Origin: the human T2T-CHM13v2.0 reference genome, Homo sapiens
Assembly: GCF_009914755.1 (NCBI RefSeq)
Contig: NC_060930.1
Reading direction: 5' to 3' (one strand)
Length of the DNA stretch: 64,000 nt
Shown here: in pieces, positions 1 to 64,000 of the stretch
Position numbering within the stretch: position 1 is the stretch's first letter
How the letters are laid out: every line of letters begins with the position of its first letter
Made by a program: the position numbers and the translations under genes
Notes under the pieces: generated by a model
Databases searched by the model: none
What the model saw: the letters and a program-made list of their open reading frames with translations, nothing else
What the model was told of the DNA's origin: nothing

Positions 1-1180
1 ACAGCTTTATGGTTTGTGATCTTGGTTTTCCTCCTTTCTCTTCTATGTTGCTTCTAGCCATTCTGGAGCATGTTAGAACTTCTCCAGAGGGAATGATAAG
101 GGAAAGCAGAACTGATTGTATCCAGAAATCTTATTGTTCATTTATTATAAAGGTCAAAAGCTTGGGGAAGAAATGTTGAGACTGAAGTCTGAAATTAACA
201 TTTTAATTTATCTTTGCTCATTTTGTTGTTGATATGATTATTTGATAATGGACTATTCTAAAAACATGGGAGAAAATAAAAATATTTGAATAAAGAAAGT
301 GCAAGAACAAAATGGGCATAATTTAGTAATGGATAGCTGCTGACTGCCCCACAGGTGCCTTGGATATAACCAAGGTAAAAAAAAAATTTCTTCATCTAGA
401 GACTGGTTCTGCCTCAAGGTAGGGGATTTTACTTCCAATATCAGTGCATATGAAAAAATGTATCAGAAACTCAATGTTGCGCAAACTTCAGGAAGTTCTC
501 TGAGGTACAGATGAAGCTTTTATAACTGGTTATATCTAATGCCTCAATATGATGCAGTGGAAGTCTCCCAGGAAAGTTATAGCAATGTTTCCTTCAAGAA
601 AAATAATTCTTCAATGTTTTCTTAACTGTGCGGGATGGAGATACCAGTTTTATGGCATTGAATTGTTGGGTGACCCTAGAGAATCCTAAAATGAGAGGAG
701 CAGCAATAGCTTCTTCTGCGTGAAACAGACAAAATGCATGTTTTTGAAAAATTCATTTGAGAAAAACGTGTAAGACTGTCTTCCAAAATCTGAAAGACAA
801 GACAGATATCTCTAATAGCACAATTCAAATGCTGCCTGTGGACCAGAGGTGGCCCACTAATGGATGGTTCCCCAGAGGAAGCATCCAGAAACTTCTTGAG
901 CTTCCAATATCAGTGCATATGAAAAAATGTAGTTTTTCATTGTAGCACCAAAAAAGATAGAGTATCCAAACACATGTTATCTTTCTGATTTTTCTTTTTT
1001 ATTGTATTTTAACAGTGTATTGGTTTGTGCTAAATTGGAAATATAAAAAACCAGTTTATCACCACATTGAATGTAAGAAACACTGTTTTCTATTTCCTGG
1101 CACAGTAAAGAGCTACATGATTGTTTAGAGCTCCTGATTCAGCCTTTTTTTAAATAAGTACAAACAAAAGCAATAGAGTA

Positions 1181-1489
1181 TTCATTCATTCATTCATTCA
1201 TTCATTCATTCAGGATGGAGTCTTGCTCTGTCACTCAGGCCAGAGTGCAGTGGTGCGATCTTGGCTCACTGCAACCTCTGCCCCTAGGTTCAAGTGATTC
1301 TCCTGACTCAGCCTCCCGAGTAGCTGGGATTACAGGTGTGTGCCACCACACCTGGCTAATTTTTGTATTTTAAGTAGAGATGAGGTTTCACCATGTGAAA
1401 TCCTTTCTCAGTCTCCTGACCTCAAGTGATCCACCTGCCTCAGCCTCCCAAAGTGCTGGGATTACAGGTATAAGCCACTGCACCTGGCC
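1181..1489 (-). mobile_element. AluS-type element whose tail has become (TTCA)8 (1181-1212)
   Basis: Antisense Alu body (gagtcttgctctgtc...gtgctgggattacagg...cctggcc); degenerate TSD tagagta/tagagca. Confidence 0.92.
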
Positions 1490-2399
1490 TAGAGCATCCT
1501 TTTAAAATAAACTTATTTTAGAAACAGTTTATTGATAACCCATGGCTCCAGGAATGGCCTTAAAATGCTTACTTATGACACAAATAGTACATATTATACT
1601 AACAGAAATCTTCATGTGAGAACTACACTGAAAGTTTGAATTTTTCACTTTTTTGCATTTGTTTTTTCTTAAAGAATTTACTCAGAAAGTATTGATTTTT
1701 TTAATTGCGAAAAAATTTGCTGAATGCACTTTTGGTTTGAACTTCATTTTAACATTAATACTGCTGATTTAGATTATAAGGAAAGAGATTAAGTCTCATA
1801 TGAAGGAAATACTATCTTCAAAATGAAACCTTGGTTTCAATGACTTTCAGATACCATTTTCACCAACTTAAGTTTGTAAACGTTCTCAAAGTTTCCGTGG
1901 ACTTGCCAACTGGTTTTCATTGTTTCAGAAGAATTAAATCAAAGTTCCTGGTGTCAGATCAGCTCAGCACTGAAGTTTGTTAATTTCAGCCAAGCTTATT
2001 CTACCTCTTATTTAATTTTTTATGTTTACCTAAAGTATAACACTGGAAATTAAGAAATCATATCAAATATGGTATTCATTATATGAAAACAATGAAAGCG
2101 AGCAGGAATTAAAATTTTGCTAGTAATTTCCTTCTTTTCAGTCCTTTAAAAATAATGAAAGTTGGAATTGTTTTATTACTCTCAGATACTTTTTAGTATA
2201 GAAGGAAATTTCTTCAGAGGAATTATCAAATAAAATTAATAAAAAGAACACTACTATGTTGTCTCTTCATTTACTAAGAGATTTATAACTTATTGCTTAA
2301 AACACTCTGTCCTCCAAAGAAAGATAATAAAAGGAGGTAAGTTACTGTACTGTGAATGTATTAAGAATTGTCCTTGTCACTCGTCAGCTTTGTGCTCCA

Positions 2400-2418
2400 C
2401 TGCGCCATCTTGTGGAAG
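2400..2418 (-). promoter_or_regulatory. Candidate CTCF motif (minus strand TTCCACAAGATGGCGCAG); also contains a YY1-like core AAGATGGCG
   Basis: Close match to the CCASYAGRKGGCRS-type CTCF core; retained CpG in a CpG-poor context. Confidence 0.55.
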
Positions 2419-2493
2419 ACGTCTTCAGGAATCCTGCTAACCAGCACTTTCTCTGTACTTTAATTTCTCCTCGTACACGTCTTGACCTTCTAG

Positions 2494-2715
<222 letters not shown>

Positions 2716-5700
2716 TAAATCTCACCTTTTGAAATCAGACCAAACAAAACACTGTCCCCACCCTCAGACAATTCTTTCAGAAAAGTCCTAAAGAGGCCGC
2801 TAATGAAGTGAATAAAGCTGAAGCTTCAGCCCCCTTCTAAGGCCCTGTAGCCATAGTGGGAAAATTCCTAATTAGGAGAAATAGATTAGGTAACTCTTAA
2901 AGGTTTTTGTGACAGGAAAATATCTTCAAATAAAATTATAAATAAGCCATTAAAAATGTGGAGAAAGACTTTTTCAAATAAAAAATATATATAGGGTGAC
3001 TCTTTCTTGGTCTTACCTGTTTTCTTTTGTTACACAACTTTTTGACAAACCCTTAAATTTGGGCTTCCTGTTTAGATGAGATTCTGTTTCGTTAACCTGA
3101 TTTGATGTGCTTTAGAAGATGGAATGCACACTATAATGTTTACCTAACTGTAGGTCTTAATTTCTTATCCATTTTCTAAATTTCATGTAGCATATCCATC
3201 TGGCCCTATAACTAGAGTATTTAGGTTGTTAATACCTTTTCACTCTAAGGAAAATTTTATCTGAATCCTATTTCATTATTTTAAAATTTATATTAATCAG
3301 CATAGCTACTTCTCACTTTACCATGAAACAATTGTTTGTGTCTATATCATCCTCTGTATTCAATATGTTTATGTCTTACAAAATGTTTACTTTTTAATAA
3401 TTCCTTATAATCTGAGGTGGTGGTGGTAAGACTAGGTTTTGGTTACTTATATGTCCAAATGTTTCTACATTAGCTTGTGATTTTAGTAATTTTTAGATGA
3501 AGCCATTGTTAAGAAATAGTACTTGTTTTAACTTTGAACACCAAGGATCTGATATGGCCGATATTACTTTTCTAACCTAGGAGGGAATGTAGTGTGTTAA
3601 GAAGTTTACTTATTTATAAACCACTGTTATCATGTTTTAAAGTCTGTGAATAAAATATTTGAGGGTTCTCTATGTAAAGTCCTGTCCTATACAAGGAGAA
3701 CAGCAAAGAAAGCCTAATGTATAATCCAAGATTGTAAGCAACATTCTAATATCACTAAATAAGGCTGAAAAACAGTTTTCTATATAATTATATAAACCTG
3801 CACATATATTTAATCTGGGTGGAGGAAATTGTCAAGTTTTTAAAAACTTGGTTGTCCATCTTATTATAACATTTATATTTCATAAGTATTTTGAGTTTGT
3901 TTGCCTTTTGAGGCATTAGAAGTTGGACACTATGTTATAGGATAATTGTTCTGGAAAGCTCTTAGACTAGCCCTAAAAGAAAACAAATAATAAGAAATAG
4001 ATTTGAATTAAAAATTTGAAATCAACTCCACATACCACGTTTCCTACCAGATTTATTTGGTCATGTGTAAATTGGAAAAGGGTGAAGGAAAAAACAAGCT
4101 AGTAAAATGTATTTTATTAGGTTTATAGATGATGTGGTTTGGAATGAGGAAAAGTTGGTTATGAAAGACTGGCTCACCTACTGTAACGTTGGTTTTAAAC
4201 TGTGTAAACTTTGTTTGGAAGTAAGTTTTTTTGTTTGTTTAATTTGGTTTAGTTTTGTGAAAGGAAGAAAAAGGTTGTTTGTTTGTTTTAAGTGAGTGAG
4301 TTGAGGGTGGAGGAAAGGAATAATTTTAAAAAATGCAGTTGGAAGACCACCCTCAGAACTTAAGGGACAGGCCTGCAGCAGGCACAGCCCCTGTGAGTCA
4401 GCATCCATTGTAAAAACATTCATGTTGCCATGATGCCTAAAGAGGCAGGAGTAGATGTAGATCTCTTTGAATTCAACTCTCAGGACAAGCCACGTTAGGA
4501 GGGTAGACTTTATCTGGTTTAAAGGGCCAAGGAGGTAAGCAGGGAGGGCCATTCCTGAGATGAGCCTGTGTTGAGTCCTAGGGTGAGGAGCAGGGCCCTG
4601 GGTGTTGAGGGAGTGACAGAGAAACACAAGAGCTCTTCATCAAAAAAAGAATATATAGGTAGGCATGAGTTTTTAAGTCATGAAAGCAGCTTTTGTTCTA
4701 ATAAATATTGTCTTCATTCATTGTTCTAACTAGGCTAATAAGTTGTTAAGTAGTAGAAAACCAGAGTTAAATTTGCTGTTAGTGTAATGAAAAAGCATAT
4801 TTTTGTGTGTGTAAAAAGTGCAAGTCGGGATTTTATACTATTGATAATAATTTCGTGTATACTTTCAGCCTAACCATCAATTCCAAGCCACCCAAAGATA
4901 GAACCTTTCACATGGCAGCAGCTGCCCGAAGTGCAAGGATCCCTCTCCTAAAGGAAATCGATTTTCTGAGCTGGTACAAACTCATAGCTAATTTGGAAGG
5001 AGTAGAGCAATAGATTGCTCTTTTAATGCCTCCTTTCATAATCAAAGTAGCAAACCATTATTGTTTGTTATTGACATCTATTACCAGATATTTCAAGCTG
5101 TGACCCTCATACGATGCCATTGGGGGAAAAAAGTTTGCAGTCCATATTTCAAAGGGAGGTGCATTTAATTCGTGATGGTTTTCTAAATGAGTGTATGCAT
5201 TTTCCTTGGCAGCATTTCTATCTTAAGTGATCCGGAAAGTTAGGACTCAAGATTAACTGTTGTGTAGAAAACTATCAGAAGGGCAAGTACATAAGTACAT
5301 GCACGCAACCTTTCCCTCATGGAATTAAAAACCCCTGGTGGGTAGAATTTGTGCCACAGATGGAGCTACAGCACTGTTGAATTTGATTGCTTTGGGAGAT
5401 GTTGTAATTTTACTATTACCAAAAATGTTTGTTTATAGCCCAAAGAACGGTGAAACTTTCCCTATGAATTCCAAAGGAACTTTGACACATCACCAACCTG
5501 CTATTCACAGATTTAAGTTTGTTCACAGATCCTGGCATTTTTTGTGCAGGATGTTCATAGCTACTAAACCCATTTTTGAGCATTTCTTTAGGAAACTGGG
5601 CAGAGATTCTGGGAACCCTTTTGTCCCCTGCCCCTGGATTTCTAGTCTTCATGTTTTCTTCCATTTCTCTCTGGTCCAAATGTCAATTCCATTTCAGTGC

Positions 5701-6254
5701 TTAAGTCTCTTTAAAAAACCAACAGTTATAATTGCACTAGGGGAGGTTTAAGGGCATGTTATGTGTAGAAATTTATATTAATTTGAATTTTAATGTTTAC
5801 CTTCCTGGAGTTGGAAACGATAATCCATACGATTGATTTCTTTGAAAGAAATTCATCACTTAGTCAACAACAATTAAACTTTTGTTTTGACTAAGCGAAG
5901 GCTGAAGTAAGAATGATTTGAGTGATTTCTTGGGACCTGTTATCTGCTGGAGGATAACTAAGCTTCTAATCAAACTTAATTTTATAAAGTTAAAGAAAAA
6001 GGCAGTTCTTTTTAAACAGAGTGTCAGAAAAGGGAATTTTGTTTGTTTCCCATAAGATAAATGATCTTTTTCTTTTAACGAGAAGAAACTAAGAGGTAAT
6101 CTAGTTCAGGTGGTAGGACACAGTGGGGAGGAAGATAACACAAACTATTAAAATCACCTGCACTGTTTTACAGCCTGTGTCTACTCTCTTAGCCCCCGAG
6201 AGTCTGACATCTCCTTAACTGCAGGGCGGAAAATTAAATGGTTTAAAAAGCCTT

Positions 6255-6480
6255 CTTATTCATGTGCTTAACACTTATGTAGTACCTGTGACGTTCAGGC
6301 ACTATTCTGAGCTCTTTGTGACTGTTAACCAGTTCAATCTTCATAGCAACCTGAATAATAAGGTCTTATTAATACCTTCTGTTTAACAAATGAGGAAACT
6401 GAGGGAGAGAAAAGTAAAGTAAGTAACCCAAGGTTAACCAAAGGCAGGCAGTTTGGTGCCAGAGTCTGCATTTAACTAGT
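6255..6480 (-). mobile_element. MIR fragment
   Basis: Core-like ttaacaaatgaggaaactgagg...agtaaagtaagtaacccaaggt, preceded by aatcttcatagcaacc; boundaries approximate. Confidence 0.6.
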
Positions 6481-7984
6481 CTGCTATAATGAGTATATGG
6501 ATTTCATCTATGGTATTTCTTACAAAAGGATTAAAATTTGCATTCAATTTAGTTATACCACATTGATTTCTGTAAAATAGGTGCTTACTAGCCCCAGATG
6601 AAATGAACATGTGAACAGAAACACAAATAGAAGGCGTAGTGTAATATAACCATAATGGTAGCCTGTAGTTTTTAAACATTGTTGGAAACGTGTGTCAAAT
6701 ATCTGCTGTGTTCAGTTGTTATCCAATTGTTAGAAATGAAGTTGCCCACTTTTGGCTTACCTGAAACCTCCTGTGCCTCTCTATATGTTATTTTGTTGGT
6801 GACAATGATTAATTAGTTTTCCTATATGCTTCTTATCATTTCAACCCACATGCCTTATATGTCATGCTGAAACGTGTATTTCTTTAGAATCTTTATTGTT
6901 CACAGACCATCTGTTCTTCTGCAGTTGGGTGCTCTTAGGAAATCAGTATTCTGAACCATATCTTTGAACTTTGGTGTCTTACTGGTCCTTGGGGTATTGA
7001 AGGATGCAGTTTTAGTTCTACTGATTAGTTATCTCTAAATATTTAATTTGTCACCATATATAGTATACCATCTTTAAAAAATAGCAGAAGTTTGGGATTT
7101 AAGTAGTATGCCAAGTGAGTGAAGAGCCAGTGTCTGCTCCTTAGGCATAACTAGCTCACTAATTGTATGTAATTCTTTCAATTATTTTAATGAGCATCAT
7201 ACCAGTTTTAAATCAAAAGATATTCATGCAGAGGAGCAGTTTGTCCGCTTATTGCTGTTCCTAGGAAAAGAATCTTAAAAAGCTTGAATTATTACAGAAC
7301 GCATCTTTGTGAATCCTGTCTCCAATGATAAAATAGCAATTATTTTCCCTTAACAAATTCAACTTCAAATTTCAGTATATATTTTTTAAGTTTTTAAATA
7401 CAGACTAAAATTCAGCAAAAGTCTATTTGACTTGGTCAAAATACTATTTTTGAGAAGAAATTTAAACAAATGGCCTTATTCTCAAGTACCAACAGTTATT
7501 AATGGAACTAATCTATTCACAGGGTCGCCAAGCACAGACTATTGAGTCAATATGTCTCATCTAAAATGGTTTACACTAATATTAACTATGTGAAGAGGGT
7601 TGTTCAAATCATAATTGTTAATTTTCTCATAATTTTATTCTGTAATGTCTTTTTCTTACTGATATTACTTTTGAAAACAGAGTTAACTTTTTAACTAGTA
7701 GAAAGCAATTGATTAAAACACCTTTATTTCCAAATTCTAAGTTTCAAAATTACACTCTGAGTCCAACGAAAATGGTTAATGTGTGTTCCTCAAAATTTGT
7801 AATAGTATTTTTTTATTTTTTATTTTATTATTACTATTATTTCTTTCCTCAGAGATCCTTGTTCTGATGTAATAATATTTGTTACAGTCCTTTGTCAAAA
7901 TGCCGGGAATGCATGTCCCATCCCTGAAGAGTTCATTGTTGCCTCAAGACCCAGAGTTACTCTTTTAATTTTTAAATCACATGA

Positions 7985-8340
<356 letters not shown>

Positions 8341-9679
8341 AGACATCTTTTTTAAAGGATTAAAACAAGGCCTAAGGTACAGTGTTGACTGCCCTCACAG
8401 GCTACCCAAGAGACAAAAGATTTCCCTCTTATTGCAGTTATTTCTAGAAAGAGATGAATCCTACACCTTTGCCCTGCAGGTAACAGAGCAGGCTTCACCT
8501 CCCAGAGCCCTAAAGCTCCCAGTAGGAGCTAAACTCCTAAGGGAGAAGATGGGGCATACTAAATAAATCCCTCCACAAAATGACTTCAAACATGAACCAA
8601 TTGTGACTAGTCAGGGCATTCCAAAACCAGCACCCAAATTGGGCACCTGACTTGTTGATTGGAAATGGTGATTCTTATGAGCTTAATTTTGACATGTAAT
8701 TATCATTATAAAAGGTAATTTTGTAATCATAAACTAAACATGAACTATATTAAATGTCTCTAGTAACCTGCAGATTTATAAAACAGAAACCATTCCATTT
8801 TCTGTGTGTGTGCATATGACATAGGAATATACTTAAGGAGGAAAAATTGCAAGTGAATTTTAATTTTAACTGAGTCTAAATGAATTAAGTTATTTACAAG
8901 CAGTCACAGATTTAATGGCTCCTGGGTATAGTACAGTAGAGCCAATAGTAAGTGAAATAATTTCTCTAAACTCAGTCTTACTTTTCCTCCCTTAGAAACC
9001 TCATGCTTTTCAACATGCCATGATGACATTTGCATCAACGACGTTTCGTTTATGTCAAAAAAGCTCCAAATTATCACTGCTTTCCAGTTAGAATAAAAGA
9101 TCAAATCCCTTTGGGATGAAAGGTTTCCTCTTTAATTTCTGAGTTAAACAATATTCAAATTGGAGAAAACAATGTTTTTAAATACTAAGGATGTAATTCT
9201 TGTCTGTATATATGTATGTGAGAGAACCTGCCTAAAGAGGAAGACAATGGGAAGTCCTTAAAGAGGACTTGTTTACCCAGGTGATGGGGTAAAAGAAACA
9301 TCTGGAAGAAGGTGGCTGCTGGCTCTCAACAGAGCCCAGAGGAGGAGGCAGTTGTACTTGATGTTGAAGTCTTAGGTAGCGATGAGCTATCAGAAGATCC
9401 CTTAAGCCATGCATAGGCTAGATGGCCATTCATTTTTTCAACAAATGCTTATTGTCCATCCATCATATACCAGGTATTCTTGGCTTCTTGCTAGGAATGG
9501 AAGGTGAAAGAACCATTGTATCACCCACCAGGCTTGCTACATTGAGGGGAAGAAGTGGCAAGGTAGTTTTGGTGGATCACAGAACCACCGTCTGTGTAAA
9601 TCACTTGAATTTGCTTGGATGCTGGAAGCTATGAATCTACCACTGAAATGAGGTCATCAAGAAAGGCTTAAATTCATAC

Positions 9680-9960
9680 AGGTTACATCTTTCAAACCTT
9701 TGGTAACAACCCACTAGTGAGTCATGAAATCAGTATAATGGTTGCAACCAGGATTAAAAAAAATGATCTGACATAAAGTATGAATATATTTTGTATCATA
9801 TTAAGTATCATAAGTAACATATTATACAAAATGTATCCATAAGTATCATATTACACCAAATGTTTGTTTCAGTTATACATACATGCATGTGTAAATTGGG
9901 GTGTGACATAATAACATATATGTCTTAGGAATAGGTCACAGTCAAAAAAGTTTGAGAAAC
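9680..9960. mobile_element. Probable hAT-Charlie MER-type DNA transposon relic
   Basis: acccactagtgagtcatgaaatcag... ending ggtcacagtcaaaaaagtttgagaaac; family not resolved. Confidence 0.4.
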
Positions 9961-10639
9961 TTTCATCTATAATAACTCTCTCTACCTGGTGTGTTTCAAC
10001 TTTCTCAAAATATTAGCCACACAGCAGCTCATGCATGATCTTATTATTTCTCCACTGCACTGTCCAGGTCAGGAAAGGGCCTGAGCAGAGATGCAGGAGT
10101 AGAAGAGGATTTGGTACCCTGGAGAGCCTCTTCTAAATAGGCTCATTGTTTGTTTCATTGTTTTGAGCTCCCATGGAATCATTTTTACTGAAGAGTGCTT
10201 TTGCCTTATGTTGTTGATCTTCATTGAGGACCACTTTAATAAATATCCCTATGAAATTTGTTACCATATGTACTCTTTATACTGTCTATACCACTATTAT
10301 TGTCACTCTGTTTTATCTTAAAGTGCAATTGTTACAGATACATCCAGGTGAGATTGCAGGCAAGAGTAGTGGACGTTCTGAGTAGTTTGCCTTCTGTCTT
10401 ATGGACACGATGGATTGTGCCATGTGTCTCACTTTGGTATTGTTAACTGAGAGGCTCAGAACTGAATGTGCATTTGACCTATAAAAAGTGTGCAGTACCT
10501 GAAGAAGTGTAGTTTGTTGTATTAAGCTGTAATTCTGGCTTCATTTTTTTCTTCATTGTCTTTACTCATTAAAAAAAAAATATTGCTGTTACATATGGGC
10601 CTCAGCTCATTTTCAGACTGAGGTGGTTATACATTAGTA

Positions 10640-12510
10640 AAGTGAAAAATTAGATATGGTGGGAAAGTGCTCTGGTAAAGGTAGGCAGGTTGCTATGGAA
10701 GCACAGAGAAGTGGTGTCCAGCCCAGCCTGGGGGAGGGGTGTTGTTAAGGAAGGCTTCCTGGAGGAAGGTTCTATGCATCATGCCTGGCACATACTAGGC
10801 CCTCAGTAGCTGCTGTTACAATGAGAGATGGCATGAGAAAGAGAAGTTTGCTGGAAGGAAAATGAGTAAGTAAATTTAGTAGGGAGAGTGGCACATATAG
10901 AGCTCTGGAGTGAAGACAGAACAGTGCAATTTGAGGAACTAGTATAAATTGAGGAACCCAATTTGGGGAGGCTGGAAGGGAAGGCATGAGCCTTATCACC
11001 CAGAACCTTGTAGATCTCACTTAAGGGTTTGTTTGTCATTTATTTGTTTATTTTTAAGGTAGCAAGCAGCCACCAAAGGTGAGGAAGCTGTAAGATGGGC
11101 TAGGTTTTTGCAGAAACAGTGGTGACTTCTGTTTTGTTCATCAAGATTGAGGTACTCACAAGGCCCTGGTTGTGATGTCCAGGAGTAGCTCTGGGGCTCA
11201 GTAGTCAAGTCTGAATAAGGAGTCATCCATGCCCAAGTAAAGCCACAGTACAGGTACGCTCACCAGACTGCCTTCCCTGAAGTGATCATTGCCTCTTTAG
11301 TTCTATCAGCATTGTTCTTTTTTCACATTCATGATATTTATCTCAATTTACCTTCAGCGGCTAGGTACAGTGGCTCACGCCTGTAATCCTAGCACTTTGG
11401 GAGGCCGAGGCGGGCAGATCATGAGGTGAGGAGATCGAGACCATCCTGGTCAACATGGTGAAATCCTGTCTCTACTAAAAATACAAAAATTAGCTGGGCG
11501 TGATGGCACGTGCCTGTAATCCCAGCTGCTCAGGAGGCTGAGGCAGGAGAATTGCTTGAACCCAGGAGTTGGAGGTTGCAGTGAGCCGAAACAGCCTGCA
11601 CTCCAGCCTGGCGACAGAGTGAGACTCCGTCTCAAAAAAATAAAAATAAAAATTTACCTTCAGCTACAGGTACATATTTTCAGCTTCCTACTTGACATCT
11701 CCAATTAGCTGTTCAAAAAGTATCTCATATATAGTATGTCCCAAATAGAATCATTGAGTTCCCCCTTTCCCTCCCTAAGGCTTCACCATCAGCTTTGTGA
11801 CTTTCTATTTCTACCCATTTGTTCTGAACTCTACCTGTCAGCCTCAATCTCTCTTGTTCTTTCACTGTCCAAATCTGCCTTCCCTCCCTCATCCAAGACA
11901 TGTTTGATTCTTGTCTGGACTCTTGAAACAGGCTTGTACTTCACACTTCTACCTTCACTGTTGCTTCTGCAGTCAATCGATCCCCTATTCAGTATCCAGA
12001 AGAGTTTTCTAAATGGAAATCAGATTGGTATCTAAGGTGTCAAATCCTCTGATAGCTTCACATTGTACCCAGAATAAGGTTCATGGTCCATAAGGTCCTA
12101 CATGGTCTGCCTTCTGTCTCTGTCTCCTAATCTTACTTTAGTCTCTCCTTTGTTCTCTTCCCTCCAGCCACTGGTGCTTTTCTTGCTTTTCCCTAGAACT
12201 TGTCCAGGCTCCCATCTCAGCTCTTGTTCCTTCACCTTGGAATATTCTCCACCAACTTGTCCCATGGCTGTCTTCGTGCTGTTTAGGTCACAATTCCAGT
12301 GTTTCTTTCTCAGAAGTTGTCCTTGATCCTCTGAGCCAAAGAAGCCTTCCAGTCACCTCGCATATTATATTATCTTAGCACTTATTAGAACTTGAAGTGA
12401 TCTTACTTACTTGTGAAGGTATAAGCTTCTGGCAGGCCAGGACTTTGTGCTGTTGACCACATATCCCCAGTATCTAGAGCAGTGCCTGGCACAAAATTGC
12501 TAAGTAAAAT
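10640..12510. mobile_element. L2 fragments in both orientations, interrupted by an Alu
   Basis: L2-like phrases ggaaggcttcctggaggaagg, ctacttgacatctcc and 3' end ccccagtatctagagcagtgcctggcac; boundaries approximate. Confidence 0.6.
11359..11650 (+). mobile_element. AluSc-like element
   Basis: Sense Alu with A-rich tail; perfect 14-bp TSD aatttaccttcagc (11345-11358, 11651-11664). Confidence 0.95.
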
Positions 12511-15500
12511 TCATTTCCCTCCTCCTGGCTTTGAATTATAATTACTTGCATGGGTTTTCTTTGTATGCTTCTTGAAAGAACTGGAATTACATGTTATTGA
12601 TTTCTATATAGCTAATGCCATCAATAAATATCAGTAGTAGCAGATTAATCTGGGAGCTATAGAAAATAATTCTTGCATGAAAAAGTTATCTTTAAACTGA
12701 TGAGGTTCAATTAATGAGAACATTATAGATTACCAAGCTGTCAGCAAGTTGCTGAGGAGAAAGAGATTAAAACCACCCACCCACTGTAACCAGTGCTTTG
12801 TCATAGCAGCCAGGTGTGGTAGCTATTTTAACCCATTTTTCAGATGAGACTCTTAGAAGTCAGGGATGTTAACACACTTTCCCCCATCACATTGCAATAA
12901 GGAGTAGCTGCAGCTGAAAGCCCAACTCCACATGATCTGACTCTCAAACACGTTCTCTGTCTGCAGAATTCATGGTCTTCAGGCTGGCCTGAATCCCAGG
13001 AAACAAAGACCCAGGAGAGGTTTGTGGTGGGAAAGAGCCTTTGCACTGAGGGCTTACACTGAGTGTTCGGTGGATAGTATCTTTATTCCCACGGGCCAAT
13101 TATTTCTTTATAGAGGTTTATTATTCTCAGTGGAACTGGGGGAGATACTAACCTATGGTAGCAAATCCATACCTCCTCCAATTATGGGGCAAGCAATGGC
13201 ATGGATTGTAGATGCCTGAACTGATGGAAACAGCAGAAAGATCTGGGGTAGAGGACTCTGCCCCTGGAAGCTGCCCATACATATAACACATGTGATCCTT
13301 CCAAATTCAGCCCTTGTGGTTAATCAGGCTGTACTTCTTGCCCTAACTTTGAATTGGATTGTTTTCCTTCTTGCCTGATAGAATCTCAGGTTTAACCAAA
13401 TATTCTCTGAGATTAAAGACTTTCTGAGGAGGGAACAAGTAGGGTAGATTTACTTGGGCTGAAATTTGGGAATGACAAAAAGAAGTGGCCTAAATGTGGG
13501 TGGAGGGAGAAAGAAAACTAGTGCATGACTCCACTCCACATTATGCTTTTGGCCATTTAAGATTAGGTCACAGTAGATAAATTAAGTGATTCTGTCTAAA
13601 TTTCTAATTGTACTGTTATAGTTTAGAAACATCAATTAAAGTTGGGATGAGTTAAGCTTCATTCTTCAGCTCACATGTAGACATTCAGAGAGTGAAATGG
13701 GCCTGTCAAATTCTCAGGTTCCCTAAATGTGCCTCAGAGGAAACCTCTGTCACTACAGGAATTTATATTTAAGATTTCTTCCATCTCTCAGGGCCGAGGC
13801 CAAACCTCTATCACAAGCCTATCCTTTAAAAAAATCAAAATATAAAATAAATGGTTTTTAGCTTTGGCCTTTGACGTATGTGCTGAAGAAAATCACATTG
13901 ACTTTCATTCTGAAAAATAACACTTGGAAACTGGACCAAAAAAATTACTTCCATGCTCCAAATATAACTGCAAAGGATTTCTTTTATAAATTCTTGTCTA
14001 GATTATATAGCCTTATATAAATGTATTTCTTGGATTTGTATGTGTTTCTGACTTATTTGAGAAACTATTTTAGGCAGCAGATTTAATAATTAATAGAAAT
14101 TAAAAAGGTAAAGTGGGGTGAACAGAGTTAAGAGGAAAGAAAACCTGAAGGAGTTGTAATACAGCAAACTTAAGGATCAGCGCCCAGCCTAGGACCACAT
14201 GGTGCTCTATTCTGCTTGCTGGCTAAGGGTGGAGCCTTAACCTGGAAACTAGTGCTGCAAGTTTTGGATCTAACATTTGATTATCCAAATTGGGGTATGT
14301 GATCATTTCTGTTGTCCAGACAGAAGACCTTCTAGCCAGAGCCGAGCTGTAGGGTGGGTACCTGCAAATCAAGACAGGGTTTTTATCTGAAAGCAGCTGC
14401 AAGTCCACCTCAGCCCTTGAGCCAAGTACTTAATGGAAATCCCCAAATGCCAAACTCAATTCAGCATGGCCAAAATGACTTTTTTTTCTGAAAAAGATTT
14501 CAGAGCATTCTTTATCATGGCCATAAAAACCTTAGTAATGCTTCTAGTTGTGCACTGTGTGACCTCTTCCCTCTAGGTAACTGAATGAACTGGCCACCTG
14601 TATGTGGTTATTTGATATTGAAACTTTAAATGTTGGAGAATGTCACTGGAAGATTCATATGGGGTTTGTTCCAGTTAACATTAAATCAAACAATAGCTAA
14701 GAGATTGCCCTCATTATGCTCTGAAAGCCAGTTTTGTTTTGTTAGAAAATAATGCCCTAGTGGCATATAAGTCATATGTTTGATAGAAAATGTACCCAAC
14801 TTTTCATTATACCTTGGCTGTAAATCGATAATTCATTTTAAAATGAGATCAAAGCCACAAAAGATTAAAAGCAGCAAATAATATTGCATATTTTTTTGAC
14901 AGATGTTCTCATAGGTAGAATAGAGTGTATGAATGATGATCTGAAGTTATGGAAAAATAACTATCAAAATAATTGATCTGTAATTTAGAGAGTGATATCT
15001 TGAGAATTCACTCTTTTGAGAATCTCTCTTTAGAATTCATTCAGTAGGGATGTTGATTAAAAGGAGTTAAACTGAGCATGATGAAAATCTTGGTTTCCAA
15101 GCTGGAGCAGGTTTCAGAGTTTTGGTGATAAGCCGTCTTTCCCTGAAGCTCTGTTTGAGGTTGAAGAGTTGGGGTTTTAGGGCCTAATTTCAGTAAAGCT
15201 TGGGGAACCACTTGCTCTGTGGTTAAAAAGTATAGGAACCATGTCTTCTGATTACTGATTGATTACCACAGCTCTGTAACTAGGATCCTAAGTCACCAGG
15301 CCCCAAAATCACCCTCCACTCTTTTTACTTGGTACCTCTGTAGTTTATTTGACTCAAGTTTCTTAAAGCAGTAAAATAATTGTTATATTTAACCTGGTTT
15401 TTGTTGGTGGCAGTGTTGTTGTTAACTACTAATTTTTGTCATCATTATAAAGCTGATATTCCATGAAGGGAGCAAATGTGTTACCTGAAGAATTTAGGCT

Positions 15501-15765
15501 AATTTTGATTATTCATCTTGATGTCACTGAACTATGATGTCCATTCTAGAGGAAAGTATTTAAGTCTTCTCCTAAACTCCTAGTTTTTGCCTTTCATTTT
15601 AACATGGATTTTCCAAGATTGCGACTTAAAATACCTCAAGTTTAATACTCAGTAGGGTTTTCCCCTTTGTTTATGTTTTCACAATAAAGAAAATATTAAA
15701 ATGCTATTCAAGTTTTTATGACCATCAGATTAACATCTTGCTTACTACTGCAATAAAGTAAATAA

Positions 15766-16056
<291 letters not shown>

Positions 16057-17139
16057 ATTTTCCCACTTTTTAAAAATTTATAATGCTACAGGGATATATA
16101 CCTGATCTTGTAGTAATAAACATCATGCTTCTGTGCCCAACAGGAGTCACACACATTATGGTGGCAAGATATTTGCTTGAAATCAGTGCCAGAGAATTCT
16201 ATTTTTGGACTACTCTTAAGAAAAATGTATTAAATTTTATTTGCTTTTTAAGGAGAACATTCAAACGTGAATTTTTACTTTTGCAGCAGTTGCAAGATGA
16301 GTTATGAGGAATAAAAAGTGAGGCATTTCCTGTTTCCTGGAGAAAATGTGACAAAGGAAGATAAATATTTTGTATCAAAAAACTGTGCAGATCTGGAAAA
16401 TAAGGGAAACATTTTAATTTCAAAATAGTTCTCTACCATGATCTTTTCAATAGTCTCTCATCAGTGCCGTTCCCTAAGTGTTTTTGTTTTAACATCATGA
16501 TGCCAGTTTAACTTTTATGTGAAATGAGACTCTGGATATAAAAGTTAATGAGTGTAGCGTGAATAGCTGGATTTAATGTTGTGTTTAGTAGGAAATGTGG
16601 CACATCACTAAATCTCTACATATCATTCCTCCTTTTGTCCATTGATTTATTGCAGCTTTCTCAGAGTTATAACTTCCCTATACCTTTTCTTCCTAGGCTT
16701 GCAAAGGAATACTTTATGCTGTCCAACAATTGTCTTAGAAAGAATTAGGTATCTCTTTTTCTTAGTGAGATTTACACCATCTCAGACTTTTAAAAATGGA
16801 AATGCACAAAAATTACTTTTTGTAAACTACAAATGTGATAATACTGTTTGGTTAGATATTGAGGGTAAAAGTCAATTAAAAATTACTGAGTTTTCTCGTT
16901 GAGCTGAAAATCTAGTAGTAAGTATTTAGTTTTTATAATCTAGTTCATTAAACAGGGAAGGTAGGTCTAGGATATTTTATATCAAAAAGCAGTGATTAGC
17001 TCTAAATTCAATGGGATCATTTCAGAGCTCAGAAAATCCAGTTGAAAGGGCTTCACTGAGACATTCTGAGCACCAAAAAGCATAATGACTAGTAATTTAA
17101 GATACACTGAAGTATTAGAGAACCATGCATTCATAGTAA

Positions 17140-18150
17140 TACTCAGAAAACATCGAAATGCCAGTACAGAGGATTGTAAGAGAGGAAATGTTCTCTTTTC
17201 AGAGGAATGGCACCTAATAAATATAAGAACAATGAAAGAAGTAGAAAGTTATAATTTTGCAGTTCTGATCATATCCATTAATTCAGGCAAGGATTACCAA
17301 TAGTTGCTTAAAAATCTACGTGGACTAAAAGTATCACCTCATAGAGTTACTATTAATTACCAAGGGAATTAATACTTTACAATTAGTACTTTACAATTAG
17401 TACTTTACAATGGAGCACAGCTGGAAAGTCCCCATGCTAATCAAGGGATCAAGGTCAGTCTTACCAGTAGTGGAACAACCTGACATATGTGCCAATCACT
17501 GTGATTCAGTCAGTAGTTCACAGCATCCCGTATGTGGTATTCATGCTAAAAATGTTTCACTGAATCTAATCATGAGGAAACCATCAGACAAATATAGCAT
17601 GTGAGGCAGTCTGTGAAACAATCGGCCTGGATTTATCAAGAAAGTCAGTATTATGAAAAAGAAAGGTGGGGATGGGAGTGGGGAGGGAGGATGTGCTAGG
17701 TGAAAGAGCCTGAAGAGACATTACCCTATATAATGAGTGCATTCTCTATTAAGATCCCGAAAGGGGAGGGGATGTTTTAAGGCACTTGAGGGACAGTTGG
17801 GGGAATTTGAATATGGACTATAGTGTGTATGTTAGATATTATGCAATTGCTGTTAATTATCTTAGATGTTGATAATAATGTATGGTTATATAGGAAAATA
17901 TGATTCTTAGGATATTCATGCAGAAGTATTTAAGGGAGAAATGTCAAGATGTCAACAACCTTTAAATGGTTCAGAATTTTTTTTTTCTGTGTTTGTGTTA
18001 GAGATAAGAATGAAGGAAATAAAGTAATTTTGTGTGACAAAATGTTAACAATTGCTGAATCTAAGTGAAGAGTATATTTGTATTTATTAGACTATCCTTG
18101 TCCTTTTAATTTTGCTAAATTTGAATATGTTCAAAATAAATAGTTGGAGA
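17140..18150 (+). mobile_element. Old L1 3' end (L1MC-like)
   Basis: Typical L1MC 3'UTR phrases (gggaatttgaatatggacta, atgcagaagtatttaaggg, aaatgttaacaattgctgaatctaagtgaag, caaaataaa). Confidence 0.65.
17373..17411. repeat. 14-bp tandem repeat (tactttacaattag) x2.8
   Basis: Read directly from the sequence. Confidence 0.9.
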
Positions 18151-18205
18151 AAAAGGGTGGGTGTATGTATTTGAAAAGTGTATTGTTGAAGGAGGTGGAC
18201 ATCAT

Positions 18206-18520
18206 AGCTGGGTGCAGTGGCTCATGCCTCATGCCTGTAATCCCAGCACTTTAGGGGGCCAAGGCAGGAGGATTGCTTGAGCTCAGGAATTGGAGACCAG
18301 CCTGGGCAACAAGGCAAAACCCCGTCTCTACAAAAAATACAAAGGTTAACCAGGCATGGTGGTACGTATCTGTAGTCCCAGCTACTCAGGAGGCTGAAGT
18401 GGGAAGATGGCTTAAGCCCAGGAGGCAGAGGTTGGACAATGAGCCAAGATTGAGCCACTGCACTTCAGACTAGGTGATAGAGCCAGACCTTGTCTCAAAA
18501 AAAAAAAAAAAAAAAAAAAA
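18206..18520 (+). mobile_element. AluJ-like element with long A tail
   Basis: Sense Alu; TSD aggtggacatca; internal 7-bp duplication ctcatgc-ctcatgc. Confidence 0.92.
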
Positions 18521-20749
18521 GGTGGACATCAGTACATGAATCACTAGGGTCCATGAGGAAGTTTTTGTCTGTGTAACAAGAAATAGAAAAAATACAGACA
18601 CCAGATTTTTCATGAAAAATAAATGTCTCTAAAGGACTATTGTTTATAATAAATAAGTCTTTACTATTTTATCTTTGTGCCTAAATGCCCTTTTTGGTAA
18701 CAATGGTTGGTACTAGTAATATTTTCTTTTTGAACAAGTCTATAGAACCTGAATGTGGGGAGCGCATTGGATTAAAGCACTGATTCAGTTCATTCATTCA
18801 AACACACACTTCTTGAAGGCCCATTATATGCCAAGCCCTCTATGGGCTCTGGGGATCTAGAAGTGAACAAGACAGAATCCTGGCTTATGTTTTTCACCCA
18901 AGAGATGTTCATTTTGTCTTCCCCAGGGATGACCAAGGGGAGCAGGATGGGGAGGGGCACCTAAAGGAAATCCTTTGAGCCACTCTAGGCATTCCCCTAT
19001 GTCACCCAAATTATCCCATTTATCTATCATGTGTTTTTGACACATTGCTTAAGATGTTTCAAAAAGTGTTCTGCTGTCTATTACATGAAAACCATTTTCA
19101 TTTCATTAAAATGAAAAAAATTACTTTTCATGTTAAAGGATGCTATAGTAAATTTCTTGGCCATTAGATAAAAAGAATTCTCTCTGCCTACACACCTCCT
19201 GTTTCTATTCTAAACTCATTTTTAAAAGTAAATATACTTGACAAGGTGACTCTGTAGTTGAAATTCTTGTAGGTTTTCTGCTTTTCTTCCCCTGGAGACT
19301 GAGGGAGGACTGATGAGACAGTGGCCAAAAGACGCCTCTGCCAGTTTTTTGCCAGCAATAAGAAAACGGAGGGTTTACCTCTAAGCAAAAAAAAAAAAAA
19401 AAAAAAAAAAATCCTTTTTTGCTTATTTCTTTTTTGCTTAGTGGTAAAACCCTTCATTTCCTTATTTTTTTAACTAACTGGCTTTTTTCCCCTTCACCCA
19501 GTCTGTCCAGTTCTGACCATCTAGTCCATCTCAGTTCTGTATTAAAAGGAGGTGCTGAAATGACCGGCAAAACATTTGTGTATTTCTGATAGAGTGAATT
19601 CTATTAAGGTTAATATTAATTTTTTTAAAAAATCCCTTACATGTGAGGTTCATGATAAAGAACATGAAGAGGATGTGGCACTGGGATTTTTATTTAATTT
19701 GAGTTCTTGGGCTCTGGAAAACAATAGTTCCTGAACATCAGGAAGCCAGACACTTTTTAACACTTCCACAGAGCAGCACTAACACTTATCAAACACTTAC
19801 ACAAACAGAACAACTCCGAGTTACTTCAAGAAACTTTAAAGTTTCTTTCCATGTGTTGTAGTTGATCACTTTCCATCCCCAAGCTATTATGATCTGGTTG
19901 GTGTCTTTGTCATTGTTATCCATCAGGAGGTAGCAAAGGTGGTGGAAGTATATGGTCATTCAGACAGGCTCCTATTAGAGTGTCTGCAGAATAGTAAGTC
20001 CAGATAATCGGTCAATACCATGACCAGAGTGATTTCTTTAAGTATTCCTAAATAAACTTTTTGGGACATTCCTAAGAAATTACAAAAATTACTCACAAAT
20101 GCCAAATACCTGTGTTCCTAACACCCTGAAGAGCCACCTGTTAACATGTTAGAATCTTTGTTTTGCCAATATACACTGGAACACACACACTAGGAGTGCA
20201 AGAGCTTCTCTCTCTTATTCACTGCTAGACCCACGCCTTTCTCCAAGAATGCCTGATGCACAGTATGTGCTTGGTAGCATTTGTTGAATCTTAATACAGG
20301 GCATCACAGATAATGTAATAGCATCATTTGACCACTACTAACAATCTCAAGCTTCTCCCCGTTTCTCCTGAGGCACTCTCATGAGTTCAGTTGGACACTT
20401 CCTGTTTGTTTTTTGTGTTCAAACATACGTGTATTCATGAACAGTGTATAATATTATTTTGCATGTTTTAGAGTTTACATAAATGGCATCGTACCACGTG
20501 TATCTTTTTTGAAACTTGCCTTTTTCACTCAGTATTATATTTTGAGACATGTTCATGTTGCTACAGGTAGTTTTTATTTTTCCTTTTAATTGATGTTCCT
20601 TTAATTTTAGTTATTCCTCTACTGCTTGGCTTTTTGATTGTTCTCACTTTTTTTGCTGTTATAAATCTATTTCTTATTAATGGCCCCCCTCCTTAATACT
20701 CTCTCTTTGGGAATAGAAGAATTTTAAAAATGATATTAACCTCATAATC

Positions 20750-20970
20750 ACAGCCAATTATTGAAGCACTGAGAGGTCACTGATTGGCACTGTTTGCCAG
20801 ACACTGTGCTAAGCACTTGGCATTTATTATCTTATTTAATCCTCACAATTTATTTTACAAACTAGAAAACTGGAAGCTGACTTTGCAAAAACATTGGTTA
20901 AAGTCCCATAACCCAGTAAGTAGCAGGTTCAGGATTCATGCCCAGTTCTTGGATGCCAAAGCCATGAGCA
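20750..20970 (-). mobile_element. MIR fragment
   Basis: tgccagacactgtgctaagcact...tttaatcctcacaa...ggttcaggattcatgcccag. Confidence 0.55.
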
Positions 20971-22775
20971 TGAGACATACTCCTTCCCTTGCCCTTGTCC
21001 TAATGGGGGGATGTTGAAGTCATTGTAGCCCAAATGAGTTCCAAAGAGTGGACAAGAGTAGCAGAATGAACTATTAATCTTCCTTCTATCAAAAAGTTGA
21101 AATGTCTGTTGCCACGCTTTCCTTCTTCGTGGGAACATTTTTTGCTTGCCTGTCATTTTAGGAGTTGAACCAATTGAAAGGTTCCTCACCATCACTTATA
21201 ATGATCTTTAGGTGGATAATTGGGACAGACTACTTTTCTTGATGAATTAATCTTTCACAAAGAGAAGGAAAGTAAAAACTCATCTATGGGACTTAACCAT
21301 CAGCTGTAACTCTTTTATGTATGTATTCATAGTCATACCTTTAAGAAAGCTTCTGAGGGCTATGTGTTAGGACAGGGCAGGAGTCTTTGTTTTGGGCAAT
21401 TCGGGAAAATATATTTGAAAATATATTTTTACTTTTTCTCCTTTGATCCAGCAAGGATGTTTTCCTGCTAATTTAATGGGTCATAGAATGAGTTATATTT
21501 GAAGTAAATTGCCTGATCAAGTATGAAATCAGAAATGTGAAGAATGAGAAATTTTCAGGACTTTGCCAGTGGAAGCCTTTCTGATAAGCACATAATACTG
21601 GTGCCAATGATGGTGATGGTTATAGGGAATGCTTTTTACTTATGTGCTGCCTTTACTTTAAAGAGACACAAATCATTTACATTCACAAATTGAGGAGCCC
21701 TGTATTTCCATCCCATTTTATATTGAAAATAATTGACATGAAAAATAAAGAACTTGGAAAAAAGAAAGCCCCAGCCCCAGGTGGAAGGAGTAGGTGGCCT
21801 TCCTCAGGAGGTTTGGAAAGGATCCCTCAACCCCTGACACTTCGCTTTCACAAAGACTTGCATTCTACAACTGGACTTCTTTTTTGTTTTTAAAAATTCT
21901 TTTATAAATGAATTTTTAAATTCATCATTATTATTTCAGAATAATTATTATTCATTCAGACTAAGAAGAGGATGCCCTAACAAAATTTAATGATGACCAA
22001 TGGAATTTTAAGAATTATTTAGAGATTTTTTTTTAAATCTAAGGTGAATGGAGAAGGAAAGAAAATAAAGAAAAAAATTATTTAGAGATGTAATGTAAAA
22101 TGTAAGGTGACCTAAATTCCCACTAAGGTATAAGGTATCATCAATATTGAATTACACTGTGGGTAGGTAACTTGTGCTGAATCCTGTCATCAGATCTTTT
22201 CCTGAAAAGTTTTAATGACTGAAGAGGCAAAAGAATTCAAAGCTGCTGCTCCTAAAATGCAGTGGGAGCACAGAGTGATGTAAATGGCCCCAGAAGAGAC
22301 GCCTGTACATGCCTGCAGATACACTGTCCCCACTTAGTTGTTGAGACTGGTCCTGTGGTCCAGGAGCCAGGACTTGCATGGGGTTCTTTAACAACCATCC
22401 GCTGCTCTGTCCATTATATGCTTTGGAGCTGATAAAGCCACCATCCCCCAAATGAGGTTAATGCCTTGTGGGGTTGGTAAATATCACTTTGTACACACCT
22501 AGCAAGAGACATAATATCTGTAGGTTAGGAGTTTCTGAAATTTTTCAAGCTGTAATTGTGCTTCTGCTTATAAAAAGCTAGATTGGATGTCTTAAGCCAT
22601 TAATATGTTGGCCTCATTCCTGCCTTATTCCTTTGCTATGAAGGCTTTTTATGTGTTTTAGCTTTTCTGTTTCTTTGTTTGTGAATGGTATCCCTCTCCC
22701 TCCCCTTTCCTAGTAATGCTGTTGCTTTATCTCTCTTCCATTCATATTTTTTTTCTTTCTTTTTGCTGCATGGAG

Positions 22776-22793
22776 ACTCTCTGCTGTACAAGT
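22776..22793 (+). CDS. CARMIL1: Candidate alternative 18-nt microexon of CARMIL1 (TLCCTS)
   Basis: 60-nt AG-free pyrimidine tract, then tgctgcatggag|ACTCTCTGCTGTACAAGT|gtaagt; phase 0/0, matching the intron it lies in. Confidence 0.7.
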
Positions 22794-25700
22794 GTAAGTA
22801 TTTTTTGGTGGCTCTGCGGTTTCTGGCTGTACTACTTTATATTCTTGTGCTCCATTTGCTTCTGTGCTGCCTGGCTGGTCTCCCAGGAGACTGTAGTGTT
22901 GTCATCCATCTGCAGATCCTGAATGAAATAGGCAACAATTTAGAGACAAGATTGGATTTTGCAAGATGGTTCAGCTAGCAAAACAGGCGATGAATTTAAA
23001 ATATCTCCAGCCATGTGCCTGAAAGCAAGCAGAGTGTTGATGAAGAGGATACAAACATTCAAGAGGAGACAAGTGCTTATTCCACTCATGTAATAATAAC
23101 AATAATAAAGACATGATTACTTTTAAGATTTTTTTCCTGATTCTTGTCATATTACTTGTTTCGGGCCCAGGGTTGTAGAAAATCGACATTATGATTTGCT
23201 TCTTATATTAGGAGAACTTTCCTAATCTTCTTCTCAGCTGGTATTGTTATTTTTTTTTTCTTTCTACAGCCTTGGTGGTGGGGGGAAGTAATTATGGATT
23301 CTTGAACTTGGAGTGAGAGTGTTATTTATTATTCTTTGAGCAAATGTGGCAAAAACAAAGCACCTCTTTCTATTTTTATGGTGACTTAAGCAACTTGACT
23401 CTCATTTTTTAAAAAAAAAAAGTATGTCTAGGAATTACATGTTAAAAGTGGGTTTGACAGGAAAAAAATGTTACGTTCTTTGGAAGGTTCCAAGATTAGT
23501 CTTTAACTTGTAGTAAAAGTAGACATATCTCAATTGAGCTATGTGCAGAATAGTTTAAAATTCATTATAAAAATTTGATCAAATGAGTACAATTTCAGAG
23601 TAATGTAGGCATTGATGCTTTTGGATTCTCAGAAAATAGAGTTGTGGCCTTTTTGTTCACAGTGTCTGCCACAATGGGGACTTATTGATGATTTGTGATG
23701 TTAGGACAAGAAAGAAGTCTGTGTTTAAGATTTTCCTGCTAAAATTACATTTAAAATAAGGGTTTAACACCTTTTTCCTCATACTTTTTTGGGATATGGG
23801 TTTTGAAAATTATACGTTATTGCTTGCAAGATGCATTTTTTAAGATAAGTTAATTTTGTCTAGGCCTCAAGTTGACAGTGTTAACCATTGATTGATGAGA
23901 GGTCCATTTGCAGTATGTACCTCTTCTTTTTCAAACGCTGACCCCCCTTCATCTGATGGACACTTTGTGATTTCTCTGACTCAGAAAGTACTTAGGCATT
24001 AACAAATGTCAGGGAAAGGTCAATAAGGACTAAGAAACAGTTTGAAAAAATTGACCCTTTCATTTTGGTACAAAAAGAGAAGAGAGCTAACAGTGTTAAA
24101 GAAGATGGTAAAGTCAGATTGTTTTCTTTTTCTGGGATGTATTTCATCAACCCAACAGTTGGGGAGGGGAGGAGGAAGGAGCGCAAATAAACCAAATTTC
24201 TAGACAAACATTAAATATTTGCTCCTAAATATACACTTAGGTGGATAATTATAGTACATTGTTATATTTCCTCTTGCTTTAGGTTTATATGTAATGGCAT
24301 TGTAGGAATAAGCCAATAAGATTAAGGAAGTCCACATTTTCTGTAAAACTAAGGAAGAATTACTTCCAAAGAAAAGTAATAAAAATATGGGAGAAATGAG
24401 ATTGAGTTTTTTTTTCTCTGTTGTTGCACTTAAATCCCATGAAGGAAAGATACAGAAGCTGGGTTGCCTTCTTAATACCAATTGTAGAAACTAGCCTGAT
24501 TACAAATTCTATTTTAGCAAAAGACCATTGGCTCTGTGCCAAAACTTCAGAACTACAAGATATGATAGGTATAGATTTATGGGAAATGTAATTAGAAGTT
24601 ACTTACCCTTGTAAAAAGCACACAAAATAAAGGAAAGCAAGTAAAATACATTAGAGTGAGTTTTTCTGATATTCAAGCTTTCTATACTGGGCTTTGAAGC
24701 ATTGGAAAACAAGACCAAGAGGAGAAAACTAGCTCCCCTTTGAGTGATATCAACCATCAAATTATCCTGATGATTTTGTGTGTTTCTTAATTATGTCTAT
24801 GAAATTAAACTAAGCTGAATGACCTATTCACAGATGGACATGAGTTTGCAAATGTGATTCTTTCTGTACATATTATATATTGTCATTTATTTTATATATA
24901 GTACATATTTTTATATGTTTAAAATTATAATATATTTGAAATATAATTTTTATATATTTTACATTTATTTGGTATCATAAAGACTTTCATGATATGGAAA
25001 CTTAAACCAGACTATTTTTGCCTATGAATACACTTCCTGTAAAATATAATCAAGAGTCAGGGAAAAAAAAAAAAAAGACATCTTCAGTCCATGCATTTTT
25101 AAACATCTTTCCTCTTTATTTGTGACAATCTAAATGAAATTGGCTAAAAATTATATCTGAAGCTACTTCTTGATTATTTTACCTACCATGATTGTGCACA
25201 AGATGGATAGAATACTGAAGAACTTGTTGCGACCAAACACAGCATATATTTTGATAGCTTGTATCTCCTGAGAATTACTTTCAGAGATTTCACTTGTGAA
25301 TAGACCAGGCAGGCCACTAACTTCTTCAGCCAACTGCATGGCTAACTTTGGGGAGAACTGCCTTAAACTGGATTCCTTTCCATTTGCATTGAGTTAGCTG
25401 AGTTTTTATTGAACCTGCAAAGCCTGTTACTTTATAAATAGCTTTTCCTCAGTTTGTCTGCCTTTAACAAAACCTTGAAAAAAGCCAAATCGGCAAGTTT
25501 CATTTTGTATTTTAGGAAAACCAGTCTGGATTTCAATACAATTGCTAATCATTTTTTTATCTCCCTTTTCTCTCAACAATAAATAATAGCAAAATGATAT
25601 TATTAAAACTGGCATAATTGTCAAAACTATAGATTTGTTTGCTTTAAAGATCAGTATCAGCCAGTTTCTCCTTGGAGCTAAAGAATGTTTTTCAATCATG

Positions 25701-26727
25701 TAGATTGTTTTTTTGAGGAAGCATTAGATGAAAACCTATTAAATGAAAGTATGCAAACTAAGTTCTTTCAGTTATGTTACCTCTTAGTTTATACACGTAC
25801 CAGTTTCCTGATATCAAACCAGTGAAAACATCCCTAACATCCATCCATCTCTATATGGGTCATGAATGATGTGGCAGGAAGGATGCTGGCCTGACCCTCC
25901 TCACTGGGTTCTGTCCATGGCTCTGCTCCTTCTGACACCATGAATGTTAGCCTTTGTCATCTCTGTAACTCAGTTTCATCCTTGGAGTTTATTTGTGTAG
26001 GTGATGACAAAGCTTCCCTCCGTCTTTGACATTTGTGTGATCCTATTGAGGGAGAAGATAGTGCCTTTCTGAGGGTTGGCTTTGCACCATAAACAGTTGA
26101 CACCAATGCTAGGAAAGTGCTCTTCAGTTTTGGCCCTTGGTTTGAGTTTCGGTTTCATTTTTTAGAAGATTAACAGGATCAAAGACATTTCACTGAGAAG
26201 TGCCAGCAGATACAGATTTTTGAATCCTAGCACCTTTTCCTGGTCTTTGCCCATGAAGTAAAGATCAAAATCTTGGGGGCAAAATGTGAAACGAGAGTGC
26301 AACTACTTAAGTCATTGATGTGACACAGAAAGAGGTCAGGGTTGCTTACATTGATGTTACTGTGACAATGATCACTTAATAGTGTTTTCAGTTTTTTGTG
26401 ACTGATTTTAACAGTCTTTGATTTTTATTTATGTATCCATTTTAACATCCTCTTACACAGCTTGGAATTAAATTCATTCATTGCTCTTTTCAGCTATATA
26501 AGTGGAATTCAACTGGTTAGGGATGAAACAAAGAGGTTAGCTGTATCATTTGAGAAATTGTAAACATTTAGAAATAGTTTGGTCTCTTCAGTTAGGTTTT
26601 CAATCATCTTCTAAAGCAGAGAAACAACTACTGAGTTAAACAGTCGATCCAGAATGTTTCAGAAGTTTGAAAGGCAAGTTTTCTGTGGCTACCTAAGTGT
26701 TTTTTTAAATTATTATTTCATTTCTAG

Positions 26728-26865
<138 letters not shown>

Positions 26866-27000
26866 TAGGGATGTTCCTTATGGATGCACTACATGGGTAA
26901 ATATTGAGAAAGAGTTCAGTGATCTGTGAATGTGTGTTTGCTATTCTATGCTAGACTTAAAATTACTTTTAGGAATTTTTTATCCATCTCTATGCATTAA

Positions 27001-27336
<336 letters not shown>

Positions 27337-28563
27337 TGAAAGCTATGGTTAAGGAGACTAGAACCTCTTTGCATGAGATATACAAAGTATCTCAACTTGG
27401 TGCTCAACAATTTTGGAGAATGAACAGATTGTGTCACTTAAATAAAACAACATAATTGTGGAGAAAACAATGCTGTAAAATTTCCGATTCTTCAGAACAG
27501 AGCTGCCCTTGGAAATCCTTAGATAGATAAGGTTTATCTAGGATAGGAAATCCTTATTCTAGATAAATGTCTCTAGTATTTTACAGTGTCTGGGCAAAAA
27601 AGATACAAGTACCCAAAGAATTAATTGGTAATTAAAAATTGTTTGATTCTGGAGTGCACACATGCATCCCCCACTCCACAAACTGAGGTAACTGAAGTGT
27701 TGGAGAAGAGCCCTAAGTGGGAGCCCCAGTGTGTGACTCTTGACATCCTCCTCTTTCTACTCCAGTAGAAGACTCAATTGTGTGTGCTGATGAGCCTTAA
27801 TGTAGTTTACCCATGTGTCTCTCTGGTTAATGCCTTTTCTCTCCTTTATAGCTAAACTTCTTGAAAAAGTTTTCCTGTGCCAATTGTCTCTACTGTCTCT
27901 CTTCTTCACCTTCCTGTCACTCCACAGTTTACCAAAATCTTCCTTCTATATCTACCTACCCTTTAAACCACCCTCCCAAGGTCACTCCAGACCAAATCCT
28001 GTGGACTCTTCAGCTGTCCGTCATCTTACTTGATGTTTCAGCAGTTCCTTGACACAGAAAGCTCTGTCATTCCCGACAGGAGATTTCCCGTTGATCTCTG
28101 AGTCATCACACTCTTTTCTTTTCCACTCACCTCTTCAGCAATGTCCTTTCAGTTTTCCTGCCAGACCCATTTAAGTTTTTTATTGTCCGTCTGGGTGATA
28201 TCATCTAACTCATGGTTTTAGTCTCTGTTGTTGACTGTAGATTTCTGGATATCCACTTGCCTCCTAAATTTGAATTAGTACCTTGGGCTCAAAAATTTGA
28301 AAGTTAGATCCCACCTTTCCTTATAAGCCTGCGCTTCTCATATCCCCGGTTTTTCTTGGGACATCATCAGTTGACAGGTTAGAAAGCTGAATACGACCCT
28401 GATCACCAGCTCTCCCTCTTCCTTCTTGCTAGGCTACCTCCCATCCTGAGCTCCAGCCCTCTAATGCTGCAGCCCTTTTCTTATTGCTTCCCCCCATCTC
28501 CTGGGCTGAGAACTACTTTCAAATTTTTTACATCTCTACTACGTCTCTGTAACTATCCACTTC

Positions 28564-29003
28564 TCTATACTTCTCTGTCCACACAGTACTCTGGGAAAAA
28601 GCCAGATCTATTTAGACCTCTGGCCATAATACATTATTTTAGGACTTACCTTTGTGTTACATAGTCCCTAAGGGAAAATAGCCTAGAGTATGCCAACCCT
28701 GTGAGTCCTGGCTTCATTGTGGACAAAGGTGAAGTCTCTCCAGAACAGACTGATAAGGTTGGGACATGCTGCCCCAAAATATGGCGCCTTGGCATTTGAG
28801 GAAATAGCAAAAGCAGGAAGGGCATTCTCATCTTCCCCTTGCCTTTCTCCCTTGAGGCAGATCATAAAAGCGGCATTCAACAAGTGCCCTCTGTATAGCC
28901 AGAGGAAAGAAATGTCCTTATCTCTGAAGACTTGGGGACAGAGGAAAGAATCTGAACAAAGAGGCCTTACTAAGTGCTCCCAGGTTATTACCATTAGATC
29001 ATA
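28564..29003 (+). repeat. Left arm of a ~440-bp inverted repeat (unique flank plus 5' part of a MER39/MER34-like LTR from 28751)
   Basis: Reverse complement of 30458-30890 by manual alignment. Confidence 0.92.
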
Positions 29004-29811
29004 GTTATTTCTAAAGAAGGCAAGGCTTCTTCCAGGAAGCCCTCCTTACCCCTCCCACTGTGTTCCCACAGAGCTAGGGTCACATGACACCAGGGAAGTT
29101 GTTCTCACAGGCTGGTTGTGCACAGTGCACAGCCTGAGCAACTCTCCATGGAGGCCCCACCTCCTCCAGTGCCTGATGCTTACTGTCACAGCTCTCATCA
29201 CACAGAGTTTTCTCAGCTTACTCCTTGTCTTTAAGTTCTGTGTAGGCAGGGCCTGTGATTTATTATTCATGGTAATATGCTCAGTGCTTACATTGGGTTT
29301 TGAATATAGTAGGGGTTCAACAATACTCATTGGATAAGTAGGTGGATAGCTGGAGACATAGATGGATGAAGGTCACAATAACTTACCTGCCTGGTTGATC
29401 ATTTCCTCACTTTAGATCAGGCTTTTGTTGTGTTTGGTTAATTTCTCTCATTTGAATCCAAATAGCTTGATACTGTTTCAAAATACAAAAACATTCTAGT
29501 TTGTTGTTTTCTAATTTACTGATTTTTAGATTTTTTAGTCCATTATTACATATTCTTATAGGGATATACTTACCTTTCTCTTTTTAAAATAAGGGAAATA
29601 CTTTTGTAGATAGATAAAAAGACAACCCCCCCCACCCGCCTCCCGCCCAACAACCCACACTTCAGGTTCTAGGATGTTACTGAATAAATGGTTTCTCTAT
29701 GGCTCTTTCCATATGGAATAACACTAACAATATAACTTGTCTGCGAAATGGCTTAAGTTTATCCTTGATAAAACTGGTGACTCATGGAAAGAGATAATCT
29801 TATGTACTTTT

Positions 29812-30143
29812 ATCTTTTCTTTTCTTTTTCTTTTTTTTTTTTTTTTTTTGAGACAGGTTCTCACTCTGTGACCCAGACTGGAGTGCAGCGGCACAGTCAT
29901 GCCTCACTGCAGCCTTGAACTCTTGGGCTCAAGCAATAACAATCTTCCCACCTCAGCCTCCTGAGTAGCTGGGACTACTGGTTCATACCACCATGCTTGG
30001 CTAATTATTTAAATATTTTTTTTTGTAGAGATGGGCTCTTGGTATGTTGCCCAGGCTAATCTCGGAACTCCTAGCCTCAAGCTACCCTCCTGCTTGAGCC
30101 TGCCAAAGTGCTGGGATTGCAGGCATGAGCTACCATGCCAGCC
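29812..30143 (-). mobile_element. AluJ-like element
   Basis: Poly-T followed by a diverged antisense Alu. Confidence 0.9.
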
Positions 30144-30249
30144 TTTTTTCCTTAAATGTTTGAAAAATAGAAAAGAAAGGAAGGAAGCTGTGGCAGAGTC
30201 CTATGTGAGGTGCATACTAGATATTGCAAGGCAGAACAGAGAATTTCTC

Positions 30250-30703
30250 ATGTATCACTAGGTTTCATGGCTGAAGCACCAGTAACAAAAGACAGGTCAA
30301 CCAGAGAAAAGCATAAGAGAATTTATTTAATGTAAGTTTTATGTGACATGGGAACCTTCAGAAATGCAGACTCAAAGAAACAGGAGAAACCTTTGTATTT
30401 TTATGCTAAGTTTGATGAAGTGGATAGTTACAGAGAAGTAGGATTAGACAAAGGGGGTATGATCTAATGGTAATAAACTGGGGCACTTAGCAAGGCCTGT
30501 TTGTTCAGACTCTTCTCCCTCTCCCCATGTCTTCAGAGACATTTCTTTTATCTGCCTATAGGGAGGGCAGTTTCTCGAATGAAACTTTTATGACCTGCCT
30601 CAAGGGAGAAAGGCAAGGGGAAGATGAGAATGACCTTCCTGCTTTTGCTATTTCCTCAAATGCCAAGGCACCATATTTTGGGGTAGCATGTCCCAACCTC
30701 ATC
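30250..30703 (-). mobile_element. ERV1 solo LTR, MER39/MER34-like
   Basis: Minus strand begins tgatgaggttgggacatgctaccccaaaatatggtgccttggcatttgag; includes a tcataaaa TATA-like box and an attaaataaa region. Confidence 0.65.
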
Positions 30704-30890
30704 AATCTGTTCTAGAGAGATTTCACCTTTGTCCACAATGAAGCCAGGACTCACAGGGTTGGCATACTCTAGGTTGTTTTCCCTTAGGGACTGTGTAACA
30801 CAAAGGTAAGTCCCAAAATAATGCATTATGGCCAGAGGTCTAAATAGATCTGGCTTTTTCCCAGAGCACTGATGGACAGAGAAGTATAGA
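30458..30890 (-). repeat. Right arm of the inverted repeat
   Basis: Reverse complement of 28564-29003. Confidence 0.92.
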
Positions 30891-31344
30891 TTAGCACACC
30901 TTTACTTGAGTTCATAGTGAAAATATATTACCTTATGATATCACGCTGCTTACAGTTTCCAAAGTGCTTTCATGTCTAACAGCCCTGTGAAGCTGCCACA
31001 CAGGCACCATTATTTAAATTTTTCAGGTAAGAATGAGGAGGCTGTGGCTTACTTTTATTATTAGTGTTTAGTAAGAGCAATTATTAACAATTGTCGTTGT
31101 TTTTCTTCCTAGGATTCAGTAAAATCAGTTCATCCAAAGTCTGTCTTAGCTTTTCTAGAGTTTGTCTCTGAACCCTAATGCCTCAAATGAACTTTTCCAG
31201 GTGTCAGAATTGTCAGCGCCAAGGCTGAGTTAAATGCCAGCATGCCAGTTTCTTCCAGGCCAAACATGTTGTAATGACCGATTTTTGTGCCAAAAATGTA
31301 CAAATAGATATTTATGTAATATGAAGAGTAGATAACCTATTTTT

Positions 31345-32874
31345 TTTATTTATTTTTTATTTTTTAGTATTTATTGATCATTCTTAGGTGTTTCTCGTAG
31401 AGGGGGATTTGGCAGGGTCATAGGACAATAGTGGAGGGAAGGTCAGCAGATAAATATGTGAACAAGGGTCTCTGGTTTTCCTAGGCAGAGGACCCTGCGG
31501 CCTTCCGCAGTGTTTGTGTCCCTGGGTACTTGAGATTAGGGAGTGGTGATGACTCTTAAGGAGCATGCTGCCTTCAAGCATCTGTTTAACAAAGCACATC
31601 TTGCACCGCCCTTAATCCATTTAACCCTGAGTGGACACAGCACATGTTTCAGAGAGCACGGGGTTGGGGGTAAGGTTATAGATTAACAGCATCCCAAGGC
31701 AGAAGAATTTTTCTTAGTACAGAAGAAAATGGAGTCTCCTATGTCTACTTCTTTCTACACAGACACAGCAACAATCTGATTTCTCTTTCCTTTCCCCACA
31801 TTTCCCCCTTTTCTATTTGACAAAACCGCCATCATCATCAGGGCCCGCCCTCAATGAGCTGTTGGGTAAACCTCCCAGACGGGGTGGCGGCCAGGCAGAG
31901 GCGCCCCCCATCTCCCTAACGGGACGGCTGGCCGGGCGGGGGGTTGCCCCCCACCTCCCAGACGGGGCAGCTGCCGGGCAGAGACGCTCCTCACTTCCCG
32001 GACAGGGTGGCTGCCGGGCGGAGGGGCTCCTCACTTCTCAGACGGGGTGGCCGGGCAGAGACGCTCCTCACCTCCCAGACGGGGTGGCGGTTGGGCAGAG
32101 ACACTCCTCAGTTCCCAGACGGGGTCGCGGCCGGGCAGAGGCGCTCCTCACATCCCAGACGGGGCGGCGGGGCAGAGGCACTCCCCACATCTCAGACAAT
32201 GGGCGGCCAGGCAGAGACGCTCCTCACTTCCCAGACAGGATGGCGGCCGGGAAGAGGCGCTCCTCACTTCCCAGACTGGGCGGGTGGGCAGAGGGGCTCC
32301 TCACATCCCAGACGATGGGCGGCCAGGCAGAGACGCTCCTCACTTCCCAGACGGGGTGGCGGCCAGGCAGAGGCTGCAATCTCGGCACTTTGGGAGGCCA
32401 AGGCAGGCGGCTGGGAGGTGGAGGTTGTAGCGAGCCGAGATCACGCCACTGCACTCCAGCCTGGGCAACATTGAGCATTGAGTGAGCGAGACTCCGTCTG
32501 CAATCCCGGCACCTCGGGAGGCTGAGGCGGGCAGATCACTCGCGGTCAGGAGCTGGAGACCAGCCCGGCCAACACGGCGAAACCCCGTCTCCACCAAAAA
32601 ATACAAAAACCAGTCAGGCGTGGCGGCGCGCGCCTGCAATCCCAGGCACTCGGCAGGCTGAGGCAGGAGAATCAGGCAGGGAGGTTGCAGTGAGCCGAGA
32701 TGGCAGCAGTACAGTCCAGCCTCGGCTCGGCATCAGATAGAGACCGTGGAGAGAGAGGAAGAGGGAGAGAGACCGTGGAGAGAGAGGGAGAGGGAGACCG
32801 TGGAGACAGAGGGAGAGGGAGAGGGAGAGGGAGACTGGGGAAAGGGAGAGGGAGGGGGAGGGGGAGGGAGAGGG
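31345..32874 (-). mobile_element. Full-length SVA retrotransposon (older SVA_A/B-like, short VNTR), antisense to CARMIL1
   Basis: On the + strand: poly-T tail, SINE-R (~31365-31860), GC-rich VNTR (~31870-32370), Alu-like domain (~32370-32735), (GAGGGA)n hexamer (~32740-32874). TSD aacctattttt at 31334-31344 and 32875-32885; TTTTT/AA endonuclease site. Confidence 0.97.
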
Positions 32875-33719
32875 AACCTATTTTTAAAAAAGGAAACTAG
32901 GCACAAAAATTTAACCTTAGATCAAACCACAGTCATTTTGAGAACAATGGATATAGATATTTTAGCTATATGTTTTTATTCCACCTCTACCACTCCAAAA
33001 ACAAAAACAAAGATTTTTTTTTAATAACAAGAGCTAGAATGTTTCTTTCTTTTTTCCTTTTTACTTAATTTAAGTAGATAAAAGAATTCTTAAAAATTAC
33101 ATTATAGCTGCTTAGCCCATAGAATTTAACCTTCTACTGTAGTAGTAAGAGCAGGATGCTAGGCTCAGCCAGTGGGCTCTTCCACTCCCTGGCAGTGTGT
33201 GTCTGGACAGAGGCTTGTGGGTTTTTTTTAAAAAACCTGAGCCAACTTGTTTCTAAATACCAGCATTGCCTACGTCGTTGAGTTGTCATAAGAAATAAAT
33301 AGGATAAAAATATGCCATCCTTTACTTAAAAACATTGTTGTTCAAAGCTAGTATTTCCATTTTAATATTATCTTTACAATATAAATCTTATATTTGTTTT
33401 TGCTTTTGTACCCATTCTCCCTTTTCTACACTTAAATGGAGGAGGAAGAGAAAAAAATTCCTGGAAACCGATTTAATACCACACTCATTTACCCTCATTA
33501 ATTCAAAGGGATTCTTACCCATGTTTACTAAGAAACAAATTAACTAACTTTACATACAATTTTATTCAAAAATTATTTCCTCAGTTGAATTGACTGTCAG
33601 AAAGTCTTTGCTTTTGGGAAAAGAGCATCACATGGGTAATCTAAGAGTGGAAATGCCATTTTCTCAGGTACCAGAATGTGCCAGCTACAACAGAGAAAAG
33701 GGGGAAAACGTGTAGTGTA

Positions 33720-34043
33720 CAGTGAGCCCTCCATATCCACACATTCTGCATTTGAGATTCAACCAACTCTGGATTGAAAATATTTATTTAAAAGGCAATA
33801 AAAAAACCACAACAATAAAAAAATTATATAAATTTTAAAATACAGTATAACAATTATTTACGTAGCATTTACATTGTATTAGGTATTATAAGTAATCTAG
33901 AGATTATTTAAAGCACACAGGAGGATGTTTGTAGGTTATATACAAATACTATGCCATTTTATAGCAGCGACTTGAGCATCTATGGATTTTTGTATCCTCA
34001 AGCGTCCTGGAACCAGTCCCCCTCGGATACTGAAGTTCAGCTG
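33720..34043 (-). mobile_element. MER2 (TcMar-Tigger MITE)
   Basis: Terminal inverted repeats cagtgagccctccatatcc ... ggatactgaagttcagctg, TA flanks, and an internal attataagtaatctagagat signature. Confidence 0.85.
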
Positions 34044-35297
34044 TATTAAGTGGGGTAACACTAGCTACTATATGAGATAAACCTTTACTATGTTAAATCT
34101 CTGATATTTTGGAGTTTATTTCTTGTTCATATCATAGTCCATTATGGGTATTTCTGGCCAGGGGACACTACAGTTGTCAGGGATCCAGGCTACTTTTACT
34201 TTGTGGCTCTACCCTCCTTTTTGGTCCCTCAAGTCATATGCATTCAGCTGGAGGATGACATAAAGCATGAAGGTTCATACCTCTGAGGTTTTAAGGGCCA
34301 GGTCCGAAAGGATGAGCTTCACATTCATCTGAATACCACTTTCCAGAACTTGGCCATGTGGCCACCTAACTGCAGGTGAGCATTCTAACCACGACACCCA
34401 ACAGGGATGGAGGCATGCTTATACTCACTCATCCACTGCCAGTTAGCTATTGCTTCTTTCTACTTTTTCCTAACATAGCTATAGGTGACAAGTATTCCCT
34501 TAAGGAAAAATCATTGAAAAATTTGCATAGAGGAGTGGAAAGAACACTGGACTGGGATATAGTGCTGACTCTACCACTAACTGGAATAATCTCCTAGTGG
34601 AAGGAATTTTAAAGATTACTCAATATTCAAGGGAATATGAAGCCCAGGACAGATACCTGATTTGTCCATGATCATTCTCTGAAATATTATACCATGCAGT
34701 GGCTTCACTTTGTGTGATAGGTCAGTATCAGTCAGTTTGCCGTATATTCTCGGCATAGGGCATAGCCCCACACTAGTCGGCCCAATGATGAAACAAACCA
34801 ACTCAAATTAAAATGGACTAACTCCTGGGTAATAGGTTTTCTCCTGTATGCATTGAATCATGGTGTCATAAGGCTGAAAAGGATCTTCAAGTCATCTTGT
34901 TCAGCCCCTCATCTGGTGCTTAAAAATCCCTACACAGCCATTGATTGGCCATTCCATCCACAATGACTTCTTTCTCTGAAGCTGCCATTTTCTTAAAGCT
35001 CTAATTATTAGCAAATTATTTTTTGTGTTGCTAAAACTCTTACTGTATAGCTTGAACTTAGCCATCTTGTTTCAGTCTTCTGGAGTGGCACGTGGGATCC
35101 AAGTCTCTTCTACTTAGTAGACTTAACAATATTTGTGGGCCAAATCTTAATTCTTCAGCTCTTTCGATGTACTTCATATGAAATTGTCTGGAATCCATTT
35201 ACAAGTCTTGTTACTCTGTTCTGAATAAATTGCAGTGTGGCACCCAAGACAAAATAGAGTACTTTAGTAAGATCTGCCATATCGCTTCTCTCCTTTT

Positions 35298-35592
35298 ATT
35301 TATTTATTTTTGAGACAGGGTCTCACCTGTCACCCAGGCTGGAGAGCAGTGGTGCGATCTCAGTTCACTACCACCTCCCCCTCCCAGGCCCAAGTGATCC
35401 TCCCACCTCAGTCTCCCAAGTAACTGGGATTACAGGTGTGCACCACCACACTCTGCTAATTTTTGTGTTTTTTGTAGAGACAGGGCTTTGCCATGTTGCC
35501 CAGGCTGGTCTCAAACTCCTGAGCTCACACGATCCACATGCCTCAGCCTCCCAAAGTACTAGAATTACAGGTGCGAGTCACCACACCCGGCC
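35298..35592 (-). mobile_element. AluJ-like element
   Basis: Antisense Alu with (TTTA)n tail; TSD at(c/t)gcttctctcctttt. Confidence 0.92.
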
Positions 35593-35979
35593 CATTGCTT
35601 CTCTCCTTTTAAATAGGAAACTTCTATTTATTCAACCACAGGTTGCATTCACCTTTAAAATGGCTATATCATCCAGGTGACTGGTATTGATCTTATTCTC
35701 AGGCAAGGTCTATAATCTGTTTTTATACACATATTTCAGACAGAGAAAAAGGGGGTGCATGCAGCAGGGAATCTAAACTACCCGGAAGTCCTAGTATACT
35801 TCCAGTTGCATCTTAATGGCCAGAAATGAATCATATTTCCATCCCCAGCTACAAGAAAATCTAGGAAGATAAATAGCCAGTTGGTCACATCAATACTCCA
35901 ATAAGTCAGGGTTTTGTTATTGAGTCAACAAGAGCGAATAGACACTAAATAGACACAAAGCAGTTTCTGCTGTAATTTA

Positions 35980-36840
35980 TTCAGTTAAGAGACTTTTCTT
36001 CTATTTTGCTAATTTTGTTTTGGAATGAATGGTAGTTTGATTCTTTTTTTTCGGTATTTGTTGAGACTGATAATTTTTCTTTTTTAATGTGAAACTTGGG
36101 TGAATTTCAACATACTTTTTCTAGTGTTATAACATTTTTAGTCATGAGTTTTTGCTTTGTTTTAATACACTGCTAGGCTTTGCTAATATTTTATGAGAAC
36201 TTTTGCATCTATATGCATAAATAAGAGAGACTTAACATGTTTATTTTTCTTGTCTAAACCATCCATCTAGTTTGGCTTTCAAAGTTATACTATCTCCATA
36301 AAATTGATTGGGAAGCTCTTTCTTTTCTCCTATTCTCTGGAACAGTTTACATATAATAGAGATTGTCTCTTCCTCTCCTGGGATGCCATCTGGGCCCTAA
36401 GTGTTGTCTATATGCTTGTGTGCATGTCTTACTTGTATGTAGATATATTACTAAGGATTTTATTTCTTTTGTCATAGATCTGTTCAGGTTACCTAATTCT
36501 TAAGATCATTTTGATAATTTATATATTTTTAAGATATCTTCCATTTAGTCTAATTGTTCATTTAATTGTTTATAGAATTCGTTTAAGTTTTTAATTTCTT
36601 ATACTGATAGCTTTAATCTCTTATATAGCTATGTCCCCTTTTCCATTTTAACATATTTTTAATGCCTGTTCTCTTAATGTTGTCATCTCTTTTTCTAAGA
36701 GTCAACTGTTTTATCAATCCTCTCAAGTTCATTTTTTTCTTTTATTATATTTTCTTCATTTTACTTCCTTTGGGTTCCTTATATCTTGATTGCTTAGCTA
36801 ATTAATTTTCCATGTTTTTTACATTCTAATATATGCACAT
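35980..36840 (-). mobile_element. Old L1 (L1M) ORF2-derived fragment
   Basis: T-rich antisense L1 phrases (tttgctaatattttatgagaacttttgcatctatat, ctattctctggaacagttta, gccatctgggcc). Confidence 0.6.
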
Positions 36841-39279
36841 AACATTCCATGATTATTCAGTTCACTAATTAGCACTCCTTGGTATATCTGTTCAAAGAAT
36901 TACTAATGCACCTAATTGTCCTTACTTCCTGCCCATTCCTCTCCATCTAGCCAATGAAGACATTGTGAGAGATTTGGCAGCTGCCGCATCAAAATCCAGG
37001 TGCACCGCCTACTGTCTTTCCCTGGTGTATTCACTGTAATAATCCTGGCAGAGGGAAAACAGGGTGGTCTGAATTGTCTTTAGTCCTCACGATCACCAGC
37101 TTATTTTCTCAGCATTCACGAGTTATCCTTTTAGCACTTACACACTGGAGGTGCAAAATCTACCTTCTTTATCAAATATCAGCAACAGCGATTCCTGATT
37201 TTATTTGTAAAAGCCTTTCTCTGAGTGCAAATGCAGTGGATTCTGGCCCCAGGCTCACGGCTGAGGTTTTTGCTCCCTCCTTTTCCAACAGCTGTTCTAC
37301 CCTTTTCAGTCTGAAATGTATTCTCCTTGACAGAAAAGACCAAAAGCAAATGGGATTTTGAGAACTTCTGATAACTGTTTGTCCTTTCCTTTGCTTTTGT
37401 TAGAAAAGGAGCTGAAACAGCATGTACATTTGACCTTGAACCCTTTTGCAAACTACATTTCAATTCAGTCTTCAGTTTTTCTACTGCTCTTCACGTAGGC
37501 TGATGCCACCTCCTGCTTCCTATTTTAACAGATGCATTTTAAACCATGTCTCATGGAAGATCTCCCAGTGATACTGGACTTCTCTTAATCTTTCTGCTCT
37601 CTGTCTCTTTATCTCTAAAATGACAGGGTTGGACTGGAGGATCTGTAGGGGCCAGTCCAGCCCTAAAAGCTGGGCTGTCCTGCAGGAAAGCAAACTGTTT
37701 TGTTCAGCTCTGTGCCTCCATCTCTGAAACCCATTGATGTACCCCACATCCCCAGAGAACCTTTTGTGCTGGCTGTGACTTCTGTTTCCAAGCAGGAAAA
37801 GAGAAATTTTTCCTGAGGGAAGAAATTATACAAGTAAAACTTTGTTTTTTTTTTGTTTGTTTGTTTGTTTCAAAATGAAAAGAGGAATCATTGGGGGAAG
37901 CTGGGAGGAAGCCCTGTGTTAGGACCGTATGTCCTGGGGTCGCATCTTTCTTCATCCATCAATCAGGTGACCAGTGTGGGTGCCGCTAACCTTCTGAGCC
38001 ACTGTTTGATCTGTGACTAACCAAAAAGTAGGATAGTACTATCTCTTTCAGTTTAAAGGGTAGACGTAAGGGTGACATAATAACGTGTAAAACACATGTA
38101 AACTGTCAAGAACTATATTAACTTAAGGGGCTATTACTGCTATAGAGATTCTATCCTCAATACTTTTCCAAAAGGGAAAAATAATATAATACAAGCAAGT
38201 TCTGTACTACTTTATCTTTTGTAATCAAAGTTTTTCAGTGAGCTTTTTTCTCTGCATAACGGAATTATAGAACTTTGCTGATTGTCTGCTCTTGTGCAAC
38301 ATGTAGGAAAACCTTGCTCCAATATAAAGCACCATTCAGATGAGAGGTGTAATTGTTATTTCATAGGGTTCTTTGCCTATTATCTGTTGTCTCTTCACTT
38401 TTCAGCATGTCACAAACATGAACTCAAACACATAGTTCATTTTCGTAATGAGAGCTTCCCAATGAATGAAGCGGATGATTGTTCAAGGGGTTTTTTCTTT
38501 AAACAATTTCCATACAGACATAAGCCATGTTCCCCCTAGGCACCTTGAGACTTGCAAATCAAGATTACAGGAAACAGCTTTCCCACCGCTCTATGGCAAG
38601 ACATCTAGACCAGGTATCCCAACCACATGAGAATTTGTCCTTGTATCCAACAGCATGGGCAAGATGCATGCTCTCTCTCAGTCATCCACAACCTATCTGT
38701 GAAATATTAATATACATTGCAGACACAAATCAAGCATCTGACTAAGCTTACTATGAGTTGTCCTTTCAAAGAGACATGCTAACTTAGTATAGCTTTCTGA
38801 TAGCTTCTCACCAGCCTCTCTCATAAGATCGGAGTTTTTGGCTGCCTGCTGGACACCTGCTTCTGGATTTCCCACAATACCTCAAACACTCAAGAAGATA
38901 AGATACAGCTTTTCCCCCAAATATGATATTTGTAACGTGTTCCCTAGAACCATGTCCCCATTTACCTGGCCTAGAAACTTTGACCATATCTTGGGCAGCT
39001 CTTGTCTTTCCATTCTCACTTCTCCACTTCATTAGTTCCTCATCACCTCCAGATTACATTAAATTATTCAAGAGTCTTTGATTTCAGCTCCTGAACAGGT
39101 TTACCTACTTATATTCTCTGGCGTCTCCAATTGGTCCTTCATACTGCCCCAGAATTACCTCCCCAGAATTCAGGCTGGGCCATGCTGCTGCATTGGTGGC
39201 TCCCTATCATCTAAGCAGTAAATTCCTTCTTCCTTAGCATAAGGCTCAAGGCTGTTCCTTATGGGTTATTGTATTATTA

Positions 39280-39790
39280 GTTGGAAAGTATTCAACTGGA
39301 TATTATGAAATACTCAATACTGACTCAAAAGTGACTTAAACAATGAGAAATATTTATTTTCTCACCTAACAAAAAATCCAGAAGCCTCAGGATCCAGGCG
39401 TGGCTTATTCAGCAGCAGAGCACAGATACCCAGGTGCTTTCCCCTTTCTGCTTTGTTATTGTCAACCAGCGTGCAGCCTTTTATCCTTGGGCCTCCCCAT
39501 TTGGTGAATGCCAGTGGCCTTCTGCAGCTCAGACATCACATATGCCTCACATAACTGCAGAAAAACACATTCTCTCCTCCTGACAAAACCTGCCCCCATG
39601 AGCTCCCTAGCAAATGTCCCCTTATATCTCACACACCAGGATTATATCCCACTCCCATGCCTGTTAATCACAGACAAGAGGAAGGGATTGTAGCTTAAGC
39701 AAATCAGTATCCATAATCTGACTCTAGGGCTCTTCCAGCAAGAAAGAAAGTAGTCAGGGGAGAGGGTTAGGGGAAGCCAGTAATAGCATC
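39280..39790. mobile_element. Probable MaLR LTR (MLT1-type) nested in L2 sequence
   Basis: gtgacttaaacaatgagaaatatttattttctcacctaac...; strongly diverged, boundaries approximate. Confidence 0.45.
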
Positions 39791-40138
39791 TACTATGTTC
39801 CATCCTTAGCAGCCAGCCTCACCCACACACCTCAGGGCCCTGGAGTCATCACCACTCTCAGAAGTCAGTGCGTGTTTCATTTCTCCATGCACTCCCTTTC
39901 CCCTTACCACACGCCTGCAGTGCCTTTCTCTGCCTTTAGAAACACTCGACTCGTCCTATCTGTTAGGTCCAAGCTTCTGATGTACCAGTCAGCATGAATC
40001 TCCACAAGGCATGGTGTTTATCGTGCATCCCTCACTTTTGTTTCTTCTTGTCTGTGTTATGATTGTACATATGGCTTCTATTCCTGTAGATTACGTGGTC
40101 CCTATTTTAGTGAGCCTTGTCCCTCCCATAGCCCTTAA

Positions 40139-40333
<195 letters not shown>

Positions 40334-40448
40334 TGAGTTCAGAGTAATTTCACTGATAATGCTATTTTATTCATATTTAAATTACTAACAGTTACAATTA
40401 AACTTAGTATACTAAGTTTCATTTTATATATGGAAATTACTATTCTGA

Positions 40449-40632
40449 CAGCTTGCAAAATATGGTCTCTGGGCCGGCAATACCAGTGTCAACTGGGACC
40501 TTGTTAGAAATGCAAACTCTCAAACTCCTACCCCAGACCTACTGAATCAAAAGCTCTGGAGGTTGGGCCCAGCAATCTGTATTTTAATAAGCCCTCCAGG
40601 TTATGCTGAGGCATGCTCCAGTTTGAGACCTA
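40449..40632. mobile_element. MER5A (hAT-Charlie MITE)
   Basis: cttgttagaaatgcaaactctc...ccccagacctactgaatca...gggcccagcaatctgtattttaataagccctccagg...agtttgaga. Confidence 0.88.
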
Positions 40633-42421
40633 TTGTACGAATCTAAACCAGACCACAAAATATACCACCCCAAGATTCTTTTAGGGCTTTATCACTTGGA
40701 TAGTTCCATTACAGGGTAATGATCATGGTTATGCTGGAATTACTTACTTTGAGCTTCTCCTTGTTCATAATTTGATTTATTGGGTTGGGGGGCTAAGTCA
40801 TTGCTAAATGGCATGATTTAACAGACAGTGTCAAAATGACAGCAAAATTAGCAGAGAGCCCTCAGAGTCAGCATTTTCTGAAGTTTTCTCCTCATTTTCT
40901 TGCTACTGAGACAGTTCCCTTAGAAGATAGTTCAGTGGTACTTTTGTTAACAGTTCTTTAACTTGAAACATTTCAGTCTTTAAGCATGATTTGTACCATG
41001 TTATTTAATCCTCAACTAAATACAAATCTATCCCAAAATACACTCTTAACATGGATTTGTCTTTATGAAGATTCTTCACCTTGAGATATCAAATTCAGGA
41101 ACAAACATAAGCCAGATAAGCCAAAGGCGGCAGGCTGGGCACAGGTAGGGAAGCAACTAATCAATTCTATTAGATGGATGTGCCTTATCTTGCCTCGGCA
41201 GGATGGTGAGGTGGCAGTGGGTTAAATTTTATATCCATAACAATGTAACTTACTGAATCTTATAACCTTTAGGACCCAATTATTTGTCTTCTTTGACACT
41301 GGCCTTGAAGCTTAGCATACTATACTTGGCAAAATTTTGTTCTGCTGTCTTTCAAGAACCAACCTAAATGTCATTTATTCTTTGAAGCTTTTGTGGGACT
41401 GCTCCTCCCACCCCCCCGAATTAATTGCTTTTTCTCTGCTGCTGACTTAATACTTTTCTTTCCATCCTTCAGACACATCTGTTAAAGCCCACGGAATCCT
41501 TTAAGAGTTTGTTTGATTTTTAATTTTTTTATAACTGAAGGAATAGGTGAATGTGTTTTCAATGTAAAAGATTCAAGAAAAACCAACACAAACATATAGC
41601 AAAATGGGAAATCGCTGTTAATGATTTGCTTTCAAGGCTTTTTTCCCAAATAGAATGCTACTCTTCAGGAGCGATACCTGGGCCTTATTTTGTTATAGCT
41701 TCAATGTCTAACGCAGCCCATAATATATAGTCTGCCCCTCAATTAGTGATGGTTAAATGAATGGAGAAAATCTCGACTCATCTCCATGTGATTTACAGAT
41801 ACTATTGTTTGCTCTTTTTAAACTTCTGAAATTTATATTCAGTTAGTGAGGTGGTTTATAAGCATTCGATCCGAACTGTACATATTGTTATACCCGTCCC
41901 AGTGTGATTTTCTCTCCCGTTAATGCTAGTTTCTTCTTTAATAGGCTCTGAATGAAAGTTGGGTAAATTTTGTAAGGTATAAAATATATTTTTTTTATAA
42001 AGATACTGCTCAAGGAAGATTCCGTTCATGTTTCAGTGCACAAATAGAAATAAATACGTCAGTTTTCATCATCAAATAATATGATGGAATCTACTAAAAG
42101 TTGTGATTTGAAATTTCTTTATAAATAGATTATTGTCAGTCCAATCTTTAAAGGTCAAGGGATAGGTAAAATCATGAAGTAGTACGAAGAAAGTTTGAAA
42201 ATCAAAGTTATAAATGCTCATAAAGTGTCAGATGTTCTACAAAGGCTTAAAAAAGTTTCCTTATTATTTTCCCACTCCCTATTCCCCAGAGGCAACTAAT
42301 TTTTATTCCTTTAGCTGTTTCTTCCATTTGTCTTAATAGCATGCTTTCTTTTTTCTGTTTTCTGTGTTTCATTTTTAGATAGTACTGTAACCGCTAACTT
42401 CTTACTTAAATGATGATAATA

Positions 42422-42632
42422 CAGACTGAGTGTCTCTTATCTGAAATGCTTGTGACCAGAAGTGTTTCAATATTTGGGATTCTTTTTTGAATATTTGTAT
42501 TATACTTGCAGTTTTACATCCCTAATCTGAAATTCAAAATGTTCCAATGAGCATTTCTTTTGAGCATGTTGGTGCTGAAAAAGTTTCAAATTTTGGAGCA
42601 TTTCAAATTATGGATTGCAGTTACTCAACCTG
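42422..42632. mobile_element. Tigger4/MER46-like MITE
   Basis: Ends cagactgagt ... actcaacctg with TA flanks; internal gaaatgcttgtgaccagaagtgtttc and ccaatgagcatttcttttgagcat. Confidence 0.8.
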
Positions 42633-42647
42633 TATACTCTGTCACCA

Positions 42648-42655
42648 AACACACA

Positions 42656-42690
<35 letters not shown>
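42648..42690. repeat. (CA)n microsatellite
   Basis: Read directly from the sequence. Confidence 0.95.
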
Positions 42691-42692
<2 letters not shown>

Positions 42693-42756
42693 ACTCATGT
42701 ACTTAGACACACACTTTTCCTTGCCCCACTTTCTTTATTTAATTTTATCATAATTG

Positions 42757-43156
42757 GTGTCTTTGTCTGTTTTCTGTTGTTATAAAAAATACTTATGAGT
42801 GGGTAATTTATAAAGGAAAGAGGTTTATTTAGCTCATGGTTCTGGAAGCTGGGAAGTTCAAGTTTGGGTGGCCACACTGGTTGGCTTCTGGTGAGGGCCT
42901 CATGCTGCATAATGGCATGGCAGAGAAGTGAAAGGAGAATTGAGTGTGTGCAAAAAGAAAGGAGGGATGAAGGAGGCTGACTCACTTCATAACAACCCAC
43001 TCTCTCAAGAATGTATCCATTCCCATGAGAACTAATACAGTCTCAGTAATTGATTTTAATAACCTAATCAACTCTTAAAGGTACCACCTCCCAATACTAT
43101 CAAAACTCATGTTGAGCCCAAGCCTCAACATGAGTTTTGCTGGGGACAAACCACAG
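42757..43156 (-). mobile_element. MaLR solo LTR (MST-like)
   Basis: gggtaatttataaaggaaagaggtttatttagctcatggttctgg...tctggtgagggcctc...caacatgagttttg. Confidence 0.8.
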
Positions 43157-43159
43157 GAG

Positions 43160-45290
43160 TTGGTTAGATCAATATTTAGTGTTTGCTTCATCCTAACCAT
43201 GTAAATATTGACAACTGTGTTAGATCGTATACTGTGATTACATTTTCTTTCTATAGAATTTTTTGTTTTCCTTGGTGTTAATTATTGTCCCCTTTTTCAT
43301 TTGCTTTGTTTTCTGCATTCCTTTCACTGACTTATCTCCTAAATCTCCAGTAAGGATATAAATTTCCTTTCAGTTTGTTCAAGTATTCTCAGTTTTTTTT
43401 CTTCTTGGACACACCTCTCACCAGCATCTGACCAGCTCCAGTGTGACCTCTAGGCCCATTCCACTGCTGTTGTCTGGGATCTCCCTTCATCATCTGCTGG
43501 GGGATTCCCTTCACCTCGTCTCTGTGTCATTTTTCTGTTTCCATTGGCCCATGTTGGTCTTAGTTTATGCCCCTGTTTTGGTGGAGCACCTTCTTGAATT
43601 GCTTCCTGAGAAAGACAGTTTGGAAAACAAGTTTCTGTAACTGTTGCATATCTTTCATTTGGATTAATAGTGTCACTAGGTATAGAATTGTAGGTTGCTC
43701 TTCATTGTACCTTAGCATTTTGATAGCTTTCCTCCATTATCTTCTAGCTTCCGGTGTTGCTATGAGAATCTGATGTTGACTTGAGTCTTTCTTTTGTTTC
43801 TGACTTGCTTTTGTTTTCCTGCTCCTGGAAGCATTTGGGATCTTCTCTGCATTCCCAGTGTACTAAAATTTTATGATGATATGTGCCCTGAGGTGGGTTT
43901 TTTATTTTTTAATTTTTTTAAAAAACCAATTTGCTTGACACTCATAAGCCATTTCAATCTGGAAACTCATGTCCTTTGTTGCTGAATTTTTAAAAATTAT
44001 TTCTTTCATAATTTCTTCCTTTTTTCTCTGTACTTTTTTTCTTAAACTTCTATTATTATTATTATTTGAGATAGCATCTCACTCTGTCACCCAGGCTATA
44101 GTGCAGTGGCGTGATCATGGCTCACTGCAACTTTGACCTTCCAGGCTCAGGTGATACTCCTACCTCAGACTCTTGATTAGCTGGGACTACAGGCATGGAC
44201 CACCCCTCCCAGCTAATTTTTGTATTTTTTGTAGGGATGGGGTTTTGCCATGCTGACCAGGCTGGTCTCGAACTCCCAGGGTCAAGCAGTCTGCCCACCT
44301 CAGCCTCCCAAAGTGCTGGGATTATAGGCATGAACTACCATGCCCAGGCCATTACTCAGATTTTTTATTTCCTCTGTTAATCCACTAATTTCTACCTTTT
44401 CTCTCCTATTTTTTAATTCTTTATATTCCCTTTGTTTTTCTGGGAGATTTCCTCAGTTGTATCTTCCAACCTTGAGTTTTCTACTTCTGCTATCACATTT
44501 TGCTATTATTCATGTTGGTGGATGCAATATTTTTTCTCTTCCGTGTTGAAAAGGAATGGGGGCACCGAAGAGCTTCTTGGAAATTTGTGGGTAGAGCTTG
44601 TCGACTGGTGGGCTTCAATGTAGGGTGGTCTTCCTGGACCATTTTGTTGCGGGGAGAGGGTATCCCTGACTCTCAGAATCTTTAGGTCCTTTCTGTTGAG
44701 CTTTGGAAACTTTGATCTCCTGCCTAGCAGGTATAAACCTGCCTGTCTGATTCTGGCATGCAGAGGGAGAAAAAGTCCCGGGGATGTCACTGCTCACTGT
44801 GCAGGCTTTCTTGAGCTTCCCTGTTTCGTGATCCTCACTCAGCTCAGCTGCATTTGGAGTCCCCCAGCTCAGCTTCTTTGGTTCATTCTTTCCAGAGAGT
44901 GAACTTGGGTGTTGGGATGGGCATCATTGGCTCTGTGGTTTAGGGAGAGGATCCGATGAATTTTTGAATGGGCTTCACAAAGAAGAGAACCTTCCTGTCT
45001 TCATTTCCCCTTCACTTCCACTTGCAGAGGTGCCCGCGTCTCCTCATTCTGGAGCCAGCACAAATCAAATGCTTCTGGGTCTCCCCGACTGTTGGCTTAG
45101 GTTTCAGCTTTCTCTGATCTATTAAGTCAATTTTCACACATAACTAGTGTATTTTGGCTTCCAAATTTTATTGTTTTTGCCTTTTCTCCCCTGTAGGGCT
45201 TATGCTTTCTTTTATAAATCCTTTGTTATTATTTTAATGGCGATTCAGGGGAGCTAAGTGGATATTCAGTCTGCCAGCTTTAAATGAGAC
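43160..45290 (-). mobile_element. Highly decayed L1M fragments, interrupted by an Alu
   Basis: T-rich antisense L1-like text (gtatagaattgtaggttg, ctccattatcttctagcttcc, aaattttatgatgatatgtgcc); boundaries approximate. Confidence 0.5.
44051..44350 (-). mobile_element. AluJ-like element with (TAT)n tail
   Basis: Antisense Alu body. Confidence 0.9.
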
Positions 45291-46124
45291 AAGTTGTCTG
45301 TGATACTTCCTACTTAGCTCATTTCATTGACTCCTTCTCCCCTTCCATTTCCCAAGTTTCAGCATATTCTCCTTCTGAAAACTCTCCCAGAGCATACTCT
45401 CTGCCTTTTGGAACCAAACTCAGGTTTAGCTGCTTGCCCCTCAAAAAGTCAAACGCATGAGAAGCAAAGTTTGGTTTATGCAAGTGCCGACAGCTTGGGA
45501 GATGGCCAGACTCAAGTCGCAAAAAGCCATCTCAAATTTTCAGGCTGGCTAAAGGGGTTTTAAGGTGAAAGGCGGCATGAAAACTATGCACAGGAGTGGT
45601 GTGGGGTGCAGGTCTGTTGGTTGTTTTCTGATGACTATCTTGAGTAATGGACCATTTGGAGGTCTGGTTGGTTTCCTCTTGGCAGGGGTTAGGTTATGGA
45701 TTAACTGTGTACCAATTTCTACTTGGAAGGGAGAAAATTGTACCACCACCTCTGTTTTATGCCTGGATTGTTTCAAGATTACCCTTTGGAATTCTCAAGC
45801 AGAGCAAGTGGTTATATATATATATAAAACAAGAAACAAAGGGAGAGGGGTTACTTTTAGAGTAAGCTAGCAAACTGGCTGTACCAGTTACATTTTCATC
45901 TTTCATTCTTAATGTGTGCGTGCCTCGATTTTCTCACGTGAATATGATAATGATATTCCACATTCCTTTCTGTTTCCTAAGGGCGGTAACTCAAATCTGC
46001 TTTTAAAAATGCTTCTGAATGGTTACTGTATATGTAGCAATCTCCATATTTATATTTTGACTGATTCTTGCTGGAACTTATTTACAGTAAAAACAACAGA
46101 TCTGTGTCTTGGTTTGAAATGCAG

Positions 46125-46557
46125 GAAATGGTCAACAAGAGGCTCAGAGTCCCATGAGCTTAATGAAGGAGGAGATGAAAAGAAAAAGCGAGATTCTCGG
46201 AAAAGTAGTGGCTTTCTCAATTTAATCAAATCCCGGTCCAAATCCGAGCGACCACCAACGATCTTGATGACAGAAGAACCCTCCTCACCAAAAGGGGCAG
46301 TCAGAAGTCCACCTGTGGACTGTCCCAGGAAGGACACAAAGGCCGCCGAGCACAATGGCAATTCTGAACGGATAGAGGAGATAAAAACACCTGACTCCTT
46401 TGAAGAGAGTCAAGGGGAAGAAATAGGGAAGGTGGAACGGAGTGACAGCAAGAGCAGCCCACAGGCAGGGCGGAGGTATGGGGTCCAGGTGATGGGCAGT
46501 GGTCTGCTGGCAGAGATGAAAGCCAAGCAAGAGAAGAGAGCTGCGTGTGCACAGAAG
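46125..46557 (+). CDS. CARMIL1: CARMIL1 coding exon, 433 nt, phase 2/0, including the basic-hydrophobic membrane-binding segment KKKRDSRKSSGFLNLIKSRSK
   Basis: Acceptor gaaatgcag|G and donor CAGAAG|gtaagg; forms the core of ORF 45916-46596 (KWSTRGSES...RAACAQK); frame matches both neighbouring exons. Confidence 0.95.
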
Positions 46558-46574
46558 GTAAGGGTGGACCTATT

Positions 46575-46900
46575 TTTAATTCATTCATTTATTTGATATA
46601 TAATAGATGCACACATTTTCATGGTGCATGTGATATTTTTATGTATGTCTATCACCTTAAACATTTAACTTTCCTTTATGCTGGGAATATTCAAATTACT
46701 CTCTTCTAGCTATTTTGAAATTGACAATAGATTGTTGTTAACTAGAGCTACCCTACTGATCTGTCCAATACTAGGTCTTGTTTCTTCTATCAGCTGTGTT
46801 TTTTGTACCCATTTTGTACCTCTTTTCATCTCCCCCCATGTCCCCACACTTCCTGCCCTCTGGTAACCCCCAATCTACTCCTTGTCTTCGTGAGATAAGT
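46575..46900 (-). mobile_element. L1 3' end (L1MA/L1PB-like), starting immediately after the exon donor
   Basis: ctatcaccttaaacattt...aaattactctcttctagctattttgaaat...ccctactgatct...ctctggtaacc. Confidence 0.7.
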
Positions 46901-48377
46901 GGGGGTTCATTTTTGACTTGGTTGTCCTTGTTTGTGTTTTTGCCCTCACTGGGTTTATTTGGGTGAGAAAATAAAAATAGCCTGTTGGTTAAATAGAAAT
47001 CCAAAACCATAACTTATTGCTAAAGAACCTGGAGCACAGACCCTAAAGAAATGGCCATGTTCTCACTTTGGCCTGAGGGTCACAGTCTTGTGGAGTGCCG
47101 GCATTCTAACATAGGCTTTGAAGACTCCGGTCTTTCCCCACCTGCCCAGGGGCCTCCTGTGCATGTTGTGGAAGCATGTCAGAGATGTTCCGGGGCCAGG
47201 TGAAATGCTCACATCTGGGGGAAAAGACAGTCGGCTGAATCCAGATGGAAGACTGAGGGTAATATTGAAGATAGGTGAACTAACAGAGGGAAATAAAAAC
47301 ACTGAAACTAGATTATATATAAAAATGGGAACTATTTTCTAACTTATTCCCTTTTCAAACCTAAAAATTATTCTCTTTTTAAACCTAAGAATGCCTTGCT
47401 ATATTCCAGATTTAAAAGACAAAGACAAAAGAAAAAACACTCAAGGTATTCTATTAGAATTAACTGAATATTTGACCATTGATATATATCATCTGTTGCT
47501 ACAGAGAATAACTTCATAGTTTAAAATTTGCTGAGTTCCCCCAAAATCTGACTTAAAACATTATTTATTCTTCAAACCTCCTTTTAAAGTATAAGGAGTC
47601 TTTTTCACTTTTCTTTTTACCCCTGTTTTCTCTTGTCACTCACTACATGAAGGATTGTATCTGTGTGATAAGATGAACATACCTATGTTTAAGTCAGGTT
47701 GTGGTTTCTGTGCATTATCTTGAGCTCCATTATTTTTACACAACTGGTTCTCCAAGAAAGGAAATCACATGTCTATTTTATTTGAAGTATCACAATAAAA
47801 CAGTTCATCCCGGTGAGCCCTTGACTTTCAGAAAGTAAACAATTAACTACATGGCAGGTGTAGGGAGCTCTTTTATATGGCTTCTAAACAACCAATGTTT
47901 AAAAATTAAACTCCACTTCCCACCTGATCTTACAACTATTTACCAAAGTTCTCCCACCAACATCAACATTATTTAGCAATTCTTTAATTGCAGAACCCTC
48001 CTAATTCACTGAGCAACCCTTAGAGTTGGGAGAGACCACAGAACTATATCCTGCTCACTCAACAAAGGAGGCATGGTGTGGCCCTCACTGGTCAGAATTC
48101 TGGATAATACTACAACCATGTCATTAGTGAGTCAGATGCCCAAAGAAATGTTAAAATTTTAATCCATGTTGTGAATTTCTTTATAACAATGAATGTGCGG
48201 TTTTGATTAATATGCTGTTTATGTTTTTCATGATTAACAGTTTCTTTTTGGTGTAAAGATGACATTTACTAGAGTGTTTTATTCGTGTACTTTGGATTTG
48301 ATATATAAATCGACTTAAAGTGACAAAACCCTTATGGTTTTATATTTGTTTAGGGCTTACACAGTATTAATGATCTG

Positions 48378-48396
48378 TTAGCGCCATCTAGTGTCA
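48378..48396 (-). promoter_or_regulatory. Candidate CTCF motif (minus strand TGACACTAGATGGCGCTAA)
   Basis: One mismatch from CCACTAGATGGCGCTA; isolated retained CpG in AT-rich DNA. Confidence 0.6.
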
Positions 48397-49889
48397 CTTT
48401 AAAACAACCATTGTTAAAAATTCTTGCTATTTAAAATTCAGACCAGTCATGGGTCTTCTGTCAAAATCATTAAATAATGAAGTTTTTCAAAAATTAGCTT
48501 TAGAACATGTTTTTTCTAAAGTACCATGACTGTATTCTTTCTAAAGGTAGCAACAATAGCATCAATGATCAATATACTGTTGATAAAATATATGATGTCT
48601 TCACCCTCCTATAAGTAATTCTCTTTGCGTTGCTGGCATTTGAGATATATACATATAAATATGTTTAAAGAAAAAGAACTGTGAGTATGAAGATATGACA
48701 CTTTTCATTTATTGACAAAAGAGAGAAATAAGCAGTGAATACTTAGAGTTCATATATTTTCCTCTGGGGCCTCCAAGTCATCTGTCCACACACAAAGGCA
48801 ATGGGCATTGTATTATTTTATCCTTATTCCCCACAGTCACTTTGGGATTTATAAATAACTTTAAAAATCTGGGAGGGAAAAGAGAACAACTCCCAGGATT
48901 GCTTTAGAGATGCAGGCAAATGGGGTGCCCCGGGTACAGAATTTAAGGAGGTCCTCACTTTCAGGTGCCTGCCATGCACTTGGAGGAACCTGAAAGGGAA
49001 GGATGTGAAAGGGGACTTCATGGATGGTCCCCAGCCCTGTCCTGCAGACACTTGTCCTGGGCACAGAGGGCTGGCATGGGACTTCCTTTTTAGGGGATCA
49101 CTTTTCCATAGTGATGCCGAATAGTGTGCTTGTGTTAGCTGCAGTGCTTGTATACACATTTCCTCCTGGAGATCTGTTCAGCACCTTGCATTCATGACAG
49201 TGGAACTTTTGTCATCTTCCTGAGAAATTCCTCAGCCTTCCTGCCACTTGGGTGCTTCCTTCTGATAGAGCCAGCACTCCTGGGGAGTGTGTGACTGGGG
49301 TAGGTTGATGAATTCAGGGAATGAGGCTTATCTCACCTGCATTTCAAATAATACTTCCTGTATCATCAAACACAGTTTAAAGTTAGGAATTGGCTGCAGA
49401 GCTTTTTAGGTTTGTCAGAAGCATGGGATGAGCAGGAACCAGCAGTCTGAAGGTCAGACTGCCTTGGGAATCATCATGCCTGCTGGTCTACTGGTCCACA
49501 GTGTTTTTGCTTGTTAGACAGGCAGTAGATGTAGACCATCTTTGTCAATATAATTCTTAGATGTTATGAAGTAAACACCAGACTTTGCTTTGTATATCTT
49601 TTTTTTGTATCTAAATGCCTCAGTCTAGTGTAGACTTTCTAAACTTTCTACTCCTACCCCAAGACAGTGGCATTTTACTTTCCCCATCATCACCATCACT
49701 AATTCCTCCCACCTGCAGATTTTTAAAAAATTTATTCGGTCCTGTTCATCTGTATTTACCTCCTAAATAATAGATCTGTGTCATGTGGTTCTACCTCAAA
49801 GCAAGGAAGACCCTGCCTATTTCAGGACCCCTTTCACCTGTATTATCATTGAGGTTGGAAAGGTTTCTGCTGCTTTGAAAATTATATAT

Positions 49890-50195
49890 ATATTTTTAAA
49901 TAGATAAGGTCTCGCTCTGTCACCCAGGCTGGAGTGCATTGGCACGCTTTTATAGTTCAGTGCAGCTTTGAACTCCTGGGGTTGGTCAGGTGATCCTCCT
50001 GCCTCAGCCTCCTGAGTAGCTGGGACTTCAGATGCATGCCATCATGCCTGACTAATTTTTCTATTTTTTGCAGAGATGGGGGGTCTCACTATGTTGCCTA
50101 GGCTGGTCTCAAGCTCGTGACCTCAAACAATTCTCCCATCTCAGTTTCCCAAAGTGCTGAGATAGATTACAGGCATGAGCCACTGCACCCAGCCA
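49890..50195 (-). mobile_element. AluJ-like element
   Basis: Diverged antisense Alu after a (TA)n/T-rich tail. Confidence 0.88.
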
Positions 50196-50622
50196 AAACT
50201 AGATTTTTGGAAACCAAACCTAGAGCAGATTCTGTACATTTCTAGCATGCAAGGGCCCTCATCACATAAAGCATCAGGGGCTGCAGAGCCTGCATAGATG
50301 TTCAACAAGAAAAACAGTAAAGGTCACCAAGCCCACTGACTTTCCCTGGCCCCATGCACCTCTCACCTGTGAGGAGCCTTCCGAGGAACCAAACCGGCCA
50401 CACTTTGGACCCCAGAGTCCTGACCGTAAACACAGAATAGAATGTGTTTCTCACAGTTTTGTCCCAGCCAGAGAGCCTATGGAGACAGGTCAGGCACAGT
50501 CACCATAACAGCAGCTGAGTTAAAGAGCCCTTCTTTGCTGTCATTTATTATCTGCATTGTTTTTTCACTTTTGCATTAAATAAATGTGCACTTTTTGGGG
50601 GGATGGTGCTTGAATTTTTTAG

Positions 50623-50704
50623 AAGCTTGGGAATGATGCCGTATCCCAGGATTCTTCCAGCCCAGCTTTGAGCAGCGTAGAACGGTCGGATGGAGGTGGG
50701 GCAG
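50623..50704 (+). CDS. CARMIL1: CARMIL1 coding exon, 82 nt, phase 0/1 (KLGNDAVSQDSSSPALSSVERSDGGGA)
   Basis: Acceptor aattttttag|AAG and donor GCAG|gtaagt; frame continuity with flanking exons. Confidence 0.93.
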
Positions 50705-51866
50705 GTAAGTCAGGCCATTGCCATCACCCCCTTAGGAAAAGCGCTTACCTTCTGATTGCAGAGTCACATGATTGACAGAAGAAAAATTTAAACAGGGAGG
50801 CAAGAACTGATCTCTTTGTTGTGTGTTCTCAGCTATCATCTGAAAGACCATATCCCTTCACCTGCCTTATCTTCCCCTGGGGCACATCCTGCCCCTCTGT
50901 AGCATTGTGCCTGGACAGGGCACTTTTTGATTTCCCAAAGGGAGGAAATTCTGACGGTTTTTTCATTGCAAACTCCTCAGCTTTGAGCATTTTGGAAAAG
51001 TTGGGGGTGGGGGCAGCATACAGGATCATGGCTGATGTATTTAAGAATAAGCCATGCATGACATATGGAAGATGGGTGGCTGTCTTGTTTGGTATGAACA
51101 ATATGCTTCGCTTGCAGCTTGAATATGCATGAAATCCAATATCCCTTGTCCCTCTGACTTCTTAGGTATAATAAGAAAATACCTTAGATGAAAACTAGAG
51201 AGTAATGCGTTAACTGTGTGATAGAATCCTCACTTTGCTATTTGAGAGTCTTATGCATAGCTACAGTATCTTGGTGCAGTAAGAGTTGGATGATAAATCA
51301 CATTTTATGGGCTTATTTTTGCCAGTTGTCTTGTTAAATTAAGGCAGCAGTATGGATGGAGGTGGGGGATGAGATGACATTTCTGGAGCTGTTCTCACTA
51401 AACATGAGATTGCAGCCGTCAGCATCACCCTCCTCACTCAGAACCTGTAGCCAGAGCCCTAACTGCTTATTGTCCAGAACCAAGGCACTTACATTTGGTT
51501 ATACCTGTACCTTGTGCCAGATCTGAGAAAGACCCAAATATTTCAAGTGCATGAAGAACCACTGTTTTCCTTGTATGTGATTACGGCACTGTACATTATT
51601 AAATATAAAAGCTTGTCATCGCTGGAATAGTCAGGGGTGATCAGAAAACAACCAAAAAGTTTATTGCTTTTCTACAAAGAACGTCACTCTTCCTCCAGCA
51701 TGTTTTGATTTTAAAACATGCTAGAACAGCATATTCTTAAAATACTCTTAAAACATCCATGATGAGAAACGATGGCAAATGATTACAGCAGTTTGTACCA
51801 GACTTCTAGCTTCAAGTTATTGGCTTCTTTGACCTTTGATTTTTAAAGTGGCCTTTTTCATCTTAG

Positions 51867-52079
51867 TGCCTAAACTGCACCCAGGTCTTCCAGAGAACCG
51901 CTTTGGTTTGGGAACACCAGAAAAGAATACCAAAGCAGAACCCAAAGCGGAAGCAGGCTCCAGGTCTCGGAGCTCATCCAGCACACCTACGAGCCCGAAG
52001 CCCCTCCTGCAGTCCCCCAAACCCAGTCTGGCAGCACGGCCCGTCATCCCGCAGAAACCAAGAACCGCCTCACGGCCTG
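51867..52079 (+). CDS. CARMIL1: CARMIL1 coding exon, 213 nt, phase 1/1, proline-rich (VPKLHPGLPENRF...PVIPQKPRTASRP)
   Basis: Acceptor tttttcatcttag|TG and donor CCTG|gtaaga; core of ORF 51836-52249. Confidence 0.94.
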
Positions 52080-52532
52080 GTAAGAGTTTTGCAGTTAGGG
52101 AGTTGCATTGTGACCAGGTGGCTTCCCAGAGCCAGCTGGATCAGACTCTGCAGGTGGTTTCAGGGGCAGCTGGTGAGCGAGGTACAGCGGCTTCTGCAGG
52201 AGGGGATCACAAGAAACCTATGCAAAGCTGTGAAAGTGATGAGAGCTGACGGATTTTTTTATTTAATGCAGAGGCCCACCATGTGTGAGAGTTGGGGACT
52301 CTGAGACTGTCCTTGCTTTCAGGGGTACAGGTTAGTTTGTAGGCAAGACAGGGAAATCAGTCTTTTGTCATGTTGACCCATCTGTAGTGCTCGGCTTGGC
52401 TTTCTAATATCTGTCTCCAGGGCGTTCAGACATTTTGAAAAGCAGCAGTTTAAGGAGGAAGGCTACAAATGGGGAAAGCACAAGCTCTGTGGTGTTTATG
52501 CCATATTCTATGATATAACAAGGGTTTAGAAC

Positions 52533-52722
52533 AAGACTTGGCAAACAATGGGCCTGTTTTTGTGAATAGTTTTAGTGGACACAGCCATACTATTTTTGCG
52601 TTGGTGTCACCTGTGGCTGTGGCTGCGCTACAGTGGCAGAGTGGTATACTTGCAACAGGGCCATATGGTCTGCAAAGTGTAAAATATTTACTCTTGGGCC
52701 CTTTACAAAAAAGTTTGCTATT
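52533..52722. mobile_element. MER58A (hAT-Charlie)
   Basis: ttggcaaac...cctgtttttgt...cacagccat...aaaatatttactcttgggccctttacaaaaaagtttgc. Confidence 0.8.
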
Positions 52723-52807
52723 AGTTTAGAAAATCTAATGATAGAAGAAACTTAAAAATATTAGAAATGGATTGGTCTTCACCTTATTCTCTCCTGCACA
52801 AAATAAG

Positions 52808-53015
52808 GCCAGGTGTGGTAGTGCACACCTGTAGTCCCTGCTACTTGGGAGGCTGAGGTGGGAGGATAACTTGAGCCTAGGAATTTAGGCTGTGATCACA
52901 CTGTGACCACACCACTGCACTCCAGCCTGAGTGACAAGACCCCGTCACCCTATCTCAAAAAAACCAACCAAACAAACAAAAAAACACACAAAAAAACACC
53001 ACACACACACACACA
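52808..53015 (+). mobile_element. Free Alu monomer (FAM/FRAM-like) with an A/C-rich tail decaying to (CA)n
   Basis: ggccaggtgtggtagtgcacacctgtagtccc...ccactgcactccagcctg; single monomer only. Confidence 0.8.
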
Positions 53016-53184
53016 TTAGGTTTTTTTTTTTTAATTTAACTTACCATTATAAGAATTTTCAAACATATACAAAAGTAGGATAGGTAATATATGAAAGTTA
53101 CATCAATTCTTCACCTCTTCCCCTTGTTCTCCCACAAAAATTAGTCAAACAGGGATAAAAATAGATAGTCAGATCATCATCATG

Positions 53185-53370
53185 GCTAATCTTTGAGCAC
53201 TTAGCTGTGTCCTTGGCACTATAGTAAGTGCTTTTTGATGAACTCTCAATATCCTCGTCACTGCTCCATTTTACGGATGAGGAATATGAGGCACAGAGAT
53301 ACTGAGTTTGCCAAGTCACGCAGCTGGTGTGTCTGTGTAGCCGCCAGATGTTCTGACTCCACCAACTGTC
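53185..53370 (-). mobile_element. MIR fragment
   Basis: ccattttacggatgaggaatatgaggcacagaga...ttgccaagtcacgcagct. Confidence 0.65.
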
Positions 53371-53987
53371 GTGGTAACTGTTTCTATTGACCTCTCCCCC
53401 ATGGACATGTATATTGTAAAGTAGGATGCACAGCTCATCCTAATAATTTATCAATGTGCAGATGGTTTGGGTAGAATGAGCAAAAAGGTAGAATCCTGTG
53501 TGTCCAAACTTCTTCCACTTGTGGTTCTTTCCCATGTTCCGTCACATATTTTTTTTCATTTCCCGAGTGGCCAGCTTGGACAGTCCCTGGTCTTCATAGC
53601 CCATTGGTCCCTTGAGAAAACCAGTGAACTGTTTCCAAAGAGAAGCCACAAAGAAAGTGGTGTACTGGCTTTACCTCAAGGAACTAAGCCTTGAAACAAA
53701 CCCCTTAGGACTTCCTAATTCTACTCAAACTTTTTCCCAAACCAAAGTTTATGATGGGGAACACAAAAAATTTCTTGGTCCATACACAATGTTTTCATGT
53801 AGAAGGAGTGGAGAGAATGGAGGCAAAGAAAATAGAAAAAATTTTTAATAGAAAGCAAAGCAAATAAGTACTCAAAAGGAGCCTTGCTCCTAACATTGTC
53901 ATCAGCTGGGTGTGTCTCTACTCTGCAATAAAGAAATAGTTCTTATAGAATGAATCTAGTTTGTAGAGTAACCTAGTTTGTAGAGGA

Positions 53988-54297
53988 CAGTAGGCCCCTC
54001 TTATCCAAGGTTTTGCTTTTTACAGTCTCAGTTATTCATGGTGCAGATATTTTGAGAGAGAGAAAAAGAGAGAGAGACCACATTCAGATAACTTTTATTA
54101 TAGTATATTGTTATAATTATTCTATTATTGGGTTTTAGTGTTAATCCCTTACTGTGCCTAATTTATACATTAAGCTTTATTATAGGTGTGTGTGTGTAGG
54201 AAAAAACACAGCTTATGTAGGGTTCAGTACTATCCCGGTTTCAGGCATCCACTGGAGGTCTTGGATTGTATCCCATGTGGATAAAGGGGGACCACTC
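53988..54297. mobile_element. MER44A/Tigger7-like MITE
   Basis: TIR-like ends cagtaggcccctcttatcc ... ggataaagggggaccact; internal gagagaccacattca and tttcaggcatccactgg. Confidence 0.8.
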
Positions 54298-54703
54298 CCC
54301 AGTTTCTAATGCTGAATATAAAACTAGCTGAATTCCCAATATTCTGTTGCAAGAAGTTTTATTTTGTTTATTTACTAAATGTGTTATTTCATAGCACTTA
54401 GTATATCAAGAATTATGTTAATAAACCTATGTTTTTATAGAGCTTGGGAATTCAGCAGGCATTTTCAAATACACCATCTCATTTCCTCTCCGCCACAGCT
54501 CTGACAGATGGTGAAGGTGGATAGTGTTATCTTCACATGTCTTATCACATCCCTGCTTATTTTGGTTAAGCAAGTAGGCGACTGGAAGTTTAAGACTGAA
54601 GAGAACGTGGCTGTAGATTGTCTTCTACGTGCACAGACACTCACACGCCAACTTAAGAACCACCTTGCTGATAACAGCAAAGGAAGAAGAATGATCCAGT
54701 AGT

Positions 54704-54930
54704 CAAGGGTGTCCAGTCTTTTGGCTTCCCTGGGCCACAGTGGAAGAAGAATTGTCTTGGGACATACACAAAATATGCTGACACTAACAATAGCTGATTA
54801 CTTTTTTTTTTAAAGCAAAACAATCTTGTAATGTTTTAAGAAAGTTTACAAGTTTTTGTTGGGCTGCATTCAAATCCATCCTGGGCTGCATGCTTGTCCA
54901 ATCCTGTGAGCCATGGGTTGGACAAGCTTG
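54704..54930. mobile_element. MER30 (hAT-Charlie)
   Basis: caagggtgtccagtcttttggcttccctgggccac...ggttggacaagcttg. Confidence 0.85.
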
Positions 54931-54990
54931 TGGTAGATTCTTTCAATTAGGGTGAAACAGCCCTGGTTTTTGAATTAAGAGACTAGAATT

Positions 54991-55300
<310 letters not shown>

Positions 55301-55412
55301 CTAGTCCTAGCTATTTAGTCATCTTTTTCGTTTTCAATCTCTTCATTTGTCCAGTGCCCAAAGTCTTTTCTGGTTCTAAAAGACCATGATTCCAAATTAT
55401 TGTTAGTGACCT

Positions 55413-55461
55413 ACATATATGCATGCATGCATGCATGCATACACATACACACATATGTATA
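55413..55461. repeat. Alternating purine-pyrimidine tract including (GCAT)5 at 55421-55440
   Basis: Read directly from the sequence. Confidence 0.9.
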
Positions 55462-55856
55462 GTGACTATTGTACTGGGTTTGACAACAGGTAAAGGCAGT
55501 GTCTTATAAATATTACATATTTTATGAAAACCAAACAGCCTTTGTGTTTAAGTCAGAAGGAACATATGGTTCACATACAGTCTAATTTTCAAATAGCTGT
55601 GCATTGAAATTCTTGATCTACAGGATAGATTCATATTTGTGCAGATATTAACTTTTTATGAGTATTCATTGTTTTTCCCTTTTGTTTGTGGATGTTACTT
55701 CACTGAGCAAAAACACAAAACTAATTTTTGGCCAGAAAAATTCTATGATGCTTTATTTTTTTAAATGACTTATTTTTATATATAGATTTACCAGGCTTTA
55801 TGTTCTTGGAATCCAGTTTGTGGAACAGTTTGATTCACGTGTTTGTGTCTCCTTAG

Positions 55857-55988
55857 ATGACATTCCAGACTCTCCATCTAGCCCGAAAGTTGCCCTTCTT
55901 CCACCTGTCCTGAAAAAAGTTCCTTCAGACAAAGAGAGAGATGGCCAGAGTAGCCCCCAGCCCAGCCCCAGGACATTTTCACAGGAAG
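55857..55988 (+). CDS. CARMIL1: CARMIL1 coding exon, 132 nt, phase 1/1 (DDIPDSPSSPKVALLPPVLKKVPSDKERDGQSSPQPSPRTFSQE)
   Basis: Acceptor gtgtctccttag|AT and donor GAAG|gtaagg; core of ORF 55820-56023. Confidence 0.95.
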
Positions 55989-58183
55989 GTAAGGATTGTA
56001 AGGATTTCTTTTCTCTGGGTTAGCTCTCCCCAAGGAGGGACATTTCAAAATAAAGGAACTCATCCTGGACTTTACTAATATCTTAGAGTTTGTTAAAGTC
56101 AACATTGCTTGGGTTAAATTTTTGGAAATGGAGTAGTTTCTTAGTTCAGAAACTTGATTCAGCATGATTGATGACATTGGATCTTAATGACATATGAAAA
56201 AAGCAGCTGAGACACAAAGGTCTAACTTATTTGCAAGAATGATTTCTAGATGCTTCTGAACTGACTTCCAGCATGTTAGGAGCTCCTTAAACATGATTTT
56301 ATGACGTATTTGGGGCTACCTATAGATTTCTGAGTCCTATTATTTTCAATGAAATCTTTTCCTAGTCGTGGCAAATCAGTACTGCTATAGTTCAGGAGCA
56401 GCACCCCCGGGCCTGAGCCACCTTGCAGCTCACTGTGCTCGCTCAGTCACAAGGTCAGATGTTCCTTACTCTCAGAAGTGTGGTGCAGACATGGACATTC
56501 TCAGGGCGACCCTGCACCAGTTTGCTCCTTCTAATTTGCTGAGGTAGAAGCACAGCAAGCTAATCCTGTGACGAGAATGCTTTCTTCCCAAATCAGACTG
56601 AGCTGTTACCAATTATTATCAAAGGTGAGGCATGGTTGTGGCTTCAGCACCCATGCCATTTCTTTTAAATGTGTGATTGACTTTGGGGTTCTGTCCTATG
56701 TAATGTATAGTGTAAATGCCATCTCTGAGCCCCACCTATAAGGAAATTCTGGAGCCACACAAGTCGTCTACACCCAGAAGGCTCTCGTTGTGGTTTGGAG
56801 TTGCTGTGTTTTATTTTAGATTTTTTTAATGCTTTAGAACCTTTGATCTCTCTGTCTCTGTTCTCTTCCTACATTGGCCTATTTTCTTTTATTGATAATA
56901 GTATTGGGTTGAAGTTAATAGAAAGTGTTACTGAGTACTGTCTTTGTGGCTTGGAAATCTAATAAAAACAATAACACTGCCTGCTTTCTTATCTCCATCC
57001 TACAGATTTATTTGTTGGGTAGAAGCTTCACTCACTTATTTGCTATAAATAAAAGATGGTTGGGTTGAGACCAAAGCTGCTAAACCACTTCTGTCAAATA
57101 GAGAAACTAAAGCTTTTGAAAAGTAGCTGGTATCTATAGTCATTTTACATGAGGTAAATAAATACAGGGTTCAGCATTATAACTGAAGCCTTTGGAAGAC
57201 TTGGTGTAAAAGGAAGGACCTTTGGTGATGCCATCTCAGAGAGACTTGAGCCTGCAGGTATTCTCTGACAGTCCAGTTCTCACCACCAAGTGCGTCTCCC
57301 ATTCCTACCCTAATTTTCCATCCTTTCTGCAACTGCTGACTTTACATCTTTACTTTTAAGGAAGCGTTGAAAATGCCTGAAAGAGTTCAGTTGGAGAGAA
57401 AAAGAAAAGTGAGGAAGGGATGGTAGTGCTAAGTAGGAATGTTCATCTATCTTGTCTGAAGCAATTGAAATATTGAAGGATTTACAAAAATAGAAGAAAA
57501 AAGATCAGAAGGTTGAATACAAAAATCATTGTTTTAACATTTCTGGAAAGTGGTGTTTTCTAGATGCCTATAGATTATCAAAACAAGGCCTAGAGTAACC
57601 CACCAGCCTCACAAGTACAAATATAGATCATGGAGCCTCTCTGGTTAGCAAAGTCGGGGAGATACTGGATACCACTGCAGGCTCTTAGCTGCCGTGAAAA
57701 AGTTGAATGTTCTTTCCCCTGGAAGTTAGAAATAGAATGTGTTCCTCCTTAAATGTTTCAGAGCTTTAGGGGTATATGTTTGATTCCCTTCCTCATCCTT
57801 CTCCCTCCCCAAGTAGCAAATCTTAGGAATGGCTCACGCTCCCTTCTTTCCAGTCAGACGGTAGGGATGGCTGAGCTGTGGAGACCATGACTTTCCCATC
57901 TGGGATCCAGAATAAGTTAATCATAGACATCATCCTGGTGTTATCACTTGGTATTGAAATTGGACTGAAAATGTACATGAAGTCTGGGAACAGTCTGTAA
58001 ATGTCTGAGGTGGTAAGATTTTGACTTTATCAGCTTGTCCGCTAAGGTTGCCCAGAAATGGCAGCCACTTGTGAGTTCTATCTTTTTCTTTATAAACTGT
58101 CCATATTGTGCTCATTCTGTTTTCTTATCTATTATTCATGCTGATTACTTCATTTCCCTGTTCTTTGCCTCCCTTTGGACTAG

Positions 58184-58208
58184 CATGCCCAACTAATTTC
58201 TGAAACAG
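58184..58208 (+). CDS. CARMIL1: Candidate alternative 25-nt exon giving C-terminus ACPTNF* (stop TGA 58201-58203)
   Basis: Branch-like ctgat (58141) and pyrimidine tract, then gactag|CATGCCCAACTAATTTCTGAAACAG|gtaaat; phase-1 entry matches the upstream exon. Confidence 0.7.
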
Positions 58209-61200
58209 GTAAATTGCTATGATTCTTCTGGATTATTCCATAGTGAATGTGATTTTCATTAATCCATCGTGGAATCAAAATGGTAATACTGGAGCCTTTT
58301 TGTTAATACTTTTTTGGGGCAGACTCGCAGCTCACCTCATTTTGCACGACATTTCCATAATGTTGGCTGTTGAATTCTGTAGATAATGATGCATATCTGC
58401 CCAGGACCAACACTGTAGGTTCCTTGAATCCTAAGTGGGGTGGGTAAGCTGATATTTAATTTTTAATATTTTTAAATATTAATGTCAACACATTGATGTA
58501 TGTGCTAATAATATAAAGGGTAAAATAAATCCCTTTTCCTCAGTAGTGCAAAGAGGAGATTATTACAAAAGACATTCAGATCATGACAGTGGCAAGCCTT
58601 CCAGTAGAGGGAAAAGATCTTCAAAACTGTACTCCACCATTGCAGAAGAGGAAGTGAATGCAATTGGGCACAGGAAGTCACAGCCAACAAATGGTTAGAG
58701 CCTTCGATTATCATCCCTCACTGACCCGAAGCTTATGAACTGGCACTAACAAAAACAAACTGTAATTGAGTGAATTCTATCGTGGGACTGGGTCAGGGAT
58801 TAGTCATACAAGAGAGGTTTTTGGTTTTGTTTTTTTCTAAATCTCAACAGGATGGTCCTTTTATTTGGGGCAAAAAAAATATTGACTTAAAAATCTAAAA
58901 TTAGAAATTCTTATTAGGAAGATCAAGTTACTTTGGTGACTTGTCCTTTTAAATTTTTGTGATCATGCAAGTTTATTTTTATAATTGGGGTTAGGCTTCC
59001 TATTCTCTTCCTTTATATCTTTACTCTCCTGTTAGGTTTCAACTGTGGTTGGATCAGAGATTCTTAGAATGACAGAGTTTATATCCTTAGAGAATATTGG
59101 CCTAATATCTTACACTCTTTCAGGAAAGGATCAATAAAAAGTCACTGACTCAATGCAGACGTTGGATCATGCACATGATCTTTCACCCTTTATCATTTTA
59201 TCACCCTTTAGTAAGAAAGAAAAAGTACCATTTAACTTGTCAACCATCAGGAACAATTTATTCCACTTTTTAGGAGTTGCTCTCTGACTTCTGTCTTTCA
59301 TTTGGCCCTGTAGTAAATTCTGTAATGTTCTGTTCAGGTGAGAACAATCCCAAGAGACAAAAAGAAGACAGATTTCAAATCAGCTCTGCCCTCCAATGGG
59401 AAATTGAAGGACAAGTATTGCTGACTCAGAGAAAAAAATGTCTTTTTTGTGCCTAAAGTACTCATCTCTTCCCTGGTTAATATATTAACTTCTTATAAAC
59501 ATGACTTCAAAAATCCGTTAAAGGAAATCTTAGTATCTGTAAGGAATATAACATATTCTGATATGTGAGATTTCTTTAAAGGACTTCTGCTCTTGGAATG
59601 AGGCTCTTTTCTTCCTGTTAAACCATATCAGGGGTTAATAGATGCATGTATTTAGGCTCCCAGGGATCAGGTGTGGCCCAGCATTCAGGCTGTAACACCA
59701 TGCCCTTCACTGCCTCCCAAGAAAGCATTTCAGAATACAAGTTAATGGGAGTGACCTTATTATAGGGATACCTTCTCTTTATTGCAAAGGGATAAGCCAT
59801 TCTTGAATTTTCACACTTTACTATTGATAATAAACTTCTTATGATACACTTCACAGCTTAACAGCCCAATGAGTTATGATACCTGAAGTGGGAACGGTTC
59901 TCTTTGAGAATTTTCTTTGATATAGGTTTTAAAACAAAAAAACATCTACCAACTGCCTGCCAGGGACAACGTTTGGAGCCTGCCTTCTCAGCCAGTGCCA
60001 TGGGCTCAGCCACATGTGCTCACTTGCCTGGGGTTCCGGCGTATACTAGCTAGGTGGCAGGGTGGGTTAAAGACACCTCTCAGAGCATAAAGCAAAGTCT
60101 ACAGGACAAGTAAGGTTAAAACATTGTTTGGGCTGGGTAGCTCCTGCCCTAGAGAAAGCCAATTAAGTTGACCCTTTACTTTTATAGAGTATCCTATGTA
60201 GTGGATTTGTTTATAGACACATAGTTACAATAACTCCTCTCTACAAGAAAGTTTCTCTCATATGGCCAAGAAAATCTCTATCTTCAGTCCTAGAAAAGTT
60301 ACATAAATGAACACCTAAGACATTTATTTTCTGACAAGTTATTTTTGAGAATTTGTTAGGCCAGAATCTCTGTCTCTATATTGCCCCTTTTGTTAAGCAT
60401 ACCTAAGGTTGCATAGACGTTTCTGGTTTCTGGAGCTTTACATTTGAACTATTGTTTTCATTGACTTATATCACTTGATTATTAACAAAGCATCATTAAT
60501 GCAATGTTCCTTCTTCAAGAGGCCACTAAAAACACTTTATACAACACAAAAAGAGACGCTCCCTGCTACCTGCCGCCCAGTGCCTATTGATCATCCAATG
60601 AGGCTTTGCGTTAGAGTAAAAAGAGGATAAACACAGAGATAACCCAAATTATAGAAAAGCAAGAAGAGATTCTATATCTGTCTCAGATTTGTTCATGACC
60701 TCTTTAGCTTAAAATTCTCATTGTGAGGAGCTGGTCAAATTTTGATGGAACTAAATAGGACCATCTTGTATTTACTTTTCCGCTTTGATTTCTTGAAATA
60801 ATGACAGGCATTAAGAAGTAATTTTTACAGGATCTTCAATTAAAGTGATTTTATGCATAATATTTTAATTTTGTTTTGTTAGTGCCGATTCCTAGCACTT
60901 GACTGTCTTCACCTTTGAGAACTGCATAGCAGTCTGCTTTCTGAATAGTTCCTGGTTAAAAAAATAACATTTAGCAGATCAATTCTATTAAATAATTGCT
61001 TATACTTTCTTTTAAGTCTTTTAAGAGCAGCTTTGTTTACACTAAAACAGCCTTATTTTCCTAAAGTATGTATTCATGAAACAAACAGAGGCTATTGTTC
61101 TCAAATATTGTTCTCAAAGCATGCTGCATATTTTTATCACGAATATTATGTTTTGTGTGGCTACTATATTGATTTGACAGGTAAAATGCTTAATTTCTTT

Positions 61201-62097
61201 TACTAGAAATATTTGTAAGCACATTTTTTTCATTTCATATTATTTCCTCTCTACATTTAATTATAAGTTGTGATGTTCTTGTAAGAGTGTATCCTATTTT
61301 CTTGAAGAAAATAGTTGATTTTGGCTTTGAATGCGTTGTAATGGCTCCTGTTTGTACAGGGCATCTAAGATTCCTTTTATATATCACTTGCCTCTTCCAT
61401 AATCCAAGCTACAGCCAATAAATACTTGGCTGTGACTTGCAGTCTGTAAGCCAGTGCTCTGCTCTACTTTTTCCACCAGACTCAAGTTCTGCTTCCCCTA
61501 AGTGAGTTCTTGAAGATAAATTTAACAGTTGGCATGTTGGGCTCTTGCTAGAAAGTATAAAAAATCAGGGCCAACTACTGAATACTATTTTAAGGTCATC
61601 ATAGTGTTTTTCTCCTGGAAAATATGGATGTCAGTGGAGCTTACAATGGAGAAAATACCAAATTTTCATATGGTTCTCTAATTCTGCATTTATATGCATA
61701 TTTCAGAAGCTTTAAAATTATCACATATATGCAATGTCAAATCATCTTCAAGAATGACAGATATCACGTTCGAGCCTCTCTGTACCAATTATTGCCACTA
61801 TAGACAGGGTCTGTATATACATGGAGTGTTTGTTTTGAATAAATTACCTGTTCATTTACTTATCTTCTATTAACTTTAGTAGTATGTAAAATAGTGATAA
61901 ATATGTAAATAGACACACGCATAGAGATGCTCCAGCACTCTTAACAAATACTTGCATTGAAGAAGTGTTTGTGAAACAATTGGATTTTTTTCATCCTGTA
62001 TAAAAGCAAGCATTAACTCAAGCTGCCTAAGAGGAGGTCTGTCTGAATTTGTAAAAAGTCTAAATCTTATAAATATTTTAAAAATAAATTCTAGCGA

Positions 62098-62435
62098 GGC
62101 ACAGTGGTTCACATTTGTAATCCCAGCACTTTGGGAGGCTGAGTCTGGAGGATCACTTGAGGCCAGGAATTTGAGACCAGCCTGGGCAACAAATGAGACT
62201 CTGTCTATAGAAAAATAAAAATAAAAAATTAGCTGGGTGTGGTGAGGAGGTGCACCTGTAGTGTCTGCTACTCTGGAAGCTGAGACAGGAGGATCACTTG
62301 AGCCCAAGAGTTTGAGGCTACAGTGAGCTATGACTGCGCCACTGAATTCCAGCCTGGACAACAGAGTGAGACTCAGTATCTATAAATGAATAAATGCTTG
62401 CATGCATACATACACGCATACATACATACATACAT
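62098..62435 (+). mobile_element. AluJ-like element with tail decayed to TAAA/CATA repeats
   Basis: Sense Alu body; its antisense strand explains ORF 61876-62361. Confidence 0.88.
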
Positions 62436-63673
62436 TCTGGAGTTTTAAGTTTCAAACAGACGTAATTCTATTTAGACCATCTTTTAATAGAAGCCTGACT
62501 AAACCTACTTCAATATAGTCGTAGTCAACATCTTAATTACATGCAGTCAAATAGATGTTCCCTTAAGGGCTGGAAAACAAACGACAAAGAACGTTCGTCC
62601 TACAAAGTTGTTCACATTAGGGATCTGGACTAATAAGGGTGGAGACGAGAAGAACAAATGCTTTGACCTTCAAACTCATCACATTAATTGCATAACTTTA
62701 GGTCCTTGATCTCGCTATGCCTTAGTTTTCCTGTTCTTGAATGGTGCTTACCTACTATACTAAGAACATGTCAGCCTGGTACTAGTCTCATTATCACATG
62801 CACATTCACAATTGGTAGAGTTTAATCAATGGAGGTGAATATATTTAGAATGAATTTCTAAATAAAGTCGCCACCATAGTGAAATTCTTTGACAGCCCTC
62901 TTGAAATAATATATTATTTTTCCTCCTACAACCCCTGAGTCCTGGAGAATTTGGAAGCCTGGTGTCAGTGACTCAAAAGAATCAACATTTAGGTGGAGAC
63001 TGAAGGACAACCTACTTTTTGCAAGAAGATTTCTATGTTGGATTTCTTTGAATTTTAATCATGCCTGTTGTAATGACCCTGGTCTATAGGGTTATCTCAG
63101 TTTTTTATCTGTGACATAAACATTTTTGGTTTCTTGAATTTCTCCATTTTTAGAAAGTACTCTTATGTCGTATCATACAACATGAGTTAGACCCAAGATT
63201 GCCAGGAAACAAAAATATTGGGAAGAATGAAAAGCTTGATTATCCTTTAAATCTAAGAATTAGAACAAATATATTTGCTCTGAAGACAAATGAGCAGTGT
63301 ATTATATTTGTTTCTTCCCTTGAACTTGTAGTGTATTTTTGAGTAATTTAATATAGAGGAACAACCTATTTTGGTTTTAAAACGATGAAAAATATTTTCT
63401 AGCAGATACCACAAGAAATGCTGTAGTTTGAGGTTGGGTTTATTGTAAAATGTTTTCAGGATGAAGATAATATAAGTCTTCCCTACTTTCTTTTGTTCTT
63501 AGTAATTAAAGGATTCTTTGTCTATTAGTATCAAATTGGTTTTGTGATAAAGAGCAAAATATTTATTGACATTTATTCACCTTTGTTCTCTAAACCTGGC
63601 TTACTGACAGTTGTGAAAGGACCAAACAAGTGCATTTAATTTTTTTACCCAACACAAACTTAAAAATAGAAAT

Positions 63674-63725
63674 TGCACTTCAGTTTGGGTGACAGAGCAA
63701 GACCCTGTTTCTAAAAAGAAAAAAT
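63674..63725 (+). mobile_element. Severely 5'-truncated Alu (last ~40 nt plus tail)
   Basis: tgcacttcagtttgggtgacagagcaagaccctgtttct plus A-rich tail; flanked by aatagaaat (63665-63673, 63726-63734). Confidence 0.7.
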
Positions 63726-64000
63726 AATAGAAATCAATGATAATATTTGTTTGTTGCTTTCTTCCCCCAGTTTGAGAATTTGCCTGAATCTGTTGGACAA
63801 AAAGAAGTCACAATTTAAGAAATTACGTACTTTTATTATCAGATTTGAAAGGTTTTTTTCCTTTCAGAGTTTTGAGTTATTTCAATTTAATGTCATTAAC
63901 TAAAGATTTAAATTTTTATTGTCTAAATACCAGCATCTGGCTCTAATACCAGTATTGGCAGGAGAAGTACTCTATTAGGTTTGCATTTTGACTGTTAGGT

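What the first reader, a model, noticed from the sequence alone, without database searches (positions are those of the whole stretch)
22711..22799. Hidden 18-nt in-frame microexon (TLCCTS) with neural-microexon signature, adding a di-cysteine next to a polybasic patch
Seen: deep in the 24-kb intron is a 60-nt AG-free pyrimidine-rich zone (22714-22773), tandem TGC/TGCATG at 22764-22772 just before an unusual GAG acceptor, then ACT CTC TGC TGT ACA AGT and a gtaagt donor. It is phase 0/0, so inclusion gives ...[20 protein letters not shown]... Established: UGC close to the 3' splice site with a long AG-exclusion zone marks SRRM3/SRRM4-dependent microexons; UGCAUG is the RBFOX site; Cys pairs beside basic residues are frequent S-palmitoylation sites. 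Inference: a tissue-specific splice switch that lipidates CARMIL1 about 65 residues upstream of the CPI motif, changing where capping protein is uncapped. The exon may already be catalogued.
Basis: partly seen in the sequence, partly recalled or inferred. Interest (0 to 1): 0.82.

Follow-up and report, generated by a model that had tools for sequence, protein, structure and literature searches.

The report
Known retina-enriched CARMIL1 microexon
This 18-base piece is a real, anciently conserved and already catalogued mini-exon of the actin regulator CARMIL1, used mainly in the retina, and what its six extra amino acids do is still untested.

Summary
The exon is 22776-22793 and encodes TLCCTS in phase 0/0. 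It has a gAG acceptor, a GTAAGT donor, a 60-nt AG-free zone and TGCTGCATG just upstream. This combination occurs once in the window and in 0 of 300 simulated introns.

The exon is not hidden. RefSeq lists it, and VastDB names it HsaEX0036505. Ciampi et al. 2022 list it as a human retina-enriched microexon: PSI 65 in retina, 20 in neural tissue and 2 elsewhere. Ectopic SRRM3 or SRRM4 raised its inclusion in all eight comparisons listed.

TLCCTS is letter-identical in all 120 best-matching protein models, from mammals, birds, lizards, tuatara and turtles. None of 120 listed teleost-query hits has an insertion there.

The UGCAUG lies upstream of the exon, where RBFOX is expected to repress. That fits retina-over-brain use.

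One point appears in none of the CARMIL1 or microexon texts I opened or searched. The insert falls between M914 and M915, two residues before the "antenna" (T916-A935). The antenna docks on the LRR dimer and maintains CARMIL1 autoinhibition.

Palmitoylation remains plausible but untested. A change in autoinhibition is at least as likely.

Verdict: a real feature, already known; its function is open.

The parts
2494..2643 (+). Upstream constitutive CARMIL1 exon. It ends ...[16 protein letters not shown] (M914) in phase 0.
   Evidence: Hub table; translation; numbering.
22714..22773 (+). AG-exclusion zone of 60 nt, pyrimidine-rich.
22730..22736 (+). UCUCUC element. It is the upstream half of the bipartite UCU_CUC...UGC intronic enhancer described for SRRM3/4 microexons, and also looks like a PTBP1 site.
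   Evidence: motif definition from passages of bioRxiv 10.1101/2024.09.17.613571.
22741..22745 (+). Best branch-point-like YUNAY (TTCAT), with the A at 22744, 31 nt from the acceptor. Alternatives have the A at 22729 (46 nt) and 22716 (59 nt).
   Evidence: Pattern scan. This is inference; it was not mapped.
22747..22764 (+). Uninterrupted 18-nt U-rich polypyrimidine tract.
22764..22772 (+). TGCTGCATG: two UGC motifs at -12 and -9 (the SRRM3/4 eMIC target), overlapping a UGCAUG (RBFOX motif) in the upstream, repressive position.
   Evidence: literature passages.
22773..22775 (+). Weak gAG acceptor.
   Evidence: All 8 exons of the selected transcript in the window use YAG.
22776..22793 (+). 18-nt cassette microexon encoding TLCCTS, phase 0/0. 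VastDB HsaEX0036505.
   Evidence: hub table.
22794..22799 (+). Consensus GTAAGT donor.
26728..26794 (+). Downstream constitutive exon. It starts M915[21 protein letters not shown] and so encodes the antenna (T916-A935).
   Evidence: Barrie et al. 2026 passages.
22916..24878 (+). Alternative terminal exon, 122 nt downstream of the microexon. Read in phase 0 it adds 20 residues and then a stop. It is context only, not part of the cassette event.
   Evidence: Hub table.

Best explanation
Exon 22776-22793 is a bona fide alternative microexon of CARMIL1, conserved at least across amniotes.

Regulation. The 3' splice site is built so that it fails by default. It has a gAG acceptor, and the strong U-tract and branch point are pushed 10-30 nt or more away from the AG. 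In that gap sits UGCUGC, the target of the eMIC domain of SRRM3/SRRM4. Where SRRM3/4 are abundant, they rescue recognition of the 3' splice site. Together with the consensus GUAAGU donor this defines the 18-nt exon. The overlapping upstream UGCAUG and the CU-rich elements are placed where RBFOX and PTBP1 would repress. That would explain why inclusion is high in retina, whose photoreceptors are reported to have very little RBFOX, only partial in brain, and near zero elsewhere.

Protein. Inclusion inserts TLCCTS between M914 and M915. This is the hinge between the helical dimerization region and the antenna (T916-A935). The antenna is the helix-loop that docks at the LRR-LRR junction of the dimer and contributes to autoinhibition of capping-protein uncapping.

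Most likely consequence (inferred, not shown). The longer, cysteine-rich hinge (C913-M-T-L-C-C directly before TPKSKRK) changes how the antenna docks. That would retune autoinhibition and the positioning of the capping-protein-binding region. This could happen through geometry alone, or through S-acylation of the new cysteines pulling the hinge to the membrane.

My odds:
- Exon identity, tissue pattern and SRRM3/4 activation: at least 0.95.
- Repression by RBFOX in neurons: about 0.5.
- An effect on antenna or autoinhibition: about 0.45.
- S-acylation of the Cys pair: about 0.3.
For: Sequence and chance tests.

Annotation: the hub table lists 22776-22793 among exons of other transcripts.

Protein models:
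- 27 of the 120 hits listed carry TLCCTS at the junction.
- All 120 of the 120 best hits carry it letter for letter. They include primates, rodents, artiodactyls, seals, a shrew, a bat, a sengi, marsupials, many birds including palaeognaths, lizards, tuatara and turtles.
- An unnamed, more divergent representative, P0217 (72% identical), has it too.

Published data (Ciampi et al. 2022, PMC9303857, supplements read):
- HsaEX0036505, 18 nt: retina PSI 65.42, average of 23 other tissue groups 1.93, neural 20.29.
- Change in PSI +13.64 with SRRM3 and +16.55 with SRRM4 in HEK293.
- Change in PSI +6.11 to +46.23 with SRRM4 in six other lines.
- Change in PSI 0 with MSI1 in HEK293.

Cis rules:
- Passages: UGC enrichment upstream of retina-enriched microexons, and upstream Rbfox, Nova and Elavl motifs expected to repress, with these factors low in photoreceptors.
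- Passages: strong but distant Py tract and branch point, the bipartite UCU_CUC...UGC enhancer, and strong 5' splice sites.

Hinge location:
- The antenna is T916-A935, docks on K557-S569 and R175-D190, and R927E/R930E partly relieves autoinhibition (Barrie et al. 2026, PMC13004031).
- Every one of these residue numbers was checked on the stored human isoform.
- R927, R930 and P931 are invariant in my 44-sequence alignment of the CARMIL family.
- The solved construct 9EC0 aligns 10 residues shorter than P0037, which fits the absence of both the 4-residue and the 6-residue inserts.
- C913 is Cys in 117 of 117 insert-bearing forms and 202 of 211 insert-lacking forms that matched my anchor.
Against: - No experiment on the protein consequence exists in anything I could read.
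- The hg38 coordinates in the published tables were matched to this CHM13 window by gene name and 18-nt length only, not by liftover.
- SRRM3/4 effects are from overexpression. I saw no loss-of-function value for this exon.
- The retina value rests on 2 replicates, and the neural value is very variable (SD 19.97).
- RBFOX repression is a class-level inference, not tested for this exon.
- 0 of 120 listed hits of the teleost query carry an insertion. So the exon may be absent from teleosts, or simply unannotated there.
- Protein models are gene predictions.
- AlphaFold2 models with and without the insert have pLDDT below 50 across the hinge and antenna, so they say nothing either way.
- Full invariance of all six residues is no stronger than that of the 50-residue surroundings. 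It does not single out the cysteines.
Confidence: 0.85

Rival explanations
1. The Cys pair beside the basic residues is S-palmitoylated, so the splice switch lipidates CARMIL1 and relocates capping-protein uncapping to membranes.
For: - Inclusion creates the only CC dipeptide in the 1381-residue isoform. With the conserved C913 it forms a C-x3-CC cluster directly before TPKSKRK.
- Di-cysteines next to basic or hydrophobic residues are classic S-acylation contexts. This is general knowledge that I recalled, for example the N-terminus of GAP-43.
- CARMIL1 already works at membranes through its PH and basic-hydrophobic domains (passages).
- This reading is compatible with the hinge reading rather than exclusive of it.
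Against: - There is no acylation evidence. 'carmil1'+'palmitoyl' gave 16 papers and 'lrrc16a'+'palmitoyl' gave 3, and none concerns this by title or abstract start.
- The word 'palmitoyl' occurs 0 times in the 2026 structural paper.
- In the solved structure the adjacent basic residues are engaged with the LRR junction, not free.
- All six residues are invariant, not only the cysteines, which points to a stricter constraint than a loose acylation motif needs.
Confidence: 0.3
2. It is an RBFOX-activated neuronal exon, with the UGCAUG acting as its enhancer.
For: A perfect UGCAUG lies at 22767-22772, and the exon has some neural inclusion (PSI 20.29).
Against: - The motif is upstream of the exon, and there is no GCAUG within 200 nt downstream or up to 23300.
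- Upstream binding is expected to repress (passage).
- Inclusion is about threefold higher in retina than in neural tissue, and RBFOX factors are reported to be very low in photoreceptors.
Confidence: 0.05
3. The insert acts through neither lipid nor hinge geometry. It adds Thr/Ser phospho-acceptors, or a short docking motif for a retina-specific or neuron-specific partner, next to the T916-P917 site.
For: - Three of the six residues are Thr or Ser, and all six are invariant.
- Microexons often modify interaction surfaces (passage).
- CARMIL1 activity is tuned by phosphorylation elsewhere, at T1035 and S1039.
Against: No partner or kinase is known, and no data were seen. The Ciampi domain table shows no Pfam or PROSITE overlap for this event.
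Confidence: 0.15
4. The microexon mainly feeds a truncated isoform. Its donor would splice to the alternative terminal exon at 22916, giving a CARMIL1 that ends shortly after TLCCTS and lacks the antenna, the capping-protein-binding region and the proline-rich tail.
For: The terminal exon starts 122 nt downstream. Read in phase 0 it gives 20 residues and then a stop.
Against: - Every TLCCTS-bearing model I retrieved continues with MTPKSKRK, except P0050, which diverges after the insert.
- 0 of 483 stored proteins contain the predicted tail. My lists were each cut at 120, so this is weak evidence.
Confidence: 0.07
5. Inclusion is splicing noise with no function.
For: Inclusion is modest outside retina, and the response to SRRM4 is variable (+6 to +46).
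Against: - The hexapeptide is identical in mammals, birds, squamates, tuatara and turtles.
- The exon preserves the reading frame.
- The cis architecture is highly non-random.
- Retina PSI is 65.
Confidence: 0.03

Closest known systems
Retina-enriched microexons (RetMICs) of the SRRM3 programme (Ciampi et al. 2022, PNAS, PMC9303857)
   Same: The exon is listed by name in their human RetMIC table. It is 18 nt, has upstream UGC, responds to SRRM3/4, does not respond to MSI1 in HEK293, and has an upstream Rbfox-type motif like the class.
   Different: It has some of the highest leakage into neural tissue within the class (PSI 20). Its host gene is an actin regulator, not one of the cilium or vesicle-transport genes the authors highlight. 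The mouse sheet lists a different Lrrc16a exon of 25 nt. No 'carmil1' or 'lrrc16a' entry for the 18-nt exon was found in the other species' sheets.
Neuronal SRRM4/nSR100-dependent microexons (Irimia et al. 2014; architecture as summarised in bioRxiv 10.1101/2024.09.17.613571)
   Same: The exon is between 3 and 27 nt and preserves the frame. It has a weak acceptor, a distant strong Py tract and branch point, UGC between the Py tract and the AG, a consensus donor and deep conservation.
   Different: Inclusion peaks in retina rather than brain, and the RBFOX motif is upstream rather than downstream. The Irimia paper itself was not held, so I did not check whether it lists this exon.
CARMIL1 antenna motif (Barrie et al. 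2026, Sci Adv, PMC13004031; PDB 9EC0)
   Same: The insert lies two residues before the antenna's first ordered residue. The basic residues next to the insert belong to that motif.
   Different: The solved and assayed protein is the insert-lacking isoform. In that paper's text 'splic' occurs once, about capping protein beta, and I saw no mention of CARMIL1 splice isoforms in what I read.
Dual-cysteine S-acylation motifs next to basic residues (for example the GAP-43 N-terminus; recalled from general knowledge)
   Same: A hydrophobic residue followed by Cys-Cys, with a basic cluster within ten residues.
   Different: The motif is internal rather than terminal, in a segment that docks on a folded domain, and there is no acylation evidence.

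Membership tests
SRRM3/SRRM4 (eMIC)-dependent microexon | Cassette exon of 3-27 nt, usually frame-preserving | tested here: met
   18 nt, phase 0/0, no stop.
SRRM3/SRRM4 (eMIC)-dependent microexon | UGC between the polypyrimidine tract and the AG, close to the 3' splice site | tested here: met
   TGC at -12 and -9, directly after the U-tract. Rule taken from passages.
SRRM3/SRRM4 (eMIC)-dependent microexon | Weak 3' splice-site context, with a strong Py tract and branch point displaced from the AG (long AG-exclusion zone) | tested here: met
   gAG acceptor, AG-free zone of 60 nt, 18-nt U-tract ending 9 nt before the AG dinucleotide. Branch-point candidates are 31-59 nt upstream. No MaxEnt or SVM-BP scoring was available.
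SRRM3/SRRM4 (eMIC)-dependent microexon | Strong 5' splice site | tested here: met
   GTAAGT matches the consensus at +1 to +6. The exon's last bases, AGT, are off-consensus.
SRRM3/SRRM4 (eMIC)-dependent microexon | Inclusion rises when SRRM3 or SRRM4 is expressed | tested here: met
   Published change in PSI of +13.64 with SRRM3 and +6.11 to +46.23 with SRRM4 in 7 cell lines. All 8 values are positive (PMC9303857 dataset sd06, read).
SRRM3/SRRM4 (eMIC)-dependent microexon | Inclusion falls when SRRM3/4 are depleted | not tested
   No loss-of-function value for this exon was seen.
Retina-enriched microexon (RetMIC) | Retina PSI far above all other tissues by the authors' criteria | tested here: met
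   Listed in sheet hg38_RetMICs: retina 65.42, others 1.93, maximum of others 20.29.
RBFOX-activated exon | (U)GCAUG in the downstream intron, typically within about 300 nt | tested here: not met
   No GCATG from 22794 to 23300. The only copies nearby are upstream, at 22376 and 22768.
S-palmitoylated Cys-Cys/polybasic membrane anchor | Adjacent cysteines in a hydrophobic and basic context | tested here: met
   L-C-C, with C913 four residues before and KSKRK five to nine residues after.
S-palmitoylated Cys-Cys/polybasic membrane anchor | Demonstrated thioester-linked acylation and acylation-dependent membrane binding | not testable with these tools
   This needs a bench assay. Literature searches found nothing relevant.
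CARMIL antenna motif | Helix-loop T916-A935 with the conserved R927, R930 and P931 following the dimerization region | tested here: met
   Residue numbers were verified on the stored human isoform. R/R/P are invariant in 44 sequences. The insert lies outside the motif, at its N-terminal edge.

The most novel reading that the evidence does not exclude
The microexon is a splice-installed lipid switch on the autoinhibition hinge of CARMIL1. In photoreceptors, and in a subset of neurons, the C913/CC cluster is S-acylated. That pulls the hinge onto the membrane and dislodges the adjacent antenna from the LRR-LRR junction. The retinal isoform would then be constitutively de-repressed exactly where it is membrane-bound, for example at sites of actin-driven membrane protrusion such as the base of the outer segment. 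The second retina-enriched microexon of the same gene replaces the C-terminal tail and is found together with TLCCTS in one rodent model (P0215). The two would then jointly define a dedicated 'retinal CARMIL1'.
Probability: 0.12. Interest if true: 0.65.

Novelty: already known. Interest (0 to 1): 0.35.

Why it matters
The exon, its tissue pattern and its regulators are already in public annotation and in a published supplement, so finding it in the sequence adds nothing new.

What this check adds is the placement of the insert. The six residues land at the N-terminal edge of the antenna, which a 2026 cryo-EM study identified as a determinant of CARMIL1 autoinhibition. That study used only the insert-lacking isoform.

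This turns a vague "microexon in a disordered linker" into a concrete question that existing assays can answer: does the conserved retinal isoform uncap actin filaments differently, and is its cysteine cluster acylated?

It also offers a worked example of how an upstream RBFOX motif may separate photoreceptor use from neuronal use of an SRRM3/4 microexon.

Tried and rejected
- AlphaFold2 of a gorilla isoform with the insert (P0008, alignment A1, 44 rows) and without it (P0007, alignment A2, 36 rows). Mean pLDDT was 58.6 and 60.2. The whole region after residue 677 of these N-terminally truncated isoforms, about canonical residue 873, is below 50 in both, including the hinge and antenna. The apparent extension of a helix through TLCC therefore carries no weight. 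The monomer also lacks the dimer interface where the antenna binds.\n- A dimer or complex prediction was not attempted. Two LRR domains plus the antenna exceed the 1000-residue limit.\n- ESM Atlas look-up of the unnamed representative P0217 gave no usable hit.\n- Rfam scan of 21500-25000 on both strands gave 0 matches.\n- Main-text literature searches:\n - 'carmil1'+'microexon': 0 papers.\n - 'lrrc16a'+'microexon': 1 irrelevant paper.\n - 'HsaEX0036505': 0 papers.\n - 'carmil1'+'photoreceptor'+'outer segment': 1 irrelevant paper.\n- Zebrafish microexon paper PMC12626420: 12 of its 13 supplementary files were searched, with 0 occurrences of carmil1 or lrrc16a.\n- Irimia et al. 2014 (PMC4390143) is not held.\n- The published pancreatic-islet microexon paper was not found in the library, and bioRxiv supplements are closed.


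Full report

Yes, base for base.

- The last AG before the exon is at 22712-22713, so 22714-22773 is a 60-nt AG-free zone.
- That zone contains UCUCUC (22730-22736), an uninterrupted 18-nt U-rich tract (22747-22764) and then TGCTGCATG (22764-22772).
- The acceptor is gAG (22773-22775).
- The exon ACTCTCTGCTGTACAAGT (22776-22793) reads TLCCTS.
- The donor is the consensus GTAAGT (22794-22799).
- The upstream exon ends ...DLDTCM and the downstream exon begins MTPKSKRK..., so the exon is phase 0/0.

**2. Is it more than chance?**

- In the 24-kb intron there are 2327 AG-(3..27)-GT arrangements. Of these, 36 have a GTRAGT donor and 8 are in frame and open.
- Among the 36, this is the only one with an AG-free zone above 30 nt, a pyrimidine fraction above 0.6 and a UGC within 12 nt.
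- Of 4344 AG dinucleotides on the + strand of the window, 69 have an AG-free zone of at least 60 nt. Three of those also have at least 80% pyrimidines, and one also has a nearby UGC: this site.
- The composite signature is found once on the + strand and never on the - strand.
- It is found in 0 of 300 first-order Markov simulations of the intron, and in 5 of 300 when thresholds are loosened.
- All 8 exons of the selected transcript in the window use YAG acceptors. The gAG is unusual locally.

**3. What is it?**

It is an annotated and catalogued microexon.

- The hub's RefSeq table lists 22776-22793 among exons of other CARMIL1 transcripts.
- A protein search with the upstream exon listed 120 hits, of which 113 span the junction as expected. 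26 of these carry TLCCTS and 87 do not. One further model (P0050) has TLCCTS followed by a divergent junction, and 6 others read on differently.
- A search centred on the insert returned 120 listed hits, and all 120 carry TLCCTS letter for letter. 94 were new and 26 had been seen before.
- Those hits include apes, Old and New World monkeys, Mus pahari, Meriones, cattle, buffalo, deer, pig, seals, a shrew, a horseshoe bat, a sengi, wombat, Antechinus, many birds including tinamou and emu, geckos, Pogona, Podarcis, Anolis, Sceloporus, tuatara and two turtles.
- An unnamed representative that is only 72% identical to the gorilla protein (P0217) also has it, after ...LEELDTCV.
- A search from a turbot CARMIL1 listed 120 hits: 113 named teleosts, 3 records without an organism name and 4 squirrels. 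None has any insertion at the junction.
- That last result is only weak evidence of absence. Insert-bearing forms would rank lower in such a search, and microexons are often missed by gene predictors.
- CARMIL2-like and CARMIL3-like representatives have no Cys pair at the equivalent place.

**4. Published expression and regulation**

The supplements of Ciampi et al. 2022 (PMC9303857) name the event CARMIL1 HsaEX0036505, hg38 chr6:25576976-25576993, 18 nt.

- Sheet hg38_RetMICs gives retina PSI 65.42 (2 replicates), a mean of 1.93 in 23 other tissue groups, and neural PSI 20.29 (SD 19.97), which is also the maximum among the others.
- Dataset sd06 gives the change in PSI on ectopic expression:
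  - SRRM3 in HEK293: +13.64.
  - SRRM4: +16.55 (HEK293), +9.15, +6.11, +46.23 (HeLa), +32.14, +9.28 and +27.93 (SH-SY5Y).
  - MSI1 in HEK293: 0.
- Their domain table shows no Pfam or PROSITE overlap for this event.
- I matched the hg38 event to this CHM13 window by gene and length, not by liftover.
- No main text in the library mentions the event or pairs CARMIL1 with "microexon".

**5. How splicing most likely works**

The architecture is the textbook one for SRRM3/4 targets, as summarised in passages I read. These targets have a strong 5' splice site. They have a strong Py tract and branch point placed far from the AG, which leaves a weak 3' splice-site context. They carry a bipartite UCU_CUC...UGC enhancer whose UGC is bound through the eMIC domain.

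Here branch-point-like sites lie 31, 46 or 59 nt upstream (inferred, not mapped). The order is U-tract, then UGCUGC, then gAG.

It lies at -9 to -4, and no GCAUG lies between the donor and 23300. Ciampi et al. report that retina-enriched microexons, unlike neuronal ones, are enriched for Rbfox, Nova and Elavl motifs in the upstream intron, where binding should repress. They also report that these factors are very low in photoreceptors.

The exon therefore fits a model of "SRRM3/4 on, RBFOX off". That accounts for retina over brain over everything else. It is shown at class level and inferred for this exon.

**6. What the insert does to the protein**

This is the part that is still open.

Barrie et al. 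2026 (PMC13004031; abstract, passages and section 7 part 1 read) solved residues 1-1046 of human CARMIL1 bound to capping protein (PDB 9EC0). They found a new element, the antenna.

- The antenna is residues T916-A935, a helix-loop that follows the dimerization domain.
- It docks at the junction of the two LRR domains (K557-S569 and R175-D190).
- When it is disrupted (R927E/R930E), autoinhibition of uncapping is partly relieved and cell spread area increases.

I checked each of these residue numbers on the stored human isoform, and all match. The exon junction is M914|M915. TLCCTS is therefore inserted two residues before the first ordered residue of the antenna.

The "polybasic patch" KSKRK is the antenna's N-terminal part. 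The membrane-binding basic-hydrophobic domain described for CARMIL1 is elsewhere, at 1059-1082. R927, R930 and P931 are invariant in my 44-sequence alignment of the family. The solved chain aligns 10 residues shorter than P0037, which fits the absence of both inserts. In that paper's text "palmitoyl" occurs 0 times and "splic" once, about capping protein beta.

With the conserved C913, inclusion produces a C-M-T-L-C-C cluster abutting the antenna. C913 is Cys in 117 of 117 insert-bearing forms and 202 of 211 insert-lacking forms that matched my anchor.

My best reading is that the insert retunes antenna docking, and hence autoinhibition and the positioning of the capping-protein module. I put this at about 0.45. 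S-acylation of the cysteines is a plausible and compatible way of doing so, at about 0.3. Both are inferences.

AlphaFold2 models with and without the insert were uninformative, with pLDDT below 50 throughout this region.

**7. Comparison with what is known, and novelty**

- By the sequence features and the published response, the exon is a member of the SRRM3/4 microexon class and specifically of the published RetMIC set.
- It fails the test for an RBFOX-activated exon.
- It has the sequence look of a dual-cysteine acylation site, but the defining biochemical feature cannot be tested here.
- As a genomic feature it is already known.
- Its position at the antenna hinge is not mentioned in the Barrie text as far as I read it, nor in any paper my searches returned. 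This rests. Supplements I could not open may bear on it.

**8. Limits**

- No vertebrate genome DNA could be searched, so nucleotide conservation is untested.
- Irimia 2014 was not held, and the published islet microexon paper was not found.
- Protein models are predictions.

Noticed in passing
window 58184-58208 (+): A second microexon candidate of 25 nt. It has a tAG acceptor, a GTAAAT donor, a 106-nt AG-free zone, 76% pyrimidines and a TGC within 25 nt upstream. It is not in the hub's RefSeq exon list. Read after exon 55857-55988 it gives ...SQE-ACPTNF-stop, replacing the last ~45 residues that end ...EFIFV. 2 of 483 stored proteins end this way: P0005 (a gibbon) and P0215 (Mus pahari X8), and P0215 also carries TLCCTS. 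The mouse RetMIC sheet of Ciampi et al. lists a 25-nt Lrrc16a exon, MmuEX0026939, with retina PSI 81.7, others 1.87 and neural 35.78. That is probably the orthologue. The stop lies 6 nt before what is inferred to be the last exon junction, so the transcript should escape NMD. This is inference.
   Followed up: partly
window 22916-24878 (+): An alternative terminal exon starts 122 nt after the microexon. In phase 0 it adds ILNEIGNNLETRLDFARWFS and a stop. The resulting CARMIL1 would lack the antenna, the capping-protein-binding region and the proline-rich tail. None of 483 stored proteins has this tail. The nearest AATAAA/ATTAAA is about 74 nt before the annotated end.
   Followed up: partly
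window 58544/58547 (+): There are tandem CAG|TAG acceptors 3 nt apart (NAGNAG) on the alternative 150/147-nt exon. That exon adds a 50-residue insert near the C-terminus in isoform P0040.
   Followed up: no
window 51867/51885 (+): Alternative acceptors 18 nt apart probably account for the 6-residue difference after residue 1211 between the stored human isoforms (hub table).
   Followed up: partly
window 2638-2640 (codon of C913): The cysteine just before the splice junction is conserved even where no microexon is annotated. That includes most hits of the teleost query. Overall 202 of 211 insert-lacking forms matched by my anchor have it. The residue may matter on its own.
   Followed up: partly
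window 36951-36964 (+): A 14-nt AG...GTGAGA arrangement has a 51-nt AG-free zone, 76% pyrimidines and a nearby TGC. It is not annotated and would shift the frame, so it is probably a decoy.
   Followed up: no
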